A DNA stretch of 64,000 nt from Salpingoeca rosetta (GCA_033442325.1 JAWQFM010000022.1:650746-714745); one strand, 5' to 3'; numbered from the stretch's first letter, positions 1 through 64,000 are shown. The notes: generated by a model from the letters alone, not told the origin. A program made the numbers and translations.

Positions 1-486
1 ATCGCTTGCTACTGCTCCAACAGCAACCTCATCTGTCGCCGCCTCCAGGGCATCCTGCAGCAGCTCGCATCAAAGGTGGGCCTGTGTGTGAATGAGTGTG
101 TGTGCGAATGAGTGAGTGTGTGTGAGTGAGTGAGTGTGCGAATGAGTGAGTGAGTGAGTGTGTGTGTGTGAGTGTGTGTGTATGAGTGTGTGTGTGTGTG
201 TGTGTGAGTGAGTGTGTATGAGTGTGTGTGTGTGTGTGTGTGTGAGTGAGTGAGTGAGTGAGTGTGTGGGCGTGTGAGCGTGTGGTTTTGCTGGCGATTG
301 CAATTCTTTTACCTTGTGCATGCGCTCACATGTACTCACCCCCCTCGCTGCACCATAGTTCCCGGCTGTGAAGTTCCTGCAGAGTGTGTCCACGCGCTGC
401 ATCCCAAACTATCCAGACAAGAACCTGCCCACCATCTTTGTCTACCATGAGGTCCGATCGCATCGTCCGTTTGTTCGTATACGCGC

Positions 487-533
<47 letters not shown>

Positions 534-1313
534 CGTGTGTTTGTGAGTAATGGGTACGCATGTGCATACGTACATGTTGCTTGTGTGCATGCCTGTGTGA
601 ACCTCTTTCATGTGGATGCGTGCTGCTCACTGTCCAATCGTCACCACCGCTGCGTTTCCATCTCCACGTGCAGGGTGATCTCAAGAAGCAGTACACGGGG
701 CCACACATCTTCGGCGGCCAGTCAATGACCGCAGACGGTGCGTGCACTGTTTACTGTGTGCATGCGTGTGCGTGCGTGTGCTTGTGTGTGCATGTGTGTG
801 TGCATGCGTGTGTGCTTGTGTGCTTGTGTGCTTGTGTGCTTGTGTGCTTGTGTGCTTGTGTGCTTGTGTGTGTATGTGGTATGAGTCGTAGCAGCAGCAT
901 GGCTCACTCTCCTGCAATGACATGTGCGCAGGTGTCGAGTGGGCACTGGCGCAGGTCGGCGCCGTCGAGTCCGACATTGAGGTGCGTTCACATGCACGTG
1001 CATATGTGCGCGCGTGAATGTGCGTCATTGTGAGTAAGGCTGTGAGTGTACGTGGTTGTGCGTATGTGTTTTTTTCTTTCCCATGGTGGTGGTCGGACCC
1101 GCCCCGCTTCGTAGTACTGTCGAATGTACTGATGAACACACCTCTCCTCGTGTTGTTTTTGGTTTGTTCCGTCTTGTTCTTGTGTGCACATTACAGGATC
1201 CCCGCGACACGCTCATGGCGCGGACGCTCAAGGACCTGCGTGTCACCCGGGTGCGTCAGGTGTTGCGTGTAGTGCTGTGTGTGAGGTGCTGTGCGATTGC
1301 GCGACATAACGCA

Positions 1314-1346
<33 letters not shown>

Positions 1347-1493
1347 CTGGTTGTCGCATCTCCCTTCAATGCAAACACACACACATGCACACAAAGTTAC
1401 CCAACTAACACCTCCACCTCTCAATTCACTTGCTTCACGCAGACGCGCGTTGCCGGTGACTCGGAGTCTGATGACGACAGCGACAGCGACTGA
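1..1493 (+). CDS. PDCL3: Phosducin-like protein 3 (PhLP2A/VIAF), 3' part; multi-exon, 5' end outside the window
   Basis: Spliced exons read [31 protein letters not shown] / [21 protein letters not shown] / [17 protein letters not shown] / ...[11 protein letters not shown]. This matches the phosducin thioredoxin-like domain (CIPNYPDxNLPT) and acidic tail; GT-AG introns. Confidence 0.9.
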
Positions 1494-1800
1494 ACCCATG
1501 AAGCCATCCCAAGTCTCTTTCTCTGACACACACACACACACGTACACGTACACACACACACACACACGTACACGCACACACACACACACTACATACACAC
1601 ACACACACACACACTACATACACACAAACAGACCACCTCCTAGCCAGCCCTGTTGGTGTGTACTGACTTGCTTTTGTCGTGCACTGCCTTGCTCTTTTGT
1701 TTCCGCTTTGCACTTGCGTTGACTTTTCTTTGTCGTGGTTGTTGTACTAGCTCAAGGCAACAGCATCGCTTTGCACGGCAGCACACAAATACACTTCTTA

Positions 1801-1912
<112 letters not shown>

Positions 1913-2071
1913 CACATCTCGAACTCAAGCCAACACAGAACGGTGCCACAGCATAGGCAATCTGGACGGAAAACACAAAAAGCAAACCACAAAAGAGGAG
2001 GCAAGGGGACAACGAATCGCAGTCAAATAACACTGGCAAGCACGTAAGGAAGGGCCTTCAGTAAATCTTGT

Positions 2072-2852
2072 TCACTCCACCGTGACATCTGCAAGCATCT
2101 GCTTCGCCGCCTTGTACTCCTCTGCCTCGCTCAAGTCCTTCTCAGACTCCTACAGAAGTGCGTGAACATATTTGTGTTTGTTGTCGTCGTGGCGGGTCAG
2201 AAGGAGAAACAAATTGAGCACATGTACACGTTTGTGTGTGTATGTGTGTATGTGTGTGTACGTGTGCATGTGTGTGCACGTGTGTACGTGTGCATGTGTG
2301 TGCACGTGTGCATGTGTGTGAGTGGTTCGTGTGCGCAGTACGGGCTTCACAGCAGCAGAGAAAAAGATGGCATGGAGACTGCGCGTACCAGCATGGCTGT
2401 GAGCTCGTCGTGCGCCTTCTTTAGGCGCTGCTCCGTGTCTGGCACCATCATCTTGCACTCCTCCAACACCTCATACTGACACAATGAGGGAGCCGCGCAC
2501 ATCACACACAAGCACAGTACAACAGGCATATCCGTGAGTTCTTGTTGTCAGGTCGAGTGTCATCACTGCAACCATGACCGTGATCACAGCTACCATCGTT
2601 ACCACCATGATGAATAACAACACCACTCACAACCACACCACGCAAACCACCATCACCACTCCCAACCACACCATGGAAACCACCATCGCACACCTGCTTC
2701 TTAATGTCGTATTCATCGCGGCCCTCGTCCTTGTACTTCTGGATGCGCTTTTCCTGCTGTGCAATCTCCTTCAGGTTCACCTCGCGTTCCTTCCCCAGGC
2801 GCTTCACCACGCCCGTCTTGATCTTGATCTGCCGCAGCCTTGGATCAGCCAT
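2072..2852 (-). CDS. TBCA: Tubulin-specific chaperone A (cofactor A), 3 exons
   Basis: MADPRLRQIKIKTGVVKRL...YDIKKQ / YEVLEECKMMVPDTEQRLKKAHDEL / ESEKDLSEAEEYKAAKQML is the characteristic TBCA sequence. Confidence 0.95.
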
Positions 2853-3414
2853 CTTCGGGTTGGTGTGGTTTGGTCGTGGTCGTGTGGTTGTTGTTGGTTG
2901 TTTGGTTGTTTGGTTGGTGTGGTTGTATTTTTGGCTTGGATTGGGAGAATACATGAATACCTTCATACAATTTTCCACCGACAGTTATCATACTTTTGTG
3001 CTGTCGGCGTTTGCTGTTTTGCGGGCCACCACTGTTGTCTGTCCGCAAACCAGCCAGTGTGTCCACAAACAGATCGTGTGTGTCCGCAGTGTCCGCAGTG
3101 TCCGCACACGCCGCTCATGTAAGTTAGCCTCCTTTGTGGTGTCTTGCGCACACACAAAAACACACACGCATGCACCGAGGCTGGTCATTTTTTTTTCAGC
3201 AACCAACAACCAAACAAGCCACGACGTCGATCGCACTGCTGCTCCTGTTTCGTTCCCGTTCTCATCCTGCGTCTCCCTCAGCACTTCAGCACTCACGCCA
3301 CCTTACACCAACTTCGCACCTCACCTCCACTTGGATCCCCCCCCCTTTCCCCAGACCCCAAGCCTCCCAGCCAGACCCAGCCTCACATCAGCGCAGATCC
3401 TCGGTCCTGCCATC

Positions 3415-3660
3415 TCCAAGCCTCTTTCCCCAAGTCTCCTTCTTCAAGTCTCTCTCCATCTCCAAGCCTCCGTCCCAACGTCTCCGTGCTCCCAACGTCT
3501 CCATCTCCACGACTCTACCCAAGTCTCCTTCTTCAAGTCTCTCCCCATCTCTCTCCAAGCCTCCGTCTCCTCTCCACACGGCTCTCATCAAGTCTCCCTC
3601 TTTGTCCTTCCAAGCCTTTCTCTCCAAGCCCCTCCGCTCAAGTCTCCATCTCCACGTCCA
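3415..3660 (+). repeat. Degenerate pyrimidine-rich CAAG(T/C)CTC repeat array upstream of the OTU gene
   Basis: About a dozen imperfect caagtctc/caagcctc/catctc units are visible. Confidence 0.6.
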
Positions 3661-3769
3661 CGTGCTCCCATCGTCTCCGTCTTGACGCCCCTGCCCACGT
3701 CTCTCTCCACCTCCTCCTCCACGGTTCACATTCCACCTCTCCCTCTCCACGGCCCTCTCTTCCAGCAAG

Positions 3770-4668
3770 ATGGACAGCAACAACACCAACATGGCGGCTG
3801 CCAGCATCCCTTCCGGCATCGAAGAGTTCCTCGTTGCACTGCAACATCAACAAGGGACCGGCTCAGTGCAGGAATCTGCGATGCACACCACCATGCGACA
3901 TCGCCTCCGCGACCTTGGACGTGAGGAGATCAAAACCAAAGCAGACGGCAACTGCCTGTTCCACGCCATTGCATTCGCCATCCCCAACATGGACGCTGCC
4001 GAAGTGCGTCGTCGAGTTGTCAAGTGGCTGCGGGACAACCGCGACTACTCAGCGGGCGAAGCCGGTGCCACCACGCTGGAATCTTTCGTTGCCTTTGACG
4101 ACCCCACCGGCCCGAGCAACTGGGACGAGTACTGCACCATGATGGAGCAGCCTGCCACGTGGGGCGACCACCTCACCCTCATCGCTGCCGCCAACGTTTT
4201 TGAACGGCCCATCAGCGTCGTCTCATCCCTCCCCGACGGCCACCAGTTTGTCATTCGCCCGCTGGATCCTGCCCCAAACCAGCCGTCCATCGTTGTTGGC
4301 CACTACGCCGAAACGCACTATGTGGCAACAGTGGTTGCCTCAGGCCGCTCGTGCAACTACGACGACGATGAAGACGACGACGACGACGACGACGATGATG
4401 ATGATGACGATGATGGCAGCGTTGCCGGCAGTTGCACTCAAACGCCAACTCAAACACCAACCCAGAAGAAGCGACGCAGCACAAGTGCATCTTCTACTTC
4501 TGCGTCCCAGCAGCCCAAGGGCCCTCTTAGCGGTCAGTGACACTGCTTGGAGCTCACCTCAAGCGTTTGCTCAGGATCCTAGCCCTCTTTTGCTTCTGCA
4601 GCACACCTCCCCATTCACATACATTCACACACTGAGGGCACCACACACACATCCACACATCCACACAT

Positions 4669-4738
<70 letters not shown>

Positions 4739-7700
4739 CACAGCACATCCACATTCAAAACAAAGCAGCACATACACACACACATACACACACACAAACG
4801 CAACACCCCTGATGCCTCACCACAACTCATGATCGATGTCAACACCATCACTGCGTCCTCTTCCCCACATTGTCTGCGTTGCCCTGCGTTTCTATCTGCG
4901 TTGGTGGTTCATTTCAGCCAAAGAGGTCATCTCCAGCGTGGAGGCTCACTTCAGCCGCGCCGAGGACATTGCTTCAGACCTCGAGAAGCAGATTCCGGAA
5001 ACGCCAGAGGACCTGGTACGGCCACTGCGCGACAGCAAGGACAAGTTCGACGACCTCATCTCCACTCCCATTCACATTGCGTTTGTTGGGCCAACCGGTG
5101 GCAGCAAGTCTCGCCGCGTGAACCAGGAGTGCTACCCCCAAGGCCATGGCCAGCTTCCATGGCACTCTGGTTTGGCACAGGAGCACCAGTCGCTTGGGGT
5201 ACAGCGTCTGCGGCGCGACGAGGCATTCAAGGTTCAGCTGGCCCGACTGCCGATCGCCGTCATCAGGCGCCAGCTTGAATCCCTGCAGAGGGCACAGCAG
5301 GAGCTTCTCGCCACACGCGCCGACGATGCCGCCATCATCACGCGAATCGAGCGCATCAAGACATGGATCACCACCATCAACGACACCAATGGGGCAGCCG
5401 TGCCAGAGACGCTTGATGTGCAGGATGCCCTCTTCCGGTTCGTGATCCCACCCGGTGGTGTGGACAAGGAACATTTTGTTGCGCGTCTCCTGGCAGAGCT
5501 CGGGCCGAAGGCCACGGAAGAGGAGCAAGTGTGCTTTGTCAACCGCCTCTCGCGCCTGTATGCACAGGATGCGCTGGACACCGCCATCGGCGCCATGTAC
5601 GCACTCGACGTGCAAGCGCCGTGGGTGGAGCTTCCGCCCAACGTCGTGGTGTGGGACACCCCTGGCTGGTCCAACGACTACCTCTTCAGCCCGCTGATTC
5701 GACACGCCATGGCCACAGCCCACGTCATTGCCCCGACGACGAGCAGCCGCGAGTTTGTGGAGATGAAGCGCCTGTTTGAAGAAGGCGCGGTGGCTGACCC
5801 GCACCACCATCCGGTCCTGTGGTTCTCCCTCCTGCCAAAAGGCAAAGACAACAGCAACAGCAACTACGGCGATGACTATGATGGCGGCAACAGCAGCGAC
5901 GGCGACAAGCAGCTCCAGCAACTGGTCCAGGACAAGAAAAAGGCGTACGCGGACAAGCTACGCGAGCTGTGCATGGATCCAGATGTCCTGCCAGAGGTGC
6001 GTGACCTTGGCCTGCGACCACAGCTGTTCGAGAACCTGATCTCGGGGATGCTGGTCTGGCCACGTGCGTGCCCTGCCACCACGGCCACTACTGATTGCAG
6101 TAGCGCGTGGAGTGACGAAGAGGCGGCTCCCGCAAACAACCTTTGCGATCCGGTCTTCTTTGATCAGCTGCAACACAACGTCGTCATGCCGCGCTTGGGA
6201 GCAATTCTCTTCTGCTCGTGCGTGTTCTTGAAGCGCGCCGCGTGCTGGGCCGATCCCGACAAGGAGATGGTCTCCATGTTGACCTCCACAACTCCAGAGG
6301 TGTGTATGGGTGTGGATGTTGCGTGTGTGTATGTGTGTGTGCGCGCGTGCCTGCGTGCGTGTGTATGTGTGTGTATGTGTGTGTATGTGTGTGTATGTGT
6401 GTGTATGTGTGTGTATGTGTGTGTGTGTGTAGGGTAGTCAGCGGCACAAAGCCACAGCCACAGTTTTCCATGCCATGTCTACACACACACACACACCCAC
6501 ACACCCACCCACACACGCGCGCGCGCACACACACACACACACCCACACACCCACACCCACACACACACACGCACGCACATTGTGACATACTCTGACCTTT
6601 CGTTCTTGCTGTGCTTGTGTCATGCTCGCGCAGGCATTGTGCAAGCCGATTGTTTCGGACTTCCGGCGCCTGCTGCGCGACAAACGCGAGAAGGCGTGGG
6701 ATGTTGTGACAGACGTTGTTAAAGACAGGCTGTTTGGCATCTTGCGCCACAACCTGAAGCAACGGTTCGCCCGGCAGCCACACATCAGCAAGGAGGACGT
6801 GCGGCAGTGGGCAGTGTCCGAGCAGACACGTGACGCAGTGGCACAAGTCATTCACAGCCTCTTTGATGGCACGCTGGAAGATGTAGCAGATGGGTGGTGC
6901 CAGCTGCTGCGAGCCTCTCTCAAGAAGAAGGTCGTTGGCAAGAAGGATAGCGATGAGATCAAGAAGCACAAGACGAAGCGCGCCAAGGAGTTTGCAAACA
7001 CGTTCTCCACGACACTGCAAGCAGAGAAGCAGCGGATTCAAGATGGCGTGCAGCAGAAGCTGTACTCGGTTCAGGAGCGGGTGGCCAAGGCCCTCAAGAA
7101 TGCGGCCAAGAACATGAAGGGCTCATTCACCGCAACAGCCGATGCCAGCGACGAGGCACTGGACGCGTTTGTGGAAGACAAGGTTGCCAAGATCATCAGG
7201 TCCGTGTTCGGGCGGCGTCAAGTGCGCACCGCAACCTTCTCGCAGCTGTGGAAGGAGGTGGTGGAGGAGCACATCAACGATCAGCTCCAGGAGCTGTTGC
7301 GAGAGGAGTTCCAGCTGGCCATGGACACGGCGCAGCGGCTGCAGGAAGAAGGGGTCACAGAGGCCCACCGCACGTTCAAGAAGCGCGTCAACGCGGCCAT
7401 TCGGGGCACGAACCAGCTCCTTGCCAAGCTGGCGCCAGAAGACGAGAAGGGCGTGGCAGACACCTGGCCATGCTTCAAGCGGGGCGCCGTTGACGGCCAG
7501 CGGCGCAAAACACTACCGCAAGCCGAGGACAAGGAGAAAGCGCAGAAGGACCAGCTTGGTGCGTGCGACGACCTTCGTGAGCTGCGTGTCGCGTTCATGG
7601 ACAGCCGCGATCACGCGCCCTGTATTCGCATCGACAACATCGGCGTGGCAGAGGAGGACTCCAGCAAGGACGTGAGCCTTGTTGATGCAACAGCGACGGC

Positions 7701-9675
7701 TGTTGTTGGTGCCACCGCATCAAACGAAGTCAAGCGCCGCGTGCGAGAGTTTACCAAGCTGTATCTTGATGCGCAGCACCGCGGCGTCTGCACGGATCCC
7801 GTCATCACGTGCTCCATCCCCTTCCACCGCCGCGACTGCAAGTCGTTGCTGAAGATGCTGAAGCGAGAACCCAAGCGCGATCACACGCACCACTTTCTCT
7901 GGGTGCTGGTGGTGATGGAGAGGGACGGCGAGGAAGCGATAAAGCTGTTTGGCGATGACCCTAGCGTGGTGGTGGTGGAGTTCATGGATTCCCTGTGGCC
8001 GCAGGGGCAGTTCACGGGCAGCGAGGTGCCCATTGGCAGCTGGGTGATTGACCTGATGAAGCTCATTGGCGAGTGGCTGCTCCGCAGGTTCAAGCTGCCG
8101 TACTTTGCGCGTGCGATGGCCTGCCTGAAGACGATCAAGGAGACCTGCAAGCTGGGCCGCACGCAGCCATGCACGCTTTCCCGCGCGCTGATTGCAATCC
8201 GCCACCTTCTCGAATCAGAGCAGGAACAGCAGACAATCGCCAAGCAGCAGCACATTGCGCGTAACATCAAAGACATTGCCAAAGGCATGAAGAAAGCGGG
8301 CACAATCTCTGCCGACGAGTATGTGGAGTTTCTGGAGTTTTTTTCCGATGTCCAGCCTGAAATGTATCGACAAGTGCAAGCGTCCTCCAAGTCTTCAGAC
8401 AAGGACAAGCCCACGTTTGGCTTCAAGTCCAGATCTGCAGAGGGGCTGATCATCTCTGCGCTACTGGATTCTTCCGAGACACCAGACGCTGTCAAGTCCC
8501 AGCTTCAAACGTGCGAGCAGCCGCGCGTGTGCAGCGTGGCCACGTCACCCCAGGCCACCATCCAGCACTCCTGGTACACGCTCTCCTCCGACACTGCACA
8601 CGACAACCTCAGCAAGAATCACCGCACCAACTACAAGGTCCGCGAATTCAGCAAGCTCGCCACCTCGTACAGGCAGCGGGTGCTCCTCCTCAACAACACT
8701 GCCTGCCAGCAAGGCGTGTACGCATCATCGCACATGGCCTTTATCTCCCCGCTTCTTGTGGACTCGGTGCAGTTCTTCGACTCTTACAAGAATGCCGAGG
8801 CGCGCCTCGCCAAGACGCTTCAGTACTATTTGGACGTGTGCAGTGTGGTGACGGACGAGTTTGGCTATCGCTACCGGTTCACACAGCCATCAACAGCAGC
8901 CGACCTGTCCATGGACACTGCCGAAGACGCTGTCATTGTCAGGGACAATGGCGACAATGATGATGATGGTGATGATGATGACCTGCTTGACCAGAAGTCT
9001 TCACCGTCCTCCGCGGTTTCCTCACCAACGCACACTACCCCAAAGGGTAGCTGCTCAGGTGTGTAGTGTTTGCGTGTGCACGTGCATTTGTGCGTGTAGT
9101 TATGTGCATGTGTGTGTATGCACGTGCATGTGTGTGGGTGTCGTGTTTTGCATTATGTACGTCACTGGTGGCACAGGCCTCGTTCGGGGTGTGTGTGCCT
9201 GTTGCTGCTCTTCTCATCCTCATCACCGTGGATGTCACTCAACTCACCCATCTTGTGTGTGGCGCTCATTTCAACAATTACTTGCTCGCTGCCGCAACAC
9301 AGACGCGACCCCGCGCACGTCCACGTCCAGCCAGCGGCGCCCATCGCGTGAAATGCACACAGCCGGTACGGTGCACCTCCCCACATCCCTTCTCGTGTCG
9401 TGTTATTTGGTGTGTGATTCACTGCAGCACGCGTTGTCGCGTTGGCTTAGGCCTTGCTGTCTTTGTCACACTGCCTCCTTTTCCCGCATTATCTCATCAC
9501 CACACGCCCTTTCATGCTCGCATCAACCCTGACAATACCAACCCATTGATCACGTTGTCGTTGCTTCACAGGCCGTGCAAACGGGGCGCCACGTAACCGC
9601 GCTGCCAGCCAACAAGACGAGACCGACAATGGGGAGCCCGCTTCCAAGAAGGCCAACACCAAGAAAATGGCCTGA
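3770..9675 (+). CDS. Multidomain protein (~1578 aa): OTU cysteine protease + dynamin-like P-loop GTPase + helical region + uncharacterised C-terminal domain
   Basis: Predicted exons 3770-4532, 4918-6299, 6634-9058, 9303-9365 and 9572-9675 all join in frame at GT-AG sites. OTU motifs ADGNCLFHA, WGDHLTL and HYAETHY. GTPase-like motifs IAFVGPTGGSKS and VVWDTPG. Confidence 0.75.
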
Positions 9676-10248
9676 CGTTCCACTGCCCGAAGGGCCCCTG
9701 CATGCGTGCTCGGGTTGGGTTGCATGTGTGTTTGGGTTTCGTTACATGTGTGTTTGGGTTGAGTTTCTTTTCTTTCTTTCCTCATCGCATTTTGTCTTCC
9801 CCATCCTCGCTTCGTGGCTTCCTCCACATCTGAACACTTGTTCAGTCAAGTGTGGTGTTCACGATTTAGTGTGGTTCCAGTCTTCTGTTCTCGCGTTATT
9901 TTTCTCGTCGTCCACGCCACGTCACGCCATTTCCTCTGTCCTGTCTGTGTGTGTGTGTGTGGGATGTCACTCTGTGTGGTTACATTACTGCTTTCATTCA
10001 AACTCGCCACTCGCCACCGTTGCGTTCACACCCAACCACTTGCTCCATGTTCTGTTGCATTCAAGTTGACGCCAGTTGGGTAACGAGCAGCAGAAACGTC
10101 CTGTCATGAAACGTACTGTCATGGAATGTAACGAGACACAAGCAAGCAACGCAGCGGTAACACATGTTGGAAAAGACGTTGCTTGACATGAACGCGTTGC
10201 ACCACCATCGCGCACGTGCCACGAAAGCCACAAACATACACAAGCAAA

Positions 10249-10348
10249 NNNNNNNNNNNNNNNNNNNNNNNNNNNNNNNNNNNNNNNNNNNNNNNNNNNN
10301 NNNNNNNNNNNNNNNNNNNNNNNNNNNNNNNNNNNNNNNNNNNNNNNN
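10249..10348. other. Assembly gap (other gaps: 14531-14935, 26498-26825, 32851-32950, 36634-36772, 47670-47769)
   Basis: Runs of N, mostly flanked by microsatellites. Confidence 1.
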
Positions 10349-10354
10349 CGTAGG

Positions 10355-12997
10355 TCAGTCCCACGTGTTGACAGCGTGCTGCAGCTGCTGGCTGAAGTTG
10401 CCGACAAGTGTGGCGTACGATGCGTTGTTTGCCAGATTGACTGAGAAGCCGTCAAAGTCAAAGTCCCGGCCCGTGTCTGCTGTCAGGTCATACAGCTCGT
10501 ATGCTGCCGTTCTGTTCCAGTCCACGCGCATGGTGGTGTTGTCGAAGGGCACCCACGCTGTGAACCGGTAGTCCCCTGTCCGCATCGTGTAGCCCATGAA
10601 GTCAAAGGCGGGCAGCGGCACGTGCGCACACGCGTTGGCATCGCACTGCGTCACGTTGTACTTTGGAAACAGTGCACACGCGCACCGGCCAATCTGGGAG
10701 TAGGCCAGCTTCGTCTGTAGCTTATGCGGCGGCGCGTCGGGGTCATCAAACGCCCCTGCAAGCGACGTGCCTTGTACCCCATCCTCCACATGGTCTCCGA
10801 GACCTGCCAGGTCAGCGAGGGTGCGGTACAGGTCAACAAGCTCCGCCCGCACCTTTGTGCGCTTGCCAATGCTGTTCTGCTTCCACGGCACACGCACCAT
10901 AAACGGCACGTGCACGGCCAGCTCTGTATCCGTCTTCTTTGACCACTCGTTCAGCTCGCCAAGCTGGTACCCTGCGGCGGAGCTTCCACGGCACACGCAC
11001 CATAAACGGCACGTGCACGGCCAGCTCTGTATCCGTCTTCTTTGACCACTCGTTCAGCTCGCCCAGCTGGTACCCTGCCGTGGTGGTGGTGGTGGTGGTG
11101 GTGGTGGTGGAGGTGGTGAGTGGGTGCGCGCGCGTGTGTGTGCATGCTCGTGTGTTTGTGTGTTTGAATGTGTGTGCGCGCGCGTGTGTGTGCATATGTG
11201 CATGCTCATGTGTTTGAATGTGCGCATGTGTGTCAGTGTGTATCTTGTCCACCGTGGTCGCTGTGGAAGACGATGATGGTGTTGTTCTCGACACCAAGCT
11301 CCTCCAGCTTGCGGATGGCGCGGCCCAGGCTGTGGTCCGTCCACGTGACTGCAGCGTAGTACCACCTGCCGTGGCGTGTGGTGGCGTGATGATGTGAAGC
11401 ATAAGCACCGCGGCGGGGATGAGTGAATGCGCATGCGATTGTGTGAGTGAATGTTTGGTGTGTTGGGTGTACGCGCGCGCGTGTGTATGTGAGTGAATGC
11501 GTATGCGAGTGCGGGTAGCCTGCGCATGTGAAGCTATGTATGTGTGTGTATGTGTGTGTGTGTGTGTGATTGCAACCTGTTCATCTCACTTTCGGTATTC
11601 GACTGAGCGCTCGTCTGGAACAACGCAAGAAGGACAGCCATGCGCAGGATCGTTGATGTCGCCGTCTGTGCACGAGAACACGAGAGAGTCAAGCCAAGTT
11701 CGCGAGTGAAGGTGTGAGCTCTCACAACACATGATTGTGTTTGTGCTTGTGGACATCACAACAAGAGCAAGAGCAAGAGCAGGAGCAAGAGCAAAATCAA
11801 TAAGAAGAGCAAGAGCAAGAACAAGAACAGCAGTAGCAGCAGCAACAGCCCTACCTGCCCAGTTTCCAGCCATATAAGGCACATTTTGCGGAGGGTACCG
11901 GTGCTTGGGCGGCGCAACGTCAAACGGATAGAGCTCAGAGCCGTAGAAGCCAGCGGGGACGCGGTACGGCGTGTGTGGACGATGAACACCAATGGACACC
12001 CACCAGGGCTTGCCAGACTGATGAGCGAGCTCCATGCGCTTGAGGCCTTCCGTCAACGCCAGGTCCTCGTCTGTGTACTGGATCAAGCTGTCCTTGGTCA
12101 CGCCGCAGTAGTTGAAGTGGGGGTCGTGGATGTCACCCGGCTGGCACTCAATCCACTTTGTCTGATTCGAAGGATATGACCACGACGGTGGGTCGTCCAT
12201 GCCGTCATGATAGACCTTGCCTGCTGCCGACGTGAAGTACCCTTGCTTCTTGAAGAACTGTGGCATTGCCGTCCAATTCTTGCCTAGCGTCAGACGAGGG
12301 AGGAAAGTAGAGAGGGAGAGGGAGAAAAAGTGTGTGTGTGTGTGAGAGAGAGAAAACGTGTGTGAGAGTGAGAGAAAGTGAGGAGGGGGAGGAGGGACAA
12401 GGACGAGCAAGTAAGCAAGGGGCCGGTGAGTGGGAGATGGCATGTGAGGAAACCACAGTTAGAAAAGAGGATAATCAGAAGAAAGAGGCTCTTGGCATAG
12501 ATGCAAAGCGCTGCGATGCTGAGGAAACAATTACGCACAAACTGACATACAAACAGATACACGAACAGACACACAAACAGACACACACACACAAACAGAC
12601 AACACAACGACACAACACACCGCACAATACCACAGCAGAACACAACACTTGTACATCATAGGCATGCATGCTGACCTCCTGGGGCTTCGCGAAAGGTGGT
12701 GAGAAAGTTCAGGGCACGGGTGCGGTCTGGCCGGCGTCCAGACATGAAGGAGTTGCGCGACGGTGCACAGTAGGCGAACTGGGTGTACGCAAAGTCGAAC
12801 AGGAGGGACCGTTGTGCCAGTGCGTCGATGTTTGGCGTGATCATGTACTCGTGCCCGTAGGCGCCCAGCTGCGGTCGCATGTCATCTGCCACAAGGTGCA
12901 GAATGTTTGGCAACCGGTCTGCCGGTGTTCCGTGACACACCTCAGCAGCATCAACCACCGCCACCAGAATCAGCGCCAACACAGGCAGCAAAGCCAT
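10355..12997 (-). CDS. Secreted or lysosomal sulfatase, iduronate-2-sulfatase-like; multi-exon
   Basis: Signal peptide MALLPVLALILVAVVDA; PNILHLVADDMR; formylglycine motif CAPSRNSFMSGR; GKVYH; HRPHTPY; FHSDHGYQLGE; ELVDLYRTL; MGYTMRT. Confidence 0.9.
10879..11078. repeat. Tandem ~97-bp duplication (period 103) of a sulfatase exon start, including its splice acceptor
   Basis: 10879-10975 and 10982-11078 are identical except for one synonymous base (CTT/CTG on the - strand); 6-bp spacer ggcgga. Confidence 0.9.
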
Positions 12998-13319
12998 CGT
13001 CGAGCTGCTGGCTGGTGTGCTTGTTCTGTTTTGCTTGACCACCGTTGGTCAGTTGCCGTGAGTCGTGCTTGCGAGCGATGTGCCCGAGAGCTGTGTACGT
13101 GACAGCAGTGTGCGTGGTAGGTGTGTGTACGTGTGATGACACTTGACACTGGAGCACAACCACAACCACAGCCAGCGCTGTGTTGTTCGCAACCTCCGCC
13201 AATGTGCCGATAATTGATCCATATCTTACACTAATCGCCCAAACTTGCCATTGAAGTTGGAAACGGTGGCAGCTGTTGTTGTTCTTGTTGTGCTTGTTGT
13301 TGTTCCGTGGTGGTGAGCG

Positions 13320-14956
13320 ATGATGGACACTGACGCTGACATTCTCGACCCGTCCAAGACAGTCTGGGAAACAATACAAGAATGGATACCTCCTTCAGAG
13401 CGAGACGAGGTAAGAGTAACAGAGCGGTTTGTGACACCCGTGCGTGTACAGTCAGTCGCACGTCAGCTGTTGTGTGTGTGTTGTTGTGCGAGTTGTGGCG
13501 TGCGTTGTTTTGGTTTGGGTTGCCAAGGCTGTATGTTGGAAGCACAACATGCCATGCTGCGACGCTCACTCGAACACGCGAGCGCGTACGCTCATGTACA
13601 CGCCTTGGACATGAAGATTCGTCGCCAAATTGGAGAAGCGCTGCTGTCTGAGTTGGAGGACTTGCACCAAGAGCTCTGTTTATTAACTGACATTTGGAGG
13701 GATTATCGAGCCACCATATCCACTGAAGAACAGTCCATTGGTGCGTCGCCTGAAGCGGTTGTGCACTGGATGTTGCTTGCTGTGACAACGGTGCTGAGTG
13801 TATGTGAGTGTATGTGAGTGTATGTGAGTGTATGTGAGTGTATGTGAGTGTGAGTGTATGTGAGTGTGTGAGTGAAGGTGAGTGAGCGTGTGAGTGTGCG
13901 TGAACGCGTGAGCGTGTGAGTGAGTGCGTGTGTGTGAGTGAGTGTGTGTGCGTGTGAGTGTGTGAGTAAGTGAGCGTGTGAGTGAGTGAGTGTGTGAGTG
14001 TGTGAGTAAGTGAGCGTGTGAGTGAGTGAGTGTGTGAGTGTGTGAGTGTGTGAGTGTGTGAGTGTGTGTGTGTGTGAGTGAGTGAGTGTGTGAGTGAGTG
14101 TGTGTTGTTCGTGAATATGTTTGTCCACTGCCAGTGTCCTTAAATTCACGAGCCAATGCGTGCGGGATGCCATGTAGAACAAGAGAAGACGCGAAGCAAA
14201 CAGCAGCAGCTTCCCGAACCCCCAAATGCGCGCGCCAGACTGGAACAGGAGATTCGCTTCTTTGCCGAATGCCTCCGAAACAGGTGCGTGTGTGTGTTGT
14301 GCGTGTTGTGCGTGTTGTGTGTGTTGTGCGTGTTGTGCGTGTTGTGCGTGTGTGTGTGTGTGTGCGTACGTAGCGTTTGCTGCTCCCTTGCTGACGCGCT
14401 GTCATGGATTGCTGCTGCACAGCAATTCGGCCAGCCTACAGGACAACGTAGTGCAACAAGTCTGCCGCCAATCCTCAGCTTCAAGTGCGTGCATGCGTGT
14501 GGGCGCGCGTGTGTGCGCATGCCTGTGCGANNNNNNNNNNNNNNNNNNNNNNNNNNNNNNNNNNNNNNNNNNNNNNNNNNNNNNNNNNNNNNNNNNNNNN
14601 NNNNNNNNNNNNNNNNNNNNNNNNNNNNNNNNNNNNNNNNNNNNNNNNNNNNNNNNNNNNNNNNNNNNNNNNNNNNNNNNNNNNNNNNNNNNNNNNNNNN
14701 NNNNNNNNNNNNNNNNNNNNNNNNNNNNNNNNNNNNNNNNNNNNNNNNNNNNNNNNNNNNNNNNNNNNNNNNNNNNNNNNNNNNNNNNNNNNNNNNNNNN
14801 NNNNNNNNNNNNNNNNNNNNNNNNNNNNNNNNNNNNNNNNNNNNNNNNNNNNNNNNNNNNNNNNNNNNNNNNNNNNNNNNNNNNNNNNNNNNNNNNNNNN
14901 NNNNNNNNNNNNNNNNNNNNNNNNNNNNNNNNNNNGTGTGTGTGTGTGTGTGTGTG

Positions 14957-15008
<52 letters not shown>

Positions 15009-15519
15009 TTCCTGTCCACATCGTCTTTCTCTTCTACTTGTGCTGACATGTTCTTCCATGGCAACAAACACCTGTCTGCGCCCATTGCCGCCGCTTGTCC
15101 TGGGATCACAGGGTGACAGCGTGACCATCTCCACCATTACCGAGCAGGCCGACAACCTTCGACAGGTGCGCCCGTCTTGGTAACCGCATTTGTCATGCGA
15201 ATGTGTTCTTGTTGTGCTTTCAACTGTGCCTGTGCCTCCTCCTTTGTTCACGCACACACACTCACACACACACACACACACTCACACACAACCAATTAAC
15301 GAATGCGTTGCACGTGCCAGATGGTGGCTGAGGAGATTGAGAACATGAAGTTGGATGTTGAGTTTCTGCGTCAGTGCATTGACGGCGAGCACGAGTACAG
15401 GTGAGGCGATGCCATCAGCTGCTCCTACTCGTTGAGTCTTGTGCCCGGGGTGTGTTTTGCCGTGCTTTTGTTGTTGGCGGTGTCATGCACATTCTCAAAC
15501 GTTCACACGTTCACACGTT

Positions 15520-15568
<49 letters not shown>

Positions 15569-15593
15569 ACGTCCACACACACACACACCACGT

Positions 15594-15634
<41 letters not shown>

Positions 15635-16825
15635 CACACGTTCACACACACAATATACATGCACGTACGGCAGGTCACAGCTGCTCAGCCGCCGCCAGCA
15701 GGAGAGCGAAACGGTGACGCTGAGTGAACTTCGCGATGCACGTGCTGCCCTCGAGCGCGAATATCTGCAGCAGGCGGCAAGCCGGACCGCAAATCCTGCG
15801 GACACACACACGATGGCTAGCAAACCGCCCCCGCTCAAAGCCAAGCGAGATCTGCCTGTGAGTCACAGCAAAAATTGCAGCATGCGTGTGTTTCTTTTGG
15901 TGTGCGTACGTGTACGTGTGCGACCGTGTGTTTCAGCGTGTTAGCGCGTAATCGCACTCATTTTCTTTGTTCAAGTTGTTCTGATTTCTTGCTTGTTCTT
16001 CCTTCCTTCCTCCTCCTCACCACCCAATTCACCACCACCACCACCATGACCACCACCACCATGACCACCATGACCAACACCATGACCACCATGACCACCA
16101 CCACCATGACCACCACCACCGTGCCCAGGCTGTGCGCCGTCCGCCCACGACTGCTGGGCAGCGGCGGCTACCGCGACCAACAACCGCATCCTTACACACG
16201 GCGGCACACGCGCAGCGCACAATACCGCCCCTCCCCTTCCCACACCACCACGGATCGCAACACCACCAACAACAACAACTGCAACAACAACATCAGCAGC
16301 AACAACAACAACTACGGTTGCAAAGAGGTGACCCCACCAGCACCAGCACCAGCACCAGCACCATTAGCAGTGCCAGTGCGCGCGCGAATGGTGCTCGCCG
16401 CGCACCTCAACCGCCACCACCGCCAGTCGATGCGAAGCGGAACGCAAGCGGCGTTGCCTCATCTCCTGAACGCCAAAGACCAAGGCTCGGTGCGTGCTTG
16501 GCTTGGGTTTGTCATGCGTTGCTTTGATGTTTGCTTGGTTTGGTACGTTTAGCTTCATTTGCAATGTGTCGCTTCGCTTGGGGGTTGTGTGCGTGCCAGA
16601 ACTGTGTGTCGCATTTCCTCATCGTTACGCCATCATCGTTACGCCACCCATCACCACCCATCAGCATCTGCGAGCGCATCTGCCCGCGCCCGCCGTCTGC
16701 TCAAGTCAGACTCCGCCAACCGTCAGCTCCCAATGCCACCACAACCCCCATCATCATCGTCATCATCATCACAGCACCATAGGAGACGGCAGCCATGCCC
16801 ACCTCCCGCCGCACACACCAAGTGA
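13320..16825 (+). CDS. CCDC24-family coiled-coil protein; multi-exon, spans an N gap
   Basis: [17 protein letters not shown] / [20 protein letters not shown] / [18 protein letters not shown] resembles the CCDC24 N-terminus (SLWELVEEHVP...EVKRILGE...). Low-complexity C-terminus. Confidence 0.6.
13793..14105. repeat. GTGA/GTATGTGAGT-type intronic microsatellite
   Basis: Direct reading. Confidence 0.9.
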
Positions 16826-17111
16826 CGGATTGCTTTGTGTGTTTTGTATCAACAACGACAACAACGTCGAATTGCTTGCAGGCATGCAAGCAGGGTCTAC
16901 TGTTGTTGTGCCTTGGCGTGAATCTTCACCATCGCACCATCACACCCATTAGCATGCCGCAGAGTACCTGTGCTTGCTGAGCTGTTGTACATATGATGTG
17001 CTCGACTTTGGTCGGTATTCTACCTTGTATTGTATGTATTTGGGCACCTCGGCCAACCAACAATAATGCGCAGCAGACATGTCCCTTCGCCTCACAGTTT
17101 GCCTCTCGTGC

Positions 17112-23753
<6,642 letters not shown>

Positions 23754-23944
23754 CGTGTGCTGCTGACGCTGGTTGTGGTGGGCGGTGTTGTTGTGTGGAT
23801 GATGACGAAAGCCGCACTCGCTTTGGCGTAAAGTTGTGCACTTGCATGCGTTGCAAATTGTAGGGTTGGTTCTGGTGCAATTTGCAAAATACTGTCCTTC
23901 TTTTGTGTGTGTTTTGGCGCTGAAGAAGCACGACACACACACAC

Positions 23945-24048
<104 letters not shown>

Positions 24049-24080
24049 CATACACACACACACCCACACACAACATCGGC

Positions 24081-26388
24081 ATGGGGGTTGTGACGACGCT
24101 GGTGGACCAGGTGGTGCAGACACAGCCGTTGGTCATAGCTGTGTTGGTGCTGCTTGGCTTCCTGCTGCGAGAAGTGGTGGCGCGCTTCCTTGGCACAGCA
24201 GGTAAGTACGCCGTGCATGTGAACGTGGCATGCAACTGTCTTTGCTTCGTGCTTCTTGCCATGTCTTGTTGCACCGGTCGTTGCGCACGCTCACACATGC
24301 AACGCGTATGATGATGACGATGATGATGATGATGATGATGACATGATGGTGATGGTGATGATGATGCTGCTGCTGCGTATGATGATGATGCGATTGCACT
24401 GTGAAGCTGCAGCACCCGCCAAGAAGAAGCAGAGTGCCAAAACTGACACGTTTGAGTCGTGTGCCCCGGATGAGGACAATGACCCCGAGCACGCTCCCGG
24501 TCAGTTTGCATGTGCGCGCTCGCGCGTGTGTGTATCAGGGCTTTTGTTTATGTTTCATCCAAGTCTTCTTGCTGACTCACTGAAGATGACAATGGCTTCA
24601 TCTGGGAACAGGTCCCAGCAAGGAGGAAGAGGAGGCCGAGATGGTGCCGTTGTCGTTCACGCGTTACTCTCCCAGTGAAATGCAACAGAGGTGATCGGGA
24701 CAACCTGCTGACGGGAAATGGTGGTGGTGGTGGTGGTCGTGGAGGGAAGAAGTTGTCAATGGGACTGTTTCCAGTCTGCAGCACGAAGAGCGGCGTCACA
24801 TAATTGTTGTTGGTGTTGCGTGAGTGTATGTGTGTATGTGTGTGTGTATGTGTGTGTGTGTGTGTCTCTCTCTCTCTTTCCGTGTCCCTCCCCATCTCTC
24901 TCCCTCTCTGCAGCGCGTCTGCCTCACATCCACCTTGTCTCCATAACTCACCAGGGCTGCCGAGTTTTATGAGTTGATGAACAAGCGGCGCACTGTCCGC
25001 CACTTTTCCAGCGACCCAATCCCAGAGGGCGTGCTGGAAAGCATCATCCACGTAAGCGTCGTTGTCCTGCTTGCGCTGGTTTTGTTGTCTCCTGAGCAGC
25101 CTGATGGACATCTGTGTGTTGAGTGATAAGTGACACGAACATGATGAGGCTTGATGTAGGTCCAACCGTTTCCTTTTTCACAAATGAGCACACATTGACA
25201 CGTGCGTGCGTGCATATGCATGTGCATGTGTGTGTGGTGTGCGTGTGCGTGTGTGCATATGTATACACGTGTGCATACATGTGTGTGTTTGTGTGTTTGT
25301 GTGTGTGCATACGTGTGTGCGTTTGTACATTGCGTGCATACCTGTGTGTGCAGTGTGCCGGTACGGCGCCGTCTGGTGCGCATACGCAGCCGTGGCAGTT
25401 TGTTGTCGTACGCGATGCAAAGTACAAGCAGCAGCTTCGCGCTCTGATCGAGGTTCGTGTCCAGCACCGCAGCCATGAGGCATTACTGTTTCCTGCGCAC
25501 ACTTCTTGCATCCACCCCATTCACACATCCGAAAGCGGAGTGCAGCATTGCGTATTGCGCGTCACACGACAACGCATACAACGTGCCGGCACCAACCTGC
25601 TCCAATCACGCATGTGTGCTGTGTGTGTGTGTGTGTTCTGCGTGCGTGTGCGTGTGTGGGTTCTGTGGTGTGTGTGTGTGTGTGCGCTGCGGTATGACAT
25701 GTGGTGTGTTCTGCGTGTGTTCTGCGTGTATGTGCGTGTGTATGTGCGTGTGTGTGTGTGTGCAGGAAGAGGAGGAGATCAACTACCGCCGGCGGATGGG
25801 CGATCAGTGGGTCGAGGACCTGTCACCGCTCCAGACAGACTGGCGCAAGCCATACATCGAGACAGGTGCAGTGTTGATGACGATGCTGATGATGCTGGGG
25901 AGGTGGTGGTGGTGGTGATTGTTGGTGGGTGACTTGAATGTGTGTTGTTGCATGGGCGTGGTGGTTTTGTGATGGGGTGTCTGTACTTCGCTTGCTTTCA
26001 CATACACACATACACACATGCACACATGCACACATACACACACACACATACACACACATACACGCATACACATCCACACAATGCATGTATGCATGTGCAG
26101 CGCCTGCGAGCGTGATTGTGCTGCGGTCGCCGTACAGCTTCGACGAAGACGGCAACAAGCGCATCCACTACTACCACGAGCTCAGCACTGGCATTGCGTG
26201 TGGCCTGCTTGGTAATGTAACGTTTGTGAGGGGTCGAAGGTGGTTGAACAGGGGTATGATGTTGGTGGAATCCGTGGTGTGTCGTCGTTGCGCATAGGAC
26301 GAGTGGAGCGTTGATCGGTTACGGCGCTGAGCATCTTGTGTAATCATTCACACCATGACACACACACACACAGACAGACACACAGACA

Positions 26389-26426
<38 letters not shown>

Positions 26427-26435
26427 GACAGACCG

Positions 26436-26486
<51 letters not shown>

Positions 26487-26839
26487 GACACACACACNNN
26501 NNNNNNNNNNNNNNNNNNNNNNNNNNNNNNNNNNNNNNNNNNNNNNNNNNNNNNNNNNNNNNNNNNNNNNNNNNNNNNNNNNNNNNNNNNNNNNNNNNNN
26601 NNNNNNNNNNNNNNNNNNNNNNNNNNNNNNNNNNNNNNNNNNNNNNNNNNNNNNNNNNNNNNNNNNNNNNNNNNNNNNNNNNNNNNNNNNNNNNNNNNNN
26701 NNNNNNNNNNNNNNNNNNNNNNNNNNNNNNNNNNNNNNNNNNNNNNNNNNNNNNNNNNNNNNNNNNNNNNNNNNNNNNNNNNNNNNNNNNNNNNNNNNNN
26801 NNNNNNNNNNNNNNNNNNNNNNNNNCTTCTTCTCTACTA

Positions 26840-26913
<74 letters not shown>

Positions 26914-27032
26914 GCCGGTGCTGTGTTGTGTTTCAGGTTGTGCTGCTGCTCCCGATCGGGTATCCAAGCGAGGAGTGCCACGTGCCGAATCTTCATCGAA
27001 AGGCGCTCAAGGACATCATGACCGTGTTCTGA
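24081..27032 (+). CDS. IYD: Iodotyrosine deiodinase (nitroreductase fold) with N-terminal membrane anchor; one exon hidden in the N gap
   Basis: FYELMNKRRTVRHFS, AGTAPSGAHTQPWQFVVV, EEEEINYRRRMGDQWVEDL, TDWRKPYI, HYYHELSTGIACGLL and LLLPIGYP...VPNLHRKAL are IYD signature blocks. Confidence 0.93.
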
Positions 27033-28006
27033 TGTGGCGGCAGTGGCGCTGACGTGCATACACACGCACACGCACACACACATGGAGAGAGATGAAGAGT
27101 GAGAAGTCGCCCCGGAGTCATTTCCATTCACACACACACACACATACACGCATACACACGCACACACACACACACACATACACACACACGCACGCGCGCG
27201 CACACACACACACTGCCGCAGTTGTTACCAGCGCACTTGTTCGTTACAGTTTGTCTGGTGCCTTGTTTCACTCCAGCAAGTTTGATGTTCATCATGCTAC
27301 ATCTGCCACGCCACACGGCGCTTCAAAGCTTCAAAGCCGCTTGCTTTGTCTCTCCTTCCAACCCGATCCCACCCCCCCCCCCTCACCTTCACACTCCATC
27401 TCTCCTCACAACCCATGTGGTCTTGAACGCAAACGACTGTGTGTGTACTCGCAATCAAACGAACCAAAAGAGCAACTGGGGAAAACTGATGTCACACATC
27501 ATGTCACAGCACTGCATCACATGTCAAATCCACACCTCACTTCGCAACACAACATCGCACAGATGACAGCAAACCATCATATCACACCACCATGGGAATG
27601 AACACACCCCTCTCATGCACGAAAATGAACAAAGTGCCACCACCACCACCACCACCATCTCATCAGCTATCACACAAACTTGTACGTGGTCACGTTGTCT
27701 AAGATACAGCACAAGGGCATACACACACTCCGCTCATCGAAACAAAGGAAGGATGGCTGGAGTGACACTTTGCCACTGCTTAGCAACAGCAAGGAACAGG
27801 GAGATCAAACAGGAACAAGAACGATCAGCACCAACAACATCAACAAAAACAAGAACAAGAACAACAAGAACAACAAGAACAACAAGCAAACAAACAAACA
27901 GCTCAAGTCCACACCAGTGTTCGGCTTCATGCAACCAAACCACTACTGCAGCAGCAATCACGCCCAGTTGCTGCCGTGATCAGTGCTGGCACCACACCCC
28001 CACGCC

Positions 28007-31000
28007 TCAACTTTGCGCCTGCTGCTTCTTATCGCTCTGCTTGCCACCAGCACCGTTGCCTGTGGCTGCAGACCCGGCCAGCTTGCTACCACCTTCATCC
28101 TCCAGTTGCTGTTGTTGGTGTTGCTGTTGTTGCTCTGCTTCCCTTTCTTGGTGCTGTTCGTGGTGCCGTTGCTGTTGCTGGTCGCTGTTGTCGCCACCAC
28201 CACTGTTGGTGTGCTGCTCCCTCTGCTGTGTTGCCCCAGCAAGCATCGCCTCGTCCGTCTGTGTTGGCGGCAAAACAATCTCCTGCTCACCCTGCTGCTG
28301 CTGCTGCTGCTGCTGCTCATGTTGTTCATGTTGTTCATGCTGCTGTTGGGGTTGTTGCCCTTGATGTTGTTGTTCGTGCTGTTCGTGGTGTTCGTGGTGG
28401 CGCTGTGGCACGTCTGTGTCCGACTGCAGCCTCTGCTGGCTCAGCGCCCGGGACTGGGAGAAGTGGACCACAAAGCAGCGCGCACACAGGAACGACGTCG
28501 GGTCACACGAGCAGTACGTGCGGATCTTCCGCGTGCAGCCAATCCCCGTGCACTTGTGCTGGTTGTACTTGGTGGCCACCTTTGTCCACTGGCCCAGCAC
28601 AAACTTGCCCGAGTATGTCGGCGCGGTGAGCAAGCGGTGGTCGCCACCAACCAGCATGGATGCGGGCGGTGGCGCCTTGACAGCACCTGTGGCCGCTCGC
28701 TTCCTGGCAGGGCCCCCGTTGCTGTCCAGTCCACCAACATCACCACCACCGGGCGCCGTTGGCGACGTGTCCACGGCACCCGTGCCTGCAGGCATCGAGG
28801 AAGCAGCAACGTTACCACCAATGCCGCTCGCAGCAGTGGCAGCAGCAGTGGCAGCCGCGGTGCGCTTACCACGTCGACCAGCGGCATGGAATGCGCTGCC
28901 ACTGCCACCGACGGCTGGGAGGTCTTCGTGGAGGAGGTGGTTGTGCACAAGTTGGCGGATCAATTCTCCGCGGAAATGCGTGCGGGAGAGAGGACCAAGC
29001 TCCCTGGAGCCGCGTTTGAAATGGTTGAACGCAAGGAACGTGTTCACCTCCACAACGCCCAGCATGAAGGCAAACTGGCCCAGGTCCCACGACTTGAAAG
29101 GCAGCGCTGTCTCTAGCGGCATCACGTGCGCGCGCAGTGCGCTGTTGCGGTCCACAATGAACCGCGCAGCCTGGATGGTGTCAAAGGCTTCGGGAAACTT
29201 AAGGGTCACAGTGCTCCCTGCGGTGGAGGCATCGCCCACGGCGCCAGTCGTTGTAGCTGCAGACCCGGACGGCGTCGCTCCTGTTGCTGACGATGGCGGT
29301 GCGGCTGCTGACGATGAGGATGTTGGCGGTGGTGTTGTTGATGATGAACTCGCTGTTGTTCCTCCCGGTGTTCCCAGCAACGGCTGCTGCTGCTGCTGCT
29401 GCTGCTGCTGCGTCGGGGTGGAAGTGGGCGGTGCGGTGCGCGTGTGGTAGGTGCCAGTGCGAGCGAGCGAGATCCATGTGGACAGGGCAATGCTCACGTG
29501 CGTTGGCTCGTTGAAGCCCGCCACCATCAGCGGAATGCTCATGCCCATCTTCTCGCCACCACGCGCTGCTATCACTGTTGCTGCTGATGATGATGCTGCT
29601 GCTGCTGACGACGAGGTCGCACCAGCATCACTCGTGGCGCTGGCGTGTGTGCGGGCGGCGGTGCCGTGGACAGCAACAGCTGCGCCCGTGGGCTGGCTGG
29701 AGAGCACACGCGTTAGGGCATCGGCAGCAGCGGCAAGGTGCTGCGGCCACGACCCGCCCCGTTTCGTCACCGCACACGTCCCGTGCACACCCACCTCTGC
29801 CAGGGCTGCAATCGCCTGCACCGTCGCCATGTCGCTGCCGACGACCACCATCTTGTTGGTGCGCCAGATGCTGCGTGTCAGCCGCAGCAGCAGCCCGGCC
29901 ACCTTCCCGGCGTCGCTGAATGCCGGCGGCGGCGTTGTTGGTGGTCGTGGGATGGCCTCCTCAAGCTCAAGCGCATACACGATGCGGGTGAGCGTGCAGC
30001 CCAGCGCGTGGTACGTGTTGCCAAAGCGGTGCGGGCTGCGGTACCCGGGCGCAGAGCACGGCCACGTGGCGTGGGTCGGGTACACCCACAGCGAGCGTGC
30101 CGTGTCCACGTCGCTGATGGACGAGGGCGCAAAGTGCGCCGCCATGTTGGCGTTGAATGCCATCATCATGTTGCGCACGCCACTCATACGGTCCCGCTGC
30201 AGGTCGCTGTCGCTGGCGAGCGTCAGGCTGTCCATGATCTGACGGAAGCGGGCCTCGGTCATGAGGTGCGCGAGCGACGGCACGGCCAAGAAGCCGCCGG
30301 CATCCCCGTCTCGGGCGTTGCTGGCGCGGGCGGGCGCCCAGAACTCGTGGAGGTCGCGGCCGGGGTGGGATGCAATGGTCAGCCACAGGCCCACAAACTG
30401 CAGCAGCTCGCCCATGTGCAGGTTGAGGGACGGGTTGCGCTTGTTGGACAGCGGCAGCAGCACGTCCTGCATCCACTGGGAAGGCAGCATGAGCTCAAAC
30501 AGGCGTGCCATGCTTAGGAACGCGCTGTCGGCCACGCCAACCAGCGCAGGCTGGCGCTCGCCAAGCGCGGGCGCCGGGTTCTTCACAGTTGGGTGGATCT
30601 CCGGCTGCACGTTGTTGTAGTCAAACTGGATGGAAAAGGGGCCCGTCTCATCTGGTGGCAGTGGGCCCTCTGCACGCTCAAGCATGTCATCATGCAGAGG
30701 TGGGCCCACTTCCACGGTCAGGTCTGGCATCGGTTGCGTGGGCACTGCTGACACTTGCACGCCCATGGCAGCAGGGCTGGCGCGTGTTGCGTGTGAGTGT
30801 TGCTGTTGCTGCTGTTGCATACGTTGCTGTTGATGCTGATGCTGCTGCTGCTGTTGCATACGTTGCTGTTGATGCTGCTGCTGTTGCTGCTGCTGCTGTT
30901 GCATACGTTGCTGTTGATGCTGTTGCTGCTGCTGTTGTGCATCCATGGTGGTGGTGGGCACTTGTGATGCAAGGATGCGCATGCCATCGTGTTGTGCGCC

Positions 31001-31282
31001 TGCAGAATGCGGAGGGGGCGCTGTTGCCGGCGCATACCCCACGGGTACGGGCAAGCTCAGGGCTGCAACCGTGGATGCAGGCGTTGGGTGGCCCATCATG
31101 GCGCTGTTGGGCACTGGAACAGCGTCAACAGGTGCCGGGTGGCCCGGCACCATCCCTGCAGGCGCTGGTGTGGTGGTGTTGTTGCCTGGTGGCGGCGCGG
31201 TTGCTGCTGCCGTTGCCGTTGCCGTTACTCTGGAGGTGGCTGGAGCACCGCCCGTGGGCTGATGCGTCGTCATTGGGTTCAT
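28007..31282 (-). mobile_element. piggyBac transposase-derived gene (DDE_Tnp_1_7-like core plus C-terminal Cys-rich domain); intronless, probably domesticated
   Basis: LFELMLP, ELLQFVGLWL, MTEARFRQI, FNANM...PSSISDVD, PHRFGNTYHAL, LLRLT, VDRN and EVNTFLA. CRD CTGIGC...TYCSC...LCARCFVVH. No TTAA-flanked TIRs seen. Confidence 0.75.
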
Positions 31283-31594
31283 GGCGCAGGTGAGGACACC
31301 AATGGACGTGAGAGGAAGGAGAGGAAGGAGAGGAAGGGGAGGAAGGGGAGGAAGGAGAGGAGAGGTGAGAGGGGAGGCGAGACCAGCAGAAGGGCAGTTG
31401 TGTGGCGGTGTGGAGGGCGACAACAACGGCAAAAGCAGAAGAAGACGCGCCAACGGCCACGCCTGAAATCAGTATTCAGAGCTTAATTCAGTATCAGACA
31501 CAGTCGACAAACACTTGAAAATACGACCAATCATCCGCACCCAGCAACAGACAACAAAAAGAGCAAACATCAACAAGGCCGCAACCGACCGGCC

Positions 31595-33270
31595 ATGGGA
31601 GATGCGGGCGATGACCGCAGCAGACACAAGGACGACGTGGTGGGAGAGGGAGACGTGGAAGGAGACGCAGAGGAAGAAGAGGAGGAGATGACACGAGTGG
31701 AGTTGTTTGGAAAGGCGTTTTATGGAGATGCAGATGAGAAGCGTGCCAACTTTGCGTTGGACGGGGAGGTGATTCGCAAATGTGCCTGTGGCGACCAGCA
31801 CACCGTCATCATCGCAGGTGTGAGCATTATTGTTGCATCGTTGTGGCACGGACGCTGTGGGCGTTGCGTTTTGGCGTTCTTGTTGTCACGCACCGACAGA
31901 CGTGCAGTAGTGCGGCCACCCACCTAATTTTTGCCAAGTGCGCTTGCGATTCCCGCTTCTCGCTCACTCAGCGACGTGCGTGGTGTAGATTCTGGTCACG
32001 TGTTTGCATTTGGCGCAAACGAATGGGGGCAGCTCGGCATCGGACACCAGAACAAAACCCACGACCCAACGCTCCTTCCAAGTACGTGCACATGGCAGAC
32101 AGTGCGTGTGTGTGTGCGCGCGCGCGTGCGTGTGTACTCGACAGAAACAACGCAATGCTGTGACTGCCTAGCTCAGCGTTCACCTTCCCGAACAATGTCA
32201 GGTTTACGCGAGCATGTCGTGACGTCTGCGGCCTGTGGCCGCAACCACAGCCTCTTCCTGACCTCGACAGGCAGCGTACTTGCGGCTGGTAGCAACGAAG
32301 ACCTGCAGCTCTCCGTCGATCCCAACGCCTCTGTACGAGAGTGTTTTATGTGTGAACTTTGTGTGAACATGTGTTTGCGTTTGATGTTTTTCTTACTTGC
32401 CTGTGTTTGACTGCACAGCAACAATTGTCCTGCTTGCACCCCCTCATCTTGTCATCCCAACACGCACACACACACCCACCCACCCACACCCACCCACCCA
32501 CCCACACAACATTGTTCAGGACACCTTGCGTCCCGTGCCTGTGCTTGGCTTGCCAAAGTCGCGCGTCACCGCCGTCGCCGCGGGCGCAGAACATTCCTGC
32601 GTCATCACCGGTACTGTGGCTTGTGAGCACGCGCGTGTGTACATGTGCATGCTGGACGTGTGATGAATGTATGTGAGTGTTTGCATATGTGCATGTTGCA
32701 GTGTGCGTTGCGTTGGTGTACCCTCCCCTCGGATTATTTTTTTGTTTTTGGTGTGTATGACTCTTCTGGGGTGTGCATGCACATTCACACGCGAATGCAT
32801 GCAACTTAAGGCTCAACACGCAGCTTTGCACGCATTTGTACATGTGTGGCNNNNNNNNNNNNNNNNNNNNNNNNNNNNNNNNNNNNNNNNNNNNNNNNNN
32901 NNNNNNNNNNNNNNNNNNNNNNNNNNNNNNNNNNNNNNNNNNNNNNNNNNCTACACACACACTCACACAAAACACCACACACACACACACACACACGCAA
33001 AGACACAACGGAGGTGTTTTTATGCATGCACACAGTCGCACACAGGCACACACTCTCATGTGCACTCTTCTCTGTGCGGGGGAAGCAGCCGAAACAAGTC
33101 AAGATCAAGAGCAAAGGGAAAAAGGCAGTGGATATCGACTGTGGTTACTCCCACACCATCGTCGTCATGGGTACGCTCATGTGTGCGTGTGTTAATTGTG
33201 CGTGTGCGTGTGTTAATTGTGGCTGATTGTGGGTGTCACTGCTGCGCGAGCAACGCGTTGATGGCCTCAT

Positions 33271-33369
<99 letters not shown>

Positions 33370-33659
33370 CAACCCCCCCCCCCTTGTTACGCCACTGCAC
33401 GGTGCAGACAATGGGCAGGCGTTTGGCTTTGGCGAGACGGAAGGCGGCAAGCTCGGTGTTGAGACTGATGACGATGAGGTGCACGCACCAAAGGAAATTC
33501 GCGGCTTTGAAGGAAAGGCGATGAAAGTTGCCTGTGGCGCAAACCACACGCTCCTGCTCACAGGTTGGTGGTCACACTTCCTCATCACCAGGCGCTCTGG
33601 GCATGTCACGTGATGCGCCACTGGTTGACGACAATACTGAATCAGGCTTGCCCCAATAT

Positions 33660-33697
<38 letters not shown>

Positions 33698-35311
33698 ACA
33701 CATTGACAACAAAGGAACCTCTCTTATTCGTTTCTCCCTCCTTTCATGTTGCCATCACGTTCATGTTTTCTCACTCGCCATCGCTACCACCCCCCCCCCA
33801 CTTGAACATTAGACGAAGGGCTGTATGCGTTTGGCGACAACAGCTCTGGCCAGCTCGGATTACCGCAGTCAACGCTGTTTGCATCAACACCAATGCCCGT
33901 CCCGTTGCCTGCAGGCACAGATGCGACCGCAATTCTCTGCATCGCCGCAGGGGAAGCGCACTCCGTGCTGGTGACGAGCGGCGGTGCGCTATACGCAACA
34001 GGAACACACCGCCACCAAGTGCTCGGACTGTCAGATGTCAAGCAGGATGTGCACGGGTTTACGCGCGTTCATCTTGACGACGGCTTCAAAGCGAAACACG
34101 TCGCATGTGGCAGCAACCACACTGCCCTTGCCGCTGCGTGGACCGATGACGACGATGACGAGGAGGGGGAAGATGGCGATGATGGTGATGGTGGCGGCGC
34201 CGGTTCGCAGACAAGCGATACGGCTGGCGATCATGATGCAGGAGAAGCTGTCGGTGCTGATGGCGGCGATGGTGGCCGTGACGGTGCCATGGTGCATGAG
34301 ACAGATGCTAAGCAAGCAGAGGCGAGTGACGCCGGCACCAGCACGCCGCCTGACGTGATGTCCCCATCAAACCAGGACCAGGGCCAGACACAGAAGCAGG
34401 AGCAGGAGCAACAGCCATCATCGCCACCGTGGATGGTCACGCCACCAACGCCAACGACACAGCTCGCGCCCATTGACGCACCATCACCCTCACCACTCAC
34501 GCCAGTGCGGACGCCTGGTAAAGCCACCAGTCGCCTGCCGCCTCTCACACCGCGGCACACGGCAGCAGAGTTCAACAACGCTGTCCACTCGGCCGCTTTC
34601 AGCAATGCGCGCGCGCAGCGACGAAAGCTGCGGTCCCTCCAGCCCGTCACGGGGTTTGCACTTCTACCGCCCGTGCCCGAGTTGAATAACTTGACGCCCC
34701 TTGATCGCCCTGTGCTGGGCACCACGCGCGCTGATGGCACTGGAGATGGAGGAGATGGAGGAGATGGAGGTGATGGTGGTGATGAACATGGTAGTGAGCA
34801 CCGTGATGGCTGCAGCACCACGGAGCAGCCTGCCGCTTCAAGCAACAACAGCAAAACGAACGCCAACACTGGCGATGACAACGATGAAGAAGAAGAAGAT
34901 GATGATGATGATGAGCTCAGCGTGGACGATGATGACGACGACGACGACGATGCTACTGATGATGGCGGTGGTGGTGTCAGCAGGAAGGGCGGCGAGGAGA
35001 CGGCTCAGCAGCCAGCCGCCACCGCATCCGATGGAGGCACAACGACCAGTGGTGCCCAAGACAGCAGCCCCGCCATTGCCAACGACAGGAGCGATACGGG
35101 CGTGGCAAGTCGGGCGAAGCCAGGCAAGAGCGTGCGCATTGCAGAGGAACCAGAGGAGATTGTGAACGTGCGGCCGGAGGTGGTGGCGCGACAGAAGAAC
35201 GCGTTTCTATGCAGCCCACGCCGCCCAAAACACAAAGGAAAAGGCAGCAGTGGCGCTGGCAGTGGTGGGGTGAGTGACAGCAAGAAATCAAGCATGTGCA
35301 CAATCTCATGA
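31595..35311 (+). CDS. RPGR: RPGR-like RCC1-repeat protein with acidic low-complexity tail and CAAX box
   Basis: CACGDQHTVII, FAFGANEWGQLGIG, AACGRNHSL and VACGANHTL RCC1 repeats in RPGR-like order. Ends SSMCTIS* (human RPGR ends CTIL). Confidence 0.75.
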
Positions 35312-35797
35312 CATCTGCAACCCTGATGATGTGCCGTATGACTGTATGCACGACATCCCTCTTCTATTTCCCCGTCCCTTCTTGTGCGCCTTGCTTCCAA
35401 GTGGTCAGCCGGTTTGCGTTGCCATGGCTTGTGTTACACTCTTTCGACCACGACAGTGCGGCACAAGAGGTATGTACAATACAATAAGCGCATCGTCAAC
35501 AAGAAGCAACAACTGTTACGAGTCACATCCAACATGGAGTTGTAAATATGAAAGCTGCGGGTCGCGCCCACCAGCGAGATTGCAACGCCCACACGCTCCT
35601 GCACCTAACCCAAACACTTCATCTTGAACACATCAAAAGCAGACAAGCCGACAACCAAACAGGTAGGGAGCTACACACTCACAACACGAGCACATAAACG
35701 GGCAAGCACGCAGACACAGGTGTGCACGCAAACACACGGGCAAGCACACACACACACACACGCACACACACACACACACAACTACATGCAGTAGCGG

Positions 35798-37175
35798 CTA
35801 CGCGTAGTCCCAGCTCAGCTCTGCAGCCTTGAGCGTTCGCTGCGCCTGGCGCGCGCGTCGCAGAAGATCCAAGTTTGCGTCCAGCGGAATCGTTTGCTGT
35901 CGTCCACGCCCACGACACCCGCGACCACACGTTGCGAACGCCGCAGCCGCTGGTGATGATGACAAGGAGGAGGGTTTTCCATTCTGCTTGCTGCGGCGCT
36001 TGGCTTTGGCACCAGCTTGCTTCCTGCCATGTTTGGTGGTGGCAGCAGCAGACGCCTTGCGCCCCTTTGTACTCGCTGCTGTTCTGGTTGCCTTTGCTTT
36101 GCCCTTCTTCGAGCGACAAGCAGACGCCTGCCACTGGCGCAGTGTCTCAGCCTGAGGCGGAAAGAAGGAAACATGCGTGTGTAAAAGAGTTAACACATTG
36201 TCGCATGCGTGTACATGTGGAGTGTGTTTGTTGTTTGTGTGAACAGTGCGTAAGAAGCGAGCACGTGTCACAGTGGCCACGACTGGGGCAGGAAAGCGCA
36301 AGAGAAACACCAAAGTCTGCTCAACTTTCGCACCGCTACTGACACCATACATCTTCACCCATTATCGCACCTGATAGACCTTGGAGTCCAGAAGCTCCAG
36401 TACCGCCGCCGTTTTCTCGTGCAAACGCGACACGCGCTGCGCATTTCCTTCCTGCTCCGCCTGAGGGTTGACGGTGTCAGTGGTGGTGTCAGTGGTGGTG
36501 ATAAGGATGACACTGGTGGTGATTTGCACCGAGTGGACGCTGTGAATGAGATACAAGGCAGCACAGGCGTACTGGCAAACAGAACACGCAATTAACACCA
36601 ATTCATGCGAAAAGCAACAAAGAAGCATGCACANNNNNNNNNNNNNNNNNNNNNNNNNNNNNNNNNNNNNNNNNNNNNNNNNNNNNNNNNNNNNNNNNNN
36701 NNNNNNNNNNNNNNNNNNNNNNNNNNNNNNNNNNNNNNNNNNNNNNNNNNNNNNNNNNNNNNNNNNNNNNNNGCGTGCATGAATGTGCATTTTGTGTGAG
36801 TGTGCGTGTGCATGATGTGCATTTGTGTGTGTGTGTGTATGTGAGGGTACACAGGCATGTGCTTTGGTGACGAGCTTTGATGCCGGTGAAGGTGCAGCAC
36901 AACATGATCGTTGACGCAGCAACACAGTACCTTCTTTCGCAGCTTGCGCTTGCTCTTCTTCTTGGGCTGAAATGGGAGGCAGATGCGCACCAATTAGGCA
37001 CACGTGAATGCATGGGAGACAGGGGAACGGCAACATTCCCTCAAGATGCGCAACACCGACACAGCGGAAGAGGCGGCCAGGAAACACAATAACACAACAA
37101 CAATAACAACACATTCGAATGCCTCAATTCAAACTGCACAATTGCATGAACGCACAATCACAAACAGACAGGCAG

Positions 37176-37208
<33 letters not shown>

Positions 37209-37418
37209 AACTGCACCTGCTTGGCAACTGCCTGCTTCCTGTGTGCAGTGGTGATGTGCGGACGAGACCGAAGATCTCGAAGCACTCCGGCCATCTCAGA
37301 CTGCAAGTCACCATCACTCTGAAGTGCAGAGGGACAACAGCGGCCGTGTAGTTGGTGGTGAGTTCGTGAAGAAGACAAAATCACGCAATCCAAAAGGCTC
37401 CAAAGGTGCGCGTGGAAG

Positions 37419-37458
<40 letters not shown>

Positions 37459-40337
37459 TCCCACGCTTTCCTCATTTTGGTTGGCTTGGTACCTCAGTCG
37501 TTGGCGCGCCGACCATCAGCGCTCGTGCATCCCTTTCCATCGCACGAAGACGACGCTGAAATACAGGCAGATGACGCGGCAATACACAGAGATGCCATGG
37601 GCAGCAGGGAGGTGAGATGATGCAGACCATCATGCCATGTAAGGCATGTTACGTACACAAGCATACAGCGCTCTACACTCGTGAACACACACACACACAC
37701 GCACACACACACACACACACACGCACACAAAGCAAGTGCTGATAAGCAACGCACCAGAACATCGGCGCCGTGGTGCGAATCGTTGGCAGAATCAACAGTG
37801 TCTCCACCGTCATGCAGATGCTTCGTCACCGCAGTCTTGCCCTTGCCCTTGACCTTGCGCTGCTTCTGGCTGGCCTTCTTCTTGCCGACTGCTCGCCTGT
37901 GTACCGCGACCGCATCATCACTGCCACCGTGGTCGTCGTCGTCGTTATCATCATCGTTATCATCATCATCATCATCATCACCATCGTTGGTATCACTGTG
38001 GACGCCACGGCGTGCAGGTGCGCCTGTGTGCTTTGCCTTTCGCTGTGCACTGCCTCCCTTCGTCTTCCTGCCTGCAACACCAGGGCTGTCTTTGCGATTG
38101 GGCACTCGCTTCTGCGCCTTTCCTCGCATGCCATCCTTCTCGCTCACCATGGGCACACCAACGCGCCCACTCCGCTTGGATCGAGGATGCATATCACGGC
38201 GCAGTTGGTACTGGTGGTTGCCGTTGCTGAGTTCTTCCTCGCTCGCATCGCTGTCAAGGGAAGATGCACTCGTGTCCTCGTCCATGGGAAACTCGTGCAC
38301 GACACCATCGTACCCGCGATCGGTGTCACGTGTCCTGTGGCCACCGGCAGTGCCGTCGTCATCATGAACACCACCGTCATCATCATCGTCGCCATTGCTC
38401 TCACTGTGGAGATCACTTGCACGCGAATGTACGACAGACTTGTCAAAGGGCAGGGCCTTTGCCTTGCCCTGCTCATGTGACCTCTGCTGCTGCTGCTGCT
38501 GCTGTTGTTGTTGGTTTTGTTGCTGCGAGTTGCGCTTGCGTGTGCTTGCTGCAGGTGGTGTTGACGGCGGTGGGCGCATGAGCGATGTGCGAGGAGTTAG
38601 GACAGATGATCCCCACGCGTGTGTGCGGTCACTGCTCTCCATCTCCAACAGCGACTCAGAGGTGCGCGCACCACGGCTGCTTTCGGTACCGTCGTCACCG
38701 CCATCATTGACACTTGTATGATCGCGTTTCATTGCCGGTGGGCGACAGCTATCACCAACACCAAGACCACCATCGCGCTCCTGCTGCTGCTGCTGTTGTT
38801 GCTGTTGTTGGCGTTTCCGATTGTGTTGCCCAAGTAGCGATGCACCCGTCTGTGTCGCCACTCCACGCACATTGTCGCCGCCACCAGACACGCGTAGCGC
38901 ATCCAAATGCAACAGGTCGTCATCATCACCACCACAAGCGCGCGTGGTGTCTCCGTCGCCGCCCACGAGCCAGCGCGGGTCAGATGCTCGGCTCTCGTCT
39001 TGCTGGCTGCACCACGGTGGCAGCTCCACGTCAACAACAGGCGTGAGCACGCTTGACGGGCGCGAGTGGTTGGATCCTGAGGAGTGGGAGGATGGCCGTT
39101 TCAGTCGCGATGCTCGGGTACGCGCAGCATGCACGCGCCTTGGTGTGGACATGCCGTGGTGATGATGCTCACCATCATCACCAGCACCAGCACCAGCACC
39201 ACCGCCGCTGACACGACTTCTGCTGCTGGCAGGGCTGAGGTGGCTGTCGCTGCTATCGCCACCGCGCTCCCCTGAACGCACCTGAGGGTGCTGCATCCTG
39301 CGAACGGCACCAGGAAATGGAGCATCATAACCAATCCCACCACCGGCATCCCCTTCACGTTCATCACCGTCACCACCAACACTGCTGCTGTTGCTGCCAC
39401 GCTTCTGCTTCGCTGTGTAAACGCGGCGGTGTCTGCTGGCGGCTGATGAGGGGCTTGACGTAATGGGACTGTGCACCGACACGACAGCATCGGCGCCATC
39501 ATCACGCCCCCTCCCAGCTGCGGTTGCAGTTGCAGTTGCAGTTGCTGCTGCTGGTGTCTTGGGCTGTTGCCGGTCACGGGGTGGAGAGCTGAGCGGCGGG
39601 GTAAGTGCACCGACATCACCATGCACGTCATCACCGCCTTCGCTGCCACCACTATCCTCAAAGAGAGCAGACGCCATGGAGTCGTCCATTGCTCGCATGC
39701 GCTGCTTCTCTTCGTTGCTCAGCCGCTCGCTGCTACTGCTACTGCCACCGCTGCTGCTGGCGGTGACGTTGGCAGGCGTTTCCACATCGTGCTGCGAGTG
39801 GCCACCATCATTGCCATCGTCATCACTATCGCCACCTTGGAGCGGTTGCCGCTGCTGGGACGCCCGTGACACACCCTTCTCATGCCGTTGCTGCGCATGC
39901 ATATCCCTTTCTTCCTGATCGTCCACACTTTCTGCGTGTGCCACATCTTCTTGTTCTTGTTCTTCCTCTTTTTGTTGTTGTCGCTGAAACTCTTCTTGGT
40001 CTTGCTCTCGCTGTTCGTCCGCACCAACACCGCGCGCACCAGTGTGCACACCGTTGGCGTCTGCGTCATCGTCGTCGTTGTCGTTGGTGCCGTTGCCGTT
40101 GCCTTCGCCGCTCTGCTCTCCTAGGACCGTGCGTGGGGATGACAGGATGGGGGAGTGCCGGGAGCCAACAGTTGGCCGCTGCGACCACTCGCTGAGGTGC
40201 GATGTCGGTGATGAGAAGAACACGTCCCGACTTGCATTCTGGCCGTTGCTCCCACGGACACGAGTCACCCCCTGAGGTGTTGTGGAATCCTTGTCCCCAC
40301 CCATACGAACACGGCCGTACACCCGTGATGGCTGTTG

Positions 40338-40374
<37 letters not shown>

Positions 40375-43300
40375 TCCTCCTCCTCTTTTTCTTGTCGTTG
40401 CTGGCGGCGGTGCTGCTGTTGGTGCTGCTGCTGTTCTCGTTGCTCCAGCACACCACCATCACCACCATTCTCGTCGCCCATATCGGCGGCATCACCGCCA
40501 TCGCCAGCCCCGCTGTCGGCGCCATGCGCTGCTGTCCCGTACAGCTCGTGCTGGTGTCGCCACAGCGCGTGCGCTGTCAGGACCGAGGAGGAGTGCTCCT
40601 CCGACCGTGACGCAACATCAGACTCGCCCCTGTGCGAAATGGATGACAAATCACCAACGTGTTGCCGCCGCTGCTGCCGCTGCTGCTGCTGTTGAAGTTG
40701 TTGTTGTTGGTGGTGGTGTTGTTGTCGTCGTTGTCGTCGTCGTTGTTGTTGTTGTTGTTGTTGTTGTTGCTGCTGCTGCTGCTGCTGTGAGCGGATGGGA
40801 GATACGGGCACGCGAGGAAACGGGTGCGCATCACGTTTGTCAGCGTCGTCACCACTGCCATCATCGCTGCCACCACGGCCGCCAGTGACAACGTCATCAT
40901 CACCGTCATCATAGTCGTCATACTCGCCCCCGGCATGAGCAATGCCGCGGCTGTCTGTGCGTTGCTGCAGCGTCTCTCGCATGAGCGTGGCGCGGCCGTA
41001 GCGGCGTGGCGTCGACGCAATCGAACTCACCCGCATCGGCGTCACAGTCGCGGGGGCTGCCGGGGCCGCTGGCTGGGGCGGCGTGATGCTGTCCACGGTG
41101 GTGAAGCCGTGCATGCCGGTCGTGCTCGAGGTGTCGTGGTCGTGATCAATGCTGTCTTGCACCCTCTGCCCACCACCGCTCGTCAGCTCCGCCTGCATGC
41201 TCCCACTGCTCTCCCCCGAGTCCGTAGCAGGCCGCCGTTGACGCGCCGCTACCGTCGCCGCCGCCGCTGTTGCTTCTGCTTCTGTTGCTGCTCTCGGTCG
41301 TGGTGTGGCGGTGGTTGATGGCGGCTGTGTCGGTGTAGCCGCGGCTGGTGCTGCTGTGCCTGCACGTGTCGCTGCTCCTTGCGGGTGTGCGCGTGTCTGC
41401 AGTCGCGCCATCACCGCGTCCAAGTCGGCGTTGGCCTGAGCGCGGGCACCACGGGTGCCGCTGCCGTTGCCGGCACCGGGCAGCATGGATGTCTGCGTGA
41501 GGTTGAGGGGCGTCAGCGTGTGCGCCGTGTGCCCCGTCTTGTCACCTTCGTTGCTGTTGCTGATGGACAGGTCTGCAAAGCGCATGCCCGTGCCTGTGCT
41601 ATTCCACCGCCCAGAGCCCCCAGTGCTTGTCCTTGCTGCCCTCCTGCGCACAGCATCGCCCCGACCATCATCGCGTCCGCCACCACGACCAGTGATGTCA
41701 CCGTCACCTCCTTCATCGCGCTCCCCAAGCATGTCGCCTCCAGCATGCTCCCGCTGGCCGGTGCGAGCTTCGCTACCACGATCATCACGTGTGCGTGTGC
41801 GTGTGCGTGTGTGGCGCCCGGGCGGCGGCATGGGCGGTGCCGATGGCGTGGTTGGGTCGTGCAAGAGCGTGTCAGGCACATCAGACGAAAGCATCCAACG
41901 CTGCACGAGCGTACGCGGGGAATCTTGTCGTGTCGCGCCCCCTTTTGTCTGTTGCTGCTGGTGCTGGCTGAGTGGCGAGTGTGAGCTGATGGAGGTGCGC
42001 TGACCGTGGCTCGCTTCGCCAACAACACTGGGGTAGTTTGCGCCACTGCTGCTGCTGTCACTCTCGCGTGACATGTTGTGGAAGGCAGCGGCATTCACTA
42101 CACCGCCATCATCCTTGCCAGCCCGCCCGTAACCGCCCTCGCCCTCGCTGCTCTCATCATCCATGGAGTGTAAGGGCATGAGTCGGGGTGGGGAGCGCGT
42201 GGCATTGCGGCCAACCGCCCGCCGTCCGCTGCGCACGTGCGATTTCGCAGCCGTGGCCGTCTCGTTGAGGCGACTTGCTTGCAGGGCGTGGTACGGTGTG
42301 CGCAGTGACTGCTGCGACAGCGCGCTCTGGTTGTGTGTCAGCATGGTCTCATGCATGTCCACACGCTGTTGCTGGTGGTGTTGCTGGTGTGTGTCCTTGC
42401 GTGCGCGCGCTGGTGTGGTGAGTGTGCTCGAGGCACGTGTTGTCTCGTTGGCGTGCGTCTCCAATACAGACGGCGCCATCCGTGCGTCGTGCTCGCTGTA
42501 CCGCTGGGCACCGCCAGCCCTGGTCTCTCGCCGCACTTGGCGTCGCTGCTGCCCGTTTGAAGTTCGCGGCACACGCCCCTCGTCTACCTCCAGCAGCAGC
42601 ACGGCATCAGCGCCGGCAGTCACACGTGTGCGCTCACCAGCATCGTATGTGCGCGCACCCCTAGCACCGCTGCCACCATCACCATCACCATCCTTCTCAT
42701 CAACGAAGCGACCACGAGCACGAACGCGGGCGCCAACAGCCGGGCCATCGGGCCACGGCTCATCCGTCTGCAGGTGGCGGTACACAGGGAGCATGCGCGC
42801 AACACCGTGGCTGCTGTTGTTGCCAAAGGTGCCCGTTGTCGCCATGGTTGTGTTGGGTGTTCTCTGCTGGTGATGGTGCTGCTGTTGTGACCGGTTGAAC
42901 TGCTCCGGGAGTGCGTAGTGCGACACGTACATCATGCCAGAGGTGGTTGTCTCCGCTGTCGTGCGTCCAGATGCGCTCCCGTACTCCCGCGATGGGCCCT
43001 GCTCCTCCTGCTGCTTGTGGTGCTGTCCATAGTGCCTGTGCGTGTGTTCTGCAAACGCGTGCGCCGCGGGCGACTGGATGCGACGGAAGCTGACTGTATC
43101 TGCATCGATCGAGTAGATGGCCGAGGGGTCGCGGGCACGCTCACCACTCGCACTCCACTGCTGGTGGTGTTGGTGGTGCTGGTGCGGCTGCGTGTCGTGG
43201 TGCTGGTATGTGCGGTGGCGGCGGTGTGCATCTGGGGCGGGCACGGTGCTTGGAGAGGCAGGGGAGTCGTGTAGCGAGGGCGGATGACCATCGCGTGTTG

Positions 43301-45207
43301 AGGGCGTGTGTGGTGACCCGCGCGTTGCTGCTGTGGACAGGACGCCAGCAATGTCGCTGCTGTGCGTGTACGTCGACACCCCTCGCCATGGGCGCTGCTG
43401 CTGCTGCTGCTGCTGTTGCTGACGGTGGTGACCAGTGCGTGCGGTGGTTGCCGTTGTTGCTGTTGTGCCTCTCGACACGTGGCTGCTTGCCGTCGTGAGA
43501 GGCGGGCTGCCCTTGGTTGCTGCTGCCGATGCACCCAGCGCTGATGACGACGATGGCGGTGGCGGCGCCTCCTCCCCGCTGCTCATGGCCTGCTGCTGCA
43601 GGTGCGATGGTGGGCCCGTGTGTCTGGACGGGTCGCTGCTGCTGCCACCACCATTGCCATTATTGTCGTCGCCATCGCTGCTGTGTGCAGGCGCAGTTGA
43701 TCCGCCAGCCGTCGCTGCTGTCGTTGTTCCCACGCTCCCGCGATGGTACTGCTGCTGCTGATACTGCTGTTGTTGTGGTTGGTGGCGCTCGTCTGGATGC
43801 TGCTGCCTGCGTTGAGGGTGTGGCTGTTGCTCACCCTGGCCAGCACGCGGCTGGTGTTGGCGTGCTTCGTGCGATGTTGCTGGCCCCAGCGCTGTAGTCG
43901 CTGTGGTTGTGGCAGTTGCGCCCAGGTCAGTGGCGTTTCGCCAAGGGTAGTAGTGGCTTGAGGTGTCCGTGGCCTCTGCTTGTGCGTCGTACTTGCGTGC
44001 GCGCGCCTCTCCTCGGTCTTGCATGCGCGATATTGCCTGGCGCAGATCCTGCACATGTGTGTGTGTGTGTGCGTGCGTGAGGAGGGGGGGGGGGACGGGA
44101 ACCAAGCAGTTTTGCATGTGACCAGCACAACCGAAAGCGATATATCTCTCCTTCCCCCCCCACACACATGCACACACACACACACACACAGACACACACA
44201 CGCACCTGGAGTTCCTTCTCGAGGCGCTGGGAGCGCGTCTCCGTGGCGTGGAGCGATGACTGCAGGTCAGAGAACAGCTCCTGTTCAGACTGCTGCGACC
44301 GGTTCATGCTTCGCTTCATGCGATCCTTGAATGCGCGGCTCTCCTTCTCCAATCGCCGATAGCTTGTCTCTGCTGCTTGCTTCTCCAGCTCCAGGCGTCG
44401 CACCTTGTCTTTTAACGTCTCCAACGCCGCAAGCACCGCTATTCGAACGTGCCGGTGTGGGGAGAGGGGGAGGGGTGGTGAGATGAAACATTGGGTGTTG
44501 CAACATGTGTGTTACTGTGTAGTGTGTTGAGCTATCCTCCACACAGTTCTCCATATGAAAACGTGCACGTGTGTATATGTGTGTGTGTGTATGTCAGACC
44601 TGTGGAGTTGCTCTCTGTGATCTGGGTTCCACCGTGCTCTCCCTGTAGTTGCTGCTGCTGTTGCTCTTGTTGTTGGTGGCGTTGCCCGTGTGGTAGCGCA
44701 TGTGGCGGTAGCCTTGCAGGAGACGGCTCCTGGACCAAGCAAAGGCACAGGATAGGGGATGGGGGATGGCAATGAGAATTTACAACCGTGTCGTGTGACG
44801 ACATGTAAATTAACATTGCAAAATGATAGTACATTGCACTGTTCGAGTTGAGAGGCTGGTTGGTGCGTGTCAAAGCCAACACCCATGTCCACACTCACAG
44901 ACACACTCACTCACAGATACGCAGATACACGGACACACAGACACACAGACACACACACACAGACACACAGACACACACATACACACAGACACACCCCATG
45001 CACATAATTTGTACCAGGTCGATTTCACGCATGATGTCACGCGTGTGACGCCGCACATCTTGTTCTGCGGAATCCCGACTGAGCAGCGAGTCGTACAGCG
45101 CCTGTGAGACAAATGAGTCATTGGCAAGTGTGCAAATGGAGACGTGAGTTAATTCGTGGGGGGGGGGGGTGTTGCAGGTGTGCACGTCGCCGGCTGTCGC
45201 TTACCAT
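35798..45207 (-). CDS. CEP57: CEP57/translokin-like centrosomal protein with a giant low-complexity central exon
   Basis: N-terminal AVLAALETLKDKVRRLELEK...LHATETRSQRLEKEL resembles Cep57_CLD. C-terminal NLDLLRRARQAQRTLKAAELSWDYA matches the CEP57 end (..LCWDY). The first coding exon appears to be ATG only (ATG|gtaagc). Confidence 0.7.
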
Positions 45208-45333
45208 GACGCCAGCGTCTGCACCACTGCAAGTGTCTCAGCGGCAGGTTTGCAACGGTCACGGTTTGCGACACCATAAAAATTGTCCCCTAGCACGAGC
45301 CTGCACGACGAACGGACAGAACAACAACAAGCG

Positions 45334-46559
45334 ATGGCGGAGCGCACGCTGTACGACGTGCTTGGGGTTGAGCGGACAGCGGATGCAGGGACACTGAAGA
45401 AGCAGTTCCACGCACTGTCGCGGAAGCATCACCCAGACAAGCGGCAGGCCAACGGCCGTGTGGACAAGGGTGGCCGGGATCACGAGGATTCCGGTCGGGA
45501 TGACGGTGGCAGCGGTCGTCATGGTGACAATGAAGGCGTGGACGATGATGACGATGCGTTCATCGAAGTGATGAAGGCATGGACGATTCTGTCCAAACCA
45601 GATGCCAGATCCCGCTACGACGCAGCTCTCGCCCGTGAGTGAGCATGTGTGCATCGTGTGTGCATCGTGTGTGCATCGTGTGTGCATCGTGCGTGCATCG
45701 TGTGTGCATCGTGTGTGCATCGTGTGTGCATGTGCGCGTGATTGGTATGGAGAGAGATCAGGATGGAATAGAGCAGGATGGAAGAGTGCTTTGATGAACC
45801 CCTCCATACAAGGAGCATGTGTGTGTGTGCATCGTGTGTGCATCGTGTGTGCATCGTGTGTGCATGTGCGCGTGATTGGTATGGAGAGAGATCAGGATGG
45901 AATAGAGCAGGATGGAAGAGTGCTTTGATGAATCCCTCCATTCAAGCAGAGACAGTGCCACGTGCTTGTGGTGTAGTTGTGCACTAATGCTGTGAGGTGC
46001 TTGCGCTCACACGTCGGTGTCGTTGCTCGCAACACCTGCCTCATGCAGAGGAAGAGACGAAACAAGACCTGCCCTTTCATGACGAAGTGGCGCTGGAAGA
46101 CATGACGCTCGATGAAGGTACCACTGCCGTGTCTGGGTTTGCGTGGGCGCTCGTTTGGTTGATGGGCGAGCTGTGCAACAGTGAAAGGAGTGTGTGTAAC
46201 TTGCGTTGTCTGTCACTGTATGCACGTGCATGTGTACCTGAAACTATTGTCCATGGGCGGGTTTGCTGCGACCCGCCTCCCAAGCTCGGCGTGCACACTG
46301 ATGTCTTTGGTCTAGGATTCACACCCACCATCTTTCTTCTGTCCGTTACACCCTTCCCTCCTTTCTCGTTGCCACTTGGTCAGATGACGAGGTTCACTAT
46401 GCGGAGTGCCGGTGTGGCGGAGAGTATGTGTTGGAGCAAGATCAGATCACAACAAGTGTGCGGGGCACCACATGGATCATCCCTTGCTCCACATGCACGC
46501 TTGCACTGAAGGTGGTCCGTGAGCACTGCGCGACGCCGCCTCCAGTACAACAACAACAA

Positions 46560-46597
<38 letters not shown>

Positions 46598-46601
46598 GTA
46601 A
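45334..46601 (+). CDS. DNAJC24: Diphthamide biosynthesis protein 4 (J-domain + CSL zinc finger), 3 exons
   Basis: TLYDVLGV...HHPDK J-domain; DEVALEDM; CRCGGEY...IPCSTCTL zinc finger. Confidence 0.9.
45700..45941. repeat. Intronic direct duplication (period 134 bp) in DPH4 intron 1
   Basis: tgtgcgcgtgattggtatggagagagatcagg...ccctccat occurs at 45731-45807 and 45865-45941, each preceded by gtgtgcatc repeats. Confidence 0.85.
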
Positions 46602-46782
46602 TAACGAGACAAACCACCCACGATTCACCATGTGTGGTGAGCAACACACGTCTCATCACATTACTGTTACGTCACAGCAGCAACAAGAGTAATGGGCCTG
46701 CCTGCAATGCAAACACAAGCCTAACACGCTACGCGTGTGAACCCACCAGAGGATACACGCGCCTCGTTAGCAGCATCGCGGG

Positions 46783-47569
46783 TCACAACACCTCGTGCTC
46801 ACTGCCGCCACGACGTCCACCGCTGCTGTGCCCCCGCCGTCTTCCTCCTCCGCCCCTTCCGCTTCCACCCCCTCGTGCGCGACTTTGATCAGCGCGTGAT
46901 GCGAGTGGTGCCGATGATGACGACGACGACGATGATGGCAATGGCTGTCGTGCCGATGATGACGACGACGACGATGATGGTGGTGGTGCTGCGTTCCGCC
47001 TTCTTCCACCTCTCCCTCTCCCTCGCCCGCGCTGCTGGTGCTGCTGCTGGTGCTGCTGCTGGTGCTGCTGCTGGTGCTGCTGCTTGGATAGCCCGCGTGT
47101 GCGGTTGGTGCGACTGGTGCTGCCATGAGTATCAGTGCCAGCAGTGCTCTCGCTGCCGCCCATGATGCGTGCGCGCGCCTCTTCATATCGCCGCTGCTTG
47201 TCTTCCAGCTTGACACGACGCAGCATGGCGGCAGCGCAGACAGGTGTGTGAGAGGGTGCACGTGTGCGTGTGTGTGCGTGTGTGTATGTGGTTGCTATCA
47301 CAGTGTGTTGTTTGAAGGAGGGGGGGGGGATGAAGGCGAGGCAGCCTGTTGAGCAAGAAGTGAGCACCCATGTGGAGCGAGTGACGAGCATATCTTTGCA
47401 TACCGATTGGTCGTGCTGAGCCACATCATCGAGGCGATTGCGAGATGACGCTTGGTTCTTCCCGCTCGTTCCGCCGGGCTGCCGCTTCAACAGCATGATC
47501 TTTCACACAATACACCACAATGACAGTGGGCAACGCAACATGACCGAGCGAGTGAGACGATCATCGTGA

Positions 47570-47617
<48 letters not shown>

Positions 47618-47638
47618 GTGTGTGTGTGTGTGTTGTTG

Positions 47639-47669
<31 letters not shown>

Positions 47670-47769
47670 NNNNNNNNNNNNNNNNNNNNNNNNNNNNNNN
47701 NNNNNNNNNNNNNNNNNNNNNNNNNNNNNNNNNNNNNNNNNNNNNNNNNNNNNNNNNNNNNNNNNNNNN

Positions 47770-47818
<49 letters not shown>

Positions 47819-48465
47819 ACATACACACACACACACACACACATACACACATACACAGACATCGACAGACCTCCATTGGACGGACGGGTCGTGTGCAACT
47901 TGGCGCTGCCAGGCTTGTGCCTGTGTATCTGTGAGGACCTCTGTGAGCCGCGCACCTTGCTGTCTCCGCCTCTCTTCCTTTCTCTGTTGGTCGCGGTCGC
48001 CGGGTGGGTGCACCCATGCTGGTGCTGCTGTCGCGTAAGGCTCCTGTGTTTGCTGGACAACCTCGCCCGTGAACGGGTTCACTGCTTTGCGCGGTTGCGC
48101 ATCATGGCTGCTGTGTTGATGCACAATACCTGCTGTCACTGTCGTGCTGGTCGTGCTTGGCGCCAGTGACAAGCCGGTGGGAGGCGCACTGTGGTCACTG
48201 CTCGCTGCAGTTGCGTCACCGGTTGCCTCATCGTCTTCTGTATCCTCCTCCTCAGCGTACAACTGAACCACCACCACCACCACCAGCAGCAGCAACAGTG
48301 GCTTGTGAGCGGCTTGCCAAGACTGGGCCACCTAGCACGCTAACTGCACACACATCACACCACACATCACATCGCACATCACATCGCACACAGCGCACAC
48401 TACAGCACACACATCGCACATCGCACACCCACCTGCTCCCAGTCGTCAACCACGTCATCAGCCAT
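46783..48465 (-). CDS. SUZ-domain protein (SZRD1-like); multi-exon
   Basis: MADDVVDDWEQ N-terminus; MLLKRQP; KLEDKQRRYEEARARIMG SUZ motif. Confidence 0.75.
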
Positions 48466-48489
48466 TTCCGACTCTTCTTCTGCAAGCAA

Positions 48490-48971
48490 ATGCCAAGAAG
48501 AAGGAGGACAGCCGCTGCTGCTGTCAGTGGAGCAATGGGTGTGTTGGCTGTGGCGCTGCTGGCCGTGTTGATGATGCTGAGCAGTGGCGATGGTGTGGTG
48601 GCTGCGCTGGAAGCAGGGACCAGCGACAGCGAGGCTGGGAAGGGCCACGGTCGAGAGGGCGCCATCGCCACGTCGCCATCACCACGGCTGCCTGGGGACG
48701 TCGCAAGACTGAACGCACCTTTGGAGACAACAGACATGCCAGATGACAAGCTGGTGCAGAGCTATCGCCGGCACTTTGCCATCAAGCGGACAGAGCAGGT
48801 CAAGGCTGCCGACAGCATCTTCGAGAAGCCGCAGTACGAAAGGCGGTTTGACCTTGTCAAACCCCTCCTGGTACGTGTCGTGTGTGCGTGTGTCGTGCGT
48901 GTGTCGTGTGTGTGTCGTGTGTGTCGTGTGCGTGTGTCGTGTGTGTGTGCGTGTGCGTGTGCGTGTGTGTA

Positions 48972-49038
<67 letters not shown>

Positions 49039-49673
49039 GCGTGTGTGTGTGTCGTGTGCATGTACGTGTGTGTATAGTTTCATTGTACAAGTGTTCGCGG
49101 TGTATTGTACACGCGTGCGCACGTACTGTGTGTATGTCTCTGCTCGTTGCATTCCCCGTTCACGCTCACAAACACGCGTACGCATGCACGTACATGCACG
49201 TGCAGGATGAACTGTTCCGGACACTGCGGGCGTCGCAGCGGGCGCTGGAGGACGTGGATGTGGCAGCGCTGCGGCCTGTGCCTGTAGACCAGCCAGAGGT
49301 GCTGGACGCCCTGCTCAAGGTCTGGGAGAACATGGCCTTCTTTGGGGACCTCATCCTGCGCATGCCAGACCAGGTGCACACGCTCATCGACAACCACAAC
49401 GTGCGGCTTGGCCTGGTGCGGTGGGGCGTCGACCTGTGTTTGGAGTCGCCCGTGTACGAGGACACGCACAGGCAGCAGCTTCGCCTGGTGCTGCAGGAGA
49501 CGGGGCTGGCAGAAGAGAAGGATCCAAGCTACATCAACCCGTTCTCCGAGGCGTATATTCGCGAGCAGCAGCGTCTCAAGCAGCAGCAGCAGCAGCAGCA
49601 GGAGGAGCACTTGAAGAAGACCCTCAAGCGACAGCGCATGCGCAAACGTCGTCTCAGGCACCACGACTTGTAG
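48490..49673 (+). CDS. CCDC134: CCDC134 homologue (ER-luminal), 2 exons; start may be 48490 or 48535
   Basis: Signal peptide; YRRHFAIKRTEQ; ENMAFFGDLILRMP; VRWGVDLC; EKDPSYINPF; C-terminal HHDL resembling an ER-retrieval signal. Confidence 0.85.
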
Positions 49674-50158
49674 CGCGTGCGTACACGTGTGTGTACGTCG
49701 TGTGTGTCTGTGTGTATGTACATGCGTGTGTCGTGCGCATGTGTGTGTGTGTGTGTGTGTCGTGTGCATGTGTGTGTGTGTCGTGTGTGCACGACATGTA
49801 TGTGGTTGTCGAACATGTCCACTAGTTGTTGATGCAAGCACCGCTGGAGCATGCATGTGTGGGTGGTGCATGTGCGCGTGTGCGTTCGCAGCATTGCCGG
49901 GGTTTCACTGTCTACTATTGAAAGGAACACAGCTCTGATGCTGCAATGAACGCTGCGAGAAACACAAACTCACACCTGACACACACCGACACACGAGCAA
50001 GCAAAGGCTTTTCTGAACACGGAACACACCAAAGAAGGGTATGAGCACGCACAACACAATCTTCATGTACACACACACACACACACAGGAAGCACGTCAG
50101 TTACAGAAAGGAAACATCAAAAGCAACCAACTCAGGCACGTCCACGTTTCAACGCATG

Positions 50159-50247
<89 letters not shown>

Positions 50248-50286
50248 CACACAATGCACAAGACACGAGAGTGGTGGGAAGCACGG

Positions 50287-53200
50287 CTATTCGTGATCTT
50301 GCCCGCGCTTCAGGGCACGAAGCTGGCGGTCAAGGCGAGACACTTCCTTCTCCGCGGCCTCGTAGTTCTTCTTCAGCTGCTCCATCTGTGGTGAGCAGAG
50401 CACACAGAAGGCAAAACAAAAGAGCTACCGTGAGTACAGGGAAGGGTGTGGTCCCTTCGTGGATATGATACATGATGACACGCGAGGTACTTACTGTACA
50501 ATCGCGCACGCGACGTTGACACTCAACACAGACACAAACACGCAGGTACCGCATGTAGATACATGCACCACACGCACACACATGCTCATGTATGCAGTCT
50601 GTGATGGCAAACGCACCTTAGCCTCTGTCCGCTTCTTGTATTCGTCAATAAACGTCTTGAGCTTGTTTGAGCGCCGCATCCACTTTCCAACCTCGTGCTC
50701 GCGAATCTGTGTACAATCCGGGGGCGGTGATGGTGACAAACAACACAACACGTGAGGGTGTGGGCTAATGCAAGGGCTGCTGGCTCGCGTCTTTGACTGA
50801 AGCACACACACACACACATATGTATGCAAGTGGAGGTTCGCACCTGTGTTGCCTGTTGCAGTTGCGTTGTTGCCTGCTCCAATGCAAACTCCTTGTCCAC
50901 CAGTTGATCTGCACACAAACACACACACGTGTGCCGGAGAGCAATACAAAGCAAACACAAACAAATCACACATTTGCAAGTGTTCCTTCATCAGCTCGAG
51001 CATGCAGTGACCTGCAGGCACACAACTATTCATAGGCAAGGCATGTCACCGCCATCACCACCACGACCACGAACACACACACGCATACATAAATATACAC
51101 ACGTACACACAAACACACACACATACACGAACACACACACACACACACACACACAAACATACACACACGAACGCACACACACACAGAGCTGACTGGATAG
51201 CACCCCTACTAACCGTTGAGGGCGTTGACTTGCGTGCGCTGCGCTTCAAGCAAGTTCCGGCACTCCTCCAGTTCTTGGGAAGCAGTTGTGGCGCCTTGCT
51301 CTTGAACCTGCAGTTGCTGTTTCGACCAAAGGCACCAGGAAGCGCATGGGCGAATGTGATGAGGTGGTGTACGATGATGCATGCTAAAAAAAAAAAAAAC
51401 CAAACAAAAGTTAACCTCAAGCAGCTGCCCGCAACACCCCACAGCATCGGGCATACCGCCTTTGTTTTCTGCAAGCAGTCTTCAAGCTCGGTGATGGTTT
51501 CTCTGTTGGCAGCGCGCTCTTGTTCGAGGTACTGCTTCGTCTGCTCGTACTCGCTCTCCGTCTGCTCTGTGCGGCGAGAAAGGCGCGCAAGCTGCCGCTT
51601 GGTTTCCTCCAGCTCCTTTGAAACATAAGTGCCGTAGTGTGAGTTGATATGATCTGAAAGTTAGGAAGCAAGCACGCAACGCACAACGACACATACACGT
51701 GCACACAACGCACACCCACACACGTACATGCGCATTCAACACCAAAACCACGCCCACAAACGTAATAATCCCAAGAAAAAACACGCTCGCAAATCTACAC
51801 CAACCCACGGAGACGCACACACACACATACACACACGTCCATGCAACACGCACGCACGTACCTCTGTGAGAGCGTCGACTTGTGTTGTCGCTTGGTTGAG
51901 GGCATCCTGTGCAGTCGTGTGCATCTCACGCGTTTGCTGCAACTCAGCAACTGCTGCGTCTCGCTCTTGCTGTGCAGACTCGGCGTTGGCAGTCGCCTCC
52001 TCCAGCTCCACCTGCAGTTCGTCGCACTTGAAGGACATCTCATCCAGTGCCTCGCGCGCGTCCTCAGCTGTCCTTTCCTGTACGGCGTGGTCCTCCCGCA
52101 TCCGCTGCAGCTCAGCGCGCGCAAACTCCACCTCCGCATGCGCGCTCTCTCGCGCCTGCTGCGCCGCACTCAACTCGGCCTCAAGCTGCTGTGCCCGCTC
52201 CTCAAGTACCGCGGTGATGCGCTGGAGTGCTGTGACGGCGGCCGCACTCTTGGCAGCTGTCGCCTTGACCGCTGCCTCCGCCGTGGCCATGGCACTGACG
52301 CGGGTGGTGAGGAGCTGGTTCTCCTCCACTAGCTCGGCAAGGCGCGTCTCGTACGCGTTGGACTGCAGTTTGTGCTCAAGCGCGGTGACCTCCGCCTTGT
52401 GCTGGCGGTACATGGTGCTCATGTCGCCCTGCAGCTGCGTGTAGCTCGCCTGGTGCTGCGCGATCTTCGCTTCAAGGGATGCCTGAAGCGAGAAGGAGAC
52501 AACACGACAAAGTCGTCAAGAGAATGGCAAGAACACCAAAACAGTTGAGAGAAAGAATCGTGCGCGAACGTGTGAGTGTGCTCTCAAGTGCAGGCAATCA
52601 CACACACAGACACACACAGACACACACACACAGACACACACACACAGATACACACACACACACACAGACACACACAGACACACACAGACACACACACACA
52701 CACAGAGTGCAAGCAACGACCCCAGGTTCAGCACCAGCGCAATCTTCAACCGGGACATTATCGGTCGCTGTGCCACTTCCTCACTCCCTCATTACCTGTG
52801 TGTCGGCTGTCTCCGCCTTCAAGGCCTCAAAGGACTGCATCAAATCTTCCTTCTCAGCTGTCAGCTCTGTGAACTTGAACTCCCACTCCTGTGAAAGTCA
52901 TGGCATCCAGGAAGAGGGGGGAAGGGTTGAGATTTGGGTGATTAATTGCGTGCACTGAGGCCCCGAAATCACATCCAACCACGTGCATGGAAAACACCCG
53001 GACACCGACCCACAGCGGCAGCCACACAGACACACACACACACACTCTCTCTCTCTCACACTCACACACACACTCACACACACATACGCTCACGCACATA
53101 CTCACACACTTTTTCACTCACACACAGACACACACGCTCTCACACACACGCTCACGCTCACCTGTACTTGTTGTGCCATTTGGGCCTGCGTGTCGCTGTG

Positions 53201-55550
53201 CTCACGCTGCTCTGTGTGCATGGCCTCCTGCAAGGACGCAAGCTCGGCCTTGAGCGACTCCAGCTCTTGCGTTGCTGCATCCAGCCCTGCTGTGGCTGTG
53301 TCTCTCTCGCTTGTCAGCGACTCAATCACCGCCTCCGTGTCCGCAAATGAGGCCAATCGCTGTTCCAGGTCATCCTTCTCCTGTGACAGCTCACCAATGC
53401 GAAGCTGTAGCTGCGAAACAAGCGCGTCGCTCTCCTCCTTGCTGGTGAGCAGGTGTTCCTTCAGCGCGCCCAGCTCCTGCTGTACCGTTTGCAGGGTTGA
53501 CCTGAGCTCGCTGCCTTGCTGCCCAAGTCGCCTGTTCTCGTCTCGCAGCACCTCGTTGGAGATGGCCATCACCTCCACTTGCGACAGCAGCTGCTCGCGT
53601 GGCAGGTCCTTGCAGGCTTGCACTTGTCCGTCTGCATCCGCCACGGGCGACGTCATCGTGCCCATGTCAGCTTGTTGGATGGCAAGCGGTGACGTGGCCG
53701 TGCTTGCAAGCACAGGGCGGGCTGGTGTTGCCACCCGACTCGCCTGGGTCTCTGCATCTTGCACAGACACGTGCACGGTCTGCGCGCCCATGGCCTCACT
53801 CACAACGGGAGACATTGCCGTGGATGTGGTGGACATCTGCTTCTTGGCCGGCGTGGATGTCATTGTTGCTGTGCTTGACATGGTGGCTGCAGCGACAGGT
53901 GTCATGGGCGATGTGCCCATCTCGGCTTGGAACACCTTTCCACGCCGCGGTGTTGCATCCACATCCTCAATGATGATGGTGGGCAGCGCGCGCGGTGGCT
54001 GCAGCTTGCTTGCAGGCGCAGCACTGTCGCGTTCGCCATCGCTGGTGTGGGCATTGCTCACCCTCGCCTCCTCGGAGGAGTCCTTGCCTGGAGAGAAGAT
54101 GCGAAGTGGGGCCACGAGGCTGGCTAAAATCTGGCGCACGTGTGTCACGCGCGGCGTAAACCCCGTCTGCACTGCACCCGCATGCTCCTGTTCGCTGCTG
54201 GCGCTTGATGGGGACTGCCCTCCCTCCACACTGCTGTTGCCATTGGTGTTGCTGCCGGCGGTGTTGATGGCGGCTGTGTGGCGCATGTGTGGTGGGAGTG
54301 CGACAGCACGCCGCTGCTTGCGGTACGGGCCTGGTGTGACTGTGTCGGGGAGGGCGGATGGTGGTGCTGCCGCTGTGCCCAGCTGAGTGAGCGCTTCCTG
54401 CACACGCGACTGCAACAGGCGCGGTTCAGAGGTGGTGGCGCCGTTGGTTGTGGAGGTGGTGAATGACGTGGCGTGAGCGCTGTTGGACTGCGCAGGCGTG
54501 GATGCTGCCGTTGTTGTGGTGCTGTCATTCAATTCCTCAAGATGCTGCTCTGCACGCGACAGGCAGTGCTGGATCATGCCAATGGCACGGCAGTGGAGCA
54601 TCTCCAGTGCCTCGGGAGAACTCTGCTTGGATGCCGAGCCTGCGGCAACAGGCACCGCTTTGCTTGCTGGGGTCGACACGGTGCTGGCATGGTCAGCATC
54701 ATCATCAGCACTTGCACCACCTGTGCCGTTGGTGAGCTGTGCCTGCTGCTGCTGTGCCTGTTGTTGCTGTGCGTGTGGTGCTGCTGCGCCTCGCAAGGTC
54801 TCAATTTGCTGCTTGAGCTGCTCGTTCTCTGCCTCTGCATCCTGCAGTGCCCGCTTGAGCCGGTCCACCTGGCGAGTGGAGTTGCCGCGCTTGCGTGATG
54901 GTGTGGCCTCGACTGCATCAAATGCTGGTGCTGCGGTGGACTGCAGTTGCAGCTTTGGGCGCTTTCGCCTGTTTTGCAGGGGCGTATTGCTCACGTTTGA
55001 CAGCGTTCGCAGCTCCTGCTTGACGTTGTGTTTTTTCGCTCCGCGCAACGGCGTGACGCCCATCTGGATAGACGCGCGTGTGCGTGTGACATGTGTGTGA
55101 CATGTGTTTTGTGTGTGTGTGTGTTGCGTGAGCAGTGAGTGAATGAGTGCAGCGTGTGTATGTGTGTGTTTATGTCGCAATGTGTGCGCGTGTGCGTGTT
55201 GTGCGTGTGTTCGTATCCGTGTCGCAGTGTGCGCATGTTTGCGCATGTGGATGAACATGTACACATACAAGTGTCCTCGTTCGCGCATGTGGATGAACAT
55301 GTACACATACAAGCGTCCTCGTTCGCGCATGCACTTATGCGCGCAGGTTGAGATCCCAATGCACACCTGAAACCAAACCGTGCACATCGATCATCCCTCC
55401 TCCATCCTCTCCACATACCTTGATCATCTGTTTCGTCTTTGGCGTGAGGGTCTCATCGAAGACCCGCAATGGTGTTGTGGTGGTTGATGCAGCACGAGGG
55501 CGCCTTCCAGGCCCAAACAACGACCCGGATCTCAGCGACGAAGATGACAT
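50287..55550 (-). CDS. Large coiled-coil protein with TP/SP-rich N-terminal half (possible spindle or kinetochore protein); multi-exon
   Basis: Spliced coding exons with long heptad regions (53114-55060, 51860-52480 and smaller 3' exons); many S/T-P sites; ends KNYEAAEKEVSRLDRQLRALKRGQDHE*. Confidence 0.7.
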
Positions 55551-55567
55551 GTCGGCTTCTTCCTTCT

Positions 55568-55627
55568 CCTTCACTTCTCCTTCACTTCTCCTTCACTTCT
55601 CCTTCACTTCTCCTTCACTTCTCCTTC
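55568..55627. repeat. 11-bp tandem repeat (CTTCACTTCTC) x5 just upstream of the coiled-coil gene ATG
   Basis: Direct reading. Confidence 0.85.
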
Positions 55628-56368
55628 CTCCTTTCCTTTGCCTTCCTTTCCTCTTCTGTCTCCGTCTTTCTGCTTGATCACAAAAGCAGCAAGTGGAAGT
55701 CACTTGCCTCTGCTGCGCTTGCACTCTCTCACGCACACACACACACACGCACACACACACACACACGCACAGAGACTGTCACAGGCTCGCGCGTGCCCTT
55801 GCTTTGTTCGCCTTGTCTGCCTTTCCCTCACACCAACCGGCTAGGAGCTAGGTGTCGCTGCTTGTGTCGTGTTGAGAGTTGAGTTGATATCCGTCGTCGT
55901 TGTCGCTCTGGGCTCTCGTTATTTTGAATTTTCGCGGCAAAAAGCGGACACTGAAGATATTGCGAATATTCAGCAGTCACAATGCTAGCACATCTTGCAC
56001 GAATTCTCTCCCATGGCCTCGTTTGTTGTGCCGCCAAGTTTGTTTTGGTGATGATTCGAGCAGCTTGCCTCACTTGCCTCGCTGCTGTGCTGCCTTTGTG
56101 TGGGCAACGATGGTTTGTTGTGGTGCCATGGCGCGCCGCCACTCACTGCCCACAGCAGCGCACTTGCATCTGCTATTTCCGCGCAGCGCGCCACGCACAC
56201 GTTGCAGTTCGCACACGCACACACAAACAACCTTGAGAGAACCCCGCCGTGAGTTGACCAGCGTGGTCATTTTCTCGACTCCACTCTCCGCTGCTTATCC
56301 CCAGCCAAAGAAAGCACAGCAAACAACCTCGCCAAGCAAGCTCTCTTGTGACCACAGTAACCAGTACC

Positions 56369-58517
56369 ATGGATCGCCTTCAGGATTTCAAGAACAAGGG
56401 CAAGACCTCCACCGTGCGCAACCGCCGCCGGGAGAACGCCTTTGAGCTCCGCAAGCAGAAGCGCTTCGAGCAGACACAAAAGCGTCGCAACGTCGTTATG
56501 GCCGACCAGGAGAACAACGACGAGAACACAACCACCGCTACCAACGGCACCAACGACAAGGCCCTCGTCCCCGTGGACAACGCCAACAAGAAGCCACAGC
56601 TGTCCTTGGAAAACCTCCGTGAGGCCCTCAAGGTCATTCTCAAGGCCGACGACTTTGACGAGGCCTTCAAGGCCACACAGCTCTGCCGGTGCGTAATCTT
56701 GTGTGTGTCAGTGAGTGTGTGTGTGTATGTTTGTGTGTGCACGAGTGAGTGTGTGTATGAAAGAGAGTGTTTGAATGTGTGTGCATGTATGAACATGTGT
56801 GTATGTTCGTCTGTCTCTGCGTATGAACGTTTGTCTGCGCCCGCGCGCGTGTGTGTCCTGCATCTCCTTGCGACTCTTCTCTGTTTGCAAACAACACCAA
56901 TGTGAAAGCAACATGCTCACCAATACCCTTGCGAACATTCCTGCTGTTTTCACCCCCAATGCAGCCGCATCCTGTCCAAGGAGAAGTTTACAAAGCCCGC
57001 CACTAAGATTGTGATTGAGAGCGGCGCCGTGTCGCGGCTGGTCGAGTTTCTCTCCGTGCCACACGACGACCTCCTGTACGAGGCCCTGTGGGCCCTCACC
57101 AACGTGTCCTCGGGCACATCTGCCGACACCATGGCTGTGGTCTCTGCGGGCGCCATCCCCTACCTCGGCAACCTCCTCTCCAGGGAGTCGGAGAAGGTGC
57201 GCGAGCAGGCCATCTGGTGCCTGGGTAACATTGCTGGCGACGGCCCAGAGCCGCGCGACCTCCTGCTTGGTGCAGGCATCATGGAGCCCCTCATGGCCAC
57301 CATCTACAGCAACCCATCGGTAAGGGCTCACAAGTGCCGTGTCCTGTTGGGTTTTTGTTGCCAACATGATTGTGTTGCTGTCTGCTGTTTTTTGGTCATT
57401 GCTGGGCCGTGTGTGTTCCTGTGTTGTGTATTGTTGTTGCATACGTTTGTACGCTTGGCGCATGCCTTGTGCGCTGGTTATTTATTTCCTGTCTCCGTCA
57501 TCTCCTCGCCTTCAACCACTCACATAACCCAACCCCCCCCCCTTGCCCTCACCTCCTTTTCGTTTCTTTCATTCCTTCTTCTTCAACATCCAACAGACTG
57601 AGATGCTGAGCACGGCGACGTGGGTGCTGTCAAACCTGTGCCGCGGCAAGAAACCCGAGCCAAACTTTGAGATTGTCAAGCAGGCCATCCCCACCTTTCT
57701 CCAGCTCGCACAGCACGAGGACGTCAACGTGCAGGCGGACGCCATGTGGGGCCTCAGCTACCTCAGCGACGGCGACAACGACAAGATTGCTGCGCTGATT
57801 GAGGCTGGCGGCGCGCCGATTGTCGTGAACCTGCTCACGCACTCGTCCATACGCATCCTCACGCCCTGCATCCGCTGCGTGGGCAACATTGTCACGGGCA
57901 CGAACGAGCAGACGCAGGTACCCATTGACCTGGGCTGCCTGCAGCACTTTTCACGGCTGATTCAGCACGAGAAGGCCAACATCCGCAAGGAGACGTGCTG
58001 GGCGCTGTCGAACATTGGTGCCGGCACACGCAGCCAGGTGCACGCGCTCATCGAGAGCAACGTGGTGCCCTCGCTGCTGTACTGCCTTGCCCACGGCGAC
58101 TTCCGCACGCGCAAGGAGGCGTGCTGGGCGGTGACGAACATCAGCAACAACGGCTGCGACGAGGACGTGCGGTACCTCATCAGCCAGGGGTGCATCAAGC
58201 CCCTGGTTGACCTGCTCACGGTGCAGGACGTAAAGGTGGTTGAGATTGCGCTGGACGCACTCCGCAACGTGCTGCGCGTGTCGCAGATGGCCGACGGGTC
58301 CAATCCGAGTGCAGACTGGATTGAGGAGGCTGGTGGCGTGGACCACATTGAGATGCTGCAGCAGCACGAAAACGACACCATCTACGAGCTTGCCCTCGAC
58401 ATTGTGGAGAGCTACTTTGCGGAGGAGGACGAGGATGTGGGCGACATTGCTCCCCAGATGACAGAGTCTGGCTTTGCCCTGGCAGCACCCACGCAGGCCG
58501 CCCCCTTCTCCCTCTGA
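56369..58517 (+). CDS. KPNA: Importin subunit alpha (karyopherin alpha), 3 exons
   Basis: IBB domain RLQDFKNKGK...RRRENAFELRKQKR...KRRNV. ARM repeats EALWALTN, QAIWCLGNIAGD, WVLSNLCRGKKP and KEACWAVTN. Confidence 0.97.
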
Positions 58518-58954
58518 TGAGCTGCGTGGATTGGATTGGATTGGATTGGGTTGGATGGTTAATTGTTGGCTGGTTGTTACCTGTGGATGTGTGTACATGG
58601 TAAGAGAGATGGTGCGTGTTTAAGATACAGTTTGTGTGCAAGCCTCTTTCTTCTGGCTGATTGATTGCTGTGTTTGGTGTGCTCTGCTTGCCTAATGTTT
58701 GCCCAGAGAGGTCTCAACAACTCTTGCTTTTTTTTTTTTTTTTCAATCACGTGTGGTTGTTTGCACTCAATTAGATGAACTCAAATCAAAAGCTAGGGAG
58801 AGAAGTGGGTGAGCTTGGTGGGCTTGGCCGAGAGGAGAGAAAGTGCAGCACAGCAGTACGAAAGAGGAGGACACAAGCTGTGCACACACGCGTGTACACG
58901 CACGCATACATGTACACACCGCATACATGTACACACGCATACACACGCATACAC

Positions 58955-59243
58955 TCAGATGCCAAAGAGCTTGACGTAGCAGGGGTCGCAGTAGGGCTGG
59001 TCATTTCGCTCACGGAAGCGCGTCTTGGCCAGGCTCTTGTTGCACAGACTGCACTGAAAGTGCTCTGGATGCCACTTTTCGCCAAGGGCAGACACGAAGC
59101 TGCCGATAATGGGGCGCATGCACCGTGCGCACACCACGCCCTTCATCTCATGGTAGTGGTACGAGCAGTAGGGCTTGTTGTCCTGCGGAAAGTAGCGGCC
59201 TTCAGGGAAAGGCTTGTTGCACTCCTGCAGAGACGAGTGTGTG

Positions 59244-59277
<34 letters not shown>

Positions 59278-59346
59278 AATGGTGCCGAAGAAGAAAGGGC
59301 GTGAGAGGGCCAAAGGTGAGAACTGAAAACCGAGGCGTACAACGCA

Positions 59347-59435
<89 letters not shown>

Positions 59436-60628
59436 TACACATACACACACGAGCGACGAACCCAGCAAGTGAAGCAGGCCTCGTGCCAGTAGCTGTCGAG
59501 GGCAGAGATGGCGGCATCCGTGATGGTCTTCTTGCACTTTGCGCACTTGTACTTCACCTGATCCTCATAACACTTGGAGCAAATGGTTTGGTTCTCTGCA
59601 GCAGCACTTGGGTGAGCACATTATTGTCCCAATTTCGTCATTCTTTGTTGCATGCACACTGTGCACGCAGGTACACACACACACACTTACACACACACAC
59701 ACACACACAACACATACTCACATACACACAGACATAGACTCACTCACCAACGTTGTAATACTCGGTGCCAAGCGGATTGTGGCACGCGTCACACTTGAGA
59801 CACTCCACGTGCCAGTTCTTGCTGAATGCATGGATGCATGCCTGCAAGCAAAAACGAGCAACACGTGGCAACAGTCGGCAAGTGAGTGGGGGAAGTGCGA
59901 CAAGAACTCATAAGCGTGATCGTGTTGGAAGCGTTAAACCAGCATGCACAGAAGCATGCATGCACAGAAGCAAACACTCAGAGAGACAAAAGCACGCAGA
60001 CAAAAGCACGCAGACACACACACACAGAGACACACACAGACACAGACACACACATGACGACGACACGTACGGTGGTGATTGGCTTGTCACATCCGGCGCA
60101 GCGAGGCGCGGTTTCCTCGTGAAAACACGTGGAGCAGAAGGGCAGGCCGTGGTGGGCGTGGAAAGGTTCACTGGCAAGGCTCTTGTCGCATTTCATGCAC
60201 TGGAAATGCTCCTCGTGGAACTGCAGCCCAAGCGCTTGGATGGCCTGACACAGATTGGAGCAGACAAGGAGGAAGCAAGAGGGGGGGGGGAGGATGTGAG
60301 TGTGTGAGAGCGTATGTGCGCATCATTGCAAAAAAAAAATAGCCATGCACCTTTGAGACAGCACCATGCATTCCTTCCATACTCACACACCACACACACA
60401 CACATTCACACATACACACACATTCACACACACACACACACATTCACACACCCTTCCTTGGATCCGCTGGCGACACTGTGCACAAAACCCCTTTGGCAGG
60501 GCTTCGTTGTTGACGCGGTCGGCAGAGTGGAGTGGGGGCTGCACCTGCTCATCTGGGGTGTCCGAATTGCATTGCAGCACAGTAAGGGTGCGTCACAAGA
60601 GAAAGGTTGAGGATGGTACGCAATGTCA

Positions 60629-60659
<31 letters not shown>

Positions 60660-62007
60660 TTCATGTGTGACGAGCGTAAACGCAACATGCATACATACAA
60701 AACACACGCACAAATACACGAAACACACGCACAAATACACGAAACACACACACACACACACACAAAACACACACGCACACATGTGCACATACACGGTGAG
60801 CGTGAACGCAAGCACACACGTACAGAGTTGACGGCGGGAGGATGAGGAGGAGGAAGCAGTCTCGTAGTCGGGGTCGGCGCGTTCATATTGGGGCTCAGTC
60901 TTGTCTGCGTTTGGATCCTCGTACACGTCGACATCGGGCTGCTCATAAGCGCCCTCGTATGTCCGCTCGTACATTGTCTCGTATGGCGTGGCATACGGCT
61001 TCTCATACTGCGCTGCGTCGCTCGCGGCCGGCTGTGCATAGGCCACATCGTACGTGGGGTCGTCGTCGCCACTGCCAGCCTTCTTGTTGGCGGGGCGACT
61101 TGGTGCATCAGCGACGGGCGCGGGCACCGCATATGTGCTGACCTGCTTCTTGGTGGCTGCCTGCAGCGGTTGAGTGTGGCTGGCTGCGGTGGCTGCAGAC
61201 TTTCGGCGCAGATACACGCTGCTGGGGTCACGCCTGGGCACATCATATTCGCCGCGGCTGTTCGATGTGTCCTCGGGCCGCTTTGGGGGAGCAACTTTTG
61301 GGACCTGGTATTCTTCCGGTCGCCTCACAAGGTTATCGTATGCGCCTTCCTTGTCGGTCTCGCTCTGCTGTGCGTCCTTTGGCACAGCTACAACCCGCCA
61401 CAAAAAAACAAACACAACAACAAAACAAAACACCAATCAAACCATTGGAGGTGAGCATGATGAGAGGATGAATGTGGAGGGGTGGAGGGAACAGGACATG
61501 CTGCGAACGTGGGTGGGCATGCACGAATGCACATCCTCACAACGAACATGGTCAAGAAAGATGGGACCAAGGGACAAAGAATGCACGTGCGAACAAGCAC
61601 ACCAAACGAATGCACGTTACATCATACACACAGGAATGTGCATACGCACATACGCAGGCGTACATACACACATACGCAGGCGTACATACACACATATGCA
61701 GTCATATATGCACATACGCGAACACAACAACACCCCCGGACAGCCCATGTTTCAAAACGCGCACACGGACGACGTTTGACGTACGCATGTCAAAGCTCTC
61801 CAGTTGCTGGAGAAGCGCGTCCAGCTCTGCATATCAAACCAACACAACACCCCACCGTGAGTTGGCAGCATGCAAAGAGAGTGTGGCGGCAGCAGCATGG
61901 GCACGAAACAATCGTGGGCAGCGGCATGACAGTCAACCCCACAGCACAGCAGCACGACCACCAAGCACTACACATGCACACACACCAGCGTCCTCAGCGT
62001 CAGCCAT
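58955..62007 (-). CDS. PXN: Paxillin/leupaxin-like adaptor: N-terminal LD motif, Tyr-rich region, four LIM domains
   Basis: Spliced start MADAEDA-ELDALLQQLESFD (LD motif); four CxxC...WHxxHFxCxxC LIM domains; ends PYCDPCYVKLFGI*. A duplicate start lies at 62803. Confidence 0.8.
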
Positions 62008-62942
62008 TGGAGCAGTCGTCGTTGTTTCGTTTGTTTGGGTTGTTGAAGAATTGATGAAATTTTCCACCTATTTTCTTCATTTCAGTCGAGGACTGAAGTC
62101 AGTCTCGCGCTCTCATGGGCGGTGGTTGGTGAACGAAAGCGACAACGCTTGTCGTGGGCACTAAAAGGCCACCCTGAGGTCTGCTACAACCCGCCACAAA
62201 AAAACAAACACAACAACAAAACAAAACACCAATCAAACCATTGGAGGTGAGCATGATGAGAGGATGAATGTGGAGGGGTGGAGGGAACAGGACATGCTGC
62301 GAACGTGGGTGGGCATGCACGAATGCACATCCTCACAACGAACATGGTCAAGAAAGATGGGACCAAGGGACAAAGAATGCACGTGCGAACAAGCACACCA
62401 AACGAATGCACGTTACATCATACACACAGGAATGTGCATACGCACATACGCAGGCGTACATACACACATACGCAGGCGTACATACACACATATGCAGTCA
62501 TATATGCACATACGCGAACACAACAACACCCCCGGACAGCCCATGTTTCAAAACGCGCACACGGACGACGTTTGACGTACGCATGTCAAAGCTCTCCAGT
62601 TGCTGGAGAAGCGCGTCCAGCTCTGCATATCAAACCAACACAACACCCCACCGTGAGTTGGCAGCATGCAAAGAGAGTGTGGCGGCAGCAGCATGGGCAC
62701 GAAACAATCGTGGGCAGCGGCATGACAGTCAACCCCACAGCACAGCAGCACGACCACCAAGCACTACACATGCACACACACCAGCGTCCTCAGCGTCAGC
62801 CATTGGAGCAGTCGTCGTTGTTTCGTTTGTTTGGGTTGTTGAAGAATTGATGAAATTTTCCACCTATTTTCTTCATTTCAGTCGAGGACTGAAGTCAGTC
62901 TCGCGCTCTCATGGGCGGTGGTTGGTGAACGAAAGCGACAAC
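61387..62942. repeat. Tandem 760-bp duplication (period 796) covering paxillin exons 1-2 and the upstream region
   Basis: 61387-62146 matches 62183-62942 with no difference noticed by eye; unique 36-bp spacer at 62147-62182. Confidence 0.92.
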
Positions 62943-62960
62943 ACCTACAAGCAAGCAAGA

Positions 62961-64000
62961 ATGAGCGACAGCAAAGGCACCACCACCACTGCCACTGCCA
63001 CGACGGCAGCACATGGGCACGGGTCCAACGGGCAGGAACCCTTTTCACAGCAACAACCACAACAGCTGTACCAGCAGCAACAGCAGGAACAATCACAACA
63101 ACAATCACAGCAGCCGCAACAGCCGCACCAGCAGTCACAGCAGTTTGCAAGCGACGAAGATGAGTTTGAGACGCACACGTTTCCAAACGCCAGCTTTCGG
63201 TTGGAAAAGCGGTTCAGACCAGACAAGATTGTCGGGTATGGCGCGTACGGCGTGGTGTGTGCTGCAACAGACACGGTGAGCCAGCGCCGCGTAGCCATAA
63301 AGAAGATCTCATCCGCATTCAAACTGCCGGAGATGACAAAGCGCACGCTGCGCGAGCTGCGGTTCCTGCGCCACTTCCACTCCCACAAGAACATCATCTC
63401 CGTCCTCACCATCGCCAAGCCGCCATCGGACCTGAGCCGCTTCAACGACATCTACGTCGTCATGGAGCTGCAGGAAACAAACCTGCATCGCATCATTCAC
63501 TCGAAGCAGCCGCTCTCCGAGGAGCACGTGCGCTACTTCATGTTCCAGCTTCTCAGCGGGCTGCAGTACATCCACGCTGCCAGCGTGCTGCACCGCGACA
63601 TCAAGCCAGGCAACCTGCTCATCAACAGCGACTGCTCCCTGAAGATCTGTGACTTTGGCATGGCCCGCGCAATGGCCAGTACCCCGGAGGAGCACGCGGG
63701 GTTCATGACCGCATATGTGGCCACGCGCTGGTACCGCGCACCAGAGGTGATGCTGTCGTTCAACCGGTACACGCAGGCCATCGACGTGTGGTCGGCGGCG
63801 TGTGTGCTGGGCGAGATGCTTGGCCGGCGCTACCTGTTCCCGGGCCAGGACTACATCCACCAGCTCGTGCTCATCCTCACGCTGCTGGGATCGCCATCTG
63901 CTGAGCTGAAACGGCGCATTGGTAGTGAGCTTGCACGGCGCTATCTTGACACCCTGCCACACCTTGACCCCGTCCCGCTTCGCCAAGTCTACAGAGACGC
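62961..64000 (+). CDS. MAP kinase, ERK5/MAPK7-like, 5' part (runs off the window)
   Basis: GYGAYGVVC, VAIKKI, RTLRELRFLRHF, LHRDIKPGNLL, DFGMAR, FMTAYVATRWYRAPE and LFPGQDYIHQL; uninterrupted frame from ATG 62961. Confidence 0.9.
   Translation, partial: MSDSKGTTTTATATTAAHGHGSNGQEPFSQQQPQQLYQQQQQEQSQQQSQQPQQPHQQSQQFASDEDEFETHTFPNASFRLEKRFRPDKIVGYGAYGVVCAATDTVSQRRVAIKKISSAFKLPEMTKRTLRELRFLRHFHSHKNIISVLTIAKPPSDLSRFNDIYVVMELQETNLHRIIHSKQPLSEEHVRYFMFQLLSGLQYIHAASVLHRDIKPGNLLINSDCSLKICDFGMARAMASTPEEHAGFMTAYVATRWYRAPEVMLSFNRYTQAIDVWSAACVLGEMLGRRYLFPGQDYIHQLVLILTLLGSPSAELKRRIGSELARRYLDTLPHLDPVPLRQVYRD

Follow-up and report, generated by a model that had tools for sequence, protein, structure and literature searches.

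A Salpingoeca rosetta gene that most likely joins an OTU deubiquitinase domain to a divergent dynamin-like NTPase

Mitofusins and Drp1 belong to the dynamin superfamily, and both ubiquitylation and the action of separate deubiquitinases are known to regulate them. Among the deubiquitinase-dynamin-superfamily pairs that work in trans are Ubp2/Ubp12 with Fzo1 and USP30 with the mitofusins. For OTUD6A and Drp1, functional coupling in trans between a deubiquitinase and a dynamin has been described (PMC7718948). Here we report a locus of the choanoflagellate Salpingoeca rosetta in which the two classes appear to be encoded by a single gene. Judging from its sequence, the region from position 3770 to ~9675 of the window (the whole stretch of 64,000 nucleotides that was analysed) is most likely one gene for a protein of ~1520–1580 aa with three modules (Table 1). 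We put the probability of the fused OTU and NTPase architecture, together with a dynamin-like fold of exon 2, at roughly 0.8; the best overall explanation, which blends architecture, fold and the mechanism proposed below, is favoured with clearly less confidence. No OTU-dynamin fusion was found in the literature searched (where 'OTU' mostly retrieves 'operational taxonomic unit'), and no other protein with an OTU and a dynamin-like domain in the protein collections searched, in agreement with the initial annotation, which had not recognised this architecture among characterised proteins.

Direct reading of the + strand gives ORFs at 3770–4540, 4836–6437 and 6622–9066. Linking of these three ORFs by two GT-AG introns had been claimed before, and the sequence and frame arithmetic place every element at the coordinates claimed: the phase-1 intron has its GT at 4533–4534 and its AG at 4916–4917 (the AG is preceded by a long polypyrimidine tract), and the phase-0 intron has GT at 6300–6301 and AG at 6632–6633. 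The two small 3' exons of the initial annotation, giving ~1578 aa, are phase-compatible, but path enumeration produced 57 solutions with a small internal exon that keep the phase, and they are just one of these. A donor GT lies at 9060, with an in-frame stop at 9064–9066 where it goes unused; 3' ends with one intron spanning 9060–9608, or with termination at 9066, are just as possible. Basic tails also terminate the products of a Choanoeca perplexa transcript (P0005) and of locus L004, two relatives introduced below. A TBCA gene, which lies upstream in the opposite orientation, limits the gene on its 5' side. The downstream neighbour is a sulfatase-like ORF.

Table 1. Features of the putative gene, in window coordinates
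Feature	Position	Strand	Remarks
Exon 1	3770..4532	+	OTU cysteine-protease domain at residues ~40-190; Pfam PF02338
Putative intron 1	4533..4917	+	phase 1, GT..AG; CA microsatellite, polypyrimidine tract before AG
Exon 2	4918..6299	+	predicted divergent dynamin-like P-loop NTPase; AlphaFold2 model and fold searches
Walker A / G1 motif GPTGGSKS	5088..5111	+	motif reading
G3 motif DTPG	5655..5666	+	within family-invariant WDTPG, columns W245-G249
Putative intron 2	6300..6633	+	phase 0, GT..AG; TG/CA microsatellite-rich
Exon 3, 808 aa	6634..9059	+	homology to L001, L002/L003 and P0005
Uncertain 3' end	9060..9675	+	candidate final coding segment stops at TGA 9673-9675, short basic tail

Exon 1 matches the OTU family of Pfam with an E value of 2.3e-12 (47.9 bits, where the cut-off is 23.3), well beyond the chance level, and it carries the motifs that had been read as the catalytic Cys and His, namely DGNC at residues 59–62 (Cys62) and THY at residues 182–184 (His183). 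The Pfam match ends at profile position 90 of 128, so the catalytic His is assigned by motif and position only. The OTU domain encoded by L003, a metagenome contig that is ~30% identical, shares 31% identity with that of exon 1 (E 9e-16) and has DGSC and EEHY at the matching positions. Exon 1 most likely encodes a deubiquitinase domain that looks catalytically intact. After the OTU domain come a run of ~20 Asp and a basic Ser/Thr-rich end.

Among 1.84 billion protein representatives, we were able to identify five relatives, and a profile search with alignment A3 (proteins of 639–2033 aa were eligible) contributed P0010 as its sole addition, the sixth. One relative is the C. perplexa transcript and the remainder are metagenome or read-assembly contigs; identity within the family is roughly 22–30%. 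Metagenome scans with alignments A2 and A5 returned no further loci (alignment A4 is too divergent for use as a query), length-limited word-index searches of low informativeness gave no match for exon 2 or exon 3, and the window gene's own product is absent from both protein collections searched. The NTPase and the tail together make up a small family, so far seen solely in choanoflagellate-like sequences.

The AlphaFold2 model of exon 2 (model id m2c5bec2923bd, built from six sequences; mean pLDDT 56) is ordered over residues ~1–300, where the confidence is moderate with pLDDT 60–89; beyond residue ~300 there is a disordered, partly acidic stretch and then a conserved Cys-rich patch. A P-loop GTPase-type fold is predicted for this product, with dynamin-like matches on top. 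Using Foldseek, we found SynDLP at E 3.7e-7 and mitofusin-1 at E 4.6e-4. According to VIA-align, which compared the model with 48,161 chains, the best 14 matches all belong to the dynamin superfamily (Z from 11.0 to 7.0, including SynDLP at 11.0, Fzo1 at 9.8, and MFN2 and BDLP both at 9.3), and small GTPases rank below them (Z <=6.8). Dynamin_N clusters were also what the ESM Atlas returned for exon 2, with a score of 0.96 in the feature search and TM 0.45–0.47 in the shape search. By sequence, this language-model feature search is the only one that points to Dynamin_N: Pfam matched no family on exon 2, Dynamin_N (PF00350) was absent from the window protein and five relatives even at E values of 0.1–1, and the NCBIfam search gave no significant match for exon 2. 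Based on the model, exon 2 most likely encodes a very divergent large P-loop NTPase of the dynamin superfamily, whose predicted shape is nearest to the membrane-fusion class (SynDLP, BDLP, mitofusin/Fzo1).

A G1-like VGPTGGSKS and a G3 DTPG had been noted in the domain after the OTU, and motif reading confirms both, with GPTGGSKS at exon 2 residues 57–64 and DTPG at residues 246–249. The P-loop has Ser instead of Gly before the Lys and retains Lys-Ser. Four relatives (P0001, P0004, P0005 and P0010) have a canonical GxxxxGKS, and P0002 has Glu at the deviant position; the G1 Lys-Ser and the G3 DTPG are retained in every full family member, WDTPG being invariant, and G1 and G3 are ~185 residues apart. 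The HxT switch-I motif (G2) is conserved in the family, with Ser for Thr in the window copy. The G4 motif [NT]KxD was not found after the equivalent strand in any family member, where there is only a loosely placed Asp. Given the deviant P-loop, the Ser at G2 and the missing G4, GTP binding or hydrolysis by exon 2 may be weak or absent. The description of this domain as a dynamin-like GTPase in the initial annotation is supported for the fold, by the structure prediction and all three fold searches, and not for Dynamin_N in Pfam or for G4, and its P-loop is deviant.

The same departures at G1, G2 and G4, along with the Glu of P0002, are what one would expect if exon 2 were a pseudo-NTPase, i.e. 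a dynamin-like scaffold without GTP binding or hydrolysis that holds the OTU on a static oligomeric platform. We consider this somewhat unlikely: Lys-Ser and DTPG persist in every full member, four members keep the canonical P-loop, and the survival of these motifs at ~22–30% identity speaks for a family that binds nucleotides, whatever holds for this copy. An identity as an immunity GTPase of the IRG class (p47, IIGP-type), in place of a dynamin-like protein, is very improbable for exon 2. In its favour, the family profile has its best PDB sequence matches in Irgb10 (E 0.0026) and Tgtp2 (E 0.012), which take in the P-loop with the helix before it and a G3 resembling WDxPG, and P0002 (E 0.014) and L005 (E 0.024) show weak IIGP matches in Pfam. 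All of these matches fall short of the curated cut-offs and cover just ~50 residues, the IIGP (PF05049) ones, seen in relatives only, reaching 14–15 bits where 24 are required. Dynamin-like proteins occupy the top of the fold searches, none of which has an IRG chain in its top 50; the IRG identity was rejected on these grounds, and the G1–G3 spacing also speaks against it.

The third module is conserved in the family. Exon 3 finds L001 (E 2e-54) and L002/L003 (E 6e-33) by tblastn, and P0005 by BLASTP (E 1e-12). The long helical segments that had been described here are predicted over exon 3 residues 1–276, in a low-confidence model (mean pLDDT 44); the 808-residue tail as a whole has no recognisable fold, including the family-conserved residues ~380–745 (window 7771–8868), which are followed by an acidic tail. 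Exon 3 had no match in Pfam, among PDB sequences (searched with the profile of family alignment A2) or by Foldseek with the poor model (noise only). The ESM Atlas feature search with the tail and its conserved part gave scores of at most 0.86, the weak leads being Sey1_3HB and GBP_C (0.82–0.86).

The single-gene model rests on comparison with the relatives. The complete ORF of the C. perplexa transcript aligns colinearly to exon 2 and exon 3, and in L001–L004 the homologues of exon 2 and exon 3 are on one strand, the latter downstream of the former. Four lineages (the window, L001, L003 and L006) have a phase-1 acceptor just before the N-terminal helix of the NTPase. In L003 the OTU, the NTPase and the tail follow in matching order and in frame; its upstream OTU (Pfam E 1.1e-10) is joined through two phase-1 GT-AG introns, and its OTU, middle and NTPase exons have good donors. 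L003 is a single metagenome contig, and its OTU part is outside the coverage of the second assembly, L002. Exon 2 has its first in-frame Met only at residue 226 or later. The fraction of sampled words present in eight runs whose RNA nature is a guess was 0.79–0.82, as compared to predictions of 0.76–0.78 for exons alone and 0.64 without exon 1. A hidden tiny first exon within 4541–4917 (leaving aside positions 4641–4679) was considered and rejected, the sole candidates having poor donors and leaving introns of 18–63 nt.

The region could also be read as two adjoining genes, one for a 256-aa OTU protein ending at the 4540 stop and the other for a separate NTPase-tail protein starting at ATG 4836, the order in L003 being a conserved adjacency. 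The OTU ORF does have its own stop 8 nt past the proposed donor, the ATG at 4836 is in frame and could begin an independent NTPase gene, and the NTPase-tail protein of the Choanoeca clade manages without an OTU. However, what follows that ATG, for 27 codons, is a polypyrimidine tract closed by an AG, matching the acceptors of L001, L003 and L006 in place and phase; the OTU, middle and NTPase exons of L003 join in frame with good donors; and the 378-nt gap, mostly microsatellite, would have to accommodate both a 3' end and a promoter. We judge two genes to be quite improbable. The conserved phase-1 intron, the order in L003 and the C. perplexa transcript point to the single gene for an OTU and a dynamin-like domain that was originally suggested. 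Under the single-gene model, the clade of the window gene and L003 would have acquired its OTU exon through the conserved phase-1 intron. The Choanoeca clade carries a 15-codon first exon at the OTU position instead. A mobile-derived origin, which the initial annotation had drawn from the long exons, is unsupported because the homologous loci L001, L003 and L006 have equally long exons, so that these are a family trait; no transposon features were observed.

How such a protein would work can be proposed only tentatively, and we hold the following to be somewhat less likely than not. The G domains would dimerise in a nucleotide-dependent manner and the stalks would mediate assembly on a membrane or another surface, where the tethered OTU would thereby be concentrated. 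The OTU would then deubiquitinate the assembly or proteins close by. Ubiquitin erasure would in this way be linked in cis to a dynamin-type switch; for Drp1 and the mitofusins, separate deubiquitinases provide such a link in trans.

Dynamin-superfamily GTPases act in cell-autonomous immunity of animals, and the family described here has few members, evolves fast, is confined to one lineage and varies in its N-terminal module. By analogy with the animal GBP/IRG and ubiquitin systems, the gene might encode a cell-autonomous defence effector, in which the NTPase would form assemblies on membranes that are damaged or enclose pathogens and the OTU would edit the ubiquitin coat of these membranes. 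No known defence genes adjoin the locus (TBCA and the sulfatase-like ORF are its neighbours) and the closest folds are housekeeping fusion-type proteins; we find a defence role distinctly unlikely. Still less likely is the fuller version, a 'ubiquitin eraser on a dynamin' that would be specific to choanoflagellates and gated by nucleotide and would edit the ubiquitin coats of such membranes in a pre-metazoan ubiquitin/dynamin layer of cell-autonomous immunity.

Apart from function, a natural deubiquitinase-dynamin fusion would be a 'Rosetta stone' that makes the ubiquitin-dynamin link directly testable in S. rosetta, which is genetically tractable. The gene would define a small dynamin-like family to which sequence profiles are blind, suggesting that much of the diversity of this superfamily in the closest relatives of animals escapes standard annotation.

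As compared to fusion-type dynamin-like proteins (SynDLP, BDLP, Campylobacter DLP1/2, IniA, and mitofusin/Fzo1), the predicted large G domain, with its extra strands and helical insertions, aligns over 200–250 residues (Z 8.4–11). The exon 2 product has the P-loop Lys-Ser and the DxxG in common with them, and in both the G domain is followed by a long and mainly helical region, which in the window protein is predicted at low confidence. The window protein differs from them in having no significant sequence-family match, no G4, a G1–G3 spacing of ~185 residues and no identified transmembrane or paddle region; their stalks show no detectable similarity to its tail (by PDB profile, and by Foldseek with the poor model), and they are not known to have a protease domain. 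IRG/IIGP, GBP and Mx proteins are large GTPases too, and the P-loop and WDxPG-like G3 of IRGs weakly resemble exon 2, but the window protein has no significant match to these families, and MxB (Z 8.0) and the GBP2 G domain (Z 5.8) rank below the fusion-type proteins in VIA-align. With OTU deubiquitinases, among which OTU domain-containing protein 2 (7pl7, E 0.0015) is its best match to a solved sequence, exon 1 shares the above-cut-off Pfam score, the DGxC motif of the Cys and the HY motif of the His; here, by contrast, a poly-Asp linker would tether the OTU to an NTPase module. In the deubiquitinase-dynamin pairs that act in trans, both classes are functionally coupled as separate proteins, whereas the window gene is predicted to hold both in one polypeptide, with a divergent orphan as the dynamin partner.

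Three long ORFs on the same strand, linked by two putative GT-AG introns (see the table below), were annotated initially as a single gene, and frame arithmetic on the window sequence reproduced the phases of both introns. Comparison with relatives suggests that one gene most likely joins an OTU deubiquitinase (DUB) module (exon 1, 3770-4532), an NTPase module (exon 2, 4918-6299) and a long tail (exon 3, 6634-9059; 808 aa). Residues are numbered per exon.

Coordinates of the OTU-NTPase gene features and neighbouring genes in the window
Feature	Position	Strand	Remarks
Three ORFs	3770-4540, 4836-6437, 6622-9066	+	read from window sequence
Putative intron 1	GT 4533-4534, AG 4916-4917	+	CA microsatellite, long polypyrimidine tract; phase 1
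Putative intron 2	GT 6300-6301, AG 6632-6633	+	TG/CA microsatellites; phase 0
TBCA (tubulin-binding cofactor A) exon	2505-2978	-	Pfam TBCA, E 6.4e-15
Sulfatase-like ORF, 213 aa	10355-10996	-	resembles sulfatase C-terminal part by eye

Exon 1 has a significant match to Pfam OTU (PF02338; E 2.3e-12, 47.9 bits versus a cut-off of 23.3), and the Asp/Cys motif DGNC (residues 59-62) and His motif THY (residues 182-184) were found where they had been claimed, with the Cys and His motifs intact by inspection. Among PDB sequences, similarity was weak (E 0.0015 to OTU domain-containing protein 2), and the matches to Rad6 stem from a poly-Asp run. We note that a poly-Asp linker follows the OTU domain (4355-4420), that a Ser/Asp run is found in the equivalent place (~505-550) of L003, a homologous locus on a metagenome contig, and that a second low-complexity acidic run, rich in Asp, Gly and Asn, lies at 8950-8985, close to the C-terminus of exon 3.

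For exon 2, no significant match was found in Pfam, PDB (phmmer) or NCBIfam. An HMMER scan of 1.84 billion representatives yielded no more than five relatives, with E-values between 3e-32 and 2e-5, and a sixth, P0010, was found by a subsequent profile search; the search for homologues proposed with the initial annotation thus yielded a choanoflagellate protein, P0005, a complete transcript ORF of 1162 aa from Choanoeca perplexa (EukProt), and the other four relatives from the scan were predicted on contigs of Logan, JGI and ENA (TARA among them). The window gene's own product was not among the matches of any protein search, the length-unlimited scan included. The G1-like GPTGGSKS (residues 57-64) and G3 DTPG (residues 246-249) are both at the places claimed for them. 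Features kept across the family alignment are the P-loop Lys-Ser, a HxT switch-I motif and WDTPG; the canonical GxxxxGKS is found in four relatives (P0001, P0004, P0005 and P0010), and the Gly before the P-loop Lys is replaced by Ser in the window copy (which also has Ser instead of the G2 Thr) and by Glu in the relative P0002. The G4 motif [NT]KxD is absent from every family member aligned. Near its end (window 6200-6250; columns ~510-525 of family alignment A4), this exon contains a short Cys-rich patch, C-x-C-[FV]-F, that the family conserves.

An AlphaFold2 model of exon 2 from a six-sequence alignment (mean pLDDT 56, pTM 0.56) is moderately confident for residues 1-300 and disordered beyond 303. 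Foldseek against the PDB with this model retrieved SynDLP (3.7e-7), then mitofusin-1/2, BDLP, IniA, Fzo1 and EHD4. When all 48,161 representative chains were compared by VIA-align, the top 14 were dynamin-superfamily chains, including SynDLP (Z 11.0, 251 aligned), Fzo1 (9.8), Campylobacter DLP (9.7), MFN2 (9.3), BDLP (9.3), IniA (8.4) and MxB (8.0), with ordinary GTPases from Z 6.8 downward. ESM Atlas searches gave Dynamin_N/MMR_HSR1 clusters by features (0.96) and exclusively Dynamin_N by shape (TM 0.45-0.47). Since the three approaches agree on the dynamin superfamily, the predicted fold of exon 2 is dynamin-like, and the P-loop GTPase fold anticipated for its product appears in the model; judged by sequence matches, dynamin family membership fails. 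The family profile gave a marginal signal to IRG immunity GTPases among PDB sequences (Irgb10 at 0.0026), which is restricted to the P-loop region; we took it as generic TRAFAC similarity and rejected an IRG affinity.

For the tail, searches of protein families, PDB sequences and folds gave nothing significant. By sequence it is clearly conserved within the family: tblastn found it in homologous loci L001 (E 2e-54) and L002/L003 (6e-33), and the best-conserved blocks span residues 380-745 (alignment A2). A long helical stalk had been ascribed to it; a poor model (pLDDT 44) predicts helices for residues 1-276 and a mixed region thereafter. The 3' part is the least secure portion of the gene model: the claimed stop at 9673-9675 is reachable, and of the two small exons proposed before it, the 62-nt exon at 9335-9396 is one among 57 phase-compatible small exons that path enumeration can place downstream of the donor at 9060, while one intron (9060-9608) leads to the identical stop with no small internal exon. 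The candidate 3' ends are therefore the two exons 9335-9396 and 9572-9675, the single exon 9609-9675, or the ORF's own stop at 9066.

Exons 2 and 3 are probably linked, because the P0005 ORF spans both (its N-terminal part matches exon 2, and its residues 841-1095 match exon 3 residues 460-728, E 1e-12) and because L001-L004 keep the order, with homologues of exon 2 and, downstream in the same orientation, of exon 3. Phase-1 counterparts of the acceptor at 4917, aligned to it within a few codons, occur in L001 (AG at 137-138, behind a ~100-nt polypyrimidine tract), L003 (AG at 1641-1642) and L006, where a 15-codon first exon matching the P0005 N-terminus is spliced to the NTPase at the equivalent position. 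Since these acceptors are conserved, exon 2 has no in-frame Met ahead of residue 226 and the gap between exons 1 and 2 has no credible tiny first exon, an upstream coding exon would be needed. An independent start of the NTPase at ATG 4836 is improbable, as it would mean translating the polypyrimidine tract. In L003, where identity is just ~28-31%, the NTPase and tail exons are preceded by an OTU that is significant in Pfam (E 1.1e-10; motifs DGSC and EEHY) and by an acidic Ser/Asp linker, and its donors GTGAG and GTACGA, both phase 1, join the OTU, extra middle and NTPase exons in frame. Eight presumed-RNA runs contain 0.79-0.82 of sampled 31-mers of 3770-9675 (predicted: 0.76-0.78 for exons alone, 0.87 with only the two big introns removed, 0.64 without exon 1), which lends weak support. 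The proposed single-gene fusion, with its predicted splicing, is thus favored by the comparison with L003, P0005 and the phase-1 acceptors. The extra exon (~140 aa; L003 968-1384, L002 338-844) matches no Pfam family and lacks an equivalent in the window.

The OTU is present in the window gene and L003, whereas in the Choanoeca-like clade (P0005, P0004, P0010, L006-L009) the 1.1 kb upstream contain no OTU and the transcript begins with a short exon; therefore the OTU was probably gained in one clade, when exon shuffling placed it at a phase-1 intron that already existed. For L001, the closest relative, the contig extends just 138 nt upstream of the acceptor. Long exons had been read as consistent with a mobile-derived gene; they are common to all homologous loci, a family trait and so no sign of mobile origin.

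The TBCA exon bounds the gene at ~2980 and is transcribed away from it, and 2980-3770 probably serves both genes, either as a bidirectional promoter or as a zone of 5' UTRs. On the other side, the sulfatase-like ORF (no Pfam match at E 0.001 or better) is convergent to the gene, with an assembly gap (N-run, ~10250-10350) just 3' of the ORF.

The OTU and dynamin-like domains are each of known kinds, and it is their combination that may be new: in agreement with the initial annotation, which did not recognise this architecture, no paper describing an OTU-dynamin fusion was found in the literature searched and no other such protein in the protein collections searched. A role in defence is a less likely possibility. 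The protein would be a nucleotide switch and assembly module of the dynamin type to which a flexible acidic linker tethers a deubiquitinase, and two uses are considered likeliest: the assembly may be self-protected or self-regulated against ubiquitin-dependent turnover, or DUB activity may be brought to the surface where the NTPase assembles. Compared with dynamin-like proteins, exon 2 shares the predicted fold but differs in the absent G4 and in having no sequence-family match. Mitofusins are served by separate DUBs. Likewise, the separate DUB OTUD6A protects or regulates Drp1 against ubiquitin-dependent turnover (PMC7718948); in that system the DUB and the dynamin are separate proteins, whereas in the window gene both are predicted in one polypeptide.
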